Positions 1-64,000 of a DNA stretch of 64,000 bases are shown piece by piece. Position 1 is the first letter of the stretch, and every line of letters begins with the position of its first letter. The translations under genes were made by a program, and so were the position numbers. A model generated the notes under the pieces. It saw only the letters and a list, made by a program, of their open reading frames with translations, was not told where the DNA came from and made no database searches. Location: positions 1,559-65,558 of the forward strand of contig JBDRSF010000015.1 in assembly GCA_043825135.1 (NCBI GenBank), given 5' to 3'. This stretch comes from Candidatus Magasanikiibacteriota bacterium (GTDB lineage Bacteria; Patescibacteriota; Patescibacteriia; Magasanikbacterales; UBA922).

Positions 1-63
1 TGTAGAAAAGATTATTTATTAATTTGTCATTCTGAACTCGGAATGACATTGTGAAAAAAAAAT

Positions 64-804
64 ATGAAATACGTATTTGGAAATTGGAAAATGTATCTTG
101 ACTTTGACGAGTCAAATATTTTGATAAATGGTTTGTTACAAGAAAAATTTGATAGTGAAAAAGTTAATTTAGCTGTTTTTCCTTCTACTTTAGCTCTGCG
201 TGAGGTCATTATGGCTACAGAAAATACCGAATTTGATATTGGTGCCCAAAATGTAGCCTGGGTAGAGAAGGGTGCTTATACCGGAGCTGTTTCAGCGCAA
301 ATGTTTGGTGATGTTGGTTGTAGGTATGCGTTAGTTGGACATTCTGAACGCCGTTATATTTTTGGTGAAACAAATAATGATGTTAGAAAAAAGATTGAAG
401 CTTGTCTGACAGCAAATATTATTCCAGTGGTTTGTATTGGTGAGACAGAAGAGGATTTAGAAGCAGGTAAACGAGAATATAGACTAAAAAAACAGTTGAT
501 GAAAGCTTTTGAAGATTTAGAATTAAATGGTGGTAAAGTAATAGTGGCCTATGAGCCAGTATGGGCCATTGGCACAGGTAAGGCCTGTGATCCTGCCACC
601 GCAGAAGAGATGCATGTTTGGATAAAATCAGAATTAAAGCAATATTTTGATGGTGATATTCCAGTTTTATATGGTGGTAGCGTAAGTCCAGAAAATGTGT
701 TATCATATGTAGCACTTGATGTAATAGATGGTGTATTGGTCGGAGGCGCATCGGCAAAATTAGATAGTTTTATTAGCTTGATTAAAGCTGTAGAAGAAGT
801 ATAA
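64..804 (+). CDS. tpiA: triosephosphate isomerase
   Basis: 246 aa; TIM motifs GHSERR, AYEPVWAIGTG and a C-terminal GGASLK-like segment. Confidence 0.93.
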   Translation: MKYVFGNWKMYLDFDESNILINGLLQEKFDSEKVNLAVFPSTLALREVIMATENTEFDIGAQNVAWVEKGAYTGAVSAQMFGDVGCRYALVGHSERRYIFGETNNDVRKKIEACLTANIIPVVCIGETEEDLEAGKREYRLKKQLMKAFEDLELNGGKVIVAYEPVWAIGTGKACDPATAEEMHVWIKSELKQYFDGDIPVLYGGSVSPENVLSYVALDVIDGVLVGGASAKLDSFISLIKAVEEV

Positions 805-912
805 TCCTAATCTACTAATTTTTATCCGAATCTACTAATGTCCGAATAATAACGAATATTTGTAGTATTAGGATAATAGTAGATTCGGATAGTATTAGTA
901 AATTCGGACTAT

Positions 913-1833
913 ATGTATAGTATCTTACCATTCATTCTTATACTATTTTCACTTACAGTGATCGTTATTGTAATTGTACGAAAATTTCCTCAACTTACTT
1001 TATTAGATGTGGAATCAATACCAGTCATCAAAATGAATAAGAAAAAAGATGAATTTTTAAAGAAAAAAGCCGAAAAAAAAGCTGAAGTAGTTACAAAAAA
1101 ACAAAAAGAAATGATAAAACCACTTTTCAGGAAGTTAAAAGATTTTCAATCTTGGTTTAGAAAAGTTGTTTTGGATGTTTATCATAAAACACAAGAAAAG
1201 AAGGTTAGTAAAAAAAATATAATAGTAAATAATTCTATTGATAAAGTTGAGACAGATAGTTTGACTAACAAAGAGGATGATATAAAAAAATTGATAATTG
1301 ACGGTGAGAGAGCTCTACAAGATAAAGATTTAGAACTCGCTGAGAATAAGTTTATTGAAGCCATAAGGATTGATTCCAAAAATAAGGGAGCTTATTTTGG
1401 TCTAGCAAATGTTTATATTGAAAAGGAAGAATGGGATGATGCAGGAGGAACTTTGGAATTTTTATTAAAAATAGATCCAGAAAACGCCAAAGTTTTACTT
1501 TCTTTGGCGCAGATTTTTGAGAAAAAAGATGATTTGGAAAAAGCAGTGGAGTATTACGAAAGAGCAGCCATTGCTGATGACAGTAGAGCTGAGACTTTTG
1601 ATAGAATAGGGGATTTATTATTGGACATTAATCAATGTGAGAGCGCTCTTGAAGCAATGCGTCAAGCCAATGAATTGGAACCTGAAAATCAGACATATCT
1701 TGACAAAATCATAGATATTAGTGTAAAATGTGGTAATAAACAATTGGCTGATGAATATTATCAAAAATTACGTATGTTAGATCCTGATAACAATAGGCTA
1801 ACTGTTTTACGAGGAAAGATTGACTCAGATTAA
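913..1833 (+). CDS. TPR-repeat protein with N-terminal membrane anchor
   Basis: N-terminal hydrophobic helix, lysine-rich linker, then several tetratricopeptide-like repeats (AYFGLANVY..., KVLLSLAQIF..., AVEYYERAA...). Confidence 0.6.
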   Translation: MYSILPFILILFSLTVIVIVIVRKFPQLTLLDVESIPVIKMNKKKDEFLKKKAEKKAEVVTKKQKEMIKPLFRKLKDFQSWFRKVVLDVYHKTQEKKVSKKNIIVNNSIDKVETDSLTNKEDDIKKLIIDGERALQDKDLELAENKFIEAIRIDSKNKGAYFGLANVYIEKEEWDDAGGTLEFLLKIDPENAKVLLSLAQIFEKKDDLEKAVEYYERAAIADDSRAETFDRIGDLLLDINQCESALEAMRQANELEPENQTYLDKIIDISVKCGNKQLADEYYQKLRMLDPDNNRLTVLRGKIDSD

Positions 1834-1886
1834 AATCTAGTATATAATGTTCGTACTCTTTAAAAAAATATAGGTAATAATATTAT

Positions 1887-1962
1887 GCCAACTTAGCTCA
1901 GCTGGTAGAGCAACGGTTTTGTAAACCGTCGGTCCGGGGTTCGAGTCCCCGAGTTGGCTCCA
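1887..1962 (+). tRNA. tRNA-Thr(UGU), CCA encoded
   Basis: Cloverleaf by eye: acceptor GCCAACT/AGTTGGC, D-arm GCTC-AGCTGGTA-GAGC, anticodon stem ACGGT/ACCGT with loop TTTGTAA (anticodon TGT), T-arm CGGGG-TTCGAGT-CCCCG, 3' CCA. Confidence 0.8.
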
Positions 1963-2120
1963 CGAAAAATGGCGTTAGCCATTTTGAGTGGTCACGTGAT
2001 AACCGGTAGGTTATTTTACGTGACAAGGTTTGTGGTAATACAAAGGCGCCATCTCGTGGTGCCACCAGTATGAGGTGGTTCATTACAAAACAAAGTAAGT
2101 AGTTTACATGTACTGCTAGC

Positions 2121-2131
2121 TGTGATATAAT
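2121..2131 (+). promoter_or_regulatory. extended -10 promoter (TGTGATATAAT)
   Basis: TGnTATAAT-type element 7 nt upstream of the ATG at 2138. Confidence 0.45.
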
Positions 2132-2137
2132 ATATTC

Positions 2138-2752
2138 ATGGCAAAAGTAGATGAAAAAAATTTAGAAGTTATTAGTGGATTATATAAATTAGGATTGAGT
2201 ATTAGAGAGATAGCTTGTAAATATAGCGTTTCAGTCGATGCGATGTTTTATTTTTTCCGTAAGCATAAAATAAAAAGAAGAACCGCTAAAGAAAGTAATA
2301 AATTTTTGTTTGAGAGGAAAAAAGCTTCTTTTTATATAAAGAAAAAACTAAGCATTAAAGAAGAGAGTCTAAAAACAGCTGGTATAATGTTATACTGGGC
2401 TGAAGGTTCTAAATGGGATGGTGAGAAAATTGTTGATTTTGCGAATAGTGATTCGGACATGATAAAGACTTTTTTAGTTTTTCTTAGAGAGATATGTGGT
2501 GTTGACGAGAGTAAATTGCGAGTTTATCTGTATTGTTTTTCCAATCAGGATGTGGATAGATTAAAAAAGTTTTGGTCGAAAGAGACCGATATAAATTTGA
2601 ATCAATTTACAAAACCGTATATAAAAAAAGATTATAATTTGTCCAAAACAAGTAAAATGAAGCACGGTCTTATTCACATAAGATATAATGATAAAAAATT
2701 ACTACAACAAATTAGGAATTGGATTGAAGAATATAAAAATAAGTATAATTAA
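2138..2752 (+). CDS. HTH-domain protein with degenerate LAGLIDADG-like homing-endonuclease region (free-standing)
   Basis: N-terminal helix-turn-helix (LGLSIREIACKYSVS). Central IMLYWAEGSKWDGE resembles a degenerate LAGLIDADG motif. Basic, Lys-rich. Lies between tRNA-Thr and the intron-containing tRNA-Tyr. Confidence 0.35.
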   Translation: MAKVDEKNLEVISGLYKLGLSIREIACKYSVSVDAMFYFFRKHKIKRRTAKESNKFLFERKKASFYIKKKLSIKEESLKTAGIMLYWAEGSKWDGEKIVDFANSDSDMIKTFLVFLREICGVDESKLRVYLYCFSNQDVDRLKKFWSKETDINLNQFTKPYIKKDYNLSKTSKMKHGLIHIRYNDKKLLQQIRNWIEEYKNKYN

Positions 2753-3049
2753 GGGTGGGTTCCCGAGCGGTCAAAGGGGACAGACTGTAAGTTAAATTGC
2801 AGCCCTTAGAGGAAACTCTAAGGTGAACTCTCTGGGATAACGGTGAAAGCTAAGTTTGCTAATTAGTAGATATGCTAATACCGTGGGAACCCTGACATAA
2901 GTCGGGGAGCGCCGTAGAGACTAGATACCAGAGTACCTAAATTTATTTTATAAATAAGGTAAAGATATAGTCCACACCAAAAGGAAACTTTTGGGTTAGT
3001 GAAATCTGTTGGCTCCGCCTTCGGAGGTTCGAATCCTCCCCCACCCACA
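2753..3049 (+). tRNA. tRNA-Tyr(GUA) interrupted by a group I intron in the anticodon loop
   Basis: Exon 1 GGGTGGGTTCCCGAGCGGTCAAAGGGGACAGACTGT is near-identical to E. coli tRNA-Tyr. Exon 2 AAATCTGTTGG-CTCCGCCTTCGGAG (long variable arm)-GTTCGAATCCTCC-CCCACCC-A. Spliced loop is CUGUAAA. Acceptor GGGTGGG/CCCACCC. Confidence 0.75.
2789..3001 (+). ncRNA. group I intron (~213 nt) within tRNA-Tyr anticodon loop
   Basis: Contains the canonical group I S element AAGATATAGTCC (2961-2972) and P7-type GTAGAGACTAGA (compare the Azoarcus tRNA-Ile intron). 5' exon ends in U. Intron ends in G (omega-G). P-like AAATTGCAGCCC near the 5' end. No ORF inside. Confidence 0.7.
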
Positions 3050-3106
3050 AAAAAACTAATCAATAAAAATGATTAGTTTTTTGTTTTATTAAAAAATAAG
3101 CATTAG

Positions 3107-3227
3107 ACCAGCGGTCAAAGGGGACAGACTGCCCCGCCTGAAAGGACGGGGTCCCGTCCAGGCAGAGCCTGGCGGGATAAATCTGTTGGCTCCGTCTTCG
3201 GAGGTTCGAATCCTCCCCTGCCCGCCA
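3107..3227 (+). pseudogene. degenerate second tRNA-Tyr-like copy with a 46-nt structured insertion in the anticodon loop and mismatched acceptor strands
   Basis: CCAGCGGTCAAAGGGGACAGACTG, a 46-nt insert of two hairpins (CCCCG..CGGGG; TCCCG-CCAGGC..GCCTGG-CGGGA), then TAAATCTGTTGGCTCCGTCTTCGGAGGTTCGAATCCTCC-CCTGCCCG-CCA. D-arm, anticodon stem, variable arm and T-arm match the upstream tRNA-Tyr. The 5' acceptor strand is not complementary to the 3' end. Confidence 0.4.
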
Positions 3228-3267
3228 ATTTGGTAAATTAGTAATTTTGTTTATTATTTTATTGGTT

Positions 3268-3297
3268 AAAAACGGCTTTGACGCCGTTTTTTTGTTT
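3268..3297 (+). terminator. rho-independent terminator
   Basis: AAAAACGGC-TTTGAC-GCCGTTTTTTTGTTTTTTT hairpin plus T-tract after the tRNA cluster. Confidence 0.6.
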
Positions 3298-3361
3298 TTT
3301 TATTATTTTTATATTATACTAAAATTATCTAATCTTTTAGTAATTCATTATATTAACCCTC

Positions 3362-3412
3362 CGAAAGATCCCTCGTCGCTCTTCGCTACGCTCGGACTCA
3401 CTCGGGATTGCG
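3362..3412. repeat. family C short palindromic element (GAAAGATCCCTCGTCG...CTCGGGATT), copy 1 of 3, immediately upstream of mutM
   Basis: The same ~55-nt element with conserved ends recurs at 45805-45861 (before metK) and 61593-61647 (before dnaK), each ending 10-14 nt before the start codon. Confidence 0.7.
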
Positions 3413-3421
3413 ATTGAAAAT

Positions 3422-4279
3422 ATGCCAGAACTTCCAGAAGTAGAGACAATCAGACAAGATTTGAAAAAGAAAATAGTGAATAAGAAAATCACTAATGTTT
3501 TGATCACAACAAAAGCCAGAACTAATCTATCCCGAAATAAATTTGCCAGTGAGTTGAAAGGTGAGACTGTAAAAGATGTTGATCGTGTTGGTAAATTGTT
3601 GATTTTTGTTTTACCTGATGAAAAGTATTTACTAATCCACTTAAAAATGACAGGTCAGTTAATCTATCAAAAAGGCAAAAAAATTATACCTGGTGGACAT
3701 CATGATTTATCTACTGTTAGTGATTTACCAAATAAATTTACTAGAATCACTTTTGAATTTTCAGATGGCGGAAGATTATTTTTTAACGACATGCGTCGGT
3801 TTGGTTATTTAAAAATTGTAGACAGTAAAGAGCTGGAGAAAGTTAAGTCAAAATTCGGCATAGAACCATTAGCAAAAGATTTTACAATAGATAATTTTAA
3901 AAAAGCTTTGCAGGGAAGAAAAACTAATATTAAAGCATTGCTCTTAAATCAGCAAATATTTGCCGGAATTGGTAATATTTATGCTGATGAGGCTTGTTTT
4001 GATGCGGGAATAAGACCCGATACACAAGTTAGTGAGTTATCAAGTGTACAGGTAAATAAGTTATACAAGTCAGTTCAAAAAATAATTAAAAAAGCGATTG
4101 AGATGCGGGGGACCACTTTTAATAATTATAGAGATAGCGATGGTAATCAAGGTAATTTTGTTCAACATCTTAAAGTTTATGGCCGAGCCGGGTTGAAATG
4201 TAAGCGGTGTTCAGGTATAATAGAGAAGACTAGGGTTGCAGGGCGGGGGACACATCATTGTTCGAAATGTCAAAAATAA
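3422..4279 (+). CDS. mutM: formamidopyrimidine-DNA glycosylase
   Basis: 285 aa; N-terminal MPELPEVE (catalytic Pro2/Glu3), H2TH region, C-terminal zinc finger CKRCSG...HHCSKC. Confidence 0.9.
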   Translation: MPELPEVETIRQDLKKKIVNKKITNVLITTKARTNLSRNKFASELKGETVKDVDRVGKLLIFVLPDEKYLLIHLKMTGQLIYQKGKKIIPGGHHDLSTVSDLPNKFTRITFEFSDGGRLFFNDMRRFGYLKIVDSKELEKVKSKFGIEPLAKDFTIDNFKKALQGRKTNIKALLLNQQIFAGIGNIYADEACFDAGIRPDTQVSELSSVQVNKLYKSVQKIIKKAIEMRGTTFNNYRDSDGNQGNFVQHLKVYGRAGLKCKRCSGIIEKTRVAGRGTHHCSKCQK

Positions 4280-4320
4280 AGATTTTTAAATAAAATAACC
4301 TTTTTGGGGTTATTTTATTC

Positions 4321-4395
4321 GGAGCCGTCATCCAGGATTGAACTGGAGACCTCAGCCTTACCATGGCTGCGCTCTACCAACTGAGCTATGACGGC
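4321..4395 (-). tRNA. tRNA-Thr(GGU)
   Basis: Reverse complement folds as GCCGTCA-TA-GCTC-AGTTGGTA-GAGC-G-CAGCC-ATGGTAA-GGCTG-AGGTC-TCCAG-TTCAATC-CTGGA-TGACGGC; anticodon GGT. Confidence 0.75.
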
Positions 4396-4475
4396 ACGTC
4401 TTCGCCCTTCGTTTCATTCAGGGCTACGCCGTGCAAGCTTATCTGATAATTAGTTTCTCACGACGACGTATTTAA

Positions 4476-5030
4476 GTGGTAGAATTATATAACAAATTGT
4501 TTTTATTGTCAATTATAATTATTAACACTTTCTTCTGTATGTTTAAGAAAAAACCAAATTATAAAAAATTAATTATAGCTCTTCTTATTCCGCAATTAGC
4601 TGGATTTTTGGGTTCAATTGCTAATTTTACTTCGCTTGATATTTGGTATGAAGGAATAGTAAAACCAAGCTTTAATCCACCAAATTGGATTTTTGGTCCG
4701 GTTTGGACTACCTTGTTTTTATTAATGGGTATTGCACTATATTTAATATGGCAGAAAAAACCAAGGTGGGGGACGGACAAAAAAGTTAGTTTTGCTCTGC
4801 TTGCCTTTTATACTCAGCTTGGCTTTAATGTTATCTGGTCTTATTTGTTTTTTGGCTTACAAAATCCTTTGTTTGCCTTTGGAGAAATACTAGTATTGTG
4901 GGTTGCCATTGCTTTGAATATCATTCTTTTTTGGCGTCTGGACAAAAGGGCGGGTTTATTGCTTATTCCTTACATTTTGTGGGTAAGTTTTGCAGTTTTG
5001 CTAAATTATGCTATTTTTATGCTCAATTAA
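4476..5030 (+). CDS. tspO: TspO/MBR family tryptophan-rich sensory protein (true start probably an internal Met near 4539)
   Basis: Five TM helices; motifs WYEGIVKPSFNPPNWIFGPVWTTLFLLMGIALYLIW and C-terminal LLIPYILWVSFAVLLNYAI typical of TspO. Confidence 0.8.
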   Translation: MVELYNKLFLLSIIIINTFFCMFKKKPNYKKLIIALLIPQLAGFLGSIANFTSLDIWYEGIVKPSFNPPNWIFGPVWTTLFLLMGIALYLIWQKKPRWGTDKKVSFALLAFYTQLGFNVIWSYLFFGLQNPLFAFGEILVLWVAIALNIILFWRLDKRAGLLLIPYILWVSFAVLLNYAIFMLN

Positions 5031-5040
5031 CACCTTGCTA

Positions 5041-5069
5041 TTGACTTTTTTTAAATAATGCTGTATTCT
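5041..5069 (+). promoter_or_regulatory. sigma70-like promoter for rpmG (TTGACT-17-TATTCT)
   Basis: -35 TTGACT at 5041, 17-nt spacer, -10 TATTCT at 5064. Confidence 0.4.
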
Positions 5070-5107
5070 GTAGGTACTAATAAATTAATAATCTATTAAA
5101 CAATTAT

Positions 5108-5275
5108 ATGGCAAAATCAAGAGAAAGAGAGAATATGATTAAGTTGCAGTGCACAGAGTGTAAGCATACTAATTATTATTCAAGTAAGAATAAAAAGACT
5201 CTGAAAGATAGACTAGAGCTCAAAAAGCACTGTAAATTTTGCAAGGTTCATACTTTGCATAAAGAGACAAAATAG
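5108..5275 (+). CDS. rpmG: 50S ribosomal protein L33
   Basis: 55 aa [55 protein letters not shown]; L33 zinc-ribbon CxxC...CxxC; below the ORF-track size cutoff. Confidence 0.85.
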
Positions 5276-5278
5276 AGT

Positions 5279-5308
5279 ATAATAATCCCGTTAAGTCGGG
5301 ATTATTTT
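5279..5308 (+). terminator. hairpin terminator after rpmG
   Basis: ATAATAATCCCG-TTAAGT-CGGGATTATTTT. Confidence 0.5.
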
Positions 5309-5312
5309 AAAT

Positions 5313-5385
5313 GGGCGCGTGGTGTAGTGGTAACACAGGGGTCTCCAAAACCTCTGACGGGGGTTCAATTCCCTCCGCGCCTGCA
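5313..5385 (+). tRNA. tRNA-Trp(CCA)
   Basis: D-arm GTGT-AGTGGTA-ACAC, anticodon arm GGGGT-CTCCAAA-ACCTC (anticodon CCA), T-arm GACGG...GGGGTTCAATTCCCTC, acceptor GGGCGCG/CGCGCCT; matches the E. coli tRNA-Trp layout; followed by terminator AAACCACC-AATCA-GGTGGTTTTTT. Confidence 0.75.
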
Positions 5386-5462
5386 AAACCACCAATCAGG
5401 TGGTTTTTTGCTTTTTATCTGTTTTTAGGATAAAATACAAGTATTAAATTATCTATAATTTT

Positions 5463-5849
5463 ATGTATAATAGATTCTATATCTTTGTTTCTTTAATTAT
5501 TCTGGGAATATTTTTTAATTTCCATATAGTCAAGGCTGAACAAATAGATAATTTTACAACCGACATAGTAATTAATTCCGACTCATCTTTGCAAGTGACT
5601 GAAACGATTGAATATGATTTTGGTGGTTTACAAAAACACGGGATTTACCGTGATATTACTAGTAAATACAAACGTCAGGCAGGTAATTACAAAATTAGGA
5701 TAAGTGATGTAGAGGTAACCAATGAGTTGGGTGAAAAATATAATTTTAAAGTCTCTGTTGAAGGTGTATATACTCGAATAAAAATTGGTGATGCTAATAA
5801 ATATATTACTGGCAAAAAAATTTATAAAATTAGATATACTGTGAGATGA
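5463..5849 (+). CDS. DUF2207-like membrane protein, N-terminal part (signal peptide plus extracellular domain), ending at an in-frame TGA
   Basis: 128 aa with N-terminal signal/TM; same reading frame as 5922-7178 across a single TGA (AGA TGA GCA); downstream frame continues AINYFSDHDELYWNATGDEW without a Met. Confidence 0.55.
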   Translation: MYNRFYIFVSLIILGIFFNFHIVKAEQIDNFTTDIVINSDSSLQVTETIEYDFGGLQKHGIYRDITSKYKRQAGNYKIRISDVEVTNELGEKYNFKVSVEGVYTRIKIGDANKYITGKKIYKIRYTVR

Positions 5850-5921
5850 GCAATTAATTATTTTTCTGACCACGATGAACTATATTGGAATGCGACTGGC
5901 GATGAATGGGAAGTACCTATT

Positions 5922-7178
5922 ATGTTTAGTCAAGCAACGGTTCATTTGCCTGATAATTTTTTTACTCAACAAATAGATTATACGTGTTTTAGTGGTTTTA
6001 AAGGTTCTACTAAGGGGTGTTTAGAATCTAATTTTGAAGCTGGTACAGATAAGAAGGGTAATTTAATTGTTTTTAATCAAGACAGGCTTAATTCCAGAGA
6101 AGGGCTGACAGTCGTAGTCGGCATGCCAGCTGGTACTTTGACCAAACCAAGTTTGCTAGAAAAATTTTGGTCATTTTTGCAGGATAATTATATTTTATTC
6201 TTGCCTATTTTAGTTTTTGTAATCATGTTTTATCTGTGGTGGACTCGTGGTCGTGATCCAGAAGGTCGTGGTACCGTCATTACTCAATTTGATGCACCAG
6301 ATAAATTATCTCCGCTTGAAATTGGTACATTGATAGATGAAAAAGCTAATGATGGGGATTTGTCGGCTCAATTAATTTACTTGGCCACCACAGGTTATCT
6401 TGATATTACAAAAGTTGATAGTAGAAAAGATTATATTTTGCTCAAGAAAAAAGACCTACCTGATTCAGCCAAGGAGTTTGATAAGGAATTTTTTCAAAAA
6501 TTATTTTCTAATGGCAAGACTCAGGTTCAATTGTCTACTTTAAAATATAAATTTGCTGATACTGCTAACAAGGTAAGAAAATTGGCTTATGAAGCTTTAA
6601 CAAAAGAAGGTTATTTTGCGGGCAATCCTAAGAAAGTAAGGGATTTTTATATAGTGTTGGCAATAATTATTTGGATCGGGTCAATGATTGTAGCTTTCAA
6701 AATTCAAAATATTCCTTTGGTAATAAGTAGTTTTATTGGTTGTTTGATTATCTTTATTTTTGGTTTTTTTATGCCAGCTAGAACTAAAAAAGGTGTTTTG
6801 GCTCGCGAACATATCTTAGGTTTAAAAACTTATTTAAATGTGGCTGAAAAAGATAGAATTAATTTTCACAACGCTCCAGAAAAGGAACCAAAATTATTTG
6901 AAAAGCTTTTGCCATTTGCCATGGTGTTGGGTGTAGAGGAAGTTTGGGCTAAACAGTTTACCGGAATTTATGACCAAGAACCAAATTGGTATCATAGCGA
7001 TATAAAATCTTATTCAGCCGTAGCTTTGGCCAATAGGTTGATTGATTTTAAATCTGTAAGTACAAATAATTTAACTGCCGTACGTTCTAGTGGTGGTGCT
7101 GGTGTTGGTAGAAGTGGTTTTGGTGGTGGCGGATTTTCTGGTGGAGGTTTTGGCGGTGGGGGAGGAGGGAGTTGGTGA
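5922..7178 (+). CDS. DUF2207-like membrane protein, C-terminal part with Gly-rich tail (most likely one 571-aa protein with 5463-5849)
   Basis: Three TM helices flanking a large soluble domain; C-terminal tail GGAGVGRSGFGGGGFSGGGFGGGGGGSW typical of DUF2207 proteins; in frame with the upstream ORF across one TGA. Confidence 0.55.
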   Translation: MFSQATVHLPDNFFTQQIDYTCFSGFKGSTKGCLESNFEAGTDKKGNLIVFNQDRLNSREGLTVVVGMPAGTLTKPSLLEKFWSFLQDNYILFLPILVFVIMFYLWWTRGRDPEGRGTVITQFDAPDKLSPLEIGTLIDEKANDGDLSAQLIYLATTGYLDITKVDSRKDYILLKKKDLPDSAKEFDKEFFQKLFSNGKTQVQLSTLKYKFADTANKVRKLAYEALTKEGYFAGNPKKVRDFYIVLAIIIWIGSMIVAFKIQNIPLVISSFIGCLIIFIFGFFMPARTKKGVLAREHILGLKTYLNVAEKDRINFHNAPEKEPKLFEKLLPFAMVLGVEEVWAKQFTGIYDQEPNWYHSDIKSYSAVALANRLIDFKSVSTNNLTAVRSSGGAGVGRSGFGGGGFSGGGFGGGGGGSW

Positions 7179-7183
7179 TTTTT

Positions 7184-8428
7184 ATGATAAATACTTACGA
7201 TCTAATAGTAATTGGCGGTGGCCCAGCTGGAATAATGGCCGCTGGGATAGCAGGCTCAAGAGGTTTGCGAGTTTTATTGTTGGAAAAAAATAAAGATCTT
7301 GGCAAGAAAATTTTGATTACAGGCAAAGGCAGGTGCAATGTCACTCAAGCAGAGTTTAATTTACGTAAATTAGTTGAAACTTATGGTAAAGATGGAAAAT
7401 TTTTGTTTTCCTCTTTTCATCAATTTGGACCACGGGAAATAATGGATTTTTTTGAAAGCCGTGATGTTGAGTTAAAAATTGAGAGAGGTGGACGCGTATT
7501 TCCAGTTAGTGACAATGCTCGTGATGTGGTGAGTGCTTTGAAAAAGTTTTTAAAAGAAAGCAAAGTTGAAATTATGTATAATGCTAGTGTTAAGGGTTTT
7601 GATCATGAGGATGGCGAAATAAAATCAGTAAAACTTGCCGGTAACAAGAAAATAAAAACAAAAAATTTATTAATTGCCACCGGAGGATTATCTTATCCAG
7701 TAACTGGATCAACTGGTGATGGTTTTAAATGGGCCAAAGATTTTGGTCATACTATTGTGGACACAGATCCGGCTTTGGTTCCTTTAAAAATAAAAGAATC
7801 TTGGACAAAGAAATTACAAGGATTAACAATGAAAAATGTAAGTCTAACCGCCTGGCAAGGCAAGAAAAAAATTACTAGCCGACAGGGTGATATGTTGTTT
7901 ACTCATTTTGGTATTAGTGGTCCAATAGTTCTTGATATGAGTAAAGAAATTATTTCAGCAGAGAAAAAAGGGCAGGTTGAATTATCTTTAAATTTAAAAC
8001 CAGCTTTATCGCGCGAGCAGTTGGATGATAGGATCCAAAGAGATTTTAAAAAATATAATAACAAAGTTTTCAAAAATGCTTTATCAGATCTAGTTGCCAA
8101 AAAAATGATTCCAATAATAATTGAGCAGTCAGGAATTGATCCAGAAGAGAAAGTTAATAGTATTACTAAGGCAGAGCGTTTAAAATTTCTTGAGTTATTA
8201 CAGAATGTAAAAATGACAGTGACAGGCAATACCGGATATATTCAAGCCATAGTAACGAGCGGGGGAGTAAGTTTAAAAGAAATTGATCCCAAAACCATGC
8301 GATCTAAAATAATACCAAATTTATATTTCGCTGGTGAAGTACTAGATATTGACGGCCCGACCGGGGGTTATAATTTACAAGTGGCGTGGGGGACAGGATA
8401 CACTGTGGGGGAGTCTGTGGAGTGGTGA
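7184..8428 (+). CDS. HI0933/YhiN(BaiN)-family FAD-dependent flavoprotein
   Basis: YDLIVIGGGPAG dinucleotide-binding motif, TGKGRCNVTQ and GFDHEDGEIKSVKL signatures of the HI0933-like family; start overlaps the end of the previous ORF. Confidence 0.8.
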   Translation: MINTYDLIVIGGGPAGIMAAGIAGSRGLRVLLLEKNKDLGKKILITGKGRCNVTQAEFNLRKLVETYGKDGKFLFSSFHQFGPREIMDFFESRDVELKIERGGRVFPVSDNARDVVSALKKFLKESKVEIMYNASVKGFDHEDGEIKSVKLAGNKKIKTKNLLIATGGLSYPVTGSTGDGFKWAKDFGHTIVDTDPALVPLKIKESWTKKLQGLTMKNVSLTAWQGKKKITSRQGDMLFTHFGISGPIVLDMSKEIISAEKKGQVELSLNLKPALSREQLDDRIQRDFKKYNNKVFKNALSDLVAKKMIPIIIEQSGIDPEEKVNSITKAERLKFLELLQNVKMTVTGNTGYIQAIVTSGGVSLKEIDPKTMRSKIIPNLYFAGEVLDIDGPTGGYNLQVAWGTGYTVGESVEW

Positions 8429-8433
8429 TAGCC

Positions 8434-8637
8434 GTGTCATTGCGAGGAGTGAGAATACGGAGCCTGTCCTGAACGAAGTGAGAGGAACGTGGCAATCCCA
8501 TTCATAGTATTAATAATTATGATTATATAATGTAAAAAAGATAACCCTAATTTGGAAGATTTATGAGAAAGGTTTTGAGCGTTGATGTTTGGGATTGCTT
8601 CGTCAGTCGATGCGAATCAACCTCCTCGCAATGACAC
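8434..8637. repeat. family A MITE-like element (TIR GTGTCATTGCGAGG / CCTCGCAATGACAC; internal GGGATTGCTTCG...GATGCGAATC)
   Basis: Terminal inverted repeats seen directly; related copies at 9259-9353 and 60265-60381. Confidence 0.7.
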
Positions 8638-8676
8638 TTTAGAAATTTTAATAAATAATTAACTTAGAATAAAAAT

Positions 8677-9189
8677 ATGGACAAAAAATTAATTCTATTG
8701 ACAATTACAATAATATCACTAGTTGTCGTGTCCGGTTGTGGGCAAAAAAGTCTGACAGAAAAACAAATTGAGAAAGCAATGGAGGATCAAATGGGTCAAG
8801 ATGTTAATGTTGATTTAGACAGTGGTGCAGTAAAAATTGAAACTGCAGATGGTGTTAGTTTAGAAACAGGTGAGGATGTTTCTTTGCCAACTGATTTTCC
8901 CACAGATGTCTATGTTGTGGATGGTCAGGTTATTTCGGTAATGAAAAATGTTATGGGAGCAGATTATCAGGTGACTATTAAGACCGATAAATCAGTACCA
9001 GAAGTAAAAGATTTGTATGAAGAAAAATTAGTAGATGATAGTTGGGAAATTGGCCAATCTTTTGCTATGGCTGATGTGGTAATGCTGTCTGCCAGCAAAG
9101 ATGATCGTACAGTTTCGATTTCTGTGAGTGATGATGAAGATAGTGATGGTGTATTGGTTATTATAAACATAATAGAAGGTTTAAATTAA
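8677..9189 (+). CDS. lipoprotein (hypothetical)
   Basis: Signal peptide with lipobox VVSGC; acidic secreted domain. Confidence 0.6.
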   Translation: MDKKLILLTITIISLVVVSGCGQKSLTEKQIEKAMEDQMGQDVNVDLDSGAVKIETADGVSLETGEDVSLPTDFPTDVYVVDGQVISVMKNVMGADYQVTIKTDKSVPEVKDLYEEKLVDDSWEIGQSFAMADVVMLSASKDDRTVSISVSDDEDSDGVLVIINIIEGLN

Positions 9190-9209
9190 TTTTGTTCAAT
9201 AATATTGAC

Positions 9210-9253
9210 TAAAATAAATTACCTACTGAGATATCTCAGTAGGTAATTTATTA
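9210..9253. repeat. ~44-nt perfect palindrome with 20-bp core CTACTGAGATATCTCAGTAG (copy 1 of 3); probable bidirectional terminator/operator
   Basis: AATAAATTACCTACTGAGATATCTCAGTAGGTAATTTATT; core recurs at 18108-18127 and 58298-58317. Confidence 0.7.
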
Positions 9254-9258
9254 TTGAT

Positions 9259-9353
9259 GTGTCATTGCGAGCGTAGCGAAGCAATCCCATGCTTTGACGC
9301 TTTAAAGATTGGGATTGCTTCGCCCCGATGCGAATCGGTGCTCGCAATGACAC
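9259..9353. repeat. family A MITE-like element (compact copy)
   Basis: GTGTCATTGCGAGCGTAGCGAAGCAATCCC...GGGATTGCTTCGCCCCGATGCGAATCGGTGCTCGCAATGACAC. Confidence 0.7.
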
Positions 9354-9355
9354 AG

Positions 9356-11506
9356 TTAATCATACCTAATCACCCCACGTTCATTATTAACCCGATAATG
9401 CGCAATGGCTAGTTTTAATTTATGGTAATCAAATTTACCATTGAATCTGTTGTAAAGGATAGTTAACTTGTTTGGAATTCCGTTTGTTTTTATGTCTTCA
9501 AGAATTTTTTTCAAATCTGGTTTACTGATAAATTTGGCGATATCAATATCATAGCCTTTTTCATAAAGTTCTGCTAGGTGAGAATAAATAGTTTGTTCTT
9601 TTAGGTTTCTCTCTCGAGCAATTTGGGCGACGGGCATGCCTTTTTGATAATAAACATAAGTTAATTCTTGGGTGGTGCCTTGAGTTTTTTGACCCTCTTT
9701 GTCGCGGGCTTGTACAAAGTCAGCAATGGCAGTAATAAACAATTTACCATAAGTTTGAAATTTTTTGTCACCAACACCACTGATTTGTTTCATGGCTTTT
9801 TCAGTCATTGGTTTGTTATCAATCATCTGATTTAGGGTCGCATCATTAAATACTAGATAAGGTGGAATATTTTGTTTTTGTGCTAGACCTCTTCTTAGTT
9901 CACGCAAAATATCAAATAATTCTTCATCAGCAGTTTGGCGAGCTGATTTTGGTCGGGCTTCTTCGGTGCGTTCTTGTGCTCTTTGTTCAATAGATTGAAT
10001 AGTGACAAATTCAATTTTTTTGTTACCTAGCAAAACTTCTTTGCCAAGCGGAGTAATTTTTAAATTATAATTTTGATCATAGGCAATATCAACCAGGCCC
10101 ATGTTGAGCATTTGCAATAAATAATGTTGCCAGTCTGGTGGAGTAATATCTTTTCCAGCTCCGTAGGTTTTTATTTTATTAAAACCGCGTGTTAAAATTT
10201 CCTGCCGGTTTGATCCGCGCAAAATATCAATTAACAAATTAGTACCCACATTTTCATTTACCCGATAAATAGCTGACAAAGCTTTTTGTGCAATCTCTGT
10301 GCCATTCATTATTTCCGGAGGATTTTTGCAAACATCGCAGTTGCCACAATTATCTTCTTTATGTTCGCTAAAATATGATAATAAAATACGACGACGACAA
10401 ATAAGAGCATCGGCATATTGTTGCATGCGTTCTAGTTTAGCTAGTTGTAGAGTCGGCTGACCGCTTTCCATGGCAAATCTGCGTAGTAATATTACATCAG
10501 CCATGGTATAAAAAAGAATTGTTTCGCTTGGTAGACCGTCTCGTCCTGCACGCCCAATTTCTTGATAATAACCTTCTATGTTTTTTGGTAAATTATGATG
10601 AATGACAAAACGCACATTTGATTTATCAATTCCCATACCAAAAGCAATTGTTGCCACAATAATATTGGTTCGGCCGTGAATAAAATTTTCTTGAGTTTTT
10701 GATCTGGTGTGAGAATCAAGCCCAGCGTGATAATGTGAAGCTTTGATATTTTCTCGGTTTAAAGCCGAGGCAACTTTTTCGGTTTGCTTGCGACTAAGAC
10801 AATAAATAATGCCAGATTCATTTTTACGTTTTTTTATAAAATCAATAATAACATCCAAGCGTTTACGAGCCGGTAAAACTGTTAGGGATAAATTTGGTCG
10901 GTCAAATGAAGAGATGAAAATTTTGGGATTTCTTAAATGTAATTGGGTAACAATATCTTTGCGCGTAATTTTGTCAGCTGTGGCTGTGAGGGCGATGATA
11001 GGTGTTTTTGGAAACCTGTCTTTCAATTGTCCGAGCTGGGTATATTCCTGCCGAAAGTCATGACCCCAAGATGAAATACAATGTGCTTCATCAATGGCAA
11101 ATAAAGACACCTCAATTTGATTAAGTAAATTTTGAAAACTAGCCGTAACTAATTTTTCCGGTGATACATAGAGTAATTTTAATTCATTATTTAACAGCGC
11201 CTGTTCCACTTCGCGCGCTTCATCTTGTTCAAGTGAACTATTTAAAAAATTTGCCGCCACGCCATTTTCAATCAAGCCCTCAACCTGATCCTTCATCAAA
11301 GCAATAAGAGGGGATACTACGATTGTCACGCCCGGTAGAAGTGTGGCTGGTAATTGAAAACACAAAGACTTGCCCCCGCCGGTGGGCATCAAAACCAAAC
11401 AATCCTGACCTTCTAACACAGTCTCAACAATTTCTTTTTGATCAGACTGAAACTCATTAAAGCCAAAATTGTGTTTAAGTGATTTGTGGATTAGTTCTGG
11501 GGTCAT
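9356..11506 (-). CDS. recQ: ATP-dependent DNA helicase RecQ
   Basis: 716 aa; helicase motif I PTGGGKSLCFQLPA, motif II DEAHCISSWGHDFR, RQC zinc-binding Cys cluster, HRDC-like C-terminus. Confidence 0.9.
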   Translation of the reverse strand: MTPELIHKSLKHNFGFNEFQSDQKEIVETVLEGQDCLVLMPTGGGKSLCFQLPATLLPGVTIVVSPLIALMKDQVEGLIENGVAANFLNSSLEQDEAREVEQALLNNELKLLYVSPEKLVTASFQNLLNQIEVSLFAIDEAHCISSWGHDFRQEYTQLGQLKDRFPKTPIIALTATADKITRKDIVTQLHLRNPKIFISSFDRPNLSLTVLPARKRLDVIIDFIKKRKNESGIIYCLSRKQTEKVASALNRENIKASHYHAGLDSHTRSKTQENFIHGRTNIIVATIAFGMGIDKSNVRFVIHHNLPKNIEGYYQEIGRAGRDGLPSETILFYTMADVILLRRFAMESGQPTLQLAKLERMQQYADALICRRRILLSYFSEHKEDNCGNCDVCKNPPEIMNGTEIAQKALSAIYRVNENVGTNLLIDILRGSNRQEILTRGFNKIKTYGAGKDITPPDWQHYLLQMLNMGLVDIAYDQNYNLKITPLGKEVLLGNKKIEFVTIQSIEQRAQERTEEARPKSARQTADEELFDILRELRRGLAQKQNIPPYLVFNDATLNQMIDNKPMTEKAMKQISGVGDKKFQTYGKLFITAIADFVQARDKEGQKTQGTTQELTYVYYQKGMPVAQIARERNLKEQTIYSHLAELYEKGYDIDIAKFISKPDLKKILEDIKTNGIPNKLTILYNRFNGKFDYHKLKLAIAHYRVNNERGVIRYD

Positions 11507-11519
11507 AAATTAGGTGAAG

Positions 11520-11630
11520 CAGAATAAATTTCCAAATAACAATTTCCAAATAGCTTGATAAGAATGCAATATTTGATATTTGAAAATTGATATTTATTTG
11601 GAAATTGTATTTTGGAACTTGTCAGAATAA
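11520..11630. promoter_or_regulatory. intergenic region with four copies of a TTTCCAAAT motif (two direct, two inverted) upstream of recQ
   Basis: AAATTTCCAAATAACAATTTCCAAATAG ... ATATTTATTTGGAAATTGTATTTTGGAAC. Confidence 0.35.
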
Positions 11631-11633
11631 TTT

Positions 11634-12017
11634 TTAAAATAGTTTTAATTTCTGTGATCTCGTCATCTTCTTTATTTCCATCTCTCGCTTAGTCGCTAGG
11701 CTTCGGTTCTTATGTTTTTCAGTATAGACTAATTTAAATGGAAGTCGAGTGCGAACATACTTGGATCCAGTTCCTTGGCGATGACTTTCCAGCCTTCGCT
11801 CCAAATTAGTAGCAATGCCAGCATAAAGCGATCCATCAGCGCATTGTATTATATAAAGGGTGTACATACGAGCAGTATTATAGCACCTATTGACAAAATC
11901 CTCAAAATATGTTATACTATTGTCATCAAATTCAGTATTGTTAAACAAACATAGTCGAGTTTGCCTTTGTCCATTCTGGATAAAAGCACTATGCTGAGAT
12001 TGATTATTCCGCTTCAT
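11634..12017 (-). CDS. GIY-YIG nuclease family protein (UPF0213/YhbQ-like); true start probably internal (MYTLYII...)
   Basis: YTLYIIQCADGSLYAGIATNLERRLESHRQG...KYVRTRLPFKLVY matches the GIY-YIG motif. Confidence 0.7.
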   Translation of the reverse strand: MKRNNQSQHSAFIQNGQRQTRLCLFNNTEFDDNSITYFEDFVNRCYNTARMYTLYIIQCADGSLYAGIATNLERRLESHRQGTGSKYVRTRLPFKLVYTEKHKNRSLATKREMEIKKMTRSQKLKLF

Positions 12018-12050
12018 GCGGATAGATTACTCATGTTGTTTTACAATATT

Positions 12051-12251
12051 ATGCCACAAGGTACTATTGCCAGACTTACCGACAAGGGGTTTGGTTTCAT
12101 TTCTCGCGAAGGTGAAGAAAAAGATCTTTTCTTTCACTCAAACGAGCTTGTAGACGTAGCTTACAACGATCTTCGCGAAGGCGATACCGTTGAATTCGAA
12201 GTCGAAGAAGGTCCAAAAGGTTTGAACGCTGTTCAAGTTAAAAAGGTCTAA
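12051..12251 (+). CDS. cold-shock protein (CspA family)
   Basis: 66 aa MPQGTIARLTDKGFGFISREGEEKDLFFHSNEL... with RNP1 motif KGFGFI; followed by terminator hairpin 12270-12298. Confidence 0.85.
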   Translation: MPQGTIARLTDKGFGFISREGEEKDLFFHSNELVDVAYNDLREGDTVEFEVEEGPKGLNAVQVKKV

Positions 12252-12269
12252 CTTTTTACAAGTTTAAAG

Positions 12270-12298
12270 ACATCCTCGGAAACGGGGATGTTTTTTTT
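12270..12298 (+). terminator. rho-independent terminator after csp
   Basis: ACATCCTCGGAAACGGGGATGTTTTTTTTT. Confidence 0.6.
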
Positions 12299-12311
12299 AT
12301 TTTTTTATAGG

Positions 12312-12353
12312 TTGACTGGATGGTTAGCGGAATGGTAAAATAGGTGTGATAAT
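12312..12353 (+). promoter_or_regulatory. promoter(s): TTGACT-18-TAAAAT plus extended -10 TGTGATAAT
   Basis: Shares the AGGTTGAC...GGAATGGTA architecture with promoters at 13946 and 15525. Confidence 0.4.
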
Positions 12354-12369
12354 ATTTAATTTTTTAAAT

Positions 12370-13206
12370 ATGGAGGAATCAAAAAATAAACTCGTTATTT
12401 TTCAAGATAAACAAATTCGTCGTATTTGGTATAACGATGAATGGTTTTTTTCAGTCGTGGATATTGTAGAAGTGTTGACGGAAAGTCCTTATCCAAGGCA
12501 ATATTGGGAAAAAGTAAAGCAAAGGGAATTTATAGAACTTCAGTTGTCCCCAATTTGGTTACAACTGAAATTACCGAGTGCTGATGGCAAAAAATACGCT
12601 ACAGATTGTGTTAATACAGAAAATGCTTTTCGTATAATTCAATCTATTCCATCACCAAAAGCCGAACCTTTTAAGAGATGGTTGGCAATGGTAGGTAAGG
12701 AAAGACTTGATGAAATCGAAGATCCTGAATTAGCACAAGAACGAATGAAAAAATTGTATGAGCAAAAAGGGTATCCAAAAGATTGGGTTGATAAGCGATT
12801 GCGGGGAATAGCTATTCGTCAGAATTTGACTGACGAGTGGCAAGATCGAGGCATTACCAATCAAAAAGATTATGCAATTTTGACGGCAGAAATATCAAAA
12901 GCGACTTTTGGAATGACTCCCAGTGAGTATAAAAATTTTAAAAATATTTCTGACAAGTCAAAAGCAAATTTAAGAGATAATATGACAGATCTAGAGTTAA
13001 TTTTTACCATGTTAGGTGAAAAGGTTACGACAGAAATTTCTAAAAAAGAAAAACCAAAAACTATGCCGGCAAATAAAAAAGTGGCCAAACGAGGTGGTGG
13101 AGTGGCCGGCAAGGCGAGAAAAGATACAGAGGGGGAATTAGGCAGGAGTGTCATGAGTAAAAAGAATTATTTAAAAAGCAGAGTGAAAAACAAAAAATTG
13201 AAATAA
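12370..13206 (+). CDS. Bro-N domain protein, DinD-like (DNA-damage-inducible protein D family)
   Basis: N-terminal Bro-N-like IRRIWYNDEWFFSVVDIVEVL; C-terminal ELIFTMLGEKVTTEI...KKVAKRGGGVAGKARKD resembles E. coli DinD; paralog at 43212-44075; ORF-track start 12346 is GTG, ATG at 12370 preferred. Confidence 0.55.
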   Translation: MEESKNKLVIFQDKQIRRIWYNDEWFFSVVDIVEVLTESPYPRQYWEKVKQREFIELQLSPIWLQLKLPSADGKKYATDCVNTENAFRIIQSIPSPKAEPFKRWLAMVGKERLDEIEDPELAQERMKKLYEQKGYPKDWVDKRLRGIAIRQNLTDEWQDRGITNQKDYAILTAEISKATFGMTPSEYKNFKNISDKSKANLRDNMTDLELIFTMLGEKVTTEISKKEKPKTMPANKKVAKRGGGVAGKARKDTEGELGRSVMSKKNYLKSRVKNKKLK

Positions 13207-13218
13207 ATTTAAAGTTTT

Positions 13219-13830
13219 ATGAACATAATTTTCCGAAAACTATTTAAAAGTATCCCGCCTGAAAAAGAGGGTAAAGAGCTTTTACTACGAGCCAATGCGT
13301 CGGCTTTTCGGGTATTTCAAGACGAAGGTTTTCGCAAGCTGATGGGTTTTGACAAGCAATCACAAGTTGAGCAAGATCGGATTTTTAATGAGTTGTGTGT
13401 GACGGCAATTGTTTATCTGATGTTTATGATAGAAGGTAAGCTATATTTTGAAAAAGTTGTGCCAGAGAGAATCAGGTTTTGGAATAGCTTGCATGATATG
13501 GTTCCTGATCTACATGTCAATTATCTAAAATCGCTCGGCATTGATGAACAAAACGCCAGCATCTGGAAAAAGCTAATTCAAATGCGCCGTCGTGAATACA
13601 AAGACAACCGCCGACTAACCCGAAGTGCTTGGGCCAAAGAACTGGCCACGAGTAAAGCTAGCCCTGAATTTGACGAGTTGGCAGTCCGGCTTGAAACACT
13701 TACCATTGGCGCACTTGATCACATCACCCGCGGACAAGCCAGTCCTGATTTCCAAGACCCTCTACGCCGTCACCTCCGCACCTGGCTCAGCACCCTAGAG
13801 GCGAGGCTGTATAAGAGGGTGGGGTGGTGA
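13219..13830 (+). CDS. hypothetical protein
   Basis: 203-aa ORF, no recognisable motif; 3' third noticeably GC-richer than surroundings. Confidence 0.4.
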   Translation: MNIIFRKLFKSIPPEKEGKELLLRANASAFRVFQDEGFRKLMGFDKQSQVEQDRIFNELCVTAIVYLMFMIEGKLYFEKVVPERIRFWNSLHDMVPDLHVNYLKSLGIDEQNASIWKKLIQMRRREYKDNRRLTRSAWAKELATSKASPEFDELAVRLETLTIGALDHITRGQASPDFQDPLRRHLRTWLSTLEARLYKRVGW

Positions 13831-13874
13831 TATACTACATAGTGTCGATATGGGTGGGGTGGTTGACACACTAG

Positions 13875-13899
13875 AGACACTTTCTTAAGGTGTCTTTTT
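13875..13899 (+). terminator. rho-independent terminator
   Basis: AGACACTTTCTTAAGGTGTCTTTTT. Confidence 0.55.
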
Positions 13900-13945
13900 A
13901 TTTTATACTATAAAAAATAGTATATACTATTTTAATATCTGTAGG

Positions 13946-13975
13946 TTGACCAAAAGGGTTGGGAAGTGGTATGAT
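13946..13975 (+). promoter_or_regulatory. promoter TTGACC-18-TATGAT with conserved GGGAAGTGG spacer
   Basis: GGTTGACCAAAAGGGTTGGGAAGTGGTATGAT; near-identical spacer/-10 at 15525-15555. Confidence 0.45.
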
Positions 13976-14004
13976 AGATATATATAAAAAAATAAATTAA
14001 AACT

Positions 14005-15462
14005 ATGAAAAAAATATTATTTTTATTTTCAACAATCTCTATCTTTGCATTTTTTTTATTTGTTCCTAAATTATTTGCCACCACCTGTCCTTTAACTTTG
14101 CAAAAATCCTATAAATCACCAGACTCAAGTTCAGTTTATTACATTACTAAAGATTGTACTAAAAAGGCCTTTAAAAAAGCTGATGTATTTTTTACATATT
14201 TTGATTCGTGGAAAGATGTTAGTGTTGTTTCGAATGCTGTTTTATATTCTATTACTTACGATGATATTATTTTTATGCCTTGGGGGCCAAAGTATGATCC
14301 TAAGTATGGTGCTTTGACAAAAACCATTAATGACTCAAAAGTGTATTTGCTCTTGGGTGGTAAAAAATACTGGATAAATTCGGCAGATGTTTTTAATGGT
14401 CTTAATTATTCTTGGAATTGGATAGAAGATGTGGATCAAAGACTATTGGATAAATACCAAGTTGGTAGTGAAATTAATTATACTGACCACCACCCTAATT
14501 ACACAGTAATTAAATATGCTAATGATCCAAAGGTTTATAAGCTTCAACCTGATGCCCAAGATCCAACCAAACAGGTTGAAATTTACATTCAAAATGAAGC
14601 TGAATTTAATGCTTTGGGGTTTAGATGGGATAGAATTGTAACAATTGAAAATGGCAAAACTTATAAAGAGCCAGATGATATTGCTGATAATGCGCGTTCT
14701 TTCAATATGCTGGTGTTTATAGATGAAAATTCTTTCACTATTTCCGACCAGGAACTGGCTGACTATTTTGAATTTAGTGACGAATTATTTTATGACCGTA
14801 CCCAAACTCACCTCGCGCTCATTCCCAGCGGAGTCTGGCGGGTGAAGCTCGACGAAATGGAAGATATTGAAAAAACATTAATTGACACACTTGTCTCCAA
14901 TAAAGAAACTTTTAAAAATGCCAATGGTTTTGTTTTTTTTAGTACTGTCAGTCCTCTAGCCAAGATAGCCGGTGGTCATACCATGTCTTTTTATCCTGTA
15001 CACAATGGATTAGGAGATTACTGTAACACTTTTTCTTCATACGATGAAACTGATTTCTTATACGGAAGCATAATAGATTGGGGTCATAAATACGGTATCT
15101 GTGGGTATAATGAAGATGGTGAGTATGTAAGTAATACTTCTATCAATGGTCAGTGTCGTGGTCAAGCTGGAATTGAATGCGTACTTAAATATGATTATTA
15201 TATGTGCAAAAATTTAGTAGATGAATATTATGCGACTGACCCACGCTTGATGTCAGTTTCTACAATAATTCATGAAATAATGCACTTTTTTGGCGAGAAT
15301 GGTACAATGGACCACTATGGAACAGCTGACTGCCAAAATTATCCTGTACCAGAAAAGACCTTTAATTGTTCTTCAGCAGATATGTCTGGTTGTTATTTTG
15401 GAATGTGTCCTTATACCTATCTAAATTTTCAAAATTCAACAAATAAATGTGATAATAATTAA
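14005..15462 (+). CDS. secreted Cys-rich protein with HExxH zinc-metallopeptidase motif
   Basis: Signal peptide; IIHEIMHFFGENGTMDHYG (HEIMH); many C-terminal Cys; terminator hairpin GTACGTATAATAATACGTAC plus T-tract follows. Confidence 0.5.
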   Translation: MKKILFLFSTISIFAFFLFVPKLFATTCPLTLQKSYKSPDSSSVYYITKDCTKKAFKKADVFFTYFDSWKDVSVVSNAVLYSITYDDIIFMPWGPKYDPKYGALTKTINDSKVYLLLGGKKYWINSADVFNGLNYSWNWIEDVDQRLLDKYQVGSEINYTDHHPNYTVIKYANDPKVYKLQPDAQDPTKQVEIYIQNEAEFNALGFRWDRIVTIENGKTYKEPDDIADNARSFNMLVFIDENSFTISDQELADYFEFSDELFYDRTQTHLALIPSGVWRVKLDEMEDIEKTLIDTLVSNKETFKNANGFVFFSTVSPLAKIAGGHTMSFYPVHNGLGDYCNTFSSYDETDFLYGSIIDWGHKYGICGYNEDGEYVSNTSINGQCRGQAGIECVLKYDYYMCKNLVDEYYATDPRLMSVSTIIHEIMHFFGENGTMDHYGTADCQNYPVPEKTFNCSSADMSGCYFGMCPYTYLNFQNSTNKCDNN

Positions 15463-15524
15463 ATTGTAAGGAATATTTTTTAATTTAGTACGTATAATAA
15501 TACGTACTATTTTTATTTACCTAG

Positions 15525-15555
15525 TTTGACTGGAGGGGTGGGGAAGTGGTATGAT
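15525..15555 (+). promoter_or_regulatory. promoter TTTGAC-19-TATGAT (GGGGAAGTGG spacer)
   Basis: TTTGACTGGAGGGGTGGGGAAGTGGTATGAT. Confidence 0.4.
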
Positions 15556-15572
15556 GGGTGTATAAAATAAAC

Positions 15573-15789
15573 GCACAACATTCTAATTATTAATGAAAAT
15601 ATCTGGCTTACACAAAAAAGAATAGCCGAGCTTTTCGGGGTTGATGTGAGGACCATTAGCGAACACCTGCAAAATATCTTTAAAAACGGTGAATTGGAAG
15701 AAAATTCAGTTATCCGGAATTTCCGGACAACTGCTTCTGATAATAAAAAACATGAAGTTATTACTAACATCCGCTGGTTGGGAAAATAG
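15573..15789 (+). pseudogene. RhuM-family N-terminal fragment (no start codon; truncated)
   Basis: Frame encodes ...NIWLTQKRIAELFGVDVRTISEHLQNIFKNGELEENSVIRNFRTTASDNKKHEVITNIRWLGK*, homologous to the N-terminus of the intact RhuM/Fic gene at 16411; overlapped by the S51 peptidase ORF in another frame. Confidence 0.5.
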
Positions 15790-16402
15790 TCTTGTCATCG
15801 GAAAAGAATTTATAAAACTTGTCAATAAAAAACCTTCTGATATTAGGATACTTTTTGTTGTCACTCCGCTTAAATATCCGAAAAGAAACAAATATGTTAA
15901 ATGGCTCTTTGAAAAATTAAAAGTGGTTAATATACCAGAAAAAAATATTACTTTTTTTAAATTGGATAGAAAAGTCAAACCAGATGATTTGAAAAATATT
16001 GACGTTATCTTTGTTTTTGGAGGAAATACCTTTGATTATTTGGATAGAATTCGAAAAACAGGCCTTGATAAAATGATAAAAAGCTTTGTAAAAAAGGGTG
16101 GAGTTTATCTTGGGCTCAGTGCTGGCAGTTATGTTGCTTGTCCAACGATTGAAACCGCCACTTGGAAGCATGCAGATAGAAATAAAATAGGGCTTAAAAA
16201 TCTAACCGGCTTGAATCTTGTGCCTTTCTTAATAACATCTCACTTTGAAGAAAATTTACGCCCATCTATTGAAAAATCTGCCAAATGTACAAAACACCAA
16301 GTCATTGTTTTGACCGATGAACAGGCAGTGTTGATTAACGGCAAAAGTATGAAAATTATAGGAAAAGGTAAGAAGAATGTTTTTAATTTGAAGAAGAGAT
16401 AA
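15752..16402 (+). CDS. peptidase S51 (dipeptidase E / cyanophycinase-like) family protein
   Basis: MKLLLTSAG..., VIFVFGGNTFDYLDRIRKTGLD, GVYLGLSAGSYVACPTIE (Ser nucleophile) motifs; start taken at internal Met 15752. Confidence 0.7.
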   Translation: MKLLLTSAGWENSLVIGKEFIKLVNKKPSDIRILFVVTPLKYPKRNKYVKWLFEKLKVVNIPEKNITFFKLDRKVKPDDLKNIDVIFVFGGNTFDYLDRIRKTGLDKMIKSFVKKGGVYLGLSAGSYVACPTIETATWKHADRNKIGLKNLTGLNLVPFLITSHFEENLRPSIEKSAKCTKHQVIVLTDEQAVLINGKSMKIIGKGKKNVFNLKKR

Positions 16403-16410
16403 AGATTACT

Positions 16411-17457
16411 ATGATACTCCTTACACCTAAAGATAGAATAAGAAAAATTATATTAAAAAACACTATGGAGGAAAAAAACAAAAACAATCAAATAATAATT
16501 TACAGCACCAAAAAGGGCGGTGCTGATGTTGAGGTACAGGTAAAAAATGAAAGTATTTGGCTAGATGCGCACAAAATAGCAGTTATTTTTGGGGTTAATC
16601 GGCCAGCTATAGTAAAACATATACAAAATATATATAAAACAAAAGAATTGGACGAAAAATCAACATGTTCCAAAATGGAACAGGTTGCTGCTGATGGCAA
16701 AATTCGTAAAATGAACTTATATAATTTAGATATGATAATTTCTGTTGGTTACCGTGTAAATTCTAGACGAGCAACACAATTTCGTATCTGGGCCACCAAG
16801 ACTTTGAAGCAGTATTTAATACAAGGATATGCAATAAACAAAAAGCGACTATTAGAGGTAAAAGGCAAGTTTAATCAATTGCAACAAACGATTGATTTTT
16901 TGCAAAAACAGTCTAAAAAAGAATTATTGCACGGTCAAGAAGCAGAAATTTTGAGTTTGTTGAAAGATTATTCTAAGACGTTATCTCTACTTGAACAATA
17001 TGATAAAGGAGAATTGAAGGGCAAGGCAGGTAAAAAATCAAAATTTGTTTTGGATTATAAAACTTGTAAAAATATAATTGTTGAGGTAAAGAAAGAATTG
17101 ATGGCAAAAAAAGAGGCTGGAGATTTGTTTGGGTGTGAAAAGCAGGAAGAGATGGAAGGTATTGTAAAAGGTCTTTATCAGACGTTTGTTAAAAAGGAAT
17201 TGTATAAATCTATTGAGGATAAGTCAGCTCATTTATTGTATTTTGTCATAAAAGATCATCCTTTTGTAGATGGTAATAAACGAATTGCTTCGTTTTTGTT
17301 TGTCTATTTCTTGGATAAAAATAATTATCTGTATCGTGAAAATGGAGAAAAGAAGATTAATGATAATGCTTTGACTGCGTTGTCATTGTTAGTGGTCGAG
17401 AGTAATCCAAAAGAAAAGGATCATATTATAGATTTAATTAAGCAATTATTAGCATAA
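16411..17457 (+). CDS. RhuM-family virulence protein with C-terminal Fic/DOC domain
   Basis: N-terminal IWLDAHKIAVIFGVNRPAIVKHIQNIYKTKELD...NLDMIISVGYRVNSRRATQFRIWATKTL (RhuM); C-terminal HPFVDGNKRIASFLF (Fic motif HPFx[DE]GN[GK]R). Confidence 0.75.
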   Translation: MILLTPKDRIRKIILKNTMEEKNKNNQIIIYSTKKGGADVEVQVKNESIWLDAHKIAVIFGVNRPAIVKHIQNIYKTKELDEKSTCSKMEQVAADGKIRKMNLYNLDMIISVGYRVNSRRATQFRIWATKTLKQYLIQGYAINKKRLLEVKGKFNQLQQTIDFLQKQSKKELLHGQEAEILSLLKDYSKTLSLLEQYDKGELKGKAGKKSKFVLDYKTCKNIIVEVKKELMAKKEAGDLFGCEKQEEMEGIVKGLYQTFVKKELYKSIEDKSAHLLYFVIKDHPFVDGNKRIASFLFVYFLDKNNYLYRENGEKKINDNALTALSLLVVESNPKEKDHIIDLIKQLLA

Positions 17458-17491
17458 GTGTTTATTTAACTTAGGTCTAAAATTTCTAAAT

Positions 17492-18043
17492 ATGCCACAT
17501 GGTATTAGTTACAATATAAAAGAAAGCAAAAGGGCTAAGAGTGTGCGTGTTGTGGTAAATTGCGATGCCAATGTTTCTATTGTGACACCAAAAGGATTTG
17601 ATAAAAATCTGGTAGATGTTTTTATTGCCCAAAAAGAAGCGTGGATAAAAGAAAAGATAGAATATTTTAAATCTCGTAAAAAAATAGAAACACCAAAAAG
17701 TATTGTTCAGGGGAGTTATTATACCTGCAGTGCGCGGGCAAAAAAGATGATAAAGGAGCGGGTGGAATATTATAATTCTTTTTATAATTTCAAATATACT
17801 AGAATTAGCATAAAAAAACAAAGCACCAGATGGGGGAGTTGTTCGGGAAAGAAAAATTTAAATTTTAATTATAAGTTGTTATTTTTACCTCAGGAGATGG
17901 CTGATTATGTGGTGGTTCATGAGCTCTGTCATCTGCAGGAAATGAACCATTCAAAAAAGTTTTGGGATCTAGTTGCAAAAGTCTTTCCAGATTTTAAAGA
18001 GATTAGAAAAGAGATGAGGGGGATTGGGTTGTCCCGCCTTTAG
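17492..18043 (+). CDS. YgjP-like metal-dependent hydrolase (M48/DUF45 family)
   Basis: WGSCS...ADYVVVHELCHLQEMNHSKKFW; HExxH...H zinc signature of the YgjP family. Confidence 0.75.
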   Translation: MPHGISYNIKESKRAKSVRVVVNCDANVSIVTPKGFDKNLVDVFIAQKEAWIKEKIEYFKSRKKIETPKSIVQGSYYTCSARAKKMIKERVEYYNSFYNFKYTRISIKKQSTRWGSCSGKKNLNFNYKLLFLPQEMADYVVVHELCHLQEMNHSKKFWDLVAKVFPDFKEIRKEMRGIGLSRL

Positions 18044-18045
18044 CA

Positions 18046-18072
18046 GGGATCCCGCCCAAAGGCGGGATAGTT
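18046..18072 (+). terminator. hairpin CCCGCCCAAAGGCGGG (family F) after ygjP-like gene
   Basis: GGGATCCCGCCCAAAGGCGGGATAGTTTTAT; related hairpins at 22126-22150 and 57150-57195. Confidence 0.5.
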
Positions 18073-18093
18073 TTATAGTTATTATTATATTTG

Positions 18094-18129
18094 TGTTATA
18101 ATATGATCTACTGAGATATCTCAGTAGAT
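18094..18129 (+). promoter_or_regulatory. extended -10 (TGTTATAAT) followed 4 nt later by the 24-nt palindrome ATCTACTGAGATATCTCAGTAGAT
   Basis: Second copy of the CTACTGAGATATCTCAGTAG palindrome, here overlapping the predicted transcription start of the exonuclease gene. Confidence 0.5.
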
Positions 18130-18147
18130 AATTATTAATAAAATTTT

Positions 18148-18855
18148 ATGCCAATAATCATACTAGACACCGAAACAACTGATCGCGAAGAGAGTAAGCG
18201 TTTAATTCAGCTGGCTTACAAAAATTTGGAAACTGGGGAAGTGGTGAATGAGTATTTTAAACCGCCTGTGCCGATTACCTTTGGTGCTATGGCCGTGCAC
18301 CATGTGACAAATCAGATGGTGGCGGATAAAAAATCATTTGCTGATAGTGAACGTCGGGCAATTTTGACTGAGTTGTTGCCACAGAGTATTTTAGTGGCCC
18401 ATAACGCGCCATTTGATATTCAAGTTTTAAAAAATGAAGGTCTTGAAATTGGGCAAAGTTTAGATACTTTACGATTAGCTAGACACTTGTTTGAAAGTGA
18501 ACAATACAGCTTGCAGTTTTTGCGCTATTCTTTGGGATTAAATATTGATGCTTCGGCTCATGATGCTCTGGGAGATGTGTTGGTGTTGGAAGCCTTGTTT
18601 CATTATTTGAAAAATCAAGCGCAGGAACAATTTAAATTATCTAGCGAAGAAGAAGTGATTGCAAAATTATTAGAACTAAGTGCCATGCCGGTATTGATGA
18701 ATATTATTAATTTTGGGAAATATAAAGGAAAAACTTTTGAAGATGTTGTGAAGGAAGACAGGTCATATTTACAGTGGCTGTTCGGTAGTGAAACTAGTAA
18801 ACCCGAGACAGAGCAAAATGAGGAGATGGTTTATACTTTGAAGCATTGGCTCTAG
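18148..18855 (+). CDS. DEDDh 3'-5' exonuclease (DnaQ/epsilon-like)
   Basis: Exo I ILDTETTD, Exo II LVAHNAPFDIQVL, Exo III SAHDALGDVLV; extra C-terminal KYKGKTFEDV domain. Confidence 0.75.
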   Translation: MPIIILDTETTDREESKRLIQLAYKNLETGEVVNEYFKPPVPITFGAMAVHHVTNQMVADKKSFADSERRAILTELLPQSILVAHNAPFDIQVLKNEGLEIGQSLDTLRLARHLFESEQYSLQFLRYSLGLNIDASAHDALGDVLVLEALFHYLKNQAQEQFKLSSEEEVIAKLLELSAMPVLMNIINFGKYKGKTFEDVVKEDRSYLQWLFGSETSKPETEQNEEMVYTLKHWL

Positions 18856-18900
18856 CACGATACACGACTCACGACTCACATAACACGACACAATGACAGG
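18856..18900. repeat. short tandem repeats (CACGAC/CACATAA units)
   Basis: CACGATACACGACTCACGACTCACATAACACGACACAATGAC; related 14-mer array at 59289-59362. Confidence 0.5.
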
Positions 18901-18927
18901 CATTCTGAGTGAGGGTGTCTTTTGTTT

Positions 18928-19096
18928 GACCTCCCCTTGCTAAGGGGAGGAACACACGAGTTCGCCGTAGCTTTAGCGAAGGTGGACGAAGTGGGGTGGG
19001 GTCGGTTCGCGTAAATGCGATATTAAATATCCACAGACGAGACCCCCTAGCCCCTGATGCGAATCGGGGTGCATTCCCCCTTGGTAAGGGGGAACT
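18928..19096. repeat. family D MITE-like element, 'empty' copy (GACCTCCCCTTGCTAAGGGGAGGAACAC ... GATGCGAATCGGGGTGCATTCCCCCTTGGTAAGGGGGAAC)
   Basis: Same terminal hairpins flank the DUF559 gene at 33266-33745; internal GCTTTAGCGA and CCCCCTAGCC blocks shared with other families. Confidence 0.65.
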
Positions 19097-19198
19097 AAAC
19101 AACCATCACCACAAAGGAGGAGCTCAAGCAGTAAAATCGCTTTTTCTGGCGATTTTTGGTATACTGAATATAGTCAAATAAGTCTTAGTTATAATAAT

Positions 19199-19504
19199 AT
19201 GTCCAAAAAACCTTGGTTCATTGGTTTGGCACAGGCCTTGGGGGTAGTGATTTATTGTATTTTAGTTAGTGGGGTGTTTCAACTTATGCAAAAAGTAGAT
19301 GCTCAACCACCAGCGTTTTTTGCTGCGGCTTTTATGCTTTTGTTTTTAGTTTTCTCTGTCGCTACGGTTGGTTCTTTGGTATTTGGCTATTTTGCATATT
19401 TACTAGTTAATAAAAAAATTAAACCAGCTGTGCAAGTTTTGCTTTCAACTTTAGGATTTTGTTTGTTGTTTGTAATACTTATTATTAGTGTGTTGATGAT
19501 TTAA
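19199..19504 (+). CDS. small membrane protein (3 TM), hypothetical
   Basis: 101 aa, three hydrophobic helices. Confidence 0.5.
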   Translation: MSKKPWFIGLAQALGVVIYCILVSGVFQLMQKVDAQPPAFFAAAFMLLFLVFSVATVGSLVFGYFAYLLVNKKIKPAVQVLLSTLGFCLLFVILIISVLMI

Positions 19505-19518
19505 AAAAATATTAATTT

Positions 19519-20832
19519 ATGATAAAAAATACAACTAAAAAAAGGGAGACGATTTTTGATACCACTGATTTGGAAATAACTGAGGAAATAGAAAAAGCCT
19601 TGGAAATAATGGAGAATACACACGATACTGTGTATGTAACTGGAAAAGCGGGGACTGGGAAATCAACTTTACTAAAACATTTTTGTAATAATACGACAAA
19701 AAAAATCGCCATTGTGGCACCGACTGGGGTGGCGGCGATAAATGTGGGCGGAATGACAATTCATTCTTTTTTTAAATTTCCATTTGGAATTTTGGAAGAA
19801 GGTGATGTGGAGTTTTTGTTTTTCAAAAAGGAATTATTTGAAAATTTAGAAACATTAGTTATTGATGAAGTTTCAATGGTACGGGCAGATTTGATGAATG
19901 CGATTGATGTGTCACTGCGAAAAAATACTGGTAATAAAAATCTACCATTTGGCGGAGTGCAGGTGATTATGTTTGGTGATCTTTATCAGTTGCCACCAGT
20001 TGTGACTAGTATTGAGGAAAGGGATTATTTGCAAGAAAATTATGGTGGTTTGTATTTTTTTAATGCGCCAGTTTTTAAAGAAGTAAAACTTAGAAAAATT
20101 GATTTGAATAAAATCTTTCGTCAAAAGAATGATGAGATTTTTGTAAATGTTTTAAATAATATTAGAGAGTGTCGGGTTACTCAAACTGATTTGATGGCAT
20201 TAAATCAGCGGGTAAAAATTTATGATGAAAAATCAGGGCCAGCAATTGTGTTGGCAACGACAAATAATATTGTGGATTCCATAAATGAATCTGAGTTGAA
20301 AAAGATAAGGGAGAGAGAGTTTATATTTAAATATAATGCAAGCGGAGATTTTGATATAAAAAAATCCCCAGCTGAATTAAAATTAAAATTAAAAATTGGC
20401 GCGCAAGTAATGATGATAAAAAATGATAATCAAGTACCTAGGCGTTGGGCCAATGGTACCTTGGGGACAGTGGTCGGATTAAAAAAAGATAAAATTATTA
20501 TAAATATTGGCCGAGAGAATCATGCAATTGAAAAAGCGACTTGGGATGATTTTGAATATGAATATGATCGTGAACAGGAGACTGTGGAACGGTTTTCCAA
20601 AGGTTCGTTTATGCAATACCCAATCAAGTTAGCTTGGGCAGTGACAATCCACAAAAGCCAGGGCAAAACCTTTGAGCGAGTGATTATTGATCTTGGTCGC
20701 GGTGCTTTTGCTCATGGTCAAACCTATGTGGCGCTTAGTCGGTGTACTACGCTGAAGGAAATTTATATGAAAAAGCCAGTGCGATTATCTGATATTATTT
20801 TGGATCAGGAAGTGGTGGATTTTCATGCTTAG
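19519..20832 (+). CDS. Pif1/RecD-family (SF1B) DNA helicase
   Basis: Walker A TGKAGTGKSTLLK, Walker B LVIDEVSMV, FGDLYQLPPV, C-terminal TIHKSQGKTFERVIIDL and YVALSRCTTL (UvrD_C_2-like). Confidence 0.8.
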   Translation: MIKNTTKKRETIFDTTDLEITEEIEKALEIMENTHDTVYVTGKAGTGKSTLLKHFCNNTTKKIAIVAPTGVAAINVGGMTIHSFFKFPFGILEEGDVEFLFFKKELFENLETLVIDEVSMVRADLMNAIDVSLRKNTGNKNLPFGGVQVIMFGDLYQLPPVVTSIEERDYLQENYGGLYFFNAPVFKEVKLRKIDLNKIFRQKNDEIFVNVLNNIRECRVTQTDLMALNQRVKIYDEKSGPAIVLATTNNIVDSINESELKKIREREFIFKYNASGDFDIKKSPAELKLKLKIGAQVMMIKNDNQVPRRWANGTLGTVVGLKKDKIIINIGRENHAIEKATWDDFEYEYDREQETVERFSKGSFMQYPIKLAWAVTIHKSQGKTFERVIIDLGRGAFAHGQTYVALSRCTTLKEIYMKKPVRLSDIILDQEVVDFHA

Positions 20833-20852
20833 ATTTTTCTTATTTTATATTT

Positions 20853-21185
20853 ATGCGTATCTGGGACATTCATCCAAAATATTTATGTAGGAAGCATTTG
20901 CTAGCTGAACATCGTGAATTGCATGGGCTGTGGAATATTTTGACTAAACATAAAGCCAAGGGTGGTTATTCACGTCATCCTGAGACTTTGCGCTGGGTCG
21001 GCAAGACGCGAGCGCTTTTTGACAGGCACGAGGCGCTTACCAAGGAGTTTACCAGGCGTGGTTACAATCATCACACTCCACTTGATAAGAAATTAGCCAA
21101 AGGCAAAACCAAACAAGACGTTTTTGTTAATACTGTTGCCGAACAAAAAATTATTCTAAAAAATAAATCTTGTGATTGTTTTTAG
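20853..21185 (+). CDS. pyrimidine-dimer DNA glycosylase (T4 endonuclease V/DenV family)
   Basis: MRIWDIHPKYLCRKHLLAEHRELHGLW parallels T4 endoV LSELADQHLMAEHRELPRVF. Confidence 0.65.
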   Translation: MRIWDIHPKYLCRKHLLAEHRELHGLWNILTKHKAKGGYSRHPETLRWVGKTRALFDRHEALTKEFTRRGYNHHTPLDKKLAKGKTKQDVFVNTVAEQKIILKNKSCDCF

Positions 21186-21253
21186 TCTTTGTTTGGGGCA
21201 AAGTAATATTTATATATGTATTTAAAAAGTTTTTAATATGCTAAAATATAGTC

Positions 21254-21934
21254 ATGTTTGTCAATAAAAAAACAATTCATGATTTGCCGAGTTTCGAGCG
21301 TCCGCGAGAGAAATTGATTCATTATGGCCCAGAAAAATTAAGCACAACTGAACTCTTAGCCATTCTTTTGCGTTCCGGAAAAAAGGGAGAGAATGTTTTA
21401 ATAATGGCAGAAAAAATTATCAAGAAATTTTCCGAAAAGGGTTTGCAAAATGCTAATTTTGAAGAACTAAATTATTATTCCGGCCTAGGTCCGGCCAAGT
21501 CTTGTGAAATTATAGCTTGTTTTGAATTGGGACGACGATTTTTACAAAATAAAAAAGCGGTTTTGATTATGTCGCCGGAAGATGTGTGGGGGCAAATGGC
21601 TGATTTACGGGATAATAAAAAGGAACATTTCGTTGTTTTTTTTCTAGATATTCGCAATCAAAAAATAAAACGGCAAGTTGTGTCTATTGGTACGCTTAAT
21701 ACTAGTCTGGTACATCCTCGTGAAGTTTTTGAAGAAGCTATCCGCTATAACTCCGCTCAAATTATTGTGGCACACAATCATCCTTCAGGCGATACTGAGC
21801 CTTCGGATGAAGATTTACAAATTACTCACCGTCTCAAAAAAGCCGGAGAGATTTTGGGGATTGAATTACTGGATCATGTGATTGTGGCGGGGGAGGGATG
21901 GCTAAGTTTGAAGGAATCAAATAACTTGCTTTAA
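21254..21934 (+). CDS. radC: RadC-like JAB/MPN domain protein (UPF0758)
   Basis: Helix-hairpin-helix-like N-terminus; C-terminal JAMM motif HNHPSGDTEPSDEDLQITHRL. Confidence 0.8.
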   Translation: MFVNKKTIHDLPSFERPREKLIHYGPEKLSTTELLAILLRSGKKGENVLIMAEKIIKKFSEKGLQNANFEELNYYSGLGPAKSCEIIACFELGRRFLQNKKAVLIMSPEDVWGQMADLRDNKKEHFVVFFLDIRNQKIKRQVVSIGTLNTSLVHPREVFEEAIRYNSAQIIVAHNHPSGDTEPSDEDLQITHRLKKAGEILGIELLDHVIVAGEGWLSLKESNNLL

Positions 21935-21943
21935 TGTTGAATT

Positions 21944-22123
21944 ATGAGTAAAATAAGGGTTATAAACAAGAGATTAAAGAAAACCTGTGCCTGTTGTGGC
22001 AAAGAGGTTAATGTTATTGTTTATAGTGACAGAACTTACCGCGGAGGACACTATTTTTTCAAGATTCCTGTAAAAGGAGAGCAGATTGAGTATTGGGAAT
22101 GTCCGAAGTGTTATTGGGGGTAG
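21944..22123 (+). CDS. small zinc-ribbon protein (59 aa)
   Basis: MSKIRVINKRLKKTCACCGK...EYWECPKCYWG, two CxxC pairs; below ORF-track cutoff; followed by hairpin ATCCGCCCAAGGCGGAT. Confidence 0.4.
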   Translation: MSKIRVINKRLKKTCACCGKEVNVIVYSDRTYRGGHYFFKIPVKGEQIEYWECPKCYWG

Positions 22124-22286
22124 GTTTTAATCCGCCCAAGGCGGATGAAAGGGTTTAATTCCCCGAAGCTTGCTTCGAAACTTCTTATTCATACTCCGTC
22201 AGCTTGCTGCGGAGAAGTTGATTTAAAGATAAAAATATGATAGAAAATGATGCAGAGATTGTTATTATTAATATAGAGAAAATAAT

Positions 22287-22613
22287 ATGAATGATCTTAT
22301 AAATATAAAAGTAATTCAAAAAGATTTTAATGGTGAGAAGAAGAGGTTTGTTAATGCTAGGGAATTGCATCAGTGGTTGGGTGTGGGCAGAGACTTTTCA
22401 AACTGGATAAAAGACCGCATTGAAAAGTATGATTTTGTTGAAGATTTAGACTATTTTATAGCCTTCGCCAAATTTGGCGATGGACAAAAAGCCCATAACT
22501 CAGGCAAAATTATTGATGCCAAAACTGGTAAAATTTTACCAAAGGAGTATGTCCTTTCTGTGGATATGGCAAAAGAATTTAGCCAAGAAGATATTCAAAA
22601 ACTTATTGGATGA
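22287..22613 (+). CDS. phage antirepressor-like protein (AntA/KilAC-type)
   Basis: DFNGEKKRFVNARELHQWLGVGRDFSNWIKDRIEKYDFVEDLDYF resembles AntA/AntB N-terminal domain. Confidence 0.5.
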   Translation: MNDLINIKVIQKDFNGEKKRFVNARELHQWLGVGRDFSNWIKDRIEKYDFVEDLDYFIAFAKFGDGQKAHNSGKIIDAKTGKILPKEYVLSVDMAKEFSQEDIQKLIG

Positions 22614-22626
22614 GGAAAGTATAGAG

Positions 22627-22995
22627 ATGTTTAATATTATCAAAAAAACAGAATTGATTGTTTTGGTGGTTGAATTTGGTCATAGGCAGGGGGTTTATAA
22701 AGATAAATATAAAATGAAAATTATTGATAAATTAAAATTTATTTGGAAGATATTATTGAAAGCTGAAAATATAGAGAATAATCAGCGAATTTTGGATTGC
22801 CAAGAAAAGCTTTTTGAAAAAGAGGAAAAACTAAGAGATAAGCAGAAAATTATAGACGATTTGAAGACAAAAAATCAGGAATTAGAGAATGAAAATAAAG
22901 AATTAAAGAATGGACAAAATAATCAAATTAAAGATTCGCAGCGAAGAAATTTTGAAGAAACAAAAAGAAATTTGAGGGAAGATTCAAATAAATAA
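22627..22995 (+). CDS. coiled-coil protein (hypothetical)
   Basis: Start at first ATG after the upstream stop; long heptad-like K/E-rich region KLFEKEEKLRDKQKIIDDLKTKNQELENENKELK. Confidence 0.4.
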   Translation: MFNIIKKTELIVLVVEFGHRQGVYKDKYKMKIIDKLKFIWKILLKAENIENNQRILDCQEKLFEKEEKLRDKQKIIDDLKTKNQELENENKELKNGQNNQIKDSQRRNFEETKRNLREDSNK

Positions 22996-22998
22996 TTT

Positions 22999-25167
22999 AT
23001 GTCCAAATACGAAAAATTTTCAAAAGAGGAATTGATTATGTTGGCTGAAAAGCAGGATAGTGAATTAGCGTCCAAGAAATATGGATTGGTTTGGGATGCA
23101 GAACGTGAGCCGGAGCAGGTGGTTTTGGATTGTGCTGAGAATTTACCTGTGTTAAAACGGGTTAAGGGCAAAGAAATTCGCACAAACGACGACGAAGATA
23201 ATATTTTAATAGAAGGCGACAATTATCACGCTTTAACTGTTTTAAATTATACTCATAAAGAAAAAATTGATGTTATTTATATTGATCCGCCATATAATAC
23301 GGGGAATCAGGATTTTAAATACAACGACCGATTTGTGGATAAAACTGACGGTTTTCGTCACAGCAAATGGCTCAATTTCATGGCAAAACGTCTCGTTCTC
23401 GCCCACGACCTGTTGAAAGATACTGGTGTGATTTTTATTTCTATTGATGATAATGAACAAGCACAGTTGAAAATGTTGTGTGATAAGGTCTTTGGACAGG
23501 ATAATTTTGTTGGTCTTTTGCCGAGATTGATAAAAAAAAGTGGAAAATCTACGGAAAGTGTTTCAAAAAACAATGATTATGTTCTGATTTATTTTAAAGG
23601 TGGTAGTGCAAAATTAAGTAGTATAGAACATAATGATGCTGGATTTAAGTACAAGGATGAATTTTTTGAAGAAAGAGGATTTTATAAATTAAACCAGACT
23701 CTTGACTATGATTCTATTCAATATTCAAAATCATTAGATTACAAAATAATCATTGAAGGCGAAGAAATTTTACCGGGAGGAGTTTCCGAAAAGAAAATGA
23801 ATGAAAGGATTCAAAATAATCCAATGCGTGATTTTTGTTGGAGATGGTCAAGAAAATTATTTGATTTCGGTCTAAAAAATGATTTTATTGTTGTTAAAAA
23901 ATACAAAAATAAACCTAGCAGAATTTATACAAAGACATATCAAAATGCCACAATTTCAAAAAAAGAAAATGGTGAATATTTTGTAGAAATAGTGCAACGC
24001 TCAAAACCAATGACCACTATTGATCTGATTGAAAATGAATATTCAAATGATGGGGCAAAAAAAGAATTAAAAAACATTTTCGGAGAAGTACAATTTGATT
24101 ATCCAAAACCAACAAGTTTAATTAAGCAACTATTGAGAGTTTCATCTGAGCAGCATTCCTTAATTCTTGATTTCATGGCTGGTTCTGGCACAACTGGTCA
24201 TGCAGTTTTGGACTTGAACAAAGAAGATGGTGGGAGTAGAAAATTTATTTTATGCACCAACAATGAGGTGAATGGTCTTGAAAAGGAGTTGAAAGAAAAA
24301 GGTTTAAGTGAAAAAGAGATTGAAAAGTATGGAATTTGTCAGAAAGTTACTTATCCCCGTTTAGAAAAAGTTATCAAAGGCTACAAGAAAAATGGCAATG
24401 GAGAGAAGGTGGAAGGTTTAGGTGGAAATTTGCAGTACTTTAGGACGGCTTTGGTGAAAAAAACATCAGCGGTAAATACAAAAATAGATATTACATCTAA
24501 ATGTACGGAAATGTTGTGCGTGAAGGAAAACATTTTTAATTTTGAAAAAGAGAGGGAGGATTATAAGATCTTTTCTTCAAACAAAAAGGATAAATTTCTT
24601 TGTATTTATTATAATTTTCTTGAAAAAAGCTTTGAAGAATTTTTGTCTGAGTTAAAAAAAATAAAAGAAGAAAAAGCAGTCTATATTTTCTCTTTGAAGG
24701 ACGAAATTGATAAGAAAATTACTTCTAGCGTTGAAAATGCTAGATTTGAAGCTATTCCGCATAAGATTTTGAAGGTTTATGAAGAGTGGGTCAAGAAAAA
24801 CATACCAATGAGGAGCGATTTGATTCTTTTGGAATTTGCGAGAGCTAAGGATAAAGTCTTTGAGCAAAAAGATAAAGACGAAAGCGCTAGACTATTAAGA
24901 ATAGTTTTGGAAAAAGTAATAGTCAAAATTTCACAAAAAAATAATGTTGAATTTTTAAAAGAAAATTCTAAACAAGAAAAAGCGTCAATTTTGAACGATA
25001 AGTTGAAAAGTGAAAATATTTTTTCCAAAGTGGATTGGGAAGAAAACAAAACTTATTTGGCAATTGGAAACAATGCTTCGCATGGGGAATATGGAGATTA
25101 TAATATAAAACAAGTTGAAAATTTTTATAGGCATATTCAAATACTTTTAAATAAATTTGGGGTATAA
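22999..25167 (+). CDS. mod: Type III restriction-modification methyltransferase (Mod; N6-adenine)
   Basis: Motif IV IYIDPPYNTGN, motif I DFMAGSGTTGHAV; 722 aa with C-terminal extension. Confidence 0.85.
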   Translation: MSKYEKFSKEELIMLAEKQDSELASKKYGLVWDAEREPEQVVLDCAENLPVLKRVKGKEIRTNDDEDNILIEGDNYHALTVLNYTHKEKIDVIYIDPPYNTGNQDFKYNDRFVDKTDGFRHSKWLNFMAKRLVLAHDLLKDTGVIFISIDDNEQAQLKMLCDKVFGQDNFVGLLPRLIKKSGKSTESVSKNNDYVLIYFKGGSAKLSSIEHNDAGFKYKDEFFEERGFYKLNQTLDYDSIQYSKSLDYKIIIEGEEILPGGVSEKKMNERIQNNPMRDFCWRWSRKLFDFGLKNDFIVVKKYKNKPSRIYTKTYQNATISKKENGEYFVEIVQRSKPMTTIDLIENEYSNDGAKKELKNIFGEVQFDYPKPTSLIKQLLRVSSEQHSLILDFMAGSGTTGHAVLDLNKEDGGSRKFILCTNNEVNGLEKELKEKGLSEKEIEKYGICQKVTYPRLEKVIKGYKKNGNGEKVEGLGGNLQYFRTALVKKTSAVNTKIDITSKCTEMLCVKENIFNFEKEREDYKIFSSNKKDKFLCIYYNFLEKSFEEFLSELKKIKEEKAVYIFSLKDEIDKKITSSVENARFEAIPHKILKVYEEWVKKNIPMRSDLILLEFARAKDKVFEQKDKDESARLLRIVLEKVIVKISQKNNVEFLKENSKQEKASILNDKLKSENIFSKVDWEENKTYLAIGNNASHGEYGDYNIKQVENFYRHIQILLNKFGV

Positions 25168-25176
25168 TATAAATAT

Positions 25177-27573
25177 ATGGCTATCAACGAACTAAAAAAA
25201 TATCAAGAAGATGCGATTGAGAAAATCATTGTTAAAACCAAGGATATTCTTAAGCTTAGCGAGACACTTAGTTGCGATGAAAAGGTTATAATTTTCAAGG
25301 CTCCGACGGGAAGTGGAAAAACTTTTACAATGGCGGAATATATCTACCAACTTATAAAAGATTTTGAAGACAAAAGAGAGTCGGAGATGTGTTTCCTTTG
25401 GATTAGTATTGGTAAGGGAGAATTACATAAACAAAGTTATCGGGCAATAAAGAAAATTTTTGGTCCTTTTCCAAGCGTATGTTTGTTGGAGGAAAAATAT
25501 TTCGGTTCGCGAAGAACGATTGAAGATAACAATGTAGTTGTGATTAATTGGGAAAAATTAAGAGCCAAAGATAATCAAACAGGAGAATGGAAAAATATTT
25601 TAATGAAAGACAAGGAGACGGTTAATTTTAGGGAATTGATAGCTAACACTAAAAAAAGCGGTTCAAAAATAATAATGATTATTGACGAAAGTCATTCCGG
25701 AGCGACAAGTGAAAGAGCGATTGAGATTCGTGAAATTATTGACGCTGATTTAACGATAGAAATGAGTGCGACACCTGTTTTGATTGAGGGCAAACATGAT
25801 AGTCGGTTAGTTGAAGTGCCCGCAAGCGAAGTGATTGATCAAGGAATGATAAAAAAAGAAATTATTGTAAATGAAAATATAGATGAGATTGCCGATGATG
25901 ATATAACTTCGCAGGATTTAGTTTTGGAGGCTAGTTATCAAAAAAGATTAGAACTCGCAAAAATGTATAAGAAAGAAAATGCAGACGTTAATCCATTGGT
26001 TTTAATTCAAATTCCGACAGGAGAACAGGGGAATGAAAAAAGAAAAAGAATTGAGAAATTTTTAGCTGAAAAGGACATAGCGTTGGATAATGGAAAGTTG
26101 GCAGTATGGTTGAGCGAAGAAAAAGTAAATTTAGAAGTTTTGGAAAATAATGTTAGTGAGGTGGAATTTTTAATCTTTAAACAAGCCATTGATACTGGCT
26201 GGGATTGTCCTCGAGCACAAATTTTGGTGAAATTTAGGGAATCTCATAGCGAAACTTTTGAATTGCAAACAGTTGGGAGAATTTTAAGAATGGCTGAAGC
26301 TAAACATTATGAAAATGATAATTTGAATAAAGCATTTATTTATACAAATATCAATCCTGATAATCTTGGTTTTAAAGGGGGAGATCTGACAATTAAAAAT
26401 GCTATAAAATCAATTCCAATGAAACGTTGGGATATATATAAGAATTTAAAATTGCGGTCTTATTATCGTAATAGGGTTGATTTTGGAGATTTGACGCTTA
26501 ATTTTCCCGAAACATTAGAAGATGTTTTTTGCGATAAATTTGAAATAGAAAAAAATAAATTTGATTTTAATTTTGCCGAAAAAAATAAGAAAAAACTAGG
26601 CAAAATAATCAACCTTGATGGTTTAGAAAAAAAGGAAGAAATAATCCTAAATAATAAAATTGATGCTAAATTATTTGATGGGTTGGATATGGAAGATATG
26701 ATCGCGAGTGATAATTTTCAGGCATATTTATCCGAAGACGACAAGGACGCGCTTTTTGAAAATTTATTTAAAAGAAATCTTAATGGTTTTGCCTACAAAA
26801 GATCAATTTCTATTTTTATGGGAGCAGTATTTAGTTGGTTTAAAAAATATTTGGGCATAACTAGGGCTGATTATGGAATAATTTATATTCAAAATATTAT
26901 ATTAAATAATATTGGTGTGTTTGATATATTGCTTGAAGATTCAGTTATTAGATATAAGCCAGTAAAGGATAAAGAAATAGAAAAGAAAATTAAAGAAATA
27001 GAACAATGGGATGAAGGTTGGGAAGTTGTGGAAAGTAGGAATTTTAATCCGGAGACCCACAAGCCTTTTAAGTATATTTTGTCGTTATACAAGAGACCTG
27101 TTGAAAATAGAGCCTATCTTAATTTTGATAGCGAGATTGAAAAAGAATTTATTGATTTTCTTGAAGAGCATAAAGAAAAGATTTTATGGTGGTGGCAGAA
27201 TGGCAACGAACACATGGCTTTGAATTTTGGCATTAAATATAATGGAGGATCAACTTTTCAGCCGGATTTTTTGGTAATGTTTAAGAATGGTAAGCTCGGC
27301 GTATTTGATACAAAAGCGAGTGGGCAGAGAGAAGATGAAAACAAATTAAAAGCAGAAGCGTTGCAGAAATATATTAAAGAAGAAAACAAAAGAAAGAAAA
27401 AAGAAATTATTTTTGGTGGGTTGGTGATTAAAGAGGGTGAACATTTTAGAATCAACAGTGATGAAAAATATATACCATTTAAATTATCAACAGAAGCTAG
27501 AGAAAAAAAGGCAAAATATAAAACAAGTTCTGTCTCTGCAAAGCAAGAAGGATGGAAGTATTTTGAATTGTAA
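25177..27573 (+). CDS. res: Type III restriction enzyme Res subunit (helicase plus endonuclease)
   Basis: Walker A APTGSGKTFT, DEAH-like MIIDESHSG, helicase motif VI QTVGRILR; C-terminal PD-(D/E)xK-like FQPDFLVMFKNGKLGVFDTKASG. Confidence 0.85.
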   Translation: MAINELKKYQEDAIEKIIVKTKDILKLSETLSCDEKVIIFKAPTGSGKTFTMAEYIYQLIKDFEDKRESEMCFLWISIGKGELHKQSYRAIKKIFGPFPSVCLLEEKYFGSRRTIEDNNVVVINWEKLRAKDNQTGEWKNILMKDKETVNFRELIANTKKSGSKIIMIIDESHSGATSERAIEIREIIDADLTIEMSATPVLIEGKHDSRLVEVPASEVIDQGMIKKEIIVNENIDEIADDDITSQDLVLEASYQKRLELAKMYKKENADVNPLVLIQIPTGEQGNEKRKRIEKFLAEKDIALDNGKLAVWLSEEKVNLEVLENNVSEVEFLIFKQAIDTGWDCPRAQILVKFRESHSETFELQTVGRILRMAEAKHYENDNLNKAFIYTNINPDNLGFKGGDLTIKNAIKSIPMKRWDIYKNLKLRSYYRNRVDFGDLTLNFPETLEDVFCDKFEIEKNKFDFNFAEKNKKKLGKIINLDGLEKKEEIILNNKIDAKLFDGLDMEDMIASDNFQAYLSEDDKDALFENLFKRNLNGFAYKRSISIFMGAVFSWFKKYLGITRADYGIIYIQNIILNNIGVFDILLEDSVIRYKPVKDKEIEKKIKEIEQWDEGWEVVESRNFNPETHKPFKYILSLYKRPVENRAYLNFDSEIEKEFIDFLEEHKEKILWWWQNGNEHMALNFGIKYNGGSTFQPDFLVMFKNGKLGVFDTKASGQREDENKLKAEALQKYIKEENKRKKKEIIFGGLVIKEGEHFRINSDEKYIPFKLSTEAREKKAKYKTSSVSAKQEGWKYFEL

Positions 27574-27604
27574 AATAATCATACTATTTTCAATACATCA
27601 TATT

Positions 27605-28213
27605 ATGTCGAACATATATCAATTCAAAATCACCCTTCAAGATAGTAAGCCACCAATTTGGCGACGGATTCAGGTATCGGAGAACTATACATTCTGGGAT
27701 TTGCATGTAGCCATAAATGAAGCCATGGGCTGGTATGATTGTCATTTGCATGCTTTTGTTAGAAGAAATCTCAAAACACTGAGAGAAGAATTGCGTATTC
27801 ATACAGATTTGGCAGACGAACCATGGGATTTGTCTGATGAAGTCAAGGAGGAAAGAGAAACGTTGATTAAAGATGTTTTAACCTTAGAAAAGCCACGGAT
27901 TAAGTATGATTATGATTTTGGAGATAGTTGGCAACATTATGTGGTGTTGGAAAAGATTTTGCCAGCAGAAAAGGGTGTAGAATATCCTAGGTGTGTGGCT
28001 GGCAAGCGGGCTTGCCCACCAGAAGATGTGGGCGCTATTTGGGGGTATTATGATTTTGTAAAGATTATGAATAATCCTCAGCATTCAGAATATAAAGAAA
28101 TGGTCGAATGGATTGGCGAAGATTCTTGGGATCCTGATGAATTTAATCCAGATGAGGTGTTTTTTGATGATCCCGAAGAAATTTGGGATGAGATGCAGAA
28201 GTCTTCTTTTTAG
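27605..28213 (+). CDS. plasmid pRiA4b ORF-3 family protein
   Basis: IYQFKITLQDSKPPIWRRIQV...FWDLHVAINEAMGWYDCHLHAF matches the pRiA4b ORF-3 domain hallmark; start at internal Met. Confidence 0.7.
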   Translation: MSNIYQFKITLQDSKPPIWRRIQVSENYTFWDLHVAINEAMGWYDCHLHAFVRRNLKTLREELRIHTDLADEPWDLSDEVKEERETLIKDVLTLEKPRIKYDYDFGDSWQHYVVLEKILPAEKGVEYPRCVAGKRACPPEDVGAIWGYYDFVKIMNNPQHSEYKEMVEWIGEDSWDPDEFNPDEVFFDDPEEIWDEMQKSSF

Positions 28214-28222
28214 ATAATCAAT

Positions 28223-28259
28223 ATCTATACATATATTTATACATGTATCTATATATAAA
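28223..28259 (+). promoter_or_regulatory. 37-bp cis element ATCTATACATATATTTATACATGTATCTATATATAAA (copy 1), ends 3 nt before the AbrB-like gene start
   Basis: Identical 37-mer recurs at 29641-29677 immediately upstream of the 29683 operon; contains dyad ATACATGTAT. Confidence 0.6.
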
Positions 28260-28262
28260 CAT

Positions 28263-28436
28263 ATGCGAAAAATAATAAATAGACAAATAAGAAAAATATT
28301 TAAATCTGGACCAAGTTATGTTATCACTTTACCAGTTGAATTAGTCCAAGAGCTCAAGTGGAAAGAAAGACAAAAATTGGAATTGGTGATTGATGAGAAG
28401 AATCAGACGATTAAAATTAGTGATTGGAAGGAATAA
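28263..28436 (+). CDS. AbrB/MazE/SpoVT-family DNA-binding protein (57 aa)
   Basis: SGPSYVITLPVELVQELKWKERQKLELVIDEKNQTIKI is a swapped-hairpin AbrB-like domain; below ORF-track cutoff; terminator 28453-28478 follows. Confidence 0.6.
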   Translation: MRKIINRQIRKIFKSGPSYVITLPVELVQELKWKERQKLELVIDEKNQTIKISDWKE

Positions 28437-28452
28437 ATTATGAAAACAGAAA

Positions 28453-28478
28453 ACAAGCCCCTCTTCGGGCTTGTTTTT
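28453..28478 (+). terminator. rho-independent terminator
   Basis: ACAAGCCCCTCTTCGGGCTTGTTTTT. Confidence 0.6.
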
Positions 28479-28485
28479 ATACTTG

Positions 28486-28560
28486 TCAATAGTAACAAGT
28501 TATTAACATATTTTTGTCAATAAACTTGACAAGTTTTTTACGCTAGTATATACTATAAGT
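28486..28560 (+). promoter_or_regulatory. promoter (TTGACA-17-TATATACT) embedded in inverted repeats CTTGTCAA/TTGACAAG
   Basis: ACTTGTCAATAGTAACAAGT ... TTGTCAATAAACTTGACAAGT; likely autoregulatory operator for the HTH antitoxin. Confidence 0.45.
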
Positions 28561-28581
28561 AGCTAAATTAACATAAATATT

Positions 28582-29301
28582 ATGTCTAAAAAACAGCTTG
28601 ACTTACGTGTTTTGCGTAAACAATTTAATATGTCGCAGGAAGATTTGGCGCGCCGACTGGGGATGTCTCGCCCTACTTTGATGAAGGTAGAAAAAGGAGA
28701 AAGAGTCCTCTCTCTTGCTGAAAGAGATAAAGTGAGAGATATTTTTGATTTGGTAAAAGATACAGAGTCAGTTGATACTAACATACGAATTAGTATTCCA
28801 CAGAAAAATTTGGATAAGTTTAAGCAGGTTTTGTTGTATATTTTAGAACGTGTTGGTAATAAACCCAATGTTGGCATGACTGTATTATATAAACTTTTGT
28901 ATTTTATTGATTTTGATTATTATGAAAAATATGAAGAACAGTTGATGGGGTTGACTTATATCAAAAATCATCATGGCCCCACACCAAAAGAATTTATTAA
29001 AGTTGTAGAGCAAATGAAACAGGTTGGTGAATTGGAAGAGATAAAAAGCAAGTATTTTACTTATGAGCAAAAAAAGTTTTTACCAGTAATGGAAAATGAT
29101 TTATCCCTTATTTCTGGTCGTGAGTTGGAACATATAGATTGGGAATTAGGGAGGCTGGCTAATTTGAGCGCTAAGCAAATATCAGATTTGTCACATATAG
29201 ATACTCCGTGGGCAGTAACTGATGATGGTGGGCAGATAGATTATGAATTTGTTTTTTACCGTCCGGAAGAAACATCAGTGAGGGAATATGAATCGCTTTG
29301 A
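28582..29301 (+). CDS. HTH (Xre)-Panacea(DUF4065/SocA-like) domain antitoxin
   Basis: N-terminal Xre-type HTH (FNMSQEDLARRLGMSRPTLMKVEKGER); C-terminal TVLYKLLYFIDFDYYEKYEEQLMGLTYIKNHHGPTPKEF matches Panacea-domain antitoxins. Confidence 0.6.
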   Translation: MSKKQLDLRVLRKQFNMSQEDLARRLGMSRPTLMKVEKGERVLSLAERDKVRDIFDLVKDTESVDTNIRISIPQKNLDKFKQVLLYILERVGNKPNVGMTVLYKLLYFIDFDYYEKYEEQLMGLTYIKNHHGPTPKEFIKVVEQMKQVGELEEIKSKYFTYEQKKFLPVMENDLSLISGRELEHIDWELGRLANLSAKQISDLSHIDTPWAVTDDGGQIDYEFVFYRPEETSVREYESL

Positions 29302-29635
29302 TTATTCTCCACAATTTAAAAAAGATTTAAAGCGTCTGACAAAAAAATACAATAGTCTTCCTAAAGATTTGCGTCGATTGGAGATTTTTCTTGAACAATA
29401 TCCTAATGGTATTGGTGCTTCATTTGCAGTTTTGCATCACCGGCCATCTGTTTGTATAATTAAAGCTCGTTTGGCTTGTGAGTCATTAAGAGCAAGGTCT
29501 TTGCGTGTTATTTATGCTTACAAAGAGAGTGAAAAAAGAATAGAATTTATTGAATTATATTTTAAGGGTGATAAATTAAGGGAGGATGAATTACGGATTA
29601 GGGACTATTTAAATGATTTAGATAATCTTAGTTAG
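29288..29635 (+). CDS. putative type II toxin, RelE/ParE-superfamily-like
   Basis: Overlaps antitoxin by 14 nt; RVIYAYKESEKRIEFIELYFKGD resembles the conserved C-terminal RelE/ParE strand; assignment tentative. Confidence 0.4.
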   Translation: MNRFDYSPQFKKDLKRLTKKYNSLPKDLRRLEIFLEQYPNGIGASFAVLHHRPSVCIIKARLACESLRARSLRVIYAYKESEKRIEFIELYFKGDKLREDELRIRDYLNDLDNLS

Positions 29636-29640
29636 AACAA

Positions 29641-29677
29641 TATCTATACATATATTTATACATGTATCTATATATAA
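29641..29677 (+). promoter_or_regulatory. 37-bp cis element (copy 2) immediately upstream of the 29683-32648 operon
   Basis: Identical to 28223-28259. Confidence 0.6.
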
Positions 29678-29682
29678 AAAAT

Positions 29683-30621
29683 ATGCAAAATACTTTAAAA
29701 AAGTTATTGGAGACAATTAAAAATGGATCCCCCACAGAAGTTAAAAGCGCCCAAAAAGAAGTGGAAAAATTTTGGCATAATGTATATATACCTGAGCGTG
29801 AGAAGGGTCGGGAGGCTTTTAAAATTTTTCTAGAAGAACTAAAGAATTTTGAAAGTATAAAAGACATTGATCATCAATGCTACTTTATCAACACTCTTAA
29901 GTGTCCACTTTATGCCATAGGTGAAGAATATTTTGGGAAGTGGGCGGATTTTTTCTTGCATTATATTCAACACCCATCTGGTAAAATTCGTCAGGCTGTT
30001 ATCAGTGCTGTGGATTATTTGTTAATGGACATAGCAGAAGGACTTGACTCGTACGACAAAAAAGTGGTATATGACAAACACAACAAAAATATGAATTATT
30101 TTTGTAATTTTGTTTGTATTGTTGAAAATTTATTAGCAAAATATGATGAGCCAAGGTTTAGGAAATTTAAATATGTTAGCAGTATGCCAGCATCGGTTTA
30201 CAAGAGTTTGCAAATATTGATAACTCAAAAATTATTTAGAAGCGAGTATTATGAAAAATTATATGAGGAATTTTTAAAAAATATATCCAATGAACAGGAC
30301 AAAAGACGTGTAAAAATTAACAAAAAAGATTTAGCTATTAAACGACGGGAGATTGAGCAAAAAATGCGGGCTGCTATAATTTATTATGAATTAGAAGATG
30401 TTTTGAGTTTTGATGAACTTAAAAGAATCGTAAAAACAGAACAAATCAATAAAGATAATAATCCAATTACCCCCATTGGGAAAAAATTATTAGACAATAT
30501 AGACAATATGGAAGAAGCACAGAAAGTGTTAAATATCATTGTTGAGATGTGGAATCATTTTCCCCATGATTATTTAAATGGTTTGTCTCCGCGTGAGATG
30601 GGTGATAAAATTTATAATTAA
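29683..30621 (+). CDS. hypothetical alpha-helical protein
   Basis: ~313 aa, start at internal ATG after the repeat (coordinate +/-1); no recognisable motif. Confidence 0.45.
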   Translation: MQNTLKKLLETIKNGSPTEVKSAQKEVEKFWHNVYIPEREKGREAFKIFLEELKNFESIKDIDHQCYFINTLKCPLYAIGEEYFGKWADFFLHYIQHPSGKIRQAVISAVDYLLMDIAEGLDSYDKKVVYDKHNKNMNYFCNFVCIVENLLAKYDEPRFRKFKYVSSMPASVYKSLQILITQKLFRSEYYEKLYEEFLKNISNEQDKRRVKINKKDLAIKRREIEQKMRAAIIYYELEDVLSFDELKRIVKTEQINKDNNPITPIGKKLLDNIDNMEEAQKVLNIIVEMWNHFPHDYLNGLSPREMGDKIYN

Positions 30622-30654
30622 AATTATGGCATGATGCTGTGGAGAAATTGTTTT

Positions 30655-31062
30655 ATGTCTATTCAGATTCCAAAAAGTGAAATAAAAATAACTTTTGCGC
30701 GGTCATCTGGTGCGGGTGGGCAAAATGTTAATAAGACTTCAACCAAAGCGATTGTACACTGGTCAGTTGGGAAGTCACAGGTTTTGACTACCGAAGAAAA
30801 AGCTCGGGTGCGATTAAAATTGGCCAATAGAATAAATAATAATGATGAGGTGGTTATATTAGCAGAAGAAGAACGATCACAACCTCAGAATCGTATATCG
30901 GCGGTTTCACGATTGCAAGCACTGGTAAAGCGCGCCTTACATATTCCAAAAAAACGCCGGCCGACTCGACCAACCAAGGCTTCTAAAATAAAACGGTTGG
31001 AATCTAAAAAAAGACAGTCTTTATTGAAAGCGGGAAGACGGAGTATTGAGAAAGTGGTATAA
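30655..31062 (+). CDS. arfB: alternative ribosome-rescue factor ArfB (peptidyl-tRNA hydrolase, GGQ)
   Basis: ITFARSSGAGGQNVNKTSTKA (GGQ motif) and basic C-terminal tail KRRPTRPTKASKIKRLESKKR. Confidence 0.8.
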   Translation: MSIQIPKSEIKITFARSSGAGGQNVNKTSTKAIVHWSVGKSQVLTTEEKARVRLKLANRINNNDEVVILAEEERSQPQNRISAVSRLQALVKRALHIPKKRRPTRPTKASKIKRLESKKRQSLLKAGRRSIEKVV

Positions 31063-31082
31063 TATAATTATTAACAATTTTT

Positions 31083-31817
31083 ATGTCTAAGCCGATTTTT
31101 GATCTTAAAAAAATAAAATTCTCCATTGATCCTGGTACTTATGAGCGAGCGGTTGATTTGTATGAAAAAAAGAAAATCAAAGAGTTTAGCGATGATGATT
31201 ATGTTGGTTATTCTGCTATTGTCCAAGGCACGCAAGCTTATGAAGTATATGTACATGCTCGTTCTTTTGATTTAGGTAATTGTGATTGTTATTTAGGTCA
31301 AAATAATAAATTGTGTAAACATATGGTGGCAGTGGCGATTTATGCAGTTATGGACGGAAAACCACTTAAAGAAGAAGATAAAAAAAATGAAACAGAAGTT
31401 TCTTGTAGCGGTAAAATAGGAGAATTAAGTAAAGAAAGACTTAAAACAGTAAAAGCTGATATTTCAGGAGCTATGCGATATATTAAGTCGTATAACGGCC
31501 CTTCGCGTCTTTGGTTTGCCTATCAAGATTCGCTGTCAGAAGGGTGTGCTCGGTTATCAGCTATAATATCTGAATTACCAGTGAGCTTGCAGACAGCTAA
31601 ATTATTGATAAATTTACTTTTACGCTTAGATAAAAAATTGTGTAATGCGGTGGATGACTCAGATGGTACAGTTGGTGGTTTTATGATGGAAGTGGTTGGT
31701 GTAATAAAAGAATATATTGAGATTGATCCGGTTTGTGCCGAGTCAATTACATTGTTGGTAGGCAAAGAAACTTGCTTTGAATGGGGTGATCCGTTGTGGA
31801 ATTTGATTGAAGAATAA
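31083..31817 (+). CDS. SWIM zinc-finger domain protein
   Basis: CDCYLGQNNKLCKHMVAV fits SWIM CxCxnCxH. Confidence 0.55.
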   Translation: MSKPIFDLKKIKFSIDPGTYERAVDLYEKKKIKEFSDDDYVGYSAIVQGTQAYEVYVHARSFDLGNCDCYLGQNNKLCKHMVAVAIYAVMDGKPLKEEDKKNETEVSCSGKIGELSKERLKTVKADISGAMRYIKSYNGPSRLWFAYQDSLSEGCARLSAIISELPVSLQTAKLLINLLLRLDKKLCNAVDDSDGTVGGFMMEVVGVIKEYIEIDPVCAESITLLVGKETCFEWGDPLWNLIEE

Positions 31818-31859
31818 TTTATGTTATAATAGACGAAATTAATTTTAATTATAAATATT

Positions 31860-32648
31860 ATGACTAAGAAAAAAACTACGAGTAAAGTATTATCTGTCAA
31901 AAAAAAGGATGTTGGGTCAAAAGTCAGTTTATTGAATGGGTCAGAGGCCATTCATACTCAATTACAGCAGTGGGCTCATACTGGCAATGAAGAATCTTTA
32001 AAAAAATTGGAAAATTTTATTGCTAAAGAAGAAAATAAAGATCTGCGTTTTTATGCTACCTTGGCTTATGGTGAGGCGCAGTATTTTTACTATGGTCCAC
32101 AAAATGAAAAGGAAGAAAGAGAATTTGAATTAGCACGCCTGATAAAAAAAGAAGATGAATATTTGTGGAAATTAATAAATGAGTCTGAGCGATTAGAATG
32201 TAAAATTGGTAAACAAAAAATAGAAGAAGCAGTCTTCAAGCGTTTACTGAAAAAACAAAATGAAAAGATGAAAACAGCTTGGCAACATCGTTATATAGGG
32301 GATGTTATGGGGTTGGAAAGACGATTACAAAAAGTAAAAGAAGATATTGAATATCAAATTGCTTGGCTAAAAGAAGCTAGGGCTATGATAACAACCAAGC
32401 GTTACCAAAACATTCCTGATGATGTTTTTGAACATATGCATACTGATTTTGGAGAAGGTGCTTGCTGGACTGATGATATGAGTTGTTGTGGTTCAAATTA
32501 CTGTGATTGCGATGATGATTGTTGTGACTGTGACGAAGAAGATTGTTGCTGTCCTCATTGTGGATCAGATGATGCAGTGGAAATAGATGATGAAATATAT
32601 CCAGTTGGTAATTATGAAGAATTTAGTATTGACGATATCCCTTTTTAA
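31860..32648 (+). CDS. hypothetical protein with acidic Cys-rich C-terminus
   Basis: C-terminus CWTDDMSCCGSNYCDCDDDCCDCDEEDCCCPHCGSDD, a metal-binding-like cluster. Confidence 0.45.
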   Translation: MTKKKTTSKVLSVKKKDVGSKVSLLNGSEAIHTQLQQWAHTGNEESLKKLENFIAKEENKDLRFYATLAYGEAQYFYYGPQNEKEEREFELARLIKKEDEYLWKLINESERLECKIGKQKIEEAVFKRLLKKQNEKMKTAWQHRYIGDVMGLERRLQKVKEDIEYQIAWLKEARAMITTKRYQNIPDDVFEHMHTDFGEGACWTDDMSCCGSNYCDCDDDCCDCDEEDCCCPHCGSDDAVEIDDEIYPVGNYEEFSIDDIPF

Positions 32649-32917
32649 AGCATTTTTATCTGTTTAAAATTAAAACAAAGTTATCCACACTAAAATTTAA
32701 TTATTAAAAATTTTGTGTTATAATATTTTTATAATTTTTTTAATTAAAATATATGACAAAAAAAGGTTGAGGTATTACTGCAATAGTTGTATTAGCAGTT
32801 TTTTTATTTATAATTTTCACCTACTCGTTTGTTTACGATCGGCTGGAATTAGTCAGCGAAGGTCTGGCCAGTCCCAAGTTTCCATTTAGTAAATATTCGC
32901 AGGAAGAATTAAATACC

Positions 32918-33262
32918 ATGTTTCCGCAGTATGTAAATGAAAACGTAGAAACAACACAGACGCCAGAACAAACTCACGCGATTTTTTTGAATAATCTAAA
33001 AGCTGGCAATATTGACGAGGCTGTGGAGTGTTGTTTTATGAAAGGGGATTGGGAAAAGATGAAAGAGGGTTTAAAAAAAGTGGAAGATCAGGGTGAATTG
33101 CAGATCATGATTAAAGATTTAGATACAGAAATTACAAAAGATTTGGATTTAGGCAATAAGGCAACATATACTTATTCGGTTGAGAGGAATGGAGAGTCAT
33201 TAGGTACGGGTATAGAATTTATAAAAAATTCAGCTGGGGTTTGGTTGATTGAGAGTTTGTAA
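32918..33262 (+). CDS. hypothetical protein; frame stays open upstream to an in-frame TGA at 32768, preceded by ATG 32753
   Basis: Upstream in-frame segment GITAIVVLAVFLFIIFTYSFVYDRLELVSEG encodes a TM helix; MTKKG-TGA-GITAIVV... Confidence 0.45.
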   Translation: MFPQYVNENVETTQTPEQTHAIFLNNLKAGNIDEAVECCFMKGDWEKMKEGLKKVEDQGELQIMIKDLDTEITKDLDLGNKATYTYSVERNGESLGTGIEFIKNSAGVWLIESL

Positions 33263-33265
33263 TTT

Positions 33266-33745
33266 GACCTCCCCTTACGAAGGGGAGGAACACCTGATTC
33301 GCATCAGGGGGAGGGGTTTTTCTATGGAAAAAATATTTAATCAGTCTAAGCACAAAGATCTAAGAAAGATATTGAGAGAAGATTGTACTAAAAGTGAAGC
33401 GGTGTTGTGGAAATATTTAAAAGGAAAACAAATGGGATATAGATTCCGTCGTCAACACGGTATAGGTAGATATATAGTAGATTTTTATTGTCCGAAATTA
33501 AAGCTGATTATAGAAGTGGATGGTTATACGCATATAGATCATGATCAATATATATACGATATGGAGAGAGAAAATTATTTGCGTAGTTTAGGTCTGGTGG
33601 TTAAGAGATATACAGGTGAACAGATTTTTAAACATATTAGGGAAGTCTATCTTGATTTGCAGAATATTTGTGAAGAGTTGAGTAAGGGTTAATGCAAAAA
33701 CCCCCTAGCCACTTCGTGTGCATTCCCCCTTGAAAAGGGGGAACC
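33266..33745. mobile_element. family D MITE-like element carrying a DUF559 endonuclease gene
   Basis: Left end GACCTCCCCTTACGAAGGGGAGGAACAC-CTGATTCGCATCAGGGGG; right end CCCCCTAGCC...GCATTCCCCCTTGAAAAGGGGGAACC; same ends as the cargo-less element at 18928-19096. Confidence 0.55.
33324..33692 (+). CDS. DUF559 (Vsr/MutH-like) endonuclease-domain protein
   Basis: RFRRQHGIGRYIVDFYCPKLKLIIEVDGYTH...RENYLRSLGLVVKRY matches the DUF559 signature; start at ATG after the terminal repeat. Confidence 0.7.
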   Translation: MEKIFNQSKHKDLRKILREDCTKSEAVLWKYLKGKQMGYRFRRQHGIGRYIVDFYCPKLKLIIEVDGYTHIDHDQYIYDMERENYLRSLGLVVKRYTGEQIFKHIREVYLDLQNICEELSKG

Positions 33746-33772
33746 AAACAAAGTTTTTTTTAAAAAAATTCT

Positions 33773-44179: not shown

Positions 44180-45376
44180 ATGTTTGGAAGGTATAAATAT
44201 AAAAGATTAGATAATGAAGAGCCTCTGGTAAGACATTTGGGTATATTTCGTCGTAAAATGACACTATTTCAAGCAGTGGCTTTGATAATTAGTGCCACCA
44301 TTGGTGCTGGGGTTTTGGGTATTCCATATGCAGTTGCCAAAATTGGAATTTGGCCTGGCTTAGCCTATGTGGTGATTTTGGGTTGTCTTATGATGGCACT
44401 CAATCTTATGATTGGCGAAGTCATGGTCAGAACTAAGGGCAATTTACAGATTGTAGGTTTGGCTGGTAAATATCTGGGTAGATGGGGTGAAATTCTACTT
44501 AGTATTTTTGTTTATATAATGTTGTTGGGGACGTTAGTTATTTATACAATTGGTTCGGGTGAAGCTTTGTCCGCCCTTTTCGGTGGCACAGCTTTTAATT
44601 GGAGTCTTATATTTATGACAGTTGGTGCTTTTTTTATTTTTCTGGGTATGAAGAGTATAAAGGTGGTAGAATTTCTTTTGAGTATAGGAATTTTGTTTGT
44701 GATAATTTTGATAATTTTGGTAAGTGCCCCTCATGTAAATTATAGTCATTTTGCTCACTATGATTGGGCACATCTTTTGTTTCCTTATGGTGTAATCTTA
44801 TTTGCTTTTCATGCTACCACTTCAATTCCCGAAGCTCATTCTTTGTTAGGCAAAAAAAATGTTGATTTCAAATTGGCAATTTTGATAGCTGGAATAATTT
44901 CTATTATTGTTTATGCGTTATTTGCAGTTTTTGTGGTGGCCGTGACTGGACCAGAAACTACTGAAATAGCCACAATTGGTTTGGGGCAAAAAGTTGGTCG
45001 TTCTATATTTTTATTTGGTAATATTTTTGCAGTTTTGGCTATGGGTACCAGCTTTCTTATCAACGGCATGGCTCTAAAAGACTCTCTTTGTTGGGATTAC
45101 AAATTACCAAACTGGTTATCCTATAGTTTGGTTATTGGCTTGCCATTGGTAATATTTATTGCTGGTATAAGAAATTTTATTGCCGCAATTGATATTGTGG
45201 GTGGTGTTTTTGTAAGTCTTGAGATGTTAATGATATTGCTTATCTATTGGCGCGCTAAACAAAAAGGGGATTTAAGTCCTGGCAAATATAAATTGCATCA
45301 CACTGCTTTGCTCGGAGTTTTGTTATTTTTGGCTTTGGCGGTTGGTGCGGTGTATAGTGTGGTGAAGTTGTTTTAG
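44180..45376 (+). CDS. amino-acid permease (APC/aromatic amino acid transporter-like)
   Basis: 11 TM; N-terminal TLFQAVALIISATIGAGVLGIPYAVAKIG typical of Trp/Tyr permease-like transporters. Confidence 0.6.
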   Translation: MFGRYKYKRLDNEEPLVRHLGIFRRKMTLFQAVALIISATIGAGVLGIPYAVAKIGIWPGLAYVVILGCLMMALNLMIGEVMVRTKGNLQIVGLAGKYLGRWGEILLSIFVYIMLLGTLVIYTIGSGEALSALFGGTAFNWSLIFMTVGAFFIFLGMKSIKVVEFLLSIGILFVIILIILVSAPHVNYSHFAHYDWAHLLFPYGVILFAFHATTSIPEAHSLLGKKNVDFKLAILIAGIISIIVYALFAVFVVAVTGPETTEIATIGLGQKVGRSIFLFGNIFAVLAMGTSFLINGMALKDSLCWDYKLPNWLSYSLVIGLPLVIFIAGIRNFIAAIDIVGGVFVSLEMLMILLIYWRAKQKGDLSPGKYKLHHTALLGVLLFLALAVGAVYSVVKLF

Positions 45377-45496
45377 TGGCCAAGTTTATCTCGAAACTAC
45401 ACGAAGTGAGTGAGAGATCTTTCGGAGAGGTTGGTGAGGGGTTAAATCTATAAGTGGAGATAAATTGAGATAGATAGAGATAATATATATAGAATA

Positions 45497-45526
45497 TTTA
45501 TTGACAGATTTAAGGATTAATAGTAA
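45497..45526 (+). promoter_or_regulatory. promoter TTGACA-17-TAAAAT upstream of the metK leader
   Basis: TTATTGACAGATTTAAGGATTAATAGTAAAATACAAT. Confidence 0.4.
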
Positions 45527-45535
45527 AATACAATT

Positions 45536-45586
45536 ACGTATTTAAATACGTAATTAAATACGTAATACATTACGTAATAAGTTTTC
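45536..45586 (+). promoter_or_regulatory. array of four TACGTA palindromes spaced ~12 bp
   Basis: ATTACGTATTTAAATACGTAATTAAATACGTAATACATTACGTAATAAG directly downstream of the -10. Confidence 0.4.
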
Positions 45587-45594
45587 AAGAAAAT

Positions 45595-45740
45595 GGTGCT
45601 CGTTGTTGGTTGGTTTTATCGTGCTTGAGGTCGGTAGGCACGATTACTGTCCAACAACGTTCCCGAGCTTCGCTCTGCTCCGTCGGGCAAGCTCTTCTAT
45701 CTTCTTGAGACAACCGTTATTTTTAAGGTTGTTTTTTAGT
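45595..45740 (+). ncRNA. candidate structured leader RNA/riboswitch-like element upstream of metK, ending in a terminator-like hairpin
   Basis: Long hairpin GCTCGTTGTTGG...CCAACAACG-ttcc-CGAGC with inner stem ATCGTGC/GCACGAT; terminal CAACC-GTTATTTTTAA-GGTTGTTTTTT; GC-richer than flanks, no ORF >11 codons; no canonical S-box seen. Confidence 0.3.
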
Positions 45741-45804
45741 ATATTAATTTACTAGAAACAACTCAGTAGTCCTGCGACTACAATTACTAAATTTTAATTT
45801 TTAA

Positions 45805-45861
45805 GAAAGATCCCTCGTCGTCCAGATTTTTTGCGAAAAAAATCTTTCCTCGCTCGGGATT
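45805..45861. repeat. family C element, copy 2, immediately upstream of metK
   Basis: GAAAGATCCCTCGTCG-TCCAGATTTTTTGCGAAAAAAATCTTTCC-TCGCTCGGGATT, ends 12 nt before the ATG. Confidence 0.7.
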
Positions 45862-45872
45862 AACCAAACCAT

Positions 45873-47054
45873 ATGGAAAAACATTATTTTACCTCAGAAT
45901 CAGTTACCGAAGGACATCCGGACAAAATTTGTGATCAAATCTCTGATGGAGTTTTGGATGCAGTTTTAACAGATGATCCTGATGGGGCATGCTGTTGTGA
46001 GGTGTTTACTACGACTGGACTAGTCGTAGTTGGTGGAGAAATATCTACAAAAACTTATGTAGATATTCCAAAAATAGTTAGACAAACTTTGCAAGAAATT
46101 GGCTATACAGATGCTGATTATGGTATTGATTATAAATCTTGTGGTGTTATGGTTGCAGTTGATGAACAAAGTCAAGATATTGCCCAGGGTGAAAAAGAAG
46201 ATGCTGGTCATCCTCACCAAGCTCAAGGGGCAGGGGATCAGGGAATGATGTTTGGATTTGCTTGCAAAGAAACTCCAGAGTTGATGCCACTGCCAATTAT
46301 GTTGGCCCATGGTCTGACTCGCAAATTGGCAGAAGTTAGAAAAAATAAAACTTTAGGTTATTTACGTCCTGATGGCAAATCACAGGTTACAGTTGAATAT
46401 ATTGATGGAAAACCCGTTAGGGCTGATGCGGTTGTAATTGCTGCTCAACATAATCCAGAGATTGAATTATCACAATTGCGTGAAGATATTTTACGCGAAG
46501 TTATCAAGCCAGTTTGTGGGGAATATTTAGATGAGAATACCAAATTTTATATCAATGAAACTGGAAGATTCGTCGTTGGTGGTCCACAGGGAGACACTGG
46601 TGTGACTGGCAGGAAAATCATTGTAGATACTTATGGTGGAAAAGGCAGACATGGTGGCGGAGCATTTTCTGGCAAAGTACCAAACAAGCAAGACAGATCT
46701 GGCGCCTACATGGCACGTTATATTGCAAAAAATATTGTAGCAGCTGATTTGGCAGACGAGTGCGAAGTTCAATTGTCCTATGCCATCGGTTATCCCGAAC
46801 CAACCAGTGTTTTAGTAGATACTTTTGGAGCTGGAAAAGTTGATAGTGAAAAATTAACCAAAGCAGTTAGAGAGGTATTTGATCTCACTCCAGCTGGTAT
46901 TATTAAAACTCTTGATTTAAAGCGTCCTATTTATAAAGCTACTGCTTCTTACGGACATTTTGGTCGTGAAGTGGTTGGTTCAGATGTTGGCGAATTGTTT
47001 ACATGGGAGAAGATTGATAAGGTTGAGGATCTGAAAAGCAGATTAAGTATGTAG
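45873..47054 (+). CDS. metK: S-adenosylmethionine synthetase
   Basis: [38 protein letters not shown] motifs; terminator 47079-47107 follows. Confidence 0.93.
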
Positions 47055-47078
47055 GTAAAATAAGCATATTAAGTAACA

Positions 47079-47107
47079 AAAAATCCACCGAATTGGTGGA
47101 TTTTTTA
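47079..47107 (+). terminator. rho-independent terminator after metK
   Basis: AAAAAATCCACCGAATTGGTGGATTTTTTAAT. Confidence 0.65.
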
Positions 47108-47270
47108 ATATTCTCTATTACAAATTTTTAGTAACAAAGAAAGGGGGGGGTGGAACGGCGTCGGGTGTAAATCGACGCCGTCCCATAAAGCGGAAAGGAG
47201 AGGTGAACCCACCTAGATCACTTCGGATGAAGTGGCGTTTGGATGGTAAGTCCTCTCCTGGAGGGACACT

Positions 47271-47540
47271 CTAGGGGATATGGACTCCCATCCATCCCTG
47301 GGTTTTTGGATCCCAGGTGTAGGCATCCACCTCCTTGTGGAGGTTACGCTTTTGACGGCTTGACCACCAGGAGATGATGCTTACGGTGGTGAAGAGACCA
47401 CCGAGAGCTATTGAAACGAACCCTAGCGTTCTAGGAATCGCATTCTCACCCTCTGTCATCTCTGGATAGAGGATCCAGAGCGTCGCGCCTGCAACCACCA
47501 ACAGGGTGACCACGATGATGGTCAGAAAAAACTTCTTCAT
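47271..47540 (-). CDS. small 2-TM membrane protein encoded in a GC-rich islet (possible horizontal acquisition)
   Basis: 89 aa; strong SD GAAGGAGAGGGACAG-ATG; region ~47140-47560 is much GC-richer than surroundings. Confidence 0.4.
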   Translation of the reverse strand: MKKFFLTIIVVTLLVVAGATLWILYPEMTEGENAIPRTLGFVSIALGGLFTTVSIISWWSSRQKRNLHKEVDAYTWDPKTQGWMGVHIP

Positions 47541-47682
47541 CTGTCCCTCTCCTTCAATTTATGCCCAAAATTGGGCAGTTTTTATTAAAGAGCAATAATA
47601 TATTATAGCATAATTTTACCATTTTGTCAAGGGGGTGTCCAGAATCTGACTTTTTTAGGGTTTTCTGGTATAATATAAGTAT

Positions 47683-48690
47683 ATGATAAAACAAAAACAA
47701 ACAATCGCCGTTCTCGGCGCGGGTAACATGGGCACAGCTGTTGCTCAAGTTTTGGCCGATAATGGTCATGAGGTTCGGATTTGGAATTGGGAGGGGGAGC
47801 ATTTACCATTAAAACAAATTGAGAAATATGGCGAGAATAAAAAATATTTACCAAGAGTAAAACTTTCAAAAAATATTATTCCCAAATTTGAATTAAAAGA
47901 AGCTTTGAGTGAGGCAGAAATAGTATTTTTTGTAGTGCCATCTGGTGCTATGGAGCATACTATATCTTTTGCTTCTCGTAGTATAGAACACAAGACTATT
48001 TTGGTTGACGTATCAAAAGGTGTAGAACCGCAGTCATTACGTCTTATTCCACATATCATAATAAAGCACGTACGACCGGAGCTAAGAAAAAATGTAGTAA
48101 CAATTTCCGGTCCGGCAGTAGCGGGACAGATGGTTAAAAAACAATTTACTGCCATGAACATTGCGTCAAAAAATAAAAAGGCGATAAAAAAAGTAGTGGA
48201 AGCAATGAATAATGAATATATAAAACTTATTCCAACTAATGATGTAATTGGTGTAGAAATTGGTGGGTCATTTAAAAATGTTTACGCTATCGTGGTGGGT
48301 ATGTGTGACGGAATGGGTTATGGTCTTAATACCAAGGCTGCGCTTCTTACCAAATCATTGGAAGAAATTGCTAATTTAATTCAAGCAATGGGAGGAAGAA
48401 AGCATACTGCCTATGAATTGGCCGGACTTGGTGATTTGATTGGGACAGCACTTTGTCCAGAAAGTCGTAATCGGACTTTGGGTGAATATTTGGGCAAGGG
48501 GATGAAGGGTCCTCAGGCACAAAAAAAGATGAGACAAACAGTAGAAGGGGTATCTGCTACGCTTTGTTTACTTAAATTGGCTAGAAAACATAAAGTTAGG
48601 GTCCCGCTAGCTGAGATGGTAAATGAGTGTTTATCAACCAAAGGCGACCCAAGGAAGATATTTCACAATTTTTTGTTAAAGGGTTGGTAA
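47683..48690 (+). CDS. gpsA: NAD(P)H-dependent glycerol-3-phosphate dehydrogenase
   Basis: N-terminal IAVLGAGNMGTAVAQVLA Rossmann fold; GpsA-like central and C-terminal regions. Confidence 0.8.
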   Translation: MIKQKQTIAVLGAGNMGTAVAQVLADNGHEVRIWNWEGEHLPLKQIEKYGENKKYLPRVKLSKNIIPKFELKEALSEAEIVFFVVPSGAMEHTISFASRSIEHKTILVDVSKGVEPQSLRLIPHIIIKHVRPELRKNVVTISGPAVAGQMVKKQFTAMNIASKNKKAIKKVVEAMNNEYIKLIPTNDVIGVEIGGSFKNVYAIVVGMCDGMGYGLNTKAALLTKSLEEIANLIQAMGGRKHTAYELAGLGDLIGTALCPESRNRTLGEYLGKGMKGPQAQKKMRQTVEGVSATLCLLKLARKHKVRVPLAEMVNECLSTKGDPRKIFHNFLLKGW

Positions 48691-48774
48691 TGGCCAATAG
48701 TTATCAACATTTGTAAATGTTCACTATAAGTGGTATGATAAGTATGATAAATCATACTTATTTAAAATTATAAT

Positions 48775-49008
48775 ATGACTAAAAAAGATTGTTTTAGTGG
48801 ACATGCTGGTGATTTCTTTGGCACCACTTCAATTGGGGAAAGGGGTCAGATAGTTATGCCAAAAAAATTACGAGATAAATTAAAATTAAAAAAAGGTGAT
48901 AGTTTTGTTGTAATGCAAAAAGGTCCCGGTATTGTTTTTATGCCAACAGAAGTTATGGAAGATTTTATTAGTGATATGACTTTACAAATTAAAAATATTA
49001 AAAAATAA
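48775..49008 (+). CDS. AbrB/MazE/SpoVT-family transcriptional regulator
   Basis: GERGQIVMPKKLRDKLKLKKGDSFVV matches the SpoVT-AbrB swapped-hairpin domain. Confidence 0.7.
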   Translation: MTKKDCFSGHAGDFFGTTSIGERGQIVMPKKLRDKLKLKKGDSFVVMQKGPGIVFMPTEVMEDFISDMTLQIKNIKK

Positions 49009-49131
49009 AATAATTACATAAACAAGCCTAGATGAGAGTCTCGGGTGATACTAATAATCGAGGTATTATTAAAAATAATACTTCGACAGATCCTTCAGTC
49101 GCTTGAGCTCCCTCAGGATATTTAAAAAAAT

Positions 49132-50940
49132 ATGAACGAAGAAATAATCATAACAAAAAAGAAAAAATGGTATAAGAGAAAAATGCTATATTTTTTGATA
49201 GTAGTTTTTTTGTTGGTTGGCAGTGGTATTTATGCCAAATTTTTTAAGCCTGAGCCACCCATTGAATATGAAACGGTAAAAGTAAAAAAGGGGTTTTTGG
49301 AACAAACAGTGGATGCGACAGGTAATATTGAATCAGCCAATGAAATTAGCCTCCGTTTTGAAGTTACAGGAAAAGTTGCCAGTGTTTTAAAAAATATTGG
49401 TGACGAAGTAAAAAAAGATGATATTATTGCCAATTTAGAGTTAGATGTATTAAATGCTCAGGTCAGCCAAGCTAGTGCTAGTGTAGAAAAAGCCAAAGCA
49501 GATGTAGAAAAAGCCAAGGCTGGTAATACGGAAGAATATCTTAATAGCATAAAAGCCAAGGTTGATCAGGCGAAAGCTACTTTAGATCAAACCAAAGCAG
49601 GTTATGTTGATAGTATTTTCAACGTTGAATCATCTATAGAAACAGCGAAAAATAATTTAAAACTCGCTGAAGGTGGAGAAGATAGTGAAATAGTGCAGGA
49701 CTCTTACTTTGACATGGTTACTTTGCTATTTTCAATTCAAACGACTTTATCCAAAAGCCTAACTGAGGCCGACAATATCTTGGGTATTGATAATACCTTG
49801 TCTAACGTTGACTTTGAAGATGTGTTGTCAGCTCTAGATAGTTCAAAATTAAATTTGGCTAATAGTAAATACCAGGTGGCCAAGGGTGCAAAAAATGAGG
49901 CTGATTTACAGATCAATCCCTTGTCTCCAAGTTCACCTCACGATATAATTGATTGGACAGCTGATGTTACTGAAGAAGCGCTTGTGACTATGAAAGAATT
50001 ATTGTTTACTCTTTCTGAAGTTTTAAATAATACTGTGCCAATTGGCGATTTGAGCCAAAGTGAATTAAACACGCTTAAAACCAATATTCAGACTGCAAGG
50101 ACTGAAGTGTCTACTCAATATACTGCTCTTATCAACCAAACTCAATCAATCAAGAGTGCTAAAAATAGTTACAGCTCTTATTTAATTACTTTTAATAAAG
50201 CTGTTAGTAATTTAGCAAATCTAAAAATAAAAAGAGATGCTGATATTATGGTTTATGAGGCACTTTTGGCTCAAGCTGACGCTAATTATGAAGATGCTAA
50301 AAATCCACCACGTCAAGTTGATCTCGCTAGTTTGGAAGCTGGTGTCGCAGTAGCTCAGGCTAGTTTGGCTCAGGCAGTAGCCAATCGTGATAAAGCAATT
50401 TTGAAGGCCCCTGTTGACGGTATAATTGGCAAAATTGATATGAAGGTGGGCGAATATGTAAGTTTACAAAACGAGATAGTTAAAATTATCAGTCCTTTGT
50501 TTGAAGTAAAAGTTGATATTCCAGAAACTGATATTGTAAAAGTTAAAAAAGGTCATTTAGCTAAGGTAACTCTTGATGCTTATAATGAGGATATACAATT
50601 TCAAGCCGAGGTAATTGAAATAGAAAAAGGTGAAACAGTTATTCAAGATGTGGTGTATTATATAGTTACTTTAATATTGAAAGATAGGAGCGATGAATAT
50701 GAGGTTTTAAATGGAATGACAGCTAATGTAGTATTTTTTACCAACAAAAAAGACGATGTTCTCTTTGTGCCTAATCGGACTATTATTTCTGATGGCAGTA
50801 GAAAATATGTTAGGGTCTTGGAAAATAATGAAGTAAAAGAAATTGATGTTACCACAGGATTAAAGGGTAATAATGGTTTGATTGAAGTTATATCAGGATT
50901 AAAAGAGGGGCAAGAGATTGTTATCAAGGTTATCGAGTAG
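49132..50940 (+). CDS. HlyD-family periplasmic adaptor (membrane fusion protein) of a MacAB-like efflux system
   Basis: N-terminal TM, long coiled-coil (repeated KAKA...QAKA segments), C-terminal beta-barrel/lipoyl-like domains; ABC ATPase and FtsX-like permeases downstream. Confidence 0.7.
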   Translation: MNEEIIITKKKKWYKRKMLYFLIVVFLLVGSGIYAKFFKPEPPIEYETVKVKKGFLEQTVDATGNIESANEISLRFEVTGKVASVLKNIGDEVKKDDIIANLELDVLNAQVSQASASVEKAKADVEKAKAGNTEEYLNSIKAKVDQAKATLDQTKAGYVDSIFNVESSIETAKNNLKLAEGGEDSEIVQDSYFDMVTLLFSIQTTLSKSLTEADNILGIDNTLSNVDFEDVLSALDSSKLNLANSKYQVAKGAKNEADLQINPLSPSSPHDIIDWTADVTEEALVTMKELLFTLSEVLNNTVPIGDLSQSELNTLKTNIQTARTEVSTQYTALINQTQSIKSAKNSYSSYLITFNKAVSNLANLKIKRDADIMVYEALLAQADANYEDAKNPPRQVDLASLEAGVAVAQASLAQAVANRDKAILKAPVDGIIGKIDMKVGEYVSLQNEIVKIISPLFEVKVDIPETDIVKVKKGHLAKVTLDAYNEDIQFQAEVIEIEKGETVIQDVVYYIVTLILKDRSDEYEVLNGMTANVVFFTNKKDDVLFVPNRTIISDGSRKYVRVLENNEVKEIDVTTGLKGNNGLIEVISGLKEGQEIVIKVIE

Positions 50941-51010
50941 AGACGCATTGAATGCGTCTTCGTTATGGCAAAAACGCATTGAATACGTCTTTAATATAGG
51001 AAAATTCATT
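50941..51010 (+). repeat. two to three copies of near-palindromic ACGCATTGAATRCGTCT directly after the HlyD gene
   Basis: AGACGCATTGAATGCGTCTTCG...AAAAACGCATTGAATACGTCTTT...AAATTCATTGAATGA; hairpin-forming, terminator/operator candidates. Confidence 0.45.
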
Positions 51011-51012
51011 GA

Positions 51013-52545
51013 ATGATTATAATTATGAATGTAAACAAAATTTTAAAAACAATTTGCAAATTATCCAAAAAAGAAAAGGTAGAAGTGTATGTTGTTGGGG
51101 GTTATGTTCGTGACCAACTGCTTGAATCGAAAGCCGAAAGCCGTACCCACAGGGCATCAGTATCCTCTGAAAAGCCGAAGGCTAATACTGATATTGATTT
51201 TGTGGTTATTGGCAGTGGTTTGGAATTTGCTCAGAAATTGGATAATGAATTAAAGCAAGAAGGATCTTTGGTAGAGTTTCCTGATTTTGATACAGCGAGA
51301 TATATTATAAAAGGAATAAGGAATAAGGGAAAAGCCATGCCTGCCGGCAGGCAGGGAGTAAGCGATTTGGTGATTGAATTGGAATTTGCTGGGGCAAGGA
51401 CTGAGAGTTATGATAAAAAATCAAGAAAGCCAAAGGTTGTGGTTACTAGTTTGGAAGAAGATTTAAAACGTCGCGATTTTACGGTCAATGCTATGGCCCA
51501 ACAGGTGATTGCTACTGGTATTAGCAAAAAAATAATTGATTTGTTTGGTGGACAGGCAGATTTGAAAAATAAGATTTTGAGAACCCCACTTGATCCAGAT
51601 GAAACTTTTTCAGAAGATCCTTTGCGAATGCTTCGGGCTGCAAGATTTGCGTCTCAGCTCGGGTTTTCTATTGAAAAAAGTGCATTGGAAGCTATGGAAC
51701 GCAATCACAAACGTTTAAAAATTATTTCCGCTGAGCGAATTCAAGAAGAATTATTTAAATTATTAAAAACAGATAGGCCGTCAGTTGGTTTTCAGATTTT
51801 GTATGCGACAAAATTATTAGACGAATTTTTGCCAGAAGTAGCAAATTTACAAGGTGTGGAAGAAGTATATGGCCATGGTCACAAAAATAATTTTGAACAT
51901 ACTTTGAAAGTGGTAGATAATATTGCTTTACGATCAGATAAAGTTGTTTTACGTTTAGCTGGGCTTTTACACGATATTGGCAAACCCGGAACCAAGAAAT
52001 TTGTTAAAGGTCGGGGTTGGGCTTTTGATATGCACGAACATTTAGGATTAAAATTAGTGCGTCAAATTGGTAAGCGTTTGCGTTTGTCAAAAGACGATAC
52101 TGAATATATTGGTAAATTAGTCCGTTGGCATCAACAACCAATTCAACTGATGGATGAGAAAATTACTGACAGCGCAATTCGTCGCTTGTTTGTGACTATG
52201 GGCGAAGAGTTTGAAGATCTGTTGATTTTATGCAAAAGCGATATTACCACTGGTAATCCGACTAAAAAAGTTAGACGTCTAAAAAATTATGACTATTTGG
52301 AAGAGAGGGTGGAAGAAATTATTGAAAAAGATAAAATGCGCGCCTTCCAGTCGCCAGTTCGTGGTGAAGAGATTATGAAAGAGTGTGGTCTCAAGCCTGG
52401 TCCAACTGTGGGTAAAATAAAAACCGCTATTGAAGATGCGATTTTGGATGGGAAGATTGAAAATGAGTATGAGGCATCATTTACGTACTTCGAAAAAATA
52501 AAGGCTGAATATTTGAGTATGGCGGAGGAGTGGGAGAGGGTTTAA
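51013..52545 (+). CDS. cca: CCA-adding tRNA nucleotidyltransferase with HD domain
   Basis: N-terminal nucleotidyltransferase GGYVRDQLL...DIDF, RRDFTVNAMA, C-terminal HD region (HxxxH...DIGK); large insertion after the head motif. Confidence 0.8.
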   Translation: MIIIMNVNKILKTICKLSKKEKVEVYVVGGYVRDQLLESKAESRTHRASVSSEKPKANTDIDFVVIGSGLEFAQKLDNELKQEGSLVEFPDFDTARYIIKGIRNKGKAMPAGRQGVSDLVIELEFAGARTESYDKKSRKPKVVVTSLEEDLKRRDFTVNAMAQQVIATGISKKIIDLFGGQADLKNKILRTPLDPDETFSEDPLRMLRAARFASQLGFSIEKSALEAMERNHKRLKIISAERIQEELFKLLKTDRPSVGFQILYATKLLDEFLPEVANLQGVEEVYGHGHKNNFEHTLKVVDNIALRSDKVVLRLAGLLHDIGKPGTKKFVKGRGWAFDMHEHLGLKLVRQIGKRLRLSKDDTEYIGKLVRWHQQPIQLMDEKITDSAIRRLFVTMGEEFEDLLILCKSDITTGNPTKKVRRLKNYDYLEERVEEIIEKDKMRAFQSPVRGEEIMKECGLKPGPTVGKIKTAIEDAILDGKIENEYEASFTYFEKIKAEYLSMAEEWERV

Positions 52546-52549
52546 CCCC

Positions 52550-52730
52550 CTGTCATTCCGACCGAAACCCCGATGAAATACGGGGTGGAGTGGAGGAATC
52601 CCTTTTCTTTACACTATATTTAGTATTAAATAAAATTTTCCTTGATGCATTTGTTGGTGCATTAAAAAGGGATCCCTGCGCCACCGCTAAAGCTTTAGCG
52701 ACACGCGGTCGACTACGCTCGGGATGACAA
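52550..52730. repeat. family B MITE-like element (second full copy)
   Basis: CCTGTCATTCCGACCGAAACCCCGATGAAATACGGGGTGGAGTGGAGGAATCCCTTTTC...GGGATCCCTGCGCCACCGCTAAAGCTTTAGCGACACGCGGTCGACTACGCTCGGGATGACAAC. Confidence 0.75.
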
Positions 52731-52775
52731 CGGAAACATATATCCACAGCGTAAAATGACCTGTAAAGGTCATCG

Positions 52776-52804
52776 TGTTCCTTACTCCTTACTCCTTACT
52801 CCTT
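52776..52804. repeat. tandem heptamer repeat (CCTTACT x4)
   Basis: TTCCTTACTCCTTACTCCTTACTCCTTACAATT just upstream of the ABC ATPase start. Confidence 0.6.
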
Positions 52805-52810
52805 ACAATT

Positions 52811-53536
52811 ATGAATTTAATAAAAGTAGAAAATTTGAAAAAACAATTTGAGAATGAAGAAGTAATTACCAAAGTCCTACATGGGTTTGAATTTGAAATT
52901 AAAAAAGGGGAATTTGTGGCAATTATGGGGCCTTCTGGGTCAGGCAAGTCAACCTTGATGCATATCTTAAGCTTTTTAGATAAGCCGAGTTCTGGTAAAT
53001 ATTTTTTTGACGGTGTTGATGTGGGCGAGCTTGATGATGATCAGTTGGCCGATATGAGACTAGAAAAAATTGGTTTTGTATTTCAGGCATTTAATTTGCT
53101 CCCTAGAACAAGTGTGCTTGATAATGTGCTTTTACCCATGCTTTATATGAAAATGAGCAAACCCGAAAGACTAGAAGAAGCCAAGCGAGTAATTGAGGCG
53201 GTTGGACTAGGTCATAGAATAAATAATTTATCCAATCAATTGTCAGGTGGTGAAAAACAAAGGGTAGCAATTGCCCGCGCTTTAGTTAATAATCCTTCAG
53301 TTATTTTTGCTGATGAACCAACTGGAAATCTTGATTCTAAATCTGGTTTGCAAGTAATGAAGATTATTCAAGATTTGAATCTAAAGCAAGGTCATACAAT
53401 TATTCTGGTTACTCATGAAAAATATACAGCTGAGCACGCTGAGAGGGTAATATATATGCGCGATGGTCTGATTGAATCTGATAAAAAAGTTGAAAATAGA
53501 ATTTTTGCGGATGGGCAGGAGGAACTTTTAAAATAG
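52811..53536 (+). CDS. ABC transporter ATP-binding protein (MacB/LolD-type)
   Basis: Walker [10 protein letters not shown], signature [15 protein letters not shown], Walker [13 protein letters not shown]. Confidence 0.88.
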
Positions 53537-53539
53537 TCT

Positions 53540-53695
53540 CTAAAGTCCATAAAGTCGTAAAGTCAAAAGTCTGAAAGTTAATATTTATAAAGATCGATAG
53601 AAGTGTCGAAGTTGACATTAGGTTTTATAAAGAGACTGAACTAATGGATAGACTTTATAAACTTTATGACTTTATAGACTTTCGACTATTATATT
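53540..53695. repeat. long imperfect inverted repeat (AAAGTC direct repeats vs GACTTTAT inverted repeats) between ABC ATPase and permease genes
   Basis: TAAAGTCCATAAAGTCGTAAAGTCAAAAGTCTGAAAG ... AGACTTTATAAACTTTATGACTTTATAGACTTTCGACT. Confidence 0.5.
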
Positions 53696-54934
53696 ATGAA
53701 CATCCTTGAAAATATCAACAGTGCCTATCATTTAATAATGAACAGTAAAATCCGTTCATTTTTGACTATGCTCGGAATTATTATTGGTGTGATGGCGGTG
53801 ATTATTGTGATGTCGGTCGGGGCTGGAGCCCAGAGTTTAATTTTGAATCAAATAAAAAGTGTGGGATCAAATTTAATAGGCGTTATGCCGGGAGCGTCCG
53901 AAGAAGATGGTCCACCGGCATCTGTTATGGGAATTATTATTACAACTTTGAAATATGAAGATGGAGAAGAAATATTAAAAAGAGGTTGTGACTGTATTGA
54001 GTCTTTGACTATGTACGTGAGTGGTAATGACACAATTAATTTTGAAGACAATACTGTTAATACTAATTTTACCGGCACGACGGCAAGTTATTTGGATGTT
54101 GAAGAGACGGAAGTAGAAGAGGGAAGATTTTTTTCTAAAGATGAAGAAATTACCAATGCCCGAGTAGTGGTTTTGGGGGATGAGGTGAAAAATAATTTAT
54201 TTGGTGATCAAGATCCAATTGGGCGAAAAATAAAAATAAAAAAGACCAATTTCACAGTGATTGGTGTAATGAAGAAAAGAGGCGTCAGTGGTTTTCAAAA
54301 TCAAGATGCTCAGATTTTTGTACCTATTAGTACCTCTCAAAAGCTTCTTTTGGGAATTGATCATATCAGCATGATTCGGGCCAAGGTTGATAGTGCTGAG
54401 AATATTGACCGTGCGACTGAGAGTATGAGAGTAATTTTGCGCGAACGTCATAATATTGATGCGGGTGAAGCGGATGATTTTGTAGTTAGGTCCATGGCAC
54501 AAGGTCTTGAGGCAATATCTACTATTACTGATGCTCTAAAATATTTTTTAGTAGCAATTTCTGCCATTGCTCTAGTTGTTGGTGGGTTTGGTATTATGAA
54601 TATAATGCTTGCCACTGTCCAAGAAAGAACGCGAGAGATTGGTCTGCGTAAAGCTGTTGGTGCGAGATCAAATCAAATTACCATACAATTTTTGATAGAA
54701 TCAGTTTTAATTACTTTTTTGGGAGGACTACTGGGAATTATTTTGGGAGTTTTGATTTCTATATTAGTTGCCAAAGTTGCTCAATTTTTGGGTTATAAAT
54801 GGGATTTAGTCATAACTCTCAGTTCAATTTTACTTGGTTGCGGAGTGTCAGTAGGAATTGGGCTTTTGTTTGGAATAGTTCCAGCTCGTAGGGCATCGAA
54901 GCTTGATGCTATAGAGGCATTGAGATATGAATAG
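53696..54934 (+). CDS. ABC transporter permease, FtsX/MacB-like (paralog 1)
   Basis: TM1, large periplasmic domain, three C-terminal TM helices with the FtsX-like segment. Confidence 0.8.
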   Translation: MNILENINSAYHLIMNSKIRSFLTMLGIIIGVMAVIIVMSVGAGAQSLILNQIKSVGSNLIGVMPGASEEDGPPASVMGIIITTLKYEDGEEILKRGCDCIESLTMYVSGNDTINFEDNTVNTNFTGTTASYLDVEETEVEEGRFFSKDEEITNARVVVLGDEVKNNLFGDQDPIGRKIKIKKTNFTVIGVMKKRGVSGFQNQDAQIFVPISTSQKLLLGIDHISMIRAKVDSAENIDRATESMRVILRERHNIDAGEADDFVVRSMAQGLEAISTITDALKYFLVAISAIALVVGGFGIMNIMLATVQERTREIGLRKAVGARSNQITIQFLIESVLITFLGGLLGIILGVLISILVAKVAQFLGYKWDLVITLSSILLGCGVSVGIGLLFGIVPARRASKLDAIEALRYE

Positions 54935-54943
54935 TTGTCGCAA

Positions 54944-55088
54944 TGTCATCCCGACCGAAACGAGTGAGCCCTCGCGGGCGAGTGAGTGTAGTGGAGGGAT
55001 CCCTTTCTTAAAATAAATAATTTCTAAGAAAGGGATTCCTCCGCTTTGTTCATCCTTCGCGAGAAGGATTCACGTCGGTCGGAATGAC
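54944..55088. repeat. family B-variant MITE-like element with TIRs TGTCATCCCGACCG / CGGTCGGAATGACA
   Basis: Inverted terminal repeats seen directly; internal GAGGGATCCCTTT / AAAGGGATTCCTCC. Confidence 0.65.
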
Positions 55089-55104
55089 ACCGTGATAAAA
55101 TATT

Positions 55105-56346
55105 ATGCATTTAATCGACAGAATACAACTCTCCTACAAAGCTCTAATGCGTCAGAAATTACGTACGCTTTTGACTATGATAGCATTGAGTATCGGAATT
55201 GCTTCAGTGATAATTATTATGTCAGCTGGTAATGGTATGAAAGGGTTAGTTTTGGGTGAGCTTGATATTTATAATCCAAATTCATTGAATATTGAAGTTA
55301 GAATTCCAGGTAAGGGTGAAACAGGTAGCGCGACTGGTATGGCCACTGGTGTGACCATTACAACTTTAAAAAATACTGACTCCGAAGAAATTGCGAAACA
55401 TTCAAATATAGATATAACCTATGATTATGTTACTGGACAAGAAGTAATTAAATATCAGGGAGAAAATAAAACAGTAATCTTGTTTGGTTATGGTGCTAAT
55501 GCTGTTAAGACAGAAAAAATGAATTTTTTTGAGGGAAGATTTTATGATAATAATGAAGAGAATTCATTGGCTCAGGTTTTGGTTTTGGGTTATGCTGTCA
55601 AAGATGATTTGTTTGGAGAAGATTCAGCTGTCGGTAAAAATGTTTTTTTAGGTGGTAAATCATATAAGGTCGTCGGTGTGATGGCTGAGCGCGGGGCATC
55701 GTTTGGTTTTGATTATGATAGTATTGTGTATATTCCGACAAGAACTTTACAAAAAAGATTTTTAGGTACTGATTATGTTATGGGTATAATGGCCAGAATG
55801 ATTGATATGAATAAGGTAGACAGTACTAAAGAAGATATAGAAATGCTATTGCGTGAACGTCATGATATTACTGATCCAGATAAAGATGATTTTAAAGTTA
55901 CGACCATGGATGAGATGAGGGAAATGCTTGATACGATCGTCGGCGGTATCACCTTGCTTTTGATTGCTTTGGTATGTATATCGCTTTTGGTTGGTGGAGT
56001 TGGTATTACCAACATAATGTATGTGACAGTGGCTGAGCGAACTTTTGAAATTGGTTTGCGTAAATCTCTAGGAGCTAAAAATGGCGATATAATGTGGCAG
56101 TTTTTATTGGAAGCAATGTTTTTAACTTTTGCCGGTGGGGTGATGGGTACAGTTTTGGGAATATTAATTTCTTGGGGGGTCTATTATGGGGCAGTTAGCT
56201 ATGGTTTGAATTGGACTTTTTCAATTTCTTTATTCTCAATAATTTTGGCAATTGGATTTTCAACTCTGGTGGGCTTGTTTTTTGGAGTGTATCCTGCCCG
56301 CAAGGCTTCGAAGTTGGATCCAATAACTGCACTGCGTAAAGAATAA
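55105..56346 (+). CDS. ABC transporter permease, FtsX/MacB-like (paralog 2)
   Basis: Same architecture as 53696-54934; conserved ERTREIGLRKAVGA / ERTFEIGLRKSLGA. Confidence 0.8.
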   Translation: MHLIDRIQLSYKALMRQKLRTLLTMIALSIGIASVIIIMSAGNGMKGLVLGELDIYNPNSLNIEVRIPGKGETGSATGMATGVTITTLKNTDSEEIAKHSNIDITYDYVTGQEVIKYQGENKTVILFGYGANAVKTEKMNFFEGRFYDNNEENSLAQVLVLGYAVKDDLFGEDSAVGKNVFLGGKSYKVVGVMAERGASFGFDYDSIVYIPTRTLQKRFLGTDYVMGIMARMIDMNKVDSTKEDIEMLLRERHDITDPDKDDFKVTTMDEMREMLDTIVGGITLLLIALVCISLLVGGVGITNIMYVTVAERTFEIGLRKSLGAKNGDIMWQFLLEAMFLTFAGGVMGTVLGILISWGVYYGAVSYGLNWTFSISLFSIILAIGFSTLVGLFFGVYPARKASKLDPITALRKE

Positions 56347-56400
56347 TCTACTTGTGTTTTATTGTTAAATTTGGTATTATATTAATACTAATATCTATTT

Positions 56401-57126
56401 ATGCTGTTAATTATTTGGCACGATTTTTTATACCAACCAGTTTTCAATTTTTTGATTTGGATATATAATGGTTGGGCAAATGAAAATTTAGGTTGGGCAA
56501 TAGTTTATTTGACTATAATTTTGCGAGTGGTATTATTACCATTTACTTTAGTTACCGAAAAAGGACGTACCAAAGGTAAGGATGTTAGTAGGGAAATGGC
56601 TCAAATAAATAAAGATTTTAGCAATGATGAGCAATTAAAAAAAGAAGAGATGCGTAAGGTTTTGAGAAAGAAAAAAGTGAGCCCTTGGAGCAAGACAATA
56701 GTATTAGGCATTCAAGGTTTGGTCTTAGTTTTACTCTATCAGGTCTTTTTACGGGGTATTACGGGTGAAAAAATACTGAAAATACTCTATCCTTTTATAG
56801 ACTTTCCTGGAAAAATTAATACTATATTCTATGGATATGATTTAGGCGGAAGATATGATATTGTTTGGGCTGGTGCAGTTGCAATTTTTCTACTTATTGA
56901 AATATATTGGAGTTATAGAAAGCAAAAATATGGCTTAACAAAGGCAGATTTGTCCTATTTTATACTATTTCCAGCAGCAACTTTTGTAGTATTACTTATA
57001 CTGCCAATGGCAAAATCTCTGTTTATCTTGACATCTTTGATTTTTTCTGCTATAATTCACCAGTTTAGTAGACTAATATTTAGATTACCGAAGGTTGAGG
57101 AAGTAAAGAAGGATAGTGGTAAATAG
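56401..57126 (+). CDS. yidC: short-form YidC/Oxa1-family membrane insertase
   Basis: GWAIVYLTIILRVVLLPFTLVTEKG, coiled basic loop, then three C-terminal TM helices; size typical of short YidC. Confidence 0.5.
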   Translation: MLLIIWHDFLYQPVFNFLIWIYNGWANENLGWAIVYLTIILRVVLLPFTLVTEKGRTKGKDVSREMAQINKDFSNDEQLKKEEMRKVLRKKKVSPWSKTIVLGIQGLVLVLLYQVFLRGITGEKILKILYPFIDFPGKINTIFYGYDLGGRYDIVWAGAVAIFLLIEIYWSYRKQKYGLTKADLSYFILFPAATFVVLLILPMAKSLFILTSLIFSAIIHQFSRLIFRLPKVEEVKKDSGK

Positions 57127-57149
57127 GCGGTTTAAGTATTAAATTTGTA

Positions 57150-57195
57150 ATAATATAATCCGCCCAAGGCGGATCCGCCTTGGGCGGACAATATA
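57150..57195. repeat. composite palindrome ATCCGCCCAAGGCGGATCCGCCTTGGGCGGAC (family F hairpin duplicated in inverted orientation)
   Basis: Follows the yidC stop; same CCGCCCAAGGCGG hairpin at 18046 and 22126. Confidence 0.55.
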
Positions 57196-57797
57196 ATCAT
57201 AATTTTATGGCCGATTCTTTGGACAAATTAATGTATTCATTTGTAATGGAAGACGTTTTGAAAGGTGTTTTTATTTATGTCCCACCTGGGTATGTGGCTT
57301 GTGTTTATGATTTGGGTAGGGGTGTATTAAAAAAAGTTTTAACTCCAGGTTTACACCTCAAGATTCCATTTTGGCAAAAGGCAAAACTCTTTAATACTCA
57401 GACTTTGGAATATAGTATTTCTCGTGAGTTTAATCCTCAAAATGAAAAAGCCATGGGAGATATTCCAATTGCAGCTGTTACCCAGGATGATAAGCGAATT
57501 GGCGTGGAGGGTACAGTACTACTTAGATTAGACATTCACCAGATTCCAGCGATTTGGCAGACTATTGGTGAGGATTTTGTAGCGAAAATTATTCGTCCAA
57601 CTGTAAGATCTAGAATAAGAATGGTAATGAGTCGTTTTGATAAGGCTGAAATTGTTGGTCCAAAACGTGATGCTGTAGAGACAGAGTTAAAAAATGAATT
57701 AGAACGCATTTTCTATTCTCGAGGTATTTATGTAGAAAATATTCTACTTTCAGAGATTGCTGATGTTCAGGAGTTCAAACGTACAGCTGAAGAGTAA
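57180..57797 (+). CDS. SPFH/band-7 (prohibitin-like) domain protein
   Basis: ACVYDLGRGVLKKVLTPGLHLKIPFWQKAKLFNTQTLEY... typical SPFH beta-sheet core; real start may be the Met at 57207. Confidence 0.6.
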   Translation: MGGQYNHNFMADSLDKLMYSFVMEDVLKGVFIYVPPGYVACVYDLGRGVLKKVLTPGLHLKIPFWQKAKLFNTQTLEYSISREFNPQNEKAMGDIPIAAVTQDDKRIGVEGTVLLRLDIHQIPAIWQTIGEDFVAKIIRPTVRSRIRMVMSRFDKAEIVGPKRDAVETELKNELERIFYSRGIYVENILLSEIADVQEFKRTAEE

Positions 57798-57818
57798 TAA
57801 AATTGATTAGATATAAAT

Positions 57819-57851
57819 AAACCCGCTCCAATATACATCGGAGCGGGTTTT
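57819..57851. terminator. bidirectional rho-independent terminator between convergent genes
   Basis: AACCCGCTCCAATATACATCGGAGCGGGTTTTTATTT. Confidence 0.6.
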
Positions 57852-57903
57852 TATTTGTGTGTTGGGAACCGTCCTCCTCCCAAAATGGACGGTTCCGAGT
57901 TTG

Positions 57904-58164
57904 TCAGCGTACGCTTCTCAGAAGCTTTCGCAAGGCGGGTTTTAGGTCTAGATCTACTAATGGATAACCCTTTTGAATTGGTCGTAGAACATGGGCGATC
58001 ACCACATATTCATTACCGCGACTCATGGTTTGGAAGGTGGCACCAGCTTTTTTTGCTGAATTCGCAATTTCGGTTGCTATTTCGGGCTTATCTCCTTCCT
58101 CTAGAAGAAAAGCTCTCTTTACGCCTTTTACCTGAAATTCTCTACTCGCTTCAACAATCATCAT
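57904..58164 (-). CDS. hypothetical small protein (86 aa) in a GC-richer segment
   Basis: Convergent with the SPFH gene across a bidirectional terminator; SD AAGGGG upstream; preferred over the overlapping + strand ORF 57855-58193. Confidence 0.35.
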   Translation of the reverse strand: MMIVEASREFQVKGVKRAFLLEEGDKPEIATEIANSAKKAGATFQTMSRGNEYVVIAHVLRPIQKGYPLVDLDLKPALRKLLRSVR

Positions 58165-58295
58165 CTTTTGATTATCCCCTTGTTTATGTTTAAGTATTTA
58201 CTGACTATGTGGAGGATAACATAAAAAAAATTAAAAATCAAATTTTAGTCGTCCATATTCCCCCAGAGGTGGGCAGACATGGTATGGTCTAAGTT

Positions 58296-58317
58296 ATCTA
58301 CTGAAATATCTCAGTAG
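58296..58317. repeat. third copy of the CTACTGAGATATCTCAGTAG palindrome (one mismatch)
   Basis: ATCTACTGAAATATCTCAGTAGGT, preceded by a -10-like TGGTATGGT. Confidence 0.6.
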
Positions 58318-58345
58318 GTAAAGTGGTAGTATTTATCCACAGTTT

Positions 58346-58357
58346 TTAGCACTTGAC
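58346..58357 (+). promoter_or_regulatory. CIRCE half-site-like TTAGCACTTGAC
   Basis: Duplicate of the left arm of the CIRCE-like element at 58481. Confidence 0.3.
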
Positions 58358-58448
58358 CCCGCCTAATATCCTCTCTAGCTCGCTGTGGCTTCGCTATGTA
58401 GCGATATTAAGCGGGGCAGGCCCCGCCAATAGGATAGCCTCGCCACTA

Positions 58449-58507
58449 TAATGAGGTAGGCATTTTTCATTGTGGATAACTTAGCACTTGACATGTCAGA
58501 GTGATAA
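58449..58507 (+). promoter_or_regulatory. -10 (TATAAT) plus CIRCE-like HrcA operator TTAGCACTT-N9-GAGTGATAA upstream of hrcA
   Basis: Canonical CIRCE is TTAGCACTC-N9-GAGTGCTAA; here TTAGCACTTGACATGTCAGAGTGATAA, with a further GAGTGCTAG right arm at 58524. Confidence 0.6.
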
Positions 58508-58607
58508 TGGTAGAATTATCACTGTAAATGATAGAGTGCTAGCATTGATTCAAACTGATTTATACAGATTTGAGCAAAATCTGTTTTAATCTGTCTTAAT
58601 CAATGCT

Positions 58608-59285
58608 ATGAATAGTCGTCAAGAGCAACTCCTAAAATTAGTCGTAGAGTCATATATAGAGAGGGCTGAACCAGTTGGGTCTAATTTTTTGGTGGAAAAT
58701 ACTGATTTGGGAGTGAGTGGGGCGACTATTAGAAATGAAATGAGAGAGTTGGAAGAACAAGGTTACTTGACTCATCCTCATACTTCTTCTGGGCGTATTC
58801 CGACAGAGCTGGGATATCGTCACTATGTAGAAAATTTGATGAATCCTGTTAATATTAAAGATAGTCATAAAGAAGAAATTCAAATTTGTTTTTCAAGTGC
58901 AGAAGGGAAGCAGGCAGTAAAAAACATTGCCAAATACATTGCTGAAAAAACAAATAATGCAGTAATAGTTGCGTTTGGTACAGATGCTTTGTATTACACT
59001 GGCATGAGCCAACTGTTTACCCAGCCAGAATTTCGCGATTATGCTTTTATGGTTAAAGCTTCTACTATTTTTGATCAATGTGAGGAAAGAATTGAAGAGA
59101 TTATTGATTTGTTTGTTGATAAAGAACCAAAAGTCTTGATAGGGGCTGACAATCCTTTTGGGCAGATGACTAGTATGGTTGGTGTTCGGATTGGGGAAGT
59201 ATTTTTTACTATTTTGGGTCCCATGAGAATGGATTATAGTAAGGCCTATTCTTTTGTGGATTATTTACGGGGCGAGGTTAGATAA
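58608..59285 (+). CDS. hrcA: heat-inducible transcription repressor HrcA (short form)
   Basis: N-terminal winged helix EPVGSNFLVENTDLGVSGATIRNEMRELEEQGYLTHPHTSSGRIPTELGYRHYV; 225 aa, shorter than typical HrcA. Confidence 0.8.
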   Translation: MNSRQEQLLKLVVESYIERAEPVGSNFLVENTDLGVSGATIRNEMRELEEQGYLTHPHTSSGRIPTELGYRHYVENLMNPVNIKDSHKEEIQICFSSAEGKQAVKNIAKYIAEKTNNAVIVAFGTDALYYTGMSQLFTQPEFRDYAFMVKASTIFDQCEERIEEIIDLFVDKEPKVLIGADNPFGQMTSMVGVRIGEVFFTILGPMRMDYSKAYSFVDYLRGEVR

Positions 59286-59288
59286 CAA

Positions 59289-59362
59289 AAATCACGTAAC
59301 ACATAACATTATACACGTAACACATAACACGTAACACATAACACGTAACACGTAACAAATTT
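59289..59362. repeat. tandem array of ~14-nt units (CACGTAACACATAA) x4-5
   Basis: ATCACGTAACACATAACATTATACACGTAACACATAACACGTAACACATAACACGTAACACGTAACAAA directly upstream of the Nudix-grpE ORF. Confidence 0.65.
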
Positions 59363-59363
59363 T

Positions 59364-60254
59364 ATGACAGAAGAAAAAAAATATCCAAGTTTGACTGTTG
59401 GTGTTTATATTTTTAACAAAAAGGGAGAAATGTTTTTGATGAGAGCTCCCCATTGGTCTGATAAGTTAGTTATACCTGGCGGGCATGTTGATTATGGTGA
59501 ATCGGTAAGTAATACGGTAATAAGAGAGACGAAAGAGGAAACTGGTTTAGATGTTGAGAATTTAGATTTTTTAAAAGTAGAGGAAATAAAAGATTCAAAA
59601 GATTATACAAAAAATAAACATATTGTTTCTCTAGCTTACAAAGCAACACTCAAAGATGATAAACAAGAACCAAAATTGGACGGCAGAGAGGCGACAGAGT
59701 TCTTTTGGATTAAGCCTAAAGATATCTTGAAAAGAGATGATATTGAAGAGCATACTTACAATGCTACTGAAGAATTATTTGTAAAGAAAAAGAAAAGAGG
59801 TTTTTTAAAAAAATGTAAAAATTGTGAAAAAACCGATGAATATAAATCAGGTTGGGCACGAGCGCAGGCAGATTATCAGAATTTGGTAAAAGAGACTGAA
59901 AAGAAACGAAGTGAGTGGGCGGAATATTCAGAAAGACAGATTTTGGAAGAGTTTATTCCAGTATATGACAATTTCAAGACAGCTTTCAGTCATCAGACTT
60001 CAGACTCCAGCCCCGAATTGGATAATTGGAAGAAAGGAATTGAATATATTATGAAGCAATTTAATAAAGTTTTAGAAGATCACGGTGTGATAGAAATTAG
60101 AACAGTTGGAGAAATTTTTGATCCTGAGCGTTACGAAGCAGTTAGCGAAGAAGAAAGTGATGAAGAATCCGGTAAGATTATCAGAGAGATGGTGTCTGGA
60201 TATGAGATGAGAGGGAAAGTTATTCGCGTGGCGAAAGTAGTAGTAAGTAAATAA
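59364..60254 (+). CDS. grpE: NUDIX hydrolase - GrpE fusion protein
   Basis: Residues 1-140 carry a Nudix box GGHVDYGESVSNTVIRETKEETGL; residues ~165-296 are GrpE-like (ILEEFIPVYDNF..., GVIEIRTVGEIFDPERYEAV..., KVIRVAKVVV); one continuous ORF. Confidence 0.7.
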   Translation: MTEEKKYPSLTVGVYIFNKKGEMFLMRAPHWSDKLVIPGGHVDYGESVSNTVIRETKEETGLDVENLDFLKVEEIKDSKDYTKNKHIVSLAYKATLKDDKQEPKLDGREATEFFWIKPKDILKRDDIEEHTYNATEELFVKKKKRGFLKKCKNCEKTDEYKSGWARAQADYQNLVKETEKKRSEWAEYSERQILEEFIPVYDNFKTAFSHQTSDSSPELDNWKKGIEYIMKQFNKVLEDHGVIEIRTVGEIFDPERYEAVSEEESDEESGKIIREMVSGYEMRGKVIRVAKVVVSK

Positions 60255-60264
60255 TTTTAAAACC

Positions 60265-60381
60265 AGTCATTGCGAGGAATGCGTAGCAATGACGAAGCAA
60301 TCCCATCCATAAATACCACTGCTAGTGTATTAAAGACTGGGATTGCCACGTCCCGATGCGAATCGGGACTCGCAATGACAC
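60265..60381. repeat. family A MITE-like element (copy 3) upstream of hsp20
   Basis: AGTCATTGCGAGGAATGCGTAGCAATGACGAAGCAATCCC...GGGATTGCCACGTCCCGATGCGAATCGGGACTCGCAATGACAC. Confidence 0.7.
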
Positions 60382-60449
60382 AAAAACAATTTCAAATTGT
60401 AAATTAATACCCACGGGGCATCAGTGTCCCCTGATAATTCAAAAAAAAT

Positions 60450-60890
60450 ATGTTACCAAGAATATATGATCCCTTTGAGGAGATGGAAGAAATGATGAGA
60501 CATCTTCCTTCCGTTCGTAATACCAATGCTATTCAACCAAGGGGTTTTGTGCCAGCTTTAGACGTATACGAGACTAAGACCTCTGTTATGGTAGAAACAC
60601 CTCTGGCTGGAATTAATCCCAAGGATGTTGAGGTCAGTGTTGAAAAAGGAATTCTCACAATCCAAGGTGAAAGTAAAAAAGAACACGAAGTAGAAGAAAA
60701 AAACTATTATCGCAAAGAAGTTCGCTCTGGTTCATTTTATCGTAAAGTTGATTTACCAAAACCTGTAAAAGAAGACGAAGTAACTGCCGAGTTTGAAGAT
60801 GGAATTTTGAAGATTACTTGTCCTAAGGCTGAGCCGAGTGTTAGTAAGAAAGTTGCGGTGAAGGTGGTGAAGAAGGGGAAGCGGGTGTAG
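60450..60890 (+). CDS. Hsp20/alpha-crystallin family small heat-shock protein
   Basis: Alpha-crystallin domain PALDVYETKTSVMVETPLAGINPKDVEVSVEKGILTIQGE...AEFEDGILKI. Confidence 0.88.
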   Translation: MLPRIYDPFEEMEEMMRHLPSVRNTNAIQPRGFVPALDVYETKTSVMVETPLAGINPKDVEVSVEKGILTIQGESKKEHEVEEKNYYRKEVRSGSFYRKVDLPKPVKEDEVTAEFEDGILKITCPKAEPSVSKKVAVKVVKKGKRV

Positions 60891-60896
60891 ACGCGT

Positions 60897-60958
60897 TGTC
60901 ATCCCGAGTGGATTCACCGTATCTTTAGCGGAGGTGAAGAAGTCGAGGGATCCCTTTC
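60897..60958. repeat. family B-related short element (TGTCATCCCGAGTGG...GTCGAGGGATCCCTTTCG)
   Basis: Shares TGTCATCCCGAG and GGGATCCCTTT blocks with family B. Confidence 0.5.
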
Positions 60959-60973
60959 GTAAGTCATATATTT

Positions 60974-61531
60974 ATGAAAAATTTTGAAGAAATAAAAAAA
61001 GAAATAGAAAATATTATTATAAGTTATGATGGTAAAAATGAATTACCACATGCTATTGGCACATTGAATTGGGTTTTAAAAATCAGGCCAGATGCAGATG
61101 ATGCTTTGAAAATTTCTGCGTTTGCCCATGATATTGAAAGGTGTGTTGTTAAACATGAAAAGAGCTCAGATTATTTAATTGTTAACGAGTTTGATAAGTA
61201 CCAGATTTTAAAGCAGGAACATGCTGATAAAGGTGCGGAAATAGTAGTAAATATTTTGGGGAAATATGATGTTAGTGAAGCAGAAAAACAGCGAGTAAAA
61301 TATTTAATTAGCCATCACGAAGTTGGTGGTAATAATGATGCGGATGTTTTGTGCGATGCTGACAGCCTGTCTTATCTACTTGATAATTTTATAGGTTATC
61401 TTGATAAATATGGTACGGACAGGGCAAAAGTTAAGCTGGAGTGGATGTACGGGCGTATGTCTGAGAGAGGAAAAGAATTAGGATTGGAATTTTATAATGA
61501 AGCGTTGAGAAAATTAGGTGATAGTGGATAA
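60974..61531 (+). CDS. HD-domain phosphohydrolase-like protein
   Basis: FAHDIERC..., HADKGAEIV..., LISHHEVGGNNDADVLCDADSLSYL consistent with an HD metal-binding arrangement. Confidence 0.45.
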   Translation: MKNFEEIKKEIENIIISYDGKNELPHAIGTLNWVLKIRPDADDALKISAFAHDIERCVVKHEKSSDYLIVNEFDKYQILKQEHADKGAEIVVNILGKYDVSEAEKQRVKYLISHHEVGGNNDADVLCDADSLSYLLDNFIGYLDKYGTDRAKVKLEWMYGRMSERGKELGLEFYNEALRKLGDSG

Positions 61532-61592
61532 AATAATATAATGGCGTAACAATTAAACCAATAAACTAATTAACTAATAAACATTAACTTAA

Positions 61593-61647
61593 GAAAGATC
61601 CCTCGTCGTTCACCTGCGCTCACGCTTGGTGACCTCGCTCGGGATTA
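61593..61647. repeat. family C element, copy 3, immediately upstream of dnaK
   Basis: GAAAGATCCCTCGTCG-TTCACCTGCGCTCACGCTTGGTGACCTCG-CTCGGGATT ends 13 nt before the ATG. Confidence 0.7.
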
Positions 61648-61660
61648 ACGAAAAAATTCT

Positions 61661-63637
61661 ATGTCAAAAATATTAGGAATAGACTTGGGGACAACTAATT
61701 CATGTATGGCTATCACCGAGGGTGGTCAGCCAAAAGTGCTTGAAAATAAAGAGGGGAATAGAACTACTCCGTCTGTAATTGCAATGTCAAAGACAGGGGA
61801 ACGTCTGGTAGGTCAGCTGGCCAAGCGTCAAGCTGTTACTAATCCGACAAATACACTTCATTCAATCAAACGTCTAATCGGACGCCGTTATGAGGATGCC
61901 GTGGTACAAGAAATGAAAAAACATGCTCCATTTGAAATTTTGAAAGATGGTGATCGTATCAAAATTAAAATGCAAGACAAGGAGTATGCTTTGCCAGAAA
62001 TCTCTGCTATGGTTTTGCAGAAATTAAAAGCTGACGCGGAAGAAAAAATTGGTGAAAAAATTGAAGAAGCTGTGATCACTGTTCCAGCCTATTTTGATGA
62101 TGCTCAACGCCAAGCTACAAAAGCTGCCGGTGAAATTGCAGGTTTGAAAGTGAGTCGTATTATTAACGAGCCAACTGCAGCCGCTTTTGCTTATGGATTT
62201 GATAAAGCAAAAGATCAACAAGTGGCTGTTTATGATCTTGGTGGTGGTACTTTTGATATCTCTATTTTAGATATTTCACATGATGGTGATCAATCTACTG
62301 TAGAAGTAAAATCTACTAATGGTGATACCCATCTTGGTGGTGATGACTTTGATCAAAAGATTATTGAATGGATTTTGGATGAATTTAAGAAAGTAGAAGG
62401 AATGGATTTAAGCAAAGACCCATTATCTCTACAACGCGTTAAGGATGCCGCTGAGAAGGCCAAAATTGAGCTTTCTAGCACTCCTGAGAGTGAAATCAAT
62501 GAACCATTCATTACTTCTGGTGCCGAGGGTCCAAAGCACTTAAATATGAAATTAACTCGCGCCAAATTAGAAGAGCTTGTAGGTGAGTTAGTAGAAAAGA
62601 CAATGGTTCCAGTTAAAAAAGCTTTAGACGACGCTGGATTCAAAAAAGAAGATATTGAAGAAGTTATTTTAGTTGGTGGTATGACTCGTATGCCTTTGGT
62701 ACAAAAAAAGGTAGAAGAATTTTTTGGCAAGAAACCTCATGTGGGAGTAAATCCAGATGAAGTTGTTGCTATAGGTGCTGCTATTCAAGCTGGGCAACTT
62801 CAAGGTGATCTTGGTAAAGATATTTTGCTTTTAGATGTTACACCTTTGTCACTTGGACTTGAAACTTTAGGCGGTGTTTCTACAAAATTAATTGAACGCA
62901 ACACTACAATTCCAACAAGCAAATCACAAGTATTTTCAACTGCTGCTGACAACCAGCCCAGTGTTGAAATCCATGTGCTTCAAGGTGAGCGTGAAATGGC
63001 AACTGACAATAAATCTCTTGGTCGTTTCATGTTGGATGGTATTCCACCAGCTCCACGTGGTGTGCCACAAGTAGAAGTGACTTTTGATATTGATGCCAAT
63101 GGTATTGTAAGTGTAAAAGCCAAAGATAAGGCAACTGGCAAAGAACAATCAATTCGTATTGAAGCATCTTCAGGATTATCAGATGAGGAAATTGAAAAAA
63201 TGAAAAAAGATGGTGAAGCTCATGCTGAAGAAGATAAGAAAAAACGCGAGATGATTGATATCAAGAATACCGCGGATACTATGATTTATACTACAGAAAA
63301 AATGATGAAAGATGTGGAAGAAAAAAAGATTGAAGTTACTGATGAAGAAAAAAAGAAAGTAGAAGAAGGTGTAGAAGCCTTGAAAAAAGCTTTAAAAGGG
63401 AGTGATGACCCTTCGGCAGACTCAGGGCAAGCTATAGAGGAAATCAAAAAGGTTTCTGAAGAATTATCAACCGCAGCTCAAGCAATTGGTATGAAAATGT
63501 ATGCTACAGAGCAGAAGGAAACAAGTGACAAGAAACAAGATACAAATAATCCTGATGCAGAAGCTGGTGAAGCAAAAAAGAAAGACGAAGGTGAAGCAGT
63601 AGAGGGTGAAGTGGTTGATGAGGAAGAGAAAAAATAA
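61661..63637 (+). CDS. dnaK: molecular chaperone DnaK (Hsp70)
   Basis: [40 protein letters not shown] signatures; acidic C-terminal tail; terminator 63657-63690. Confidence 0.95.
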
Positions 63638-63656
63638 AATATTGAAAATGGATAAT

Positions 63657-64000: not shown

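Follow-up and report, generated by a model that had tools for sequence, protein, structure and literature searches.

A metK-specific riboswitch candidate with a putative ON-type platform in bacteria of the Candidate Phyla Radiation

Upstream of metK in the 64-kb window (the whole stretch of DNA analysed here) lies a conserved, structured RNA that matches no catalogued family and looks like a new riboswitch class. Homologues of this RNA are associated exclusively with metK, their helices covary, and their closing helix P1 overlaps a following intrinsic terminator in most leaders. With moderate confidence, we interpret the element as an uncatalogued, metK-specific riboswitch candidate of Candidate Phyla Radiation (CPR) bacteria that would use an ON-type expression platform, accompanied in some lineages by an operator-like array. 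A sequence-only reading of the region had raised a novel SAM-responsive attenuator as a possibility; the comparative data, which show a conserved, covarying, metK-specific RNA, support a novel attenuator, whereas responsiveness to SAM is unsupported as stated, because the ON architecture does not fit SAM feedback.

The metK leader and its conserved RNA

The regulated gene, metK (S-adenosylmethionine synthetase, 45873–47054, + strand), is recognised by the Pfam domains PF00438, PF02772 and PF02773. Its product matches, at 100% identity, a protein deposited under the name Candidatus Magasanikbacteria methionine adenosyltransferase, its nearest relatives all come from Patescibacteria/CPR, and a strong terminator of its own follows downstream (47078–47106). 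Upstream, a sigma-70-type promoter (45501–45529, + strand) combines a −35 hexamer TTGACA (45501–45506) with a −10 hexamer TAAAAT (45524–45529) across a 17-nt spacer, within the 16–18 nt used to recognise such sites. At 11 of 12 consensus positions it is the top-scoring site of the region, with its activity predicted from sequence, and it bears out the plausible promoter suggested earlier. A TTGACA-type promoter stands at the equivalent place in nearly all homologous leaders; where no array intervenes, P1 starts ~7 nt after the −10 box, and the transcript therefore begins with the aptamer.

The aptamer-like domain comprises 128 conserved nucleotides (45583–45710, + strand, as are all of its helices) and is built overall as a long irregular stem (P1-P1b-P2a-P2b) that may also bear a side hairpin, P3. 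The closing helix P1 (45583–45591 / 45702–45710) covaries freely in its outer half and is conserved in sequence in its inner half (AAGAA/UUCUU). A single mismatch separates it from P1b (AUGG/CUAU, or CCAU; 45593–45596 / 45697–45700); a G-C pair replaces this mismatch in L127, L091 and L118, and P1 runs into P1b without a break in L127. The pair G45598-C45662 opens P2, in which the 9-bp helix P2a (45601–45609 / 45651–45659) shows clean covariation at two positions (C-G/A-U/U-A and U-A/C-G). Further along come the GGU/ACU pairing (45612–45614 / 45646–45648), within an internal loop whose GGU ... UAUC and GAUUACU are invariant, and P2b (45618–45624 / 45638–45644), where four pairs covary and the tip is variable. 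P3 (45665–45694) is a variable hairpin, unrelated in sequence and length among members and missing from six of them. A pseudoknot between the P2b loop (GAUAG) and CUAUC was considered as a core feature and rejected on reading the aligned sequences; the GGUCGAUAGG tip is absent from many members (L001, L089, L091, L095, L097 and L098), which counts against such a pairing.

Several measures agree on this fold. The GC-enriched, folded segment of the sequence-only reading is real: G+C reaches 0.53 at 45600–45699, compared with ~0.30–0.40 in most neighbouring coding sequence and 0.20–0.23 just upstream, and folding z-scores against shuffled controls are −5.0 for 45575–45740 and −7.5 for 45527–45872. 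In alignment A1, 94.0% of the cells are standard pairs, against 38–55% when the partners are slid, and 15 pairs carry compensatory changes, values attained by none of 500 shuffles. The model-guided alignment A3 (35 distinct rows) gives 93.9% pairing and 16 compensatory pairs, and RNAfold independently returns the same architecture in 13 homologues. Several P2a and P1b pairs are invariant and hence uninformative on structure, for or against. The conserved, covarying aptamer structure by which riboswitches are recognised is present here.

Around 40 nucleotides are invariant, mostly in inner P1 and P1b (AUGGUG ... CUAUC), the junction and the P2 internal loop (GGU ... UAUC / GAUUACU). This apparent conservation is inflated by the search itself, because the pattern that retrieved 34 of the sequences has 26 fixed nucleotides; the same ~40 positions are invariant in nine sequences found without the pattern. 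Two open reading frames overlap the RNA (45603–45755, + strand, and 45585–45713, − strand) and were considered as leader peptides. They were ruled out as non-coding, since the homologues show indels of any length together with compensatory changes in the stems.

The distribution of the element was traced outwards from metK. In the DNA upstream of close MetK homologues, representing seven independent loci with MetK 79–92% identical, a recognisably homologous element was present in all seven. A degenerate pattern derived from those loci and run over a metagenome collection yielded 34 more; in each of the 41 loci obtained by homology or by the pattern, metK follows the element on the same strand. 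These 41 loci contain 32 distinct aptamer sequences, which make up alignment A1 and from which covariance model R1 was built. The model has one match in the 64-kb window (45580–45713, 105.6 bits) and adds two pattern-independent metK leaders, L129 and L127, the latter with a minimal 89-nt form, for a total of 43 metK-leader loci in Magasanikbacteria/Parcubacteria-type (CPR) bacteria. Among 80 metK loci listed from other phyla it matches only L001, the negatives including one Peribacteria and one Peregrinibacteria locus; it also finds no element in the leaders of L126, which has a Vogelbacteria-type MetK, and L128, whose MetK is 74% identical. Since the model matches L127, L129 and L001 and misses the other loci from other phyla as well as L126 and L128, the family appears narrow, covering roughly Magasanikbacteria and near relatives. 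Outside metK leaders the motif was found neither in the window nor in the 80 listed loci from other phyla, and it was absent from the viral sequences scanned. As is usual for riboswitches, the element thus keeps to the 5′ leaders of genes with related function.

Known RNA families do not account for it. With Rfam 15 at gathering thresholds, the whole window gives four tRNAs only and no SAM riboswitch, and at E ≤ 10 no SAM, SAH or T-box model is found on the 601 nt from 45350 to 45950, so that the absence of a canonical SAM class noted from the sequence alone held up. At E ≤ 5, ten homologous loci likewise return no known family. The permissive matches are chance ones only, such as Plasmid_RNAIII and miRNA models on AT-rich palindromes; they include no member of the SAM-I / SAM-IV / SAM-I-IV clan (CL00012), none of the SAM-II, SAM-V, SAM-III (SMK box), SAM-VI, SAM/SAH and SAH models, and no T-box leader (RF00230). 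As a positive control, the same search detects SAM-I upstream of metK in 16 Firmicutes loci, drawn from the listed metK loci of other phyla that also served as negatives for the covariance model. A literature search found no publication on a metK riboswitch from CPR bacteria or on a natural riboswitch for methionine, and no riboswitch report for these uncultured, reduced-genome bacteria.

The closest parallel in layout is SAM-I (S-box, RF00162), which likewise has a structured leader between promoter and metK, a multi-helix aptamer closed by a P1 helix, an intrinsic terminator after the aptamer and control at the level of transcription attenuation. The fold is different, with a four-way junction and a K-turn in SAM-I and, here, a long irregular stem whose side hairpin is optional, and so is the platform, in which SAM-I has a separate antiterminator and the present RNA a P1 strand common to the terminator. 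SAH and SAM/SAH riboswitches are small pseudoknots of roughly 45–70 nt, compared with a stem-junction domain of 90–130 nt here. They resemble the element in regulating the methyl cycle, and neither model (RF01057, RF01727) matches here at permissive E-values. The SAH riboswitch is an ON switch, and the SAM/SAH riboswitch occurs upstream of metK (PMC6411933, PMC7367207).

A terminator that shares a strand with P1

Immediately after the aptamer, the terminator-like hairpin with a U-tract that had been read from the sequence proves to be an intrinsic terminator with a stable hairpin (GAGACAACC...GGUUGUUUU, 45707–45735) followed by a U-run ending at 45737 (45707–45737, + strand); a simple terminator scan missed it because its stem has few G-C pairs. 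Its first four nucleotides, GAGA (45707–45710), double as the outer 3′ strand of P1. The full terminator and full P1 are mutually exclusive, since the 5′ arm of the former is the outer 3′ strand of the latter, and in the window the two folds are close in energy, at −51.5 kcal/mol for full P1 without the terminator and −55.2 kcal/mol for the full terminator.

The same arrangement recurs across the family. A clear terminator directly adjoins P1 in 26 of 34 distinct leaders, and each leader was folded twice, once with the terminator 3′ arm blocked and once with the terminator enforced. Full P1 and full terminator share 4–9 nt in 23 of the 26 terminator-bearing leaders, and the two folds are nearly isoenergetic, differing by no more than ~4 kcal/mol. 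The shared string varies by locus (GAGA in the window, and GAAC, AAAACGC, GAGGC, GACGA and others elsewhere) and at each locus is complementary to both the P1 5′ strand and the terminator 3′ arm. That the strings differ and stay complementary to both partners indicates that both pairings are under selection. The leader therefore contains an expression platform with mutually exclusive structures, a further feature by which riboswitches are recognised.

For calibration, the same double-fold procedure was applied to 12 SAM-I metK leaders from Firmicutes, which are known OFF switches. Strand sharing was seen in one; the other 11 showed zero sharing and have a separate antiterminator instead. The contrast between 23/26 here and 1/12 in OFF-type SAM-I leaders suggests that P1 itself is the antiterminator, in an ON-type design. 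By analogy, whatever stabilises the conserved core and P1 would promote read-through into metK. In ON-type riboswitches the 3′ strand of the aptamer doubles as the 5′ arm of the terminator, and ligand binding blocks termination. The adenine pbuE, fluoride crcB, ZTP, guanidine-I and Mn2+ yybP-ykoY riboswitches have a like platform, with competition between a closing helix or pseudoknot and the terminator; their aptamers are unrelated, they regulate other genes, and the terminator here invades the outer 4–9 nt of P1 and not the core. It counts against this reading that the terminator has to invade just the outer stretch of P1, which is not conserved; that a ligand bound in the core would protect outer P1 is argued from folding energies.

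On the reading that we favour, transcription would start at the consensus promoter and the nascent RNA would fold into the long irregular stem (P1-P1b-P2a-P2b) with optional P3. A ligand would lock the conserved core and so stabilise full P1, which as antiterminator would let RNA polymerase read into metK; without ligand, the terminator would prevail. An ON switch on metK is unexpected, since, as far as we know, every riboswitch class associated with metK (SAM-I to SAM-VI and SAM/SAH) senses SAM or SAM/SAH and switches off.

The mechanism is not uniform across the family, as eight leaders have the aptamer without a clear terminator (e.g., L089, L100, L110 and L096). Translational control is suggested for this subgroup (L089, L100, L110, L096) by L100, where the metK start codon can lie inside a small hairpin. 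Most terminator stems keep RACAAC...GUUGUU (45711–45733 in the window), mimicking P2a (GUUGUUGG/CCAACAAC). An antiterminator formed between P2a and the terminator (AACAAC/GUUGUU) was rejected as a general mechanism, because the terminators of L001, L127 and L129 are unrelated, without this mimicry, and the terminator ignores the U-A to C-G covariation of P2a.

The strongest alternative, which we judge possible but doubtful, is a new SAM-sensing OFF riboswitch in which SAM binding to the core would lead to termination, with the P1/terminator overlap either incidental or belonging to a bound fold that differs from ours. Such a switch would suit a motif that is exclusive to metK and that is followed by a terminator in most leaders, and it would conform to the SAM-sensing, repressing habit of the metK classes that we know of. 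It is opposed by the platform, which leaves no space for a separate antiterminator and conserves none, and in which 23 of 26 leaders use one and the same strand for the terminator 5′ arm and the 3′ side of P1, a sharing that 11 of 12 genuine SAM-I OFF leaders lack; nor is there detectable likeness to any SAM family model.

Considerably less probable, in our view, is a protein- or tRNA-dependent attenuator, in which an RNA-binding protein, MetK itself or a tRNA would stabilise or disrupt P1. The structural and platform evidence would be the same as for a ligand-dependent switch, and the conserved purine-rich inner P1, along with the UGGU within AUGGUG, could be a contact for a macromolecule; from a reading of the sequence, this UGGU is complementary to the ACCA 3′ end of tRNA. 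However, ~40 invariant loop and junction nucleotides in a 90–130-nt domain are typical of metabolite aptamers, and no conserved neighbouring gene for an RNA-binding protein was seen in the loci viewed. T-box or tRNA sensing in particular was rejected: no T-box model matches, a transcript that begins at P1 leaves no upstream Stem I, and induction of metK by uncharged tRNA-Met would make no physiological sense.

The TACGTA array and other elements of the locus

In the window, an array of four (T)TACGTA(A) palindromes (45532–45578, + strand) is inserted between the transcription start and the aptamer. The TACGTA copies start at 45535, 45547, 45559 and 45571, confirming the ~12-bp phase of the sequence-only reading as an exact 12-bp one (45535–45576), and the array begins 5 nt after the −10 box TAAAAT. 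TACGTA-N6-TACGTA is expected 0.08 times per window and observed four times, three of them in the metK array. The same 5-nt register after TAAAAT is found in L085 (five copies), L093 (four), L114 (four) and L094 (two); altogether the carriers (the window, L085/L115, L093, L094/L107 and L114) have 2–5 TTACGTAA palindromes at a 12-bp period, with conserved cores and varying spacers. Such arrays occur only at metK among all fetched loci. They are present in 5 of ~34 leaders and absent from L081, L088, L117 and all others, and since L081, the closest relative, lacks it, the array is dispensable. The operator-like array of the sequence-only reading is therefore real, with a fixed register in four other leaders, but it is a lineage-specific insert and not part of the conserved element.

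Because it covers the start site and resembles tandem-box operators such as the MetJ met boxes, the array is possibly an operator for a repressor overlapping the start site. Under the riboswitch reading, it would form a second, lineage-specific layer of control in the window and four relatives. In Gammaproteobacteria, MetJ met boxes are tandem 8-bp AGACGTCT repeats in 2–5 copies, used at metK too, with SAM as corepressor. The likeness extends to 2–5 tandem 8-bp palindromes with a central ACGT, placed over the transcription start in the promoter of a methionine/SAM gene. Met boxes are contiguous 8-bp AGACGTCT units, whereas the array here consists of TTACGTAA units at a 12-bp period with 4-bp spacers, and contiguous tandem 8-bp AGACGTCT-like boxes were not found in it. 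A literature search on a TTACGTAA operator found nothing relevant. Adjacent array units could also, as modelled, form 5′ RNA hairpins, or the array could be a slippage-expanded repeat or reflect shared ancestry without function; the L093 array has three identical 12-mers, which bears on slippage.

A single viral match to a TTACGTAA array turned out to be a coding (GYVT)n repeat and was discarded. The only other TACGTA-N6-TACGTA in the window (15489–15506) forms an AU-rich hairpin with a T-run behind it; the ORF at 14005–15462 stops 27 nt ahead of it, and a TTGACT −35 box follows ~12 nt further on. A factor acting on the metK array could bind here too; as a regulon member the site was rejected, since it looks like a terminator hairpin with a different geometry and yields no regulon.

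Least probable of all, we consider, is that a DNA-binding repressor on the TACGTA array is the main regulator, leaving the RNA as a mere stabiliser or processing element or as an independent small RNA. In five leaders the array does overlap the predicted start site, always 5 nt after TAAAAT, its core is conserved while its spacers vary, and promoter and terminator together could give a discrete ~200-nt transcript. Set against this, ~29 of 34 distinct leaders lack the array, including that of the closest relative L081, and the RNA is always present. A small RNA is possible as the terminated product; however, an RNA that invariably stands directly ahead of metK and on its strand is more likely to be a cis element, and a P1/terminator competition kept by three-way covariation would be needless in a mere stabiliser.

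Between the terminator and metK lie a small hairpin, UAGUCCUGCGACUA (45766–45781, + strand), which is present in L081 too, and, just before the metK start codon, the "family C" palindromic repeat (45807–45864, + strand). The latter, already remarked on in the sequence-only reading, is a genuine repeat with the form AAGATCCCTCGTCG ... CTCGCTCGGGATTAAC and a variable centre. Further copies precede fpg/mutM (3365–3420; gene at 3422–4279) and dnaK (61595–61649; gene at 61661–63637), so that the repeat stands 10–20 nt ahead of the fpg/mutM, dnaK and metK starts; another copy is at 38230–38245 on the − strand. L081 has family C as well, and L105 a shortened version of it. As copies precede fpg and dnaK too, it is a generic repeat outside metK control and could be a REP-like or 5′-UTR element of these genomes. 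In L081, L085, L093, L094 and L117, a different palindromic insert of ~70 nt (ATGTAACTCAAAGC...GAGTTACAT), absent from the window, lies between leader terminator and metK, a spacer that seems especially prone to small insertions.

Some features further from the leader are recorded here. Between the metK terminator and gpsA (47683–48690), positions 47140–47550 have a G+C of 0.54 against a background of ~0.35 and are weakly alignable with the equivalent interval in L085 and L088; the minus-strand ORFs there (89 and 82 aa) have no Pfam match, and no Rfam family was found in the interval. On the other side, a tRNA-Val gene (43037–43113) is directly followed by a gene for a Bro-N domain protein (43212–44075), a pair that may be the remnant of an integrated mobile element or phage. 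An amino-acid permease gene (Trp_Tyr_perm/Aa_trans, 44180–45376) sits just 5′ of the metK leader, and this neighbour is also kept in L081, L088, L091 and L127.

Candidate ligands and significance

Since the RNA is associated exclusively with metK, its signal should belong to methionine/SAM metabolism, with methionine, SAH and SAM as candidates. No operon partner that could serve as a ligand clue is conserved across the loci, where metK is mostly monocistronic. The ON logic points to a substrate-supply or demand signal, methionine or SAH, over SAM, which is the obvious prior ligand and yet arguably disfavoured by its poor fit to the platform. Methionine would act as a substrate feed-forward signal, which is consistent with the conserved upstream permease; this permease may be a methionine importer and so bear on the choice of ligand, and methionine is probably scavenged by these CPR bacteria. 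The ON logic also suits SAH, which would act as a demand signal. A bolder proposal, which we regard as unlikely, is that the ligand lies outside the known natural riboswitch classes and is, most attractively, free methionine, so that metK would be switched on with imported substrate and the array would add DNA-level control in one sublineage.

Leaders of metK have already been the source of many distinct SAM and SAM/SAH riboswitch classes. If our interpretation is right, the RNA described here would be a further, structurally unrelated metK class, confined to the Candidate Phyla Radiation, and would extend this record of convergent evolution. The covariance model can also serve to mark metK regulation when Patescibacteria metagenomes are annotated. 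Should the ON platform hold, either metK is induced by a methionine or SAH signal in these bacteria, or SAM binding is coupled to termination in an unusual way; and if methionine is the signal, it would be a new riboswitch ligand.

What the first reader, a model, noticed from the sequence alone, without database searches (positions are those of the whole stretch)
59364..60254. Nudix hydrolase fused to GrpE inside the hrcA-grpE-dnaK heat-shock cluster
A single 296-aa ORF carries a complete Nudix box (GX5EX7REUXEEXGU: GGHVDYGESVSNTVIRETKEETGL) N-terminally and a GrpE dimerisation/beta-domain C-terminally, in place of the normal GrpE N-terminal helix. A nucleotide-pyrophosphatase fused to the DnaK nucleotide-exchange factor could couple (di)nucleotide signalling to chaperone cycling. 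It is unusual and unlikely to be a frameshift artefact because the ORF is continuous.
Basis: seen in the sequence. Interest (0 to 1): 0.6.

Follow-up and report, generated by a model that had tools for sequence, protein, structure and literature searches.

The report
Nudix enzyme built into GrpE co-chaperone
A tiny uncultured bacterium (Magasanikbacteria, candidate phyla radiation) makes its DnaK helper protein GrpE with a nucleotide-cleaving Nudix enzyme spliced into its floppy front end; the fusion is real and shared by many relatives, but what the enzyme cleaves and whether it affects the chaperone is untested.

Summary
ORF 59364-60254 (+, 296 aa) carries a NUDIX domain (aa 10-132, Pfam E 1e-22) and a GrpE domain (aa 154-296, E 6e-38) in one frame. 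It sits between hrcA and hsp20/dnaK, behind a strong promoter with two CIRCE-like operators.

It is not an assembly artefact. About 140 distinct sequences from independent assemblies share the architecture, down to about 35% identity, and 140 of the 143 fused sequences scored keep the catalytic REx2EE core.

The GrpE long helix is retained (predicted helix 159-209, aligning to E. coli GrpE 55-194). The Nudix module is a cassette inside the disordered N-terminal tail. A close relative (L002) is collinear at about 82-85% nucleotide identity but has 91 nt where this window has the 403-nt Nudix segment.

On a DnaK tree, a Falkowbacteria-like clade is uniformly fused and Magasanikbacteria are patchy.

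The Nudix domain resembles small MutT/NUDX1/NUDT15-type enzymes but meets no curated subfamily cut-off, so the substrate is unknown. Coupling to DnaK nucleotide cycling is speculation.

Databases already hold these proteins, named only "GrpE", and I found no paper on the fusion. I rate it a new variant of a known kind, of moderate interest.

The parts
59364..60254 (+). Nudix-GrpE fusion gene (296 aa)
   Evidence: The ORF is listed. Pfam finds NUDIX plus GrpE. The protein is identical to NCBI P0001.
59364..59380 (+). Conserved extreme N-terminus (MTEEKK), shared with unfused GrpE of relatives
   Evidence: The protein alignment shows it. Nucleotide collinearity with L002 runs up to 59380.
59381..59783 (+). 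Nudix hydrolase module (aa ~7-140). The Nudix box is aa 40-62, nt 59481-59549. This segment is present here and absent in close relatives.
   Evidence: Pfam NUDIX covers aa 10-132. AlphaFold2 pLDDT is about 97. Foldseek matches AtNUDX1, R. felis MutT and NUDT15. L002 has 91 unrelated nt in its place.
59784..59834 (+). Flexible K-rich linker with a CxxC motif (KKKKRGFLKKCKNCEKT, aa 141-157)
   Evidence: pLDDT is below 50 for aa 146-157. The segment is also present in unfused lineage GrpEs. CxxC occurs in 55/140 fused and 40/77 unfused sequences.
59835..60254 (+). Canonical GrpE body: long helix (aa 159-209), second bundle helix (217-239) and beta domain (242-295)
   Evidence: Pfam GrpE matches profile positions 24-165 of 165. 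It aligns to E. coli GrpE 55-194 and G. kaustophilus GrpE 74-212. Secondary structure comes from AlphaFold2. Foldseek matches GrpEL1 and GrpE-DnaK entries.
58481..58542 (+). Two tandem CIRCE-like inverted repeats overlapping a sigma-70-type promoter (TTGACA-17-TAGAAT, 58488-58516), upstream of hrcA
   Evidence: The CIRCE search found 2 matches with 2 and 3 mismatches, against 0.01 expected. The promoter scores 11/12 with a TG extension.
58608..59285 (+). hrcA (short form, 225 aa), first gene of the presumed operon
   Evidence: Pfam HrcA scores 41 bits against a cut-off of 22.2. It lies upstream of grpE in 82 of the 83 fetched loci; L024 begins at grpE.
59293..59357 (.). Heptamer tandem repeat (CACGTAA x 9.3) filling the hrcA-grpE spacer
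   Evidence: Tandem Repeats Finder.
60450..60890 (+). hsp20 (small heat-shock protein)
   Evidence: Pfam HSP20 scores 74.4 bits. It is syntenic in most loci.
60974..61531 (+). DUF4202/HD-domain protein in a variable slot between hsp20 and dnaK
   Evidence: Pfam DUF4202 scores 63.8 bits and HD 24 bits. It has no counterpart in the other loci, where other genes occupy the slot.
61661..63637 (+). dnaK (658 aa), the partner of GrpE
   Evidence: The ORF is listed. Identity across loci is 64-95%.

Best explanation
This is a genuine bifunctional protein that is conserved across a lineage.

Anatomy. A catalytically competent small Nudix pyrophosphohydrolase of the MutT/NUDX1/NUDT15 structural type is inserted as a cassette into the disordered N-terminal tail of an otherwise canonical GrpE. 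A flexible linker of about 15-20 residues, K-rich and often carrying CxxC, joins it to the GrpE long helix.

Expression. The gene is most likely transcribed with hrcA, hsp20 and dnaK from a CIRCE/HrcA-controlled promoter. The Nudix activity would then be made in step with GrpE and induced by heat stress.

Function. The GrpE body works as the DnaK nucleotide-exchange factor (inferred from the conserved fold, motifs and synteny). The Nudix module most likely works as a stress-induced 'house-cleaning' hydrolase for a nucleoside di- or triphosphate derivative. The exact substrate cannot be told from sequence. Tethering to dimeric GrpE would give two copies per dimer and place them next to DnaK's nucleotide-binding domain.

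The fusion is an accessory rather than an obligatory part of the DnaK cycle, because very close relatives have the same operon with a GrpE that lacks the module.

Shown: domain content, conservation of the catalytic core, the cassette boundaries, phyletic distribution and operon context. Inferred: enzymatic activity, substrate class, heat induction, and any functional cross-talk with DnaK.
For: Domains and fold.
- Pfam scores for both domains are far above their cut-offs.
- The AlphaFold2 model has a Nudix domain at pLDDT about 97, a disordered linker at 146-157, and a GrpE helix, bundle and beta domain.
- Foldseek matches AtNUDX1 (32% identity, TM 0.74), R. felis MutT (TM 0.83), NUDT15 and NudI for the front half. 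It matches GrpEL1/GrpE-DnaK complexes for the back half.

Selection on catalysis.
- REx2EE is intact in 140 of 143 fused sequences.
- Further near-invariant residues lie outside the box: N18, W31, H41, Y/F81, H86, E109 and W115.

Reality of the fusion.
- 91 of the best 120 clusters are fused.
- 32 of 84 loci compared are fused (83 fetched plus this window); 80 of them are species-representative genomes.
- No base-composition anomaly: GC 32.8% against 35.4% for the window, and GC3 equal to that of dnaK.

Cassette nature.
- Unfused GrpEs keep the same start (MxEE) and the same K-rich/CxxC segment.
- The window and L002 are collinear at 82-85% nucleotide identity, except that 59381-59783 is replaced by 91 nt.

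Operon.
- Two CIRCE-like sites are present.
- An 11/12 promoter overlaps them, and the only terminator-like site on the + strand between the hrcA start and dnaK lies inside hrcA (58971) and is within chance expectation.
- The hrcA-grpE-(hsp20)-dnaK order holds in essentially all 83 fetched loci (L024 begins at grpE; a few loci end before dnaK).
- In L084 and L038 an extra standalone Nudix paralogue sits between hrcA and the fused gene. This ties the Nudix function to the heat-shock operon independently of the fusion.

House-cleaning type.
- The best curated hit is MutT.
- One of the two close standalone relatives whose context I examined lies between PCNA and primase/GINS in an archaeal contig.
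Against: - No curated Nudix subfamily model reaches its cut-off. MutT scores 36.7 bits against 148, and RppH, NudE, NudC and others are lower still. The substrate class is a guess.
- Magasanikbacteria are patchy for the fusion, and a near relative lacks it. Any benefit is therefore dispensable.
- In L038 the fused copy has a degenerate box (RKIKDE) while the upstream standalone copy is intact. The tethered domain can therefore persist without catalysis in at least one case.
- Heat induction rests only on consensus matches.
- I could test nothing about DnaK interaction.
Confidence: 0.62

Rival explanations
1. There is direct mechanistic coupling. The tethered Nudix domain acts on a nucleotide that binds DnaK. 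Candidates are the heat-shock alarmone Ap4A or related NpnN, damaged ATP/ADP such as 8-oxo- or 2-OH-ATP, or the ADP just released by GrpE. Nucleotide exchange and removal of an inhibitory nucleotide would then happen at the same site.
For: - Ap4A photo-crosslinks to DnaK, GroEL and ClpB in E. coli, and apaH mutants are heat-sensitive (PMC10148737, citing Johnstone & Farr 1991).
- The fusion puts the enzyme on a short flexible tether at the GrpE end that faces DnaK in solved complexes. That orientation is established knowledge from 1DKG/4ANI and was not tested here.
- The Falkowbacteria-like clade is 17/17 fused on the DnaK tree.
- Other nucleotide-handling genes recur in the same operon slot: HD/DUF4202 here, Fic and CYTH in relatives.
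Against: - Similarity to Nudix Ap4A hydrolases is much weaker (PDB E 8e-5 to 8e-4) than to NUDX1/MutT-type enzymes (1e-11).
- No Ap4A or ADP-compound hydrolase model passes its cut-off.
- Close relatives with the same operon lack the domain.
- AlphaFold2 gives no defined interface between the domains (pTM 0.49, linker pLDDT below 50).
Confidence: 0.15
2. The Nudix domain is mainly a regulatory or structural N-terminal appendage. It would be a bulky substitute for the disordered GrpE tail that in E. coli competes with substrate at the DnaK substrate-binding domain. Alternatively it senses a nucleotide and tunes GrpE activity, with hydrolysis secondary.
For: - The module sits exactly where unfused GrpEs carry their tail.
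- Other unrelated modules occupy the same position: DUF1653-GrpE in L075 and DUF1653-Nudix-GrpE in L032/L050.
- The fused copy in L038 has a degenerate box next to an intact standalone copy.
Against: - The catalytic core is intact in 140 of 143 fused sequences, and conserved pocket-like residues are kept. That points to selection on catalysis.
- Tails in unfused relatives are short and low in complexity, so no bulky domain is required.
Confidence: 0.13
3. It is an assembly or annotation artefact: two adjacent genes (nudix, grpE) merged by an indel in the A/T-rich homopolymer stretch at 59790-59830.
For: The linker coding region contains T6 and A7 runs. One related genome (L008) does show a homopolymer (A12) frame problem, but at the extreme 5' end and not at the junction.
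Against: - The same continuous architecture occurs in about 140 distinct sequences from NCBI, JGI, ENA and Logan assemblies, down to about 35% identity.
- No locus has a separate nudix gene followed by an unfused grpE.
Confidence: 0.01

Closest known systems
Bacterial GrpE (E. coli GrpE, PDB 1DKG; Geobacillus kaustophilus GrpE, PDB 4ANI)
   Same: The C-terminal 140 residues align end to end: E. coli 55-194 (E 9e-11) and G. kaustophilus 74-212 (E 2e-14). The signature RAxADxxN and LPVxD motifs are conserved. The predicted fold is a long helix, a bundle helix and a beta domain. The gene lies between hrcA and dnaK.
   Different: The disordered N-tail is interrupted by a folded 134-aa enzyme domain. 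The paired helix starts about 15 residues later than in E. coli. A K-rich CxxC segment precedes it. Scores fall below all NCBIfam GrpE equivalog cut-offs (best 98.9 against 137).
Small MutT/NUDX1/NUDT15-type Nudix hydrolases (A. thaliana NUDX1, 5GP0/6FL4; Rickettsia felis MutT, 4KYX; human NUDT15, 5BON)
   Same: It has a complete Nudix box, a single compact domain of about 135 aa, and the shared GGH motif before the box. Sequence E-values are 1e-11 to 1e-10. Foldseek TM-scores are 0.72-0.83 with rmsd of about 2 A.
   Different: Identity is only 24-32%. No curated subfamily threshold is met. It is covalently tethered to a co-chaperone. The substrate is unknown.
Standalone ~140-aa Nudix proteins of archaea and Patescibacteria (P0122 Altiarchaeota; P0276 in a PCNA-primase-GINS neighbourhood; P0135 Patescibacteria)
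   Same: They are 35-47% identical over the whole Nudix module. P0135 lies inside the same heat-shock operon, directly upstream of a Nudix-GrpE gene.
   Different: They are not fused. Except for P0135 and the L038 upstream copy, they are not in chaperone operons.
Redox- or stress-sensing eukaryotic GrpE homologues (Mge1, GRPEL2)
   Same: This is only a conceptual parallel: a GrpE that carries an extra stress-related feature. The CxxC just before the helix in this lineage could play a comparable role. This rests on my own recollection of the literature and was not tested.
   Different: Those proteins sense stress through single Met or Cys residues and carry no extra enzyme domain.

Membership tests
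GrpE (PF01025) | Profile match above the Pfam gathering score | tested here: met
   130.5 bits against a cut-off of 25.8, aa 154-296, profile positions 24-165 of 165.
GrpE (PF01025) | Long N-terminal helix, helical bundle and C-terminal beta domain | tested here: met
   AlphaFold2 predicts helices 159-209 and 217-239 and strands 242-295. Foldseek matches GrpEL1 (9bls_C, TMt 0.79). This is a prediction, not a solved structure.
GrpE (PF01025) | Genomic association with dnaK (and hrcA in CIRCE-regulated bacteria) | tested here: met
   The order is hrcA - this gene - hsp20 - HD - dnaK. The same order holds in essentially all 83 related loci (L024 begins at grpE; a few loci end before dnaK).
GrpE (PF01025) | NCBIfam 'nucleotide exchange factor GrpE' equivalog cut-offs | tested here: not met
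   The best is NF010738 at 98.9 bits against a cut-off of 137. These models are narrow and clade-specific. Failure reflects divergence in the candidate phyla radiation, not loss of the domain.
GrpE (PF01025) | Dimerisation and acceleration of ADP release from DnaK | not testable with these tools
   This needs biochemistry.
GrpE (PF01025) | Only grpE in the genome (housekeeping role) | tested here: inconclusive
   There is no second GrpE in the 64-kb window. None of the 80 species genomes contributed two loci. Whole genomes were not scanned.
Nudix hydrolase superfamily (PF00293) | Nudix box GX5EX7REUXEEXGU | tested here: met
   G40-L62, GHVDYGESVSNTVIRETKEETGL. REx2EE is kept in 140 of 143 fused homologues.
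Nudix hydrolase superfamily (PF00293) | Profile match above the gathering score, and an alpha/beta/alpha sandwich fold | tested here: met
   81.1 bits against a cut-off of 21.1. The AlphaFold2 model at pLDDT about 97 matches solved Nudix structures with TM 0.72-0.83.
Nudix hydrolase superfamily (PF00293) | Metal-dependent hydrolysis of a nucleoside diphosphate linked to X | not testable with these tools
   This needs an enzyme assay.
MutT 8-oxo-dGTP diphosphatase (NF008044 / TIGR00586) | Equivalog score cut-off | tested here: not met
   36.7 bits against 148, and 35.2 against 97.9.
Nudix Ap4A/ApnA hydrolases and RppH | Curated model cut-off or close similarity to solved Ap4A hydrolases. Also a Tyr 16-18 residues after the box (recalled from Dunn et al. 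1999). | tested here: not met
   RppH models score 20-26 bits against cut-offs of 116-259. PDB Ap4A hydrolases give E 8e-5 to 8e-4. A conserved aromatic (Y/F81, 95%) lies at +19, not +16 to +18, which is suggestive at most.
ADP-ribose pyrophosphatases | Curated model cut-off. Also a Pro 16 residues after the box (recalled from Dunn et al. 1999). | tested here: not met
   TIGR00052 scores 16.4 bits against 79.55, and NudE 27.7 against 169. Position +16 is Ser here, and S/P/D (33/28/17 of 91) among homologues.

The most novel reading that the evidence does not exclude
In these ultra-small bacteria the N-terminal tail of GrpE serves as a modular docking arm. It brings nucleotide-processing modules (Nudix; DUF1653; an extra Nudix in cis) to the nucleotide-binding domain of DnaK. 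The tethered Nudix enzyme would clear an inhibitory or signalling adenine nucleotide (Ap4A-type alarmone, oxidised ATP/ADP, or released ADP) at the moment of exchange. This would be the first case of a nucleotide-exchange factor that also destroys a nucleotide ligand of its Hsp70.
Probability: 0.15. Interest if true: 0.78.

Novelty: new variant of a known kind. Interest (0 to 1): 0.5.

Why it matters
GrpE is normally a plain scaffold protein whose N-terminal tail and long helix tune DnaK. A GrpE with an intact enzyme spliced into that tail has, as far as I could find, not been described in print. It is conserved across two orders-worth of candidate-phyla-radiation bacteria.

If the Nudix module acts on a DnaK-binding nucleotide, it would link the old and unresolved Ap4A/heat-shock question to a concrete protein that can be purified. 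If it does not, the case still matters in two ways. It shows domain accretion in streamlined genomes. It also offers natural with/without pairs (this window against L002) for testing what the module contributes. In practical terms, the current database name 'nucleotide exchange factor GrpE' hides half of the protein.

Tried and rejected
1. Assembly artefact. Rejected on the number and diversity of fused homologues.

2. Recent horizontal insertion. Base composition and GC3 of the Nudix segment match the neighbours.

3. Remnant of a deleted Nudix in the unfused relative L002. There is no similarity above shuffled controls (local score 13 against 12.1 +/- 1.8). The direction of the indel in that pair stays open.

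4. Single or multiple origin of the fusion, from a Nudix-domain neighbour-joining tree. It is unresolved. The fused domains fall into 3-4 groups interleaved with standalone ones, on only 134 columns and without support values. I draw no conclusion from it.

5. Assigning a substrate through NCBIfam subfamily models. All are far below cut-off.

6. Literature search for the fusion. Searches for Nudix+GrpE+fusion and for Nudix/GrpE with CPR or Patescibacteria found nothing relevant. DUF1653 gave one unrelated proteomics paper.

7. Foldseek against AFDB50, to look for the architecture in UniProt models. That library was not available.

8. Rfam scan of the window. It found only four tRNAs and nothing near the locus.

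9. Pfam on the two overlapping ORFs in the 57.8-58.2 kb gap. No hits.

10. My first regex for the GrpE helix motif was too strict and missed many loci. I replaced it with an HMM-anchored count.

Full report
**1. The observation**

The ORF 59364-60254 on the + strand is real. It starts with ATG and encodes 296 aa. The quoted Nudix box is at aa 39-62 and fits the consensus.

Pfam finds NUDIX at aa 10-132 (81.1 bits, E 1e-22) and GrpE at aa 154-296 (130.5 bits, E 6e-38). Both are far above their gathering scores.

The neighbours are a YidC-like insertase, a Band-7 protein, a short HrcA (225 aa), this gene, Hsp20, a DUF4202/HD protein and DnaK.

The identical protein is in NCBI as 'MAG: nucleotide exchange factor GrpE [Candidatus Magasanikbacteria bacterium]' (P0001). 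The window therefore comes from a Patescibacteria (candidate phyla radiation) genome bin.

**2. Not an artefact**

A search of 5.8 billion protein clusters returned 280 relatives. Of the best 120, 91 are 260-400 aa long and carry both Pfam domains, down to 34% identity. They come from NCBI, JGI, ENA and Logan assemblies.

A scan of one genome per GTDB species gave 80 loci. With the three loci fetched earlier (L001-L003) and the window, 32 of 84 loci compared encode the fusion in one frame. One of them, L008, has an A12 homopolymer frame problem at the extreme 5' end.

No locus has a separate nudix gene followed by an unfused grpE.

GC content (32.8% against 35.4% for the window) and GC3 (0.24, equal to dnaK) of the Nudix segment are unremarkable.

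**3.

The GrpE profile is matched from position 24 to 165 of 165. The C-terminal half aligns to E. coli GrpE residues 55-194 and to G. kaustophilus GrpE residues 74-212.

AlphaFold2, run on a 47-sequence alignment, gives a mean pLDDT of 85.8:
- a Nudix domain at pLDDT about 97 (aa 9-140)
- a disordered linker (aa 146-157, pLDDT below 50)
- a 51-residue helix (159-209)
- a second helix (217-239)
- a beta domain (242-295)

The long helix is therefore present.

Unfused GrpEs of close relatives (P0075, 174 aa; P0084, 187 aa) begin with the same MxEE residues. They then have 20-50 low-complexity residues, then the same 'KKKKxFxKKCKNCEK' segment, then the helix 'EYKxGWxRAQADYQNL'.

At the nucleotide level the window and L002 (which encodes P0084) are collinear at about 82-85% identity through hrcA, hsp20 and dnaK, and 73% through the GrpE body. 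The exception is window 59381-59783, the 403-nt Nudix module. L002 has 91 unrelated nt there.

The Nudix domain is thus a cassette inside the disordered N-terminal tail of GrpE. It is not a replacement of the helix.

**4. Distribution**

On a neighbour-joining tree of DnaK, used as a rough proxy for the species tree, a clade whose named members are Candidatus Falkowbacteria is fused in 17 of 17 genomes. In the Magasanikbacteria clade, fused and unfused genomes are interleaved: about 12 fused among about 45.

All loci keep the order hrcA-grpE-(hsp20)-dnaK (L024 begins at grpE; a few loci end before dnaK).

This pattern means either an old fusion with repeated loss or exchange of alleles. A tree of the Nudix domain alone was too poorly resolved to decide.

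There are variations on the theme:
- L084 and L038 carry an additional standalone Nudix gene between hrcA and the fused gene.
- L032 and L050 have DUF1653-Nudix-GrpE, and L075 has DUF1653-GrpE.
- P0033 has an S1 domain after GrpE.

The GrpE N-tail in this group is evidently a place where modules are added and removed.

**5. Is the Nudix part an enzyme, and of what kind?**

The REx2EE core is intact in 140 of 143 fused sequences. Outside the box, several positions are 87-100% conserved among 91 fused proteins that share only about 35-50% identity overall: N18, W31, H41, Y/F81, H86, E109 and W115. That is the pattern of an active enzyme with a defined substrate pocket.

The nearest solved proteins are:
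- A. thaliana NUDX1 (E 1e-11; 32% identity; TM 0.74)
- Rickettsia felis 'ADP-ribose pyrophosphatase MutT' (TM 0.83)
- NUDT15, NudI and GDP-mannose mannosyl hydrolase

The best curated family is MutT, but at 36.7 bits against a cut-off of 148. No Nudix subfamily model is met.

An exhaustive HMMER search found many standalone Nudix proteins of about 140 aa at 35-47% identity. One lies between PCNA and primase/GINS in an archaeal contig. One is named from Altiarchaeota. One, from Patescibacteria, is the extra copy in the heat-shock operon of L084.

I therefore call it a MutT/NUDX1-like small Nudix hydrolase of unknown substrate.

**6. Regulation**

Two CIRCE-like inverted repeats lie upstream of hrcA: 58481-58507 with 2 mismatches and 58516-58542 with 3, against 0.01 matches expected by chance. 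They overlap an 11/12 sigma-70-type promoter with a TG extension at 58488-58516.

The only terminator-like site on the + strand between the hrcA start and dnaK lies inside hrcA (58971) and is within chance expectation.

The simplest reading is one HrcA-repressed operon, which would make the Nudix module a heat-shock protein. This is inference from consensus matches.

**7. Mechanism**

Best-supported reading, confidence 0.62. The protein is a bifunctional GrpE. The body does nucleotide exchange on DnaK. The tethered Nudix enzyme is a stress-induced nucleotide 'house-cleaner'. Fusion guarantees co-expression and dimeric presentation, and may give proximity to DnaK. The module is dispensable, as the near relatives show.

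Rival, 0.15: direct coupling. The enzyme removes a DnaK-binding nucleotide such as Ap4A. Ap4A crosslinks to DnaK in E. coli (PMC10148737). This is attractive, but sequence similarity does not support it.

Rival, 0.13: a structural or regulatory appendage that replaces the substrate-competing tail.

Rival, 0.01: artefact.

**8. Comparison with what is known, and novelty**

Both domains are members of well-known superfamilies by every test I could run. Subfamily membership of the Nudix part fails all tests. The GrpE part misses the narrow NCBIfam equivalog cut-offs (best 98.9 against 137) but passes Pfam, fold and synteny.

The architecture already sits in public databases under the name 'GrpE'. 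Three literature searches found no description of it.

I rate it a new variant of a known kind, with interest 0.5. The object is solid and conserved and comes with natural with/without controls. Its significance depends on an untested functional link.

Noticed in passing
window 59293-59357: The whole hrcA-grpE spacer is a tandem heptamer repeat, CACGTAA x 9.3 (also readable as a 21-mer x 3.3). It ends 6 nt before the ATG, and there is no obvious Shine-Dalgarno sequence. It might be a slippage-prone tract or a binding array.
   Followed up: partly
window 59805-59822 (aa 148-153, KKCKNC) and homologues: A CxxC motif lies just before the GrpE long helix. It occurs in 55/140 fused and 40/77 unfused lineage GrpEs. 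In a GrpE dimer, two CxxC motifs could form a Zn(Cys)4 or disulfide clamp at the base of the thermosensor helices. Canonical E. coli GrpE lacks it, judging from the alignment.
   Followed up: partly
L032:5782-6813, L050:5776-6804, L075:839-1495: GrpE carries other N-terminal modules in related Patescibacteria: DUF1653-Nudix-GrpE (342-343 aa) and DUF1653-GrpE (218 aa). DUF1653 has no known function.
   Followed up: partly
L084:5001-6309 and L038:1071-2371: The arrangement is hrcA - standalone Nudix (146 aa) - Nudix-GrpE - hsp20 - dnaK, a tandem Nudix duplication inside the operon. In L038 the fused copy has a degenerate box (RKIKDE) while the free copy is intact.
   Followed up: partly
window 60974-61531 and the same slot in L002, L012-L015, L021, L031, and the P0075 contig: The gap between hsp20 and dnaK is a variable cargo slot. 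Here it holds a DUF4202/HD phosphohydrolase-like protein. Elsewhere it holds Fic, CYTH (208 aa, confirmed by Pfam only in L015; ORFs of the same size lie in L014, L017 and L038, untested), GNAT acetyltransferases, a zinc-type dehydrogenase, a Vut_1 transporter, or ORFs with no Pfam match. Several of these act on nucleotides or polyphosphates.
   Followed up: partly
window 58481-58542: Two tandem CIRCE-like operators overlap a near-consensus extended -10 promoter in front of a short (225 aa) HrcA.
   Followed up: yes
window 57800-58600: About 800 nt lie between the Band-7 gene and hrcA with no convincing gene. There is a 14-bp GC-rich hairpin at 57819-57850, which scores as a terminator on the minus strand. 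Two overlapping ORFs (57855-58193 +, 57904-58164 -) have no Pfam hit, and there is no Rfam hit. Short stretches (58279-58322) recur elsewhere in the window, at about 9216-9251 and 18097-18135, which suggests a small dispersed repeat.
   Followed up: no
window 60291-60352: A 26-nt imperfect inverted repeat (77% complementary) lies in the 195-nt spacer after the grpE stop codon. The scan did not call it a terminator.
   Followed up: no
L004, L006, L009, L019, L025 and other TPA assemblies: Many species-representative MAGs that carry this Patescibacteria operon are titled 'uncultured Gammaproteobacteria bacterium' in their records. This is almost certainly a placeholder or a mislabel in the deposited taxonomy.
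   Followed up: no
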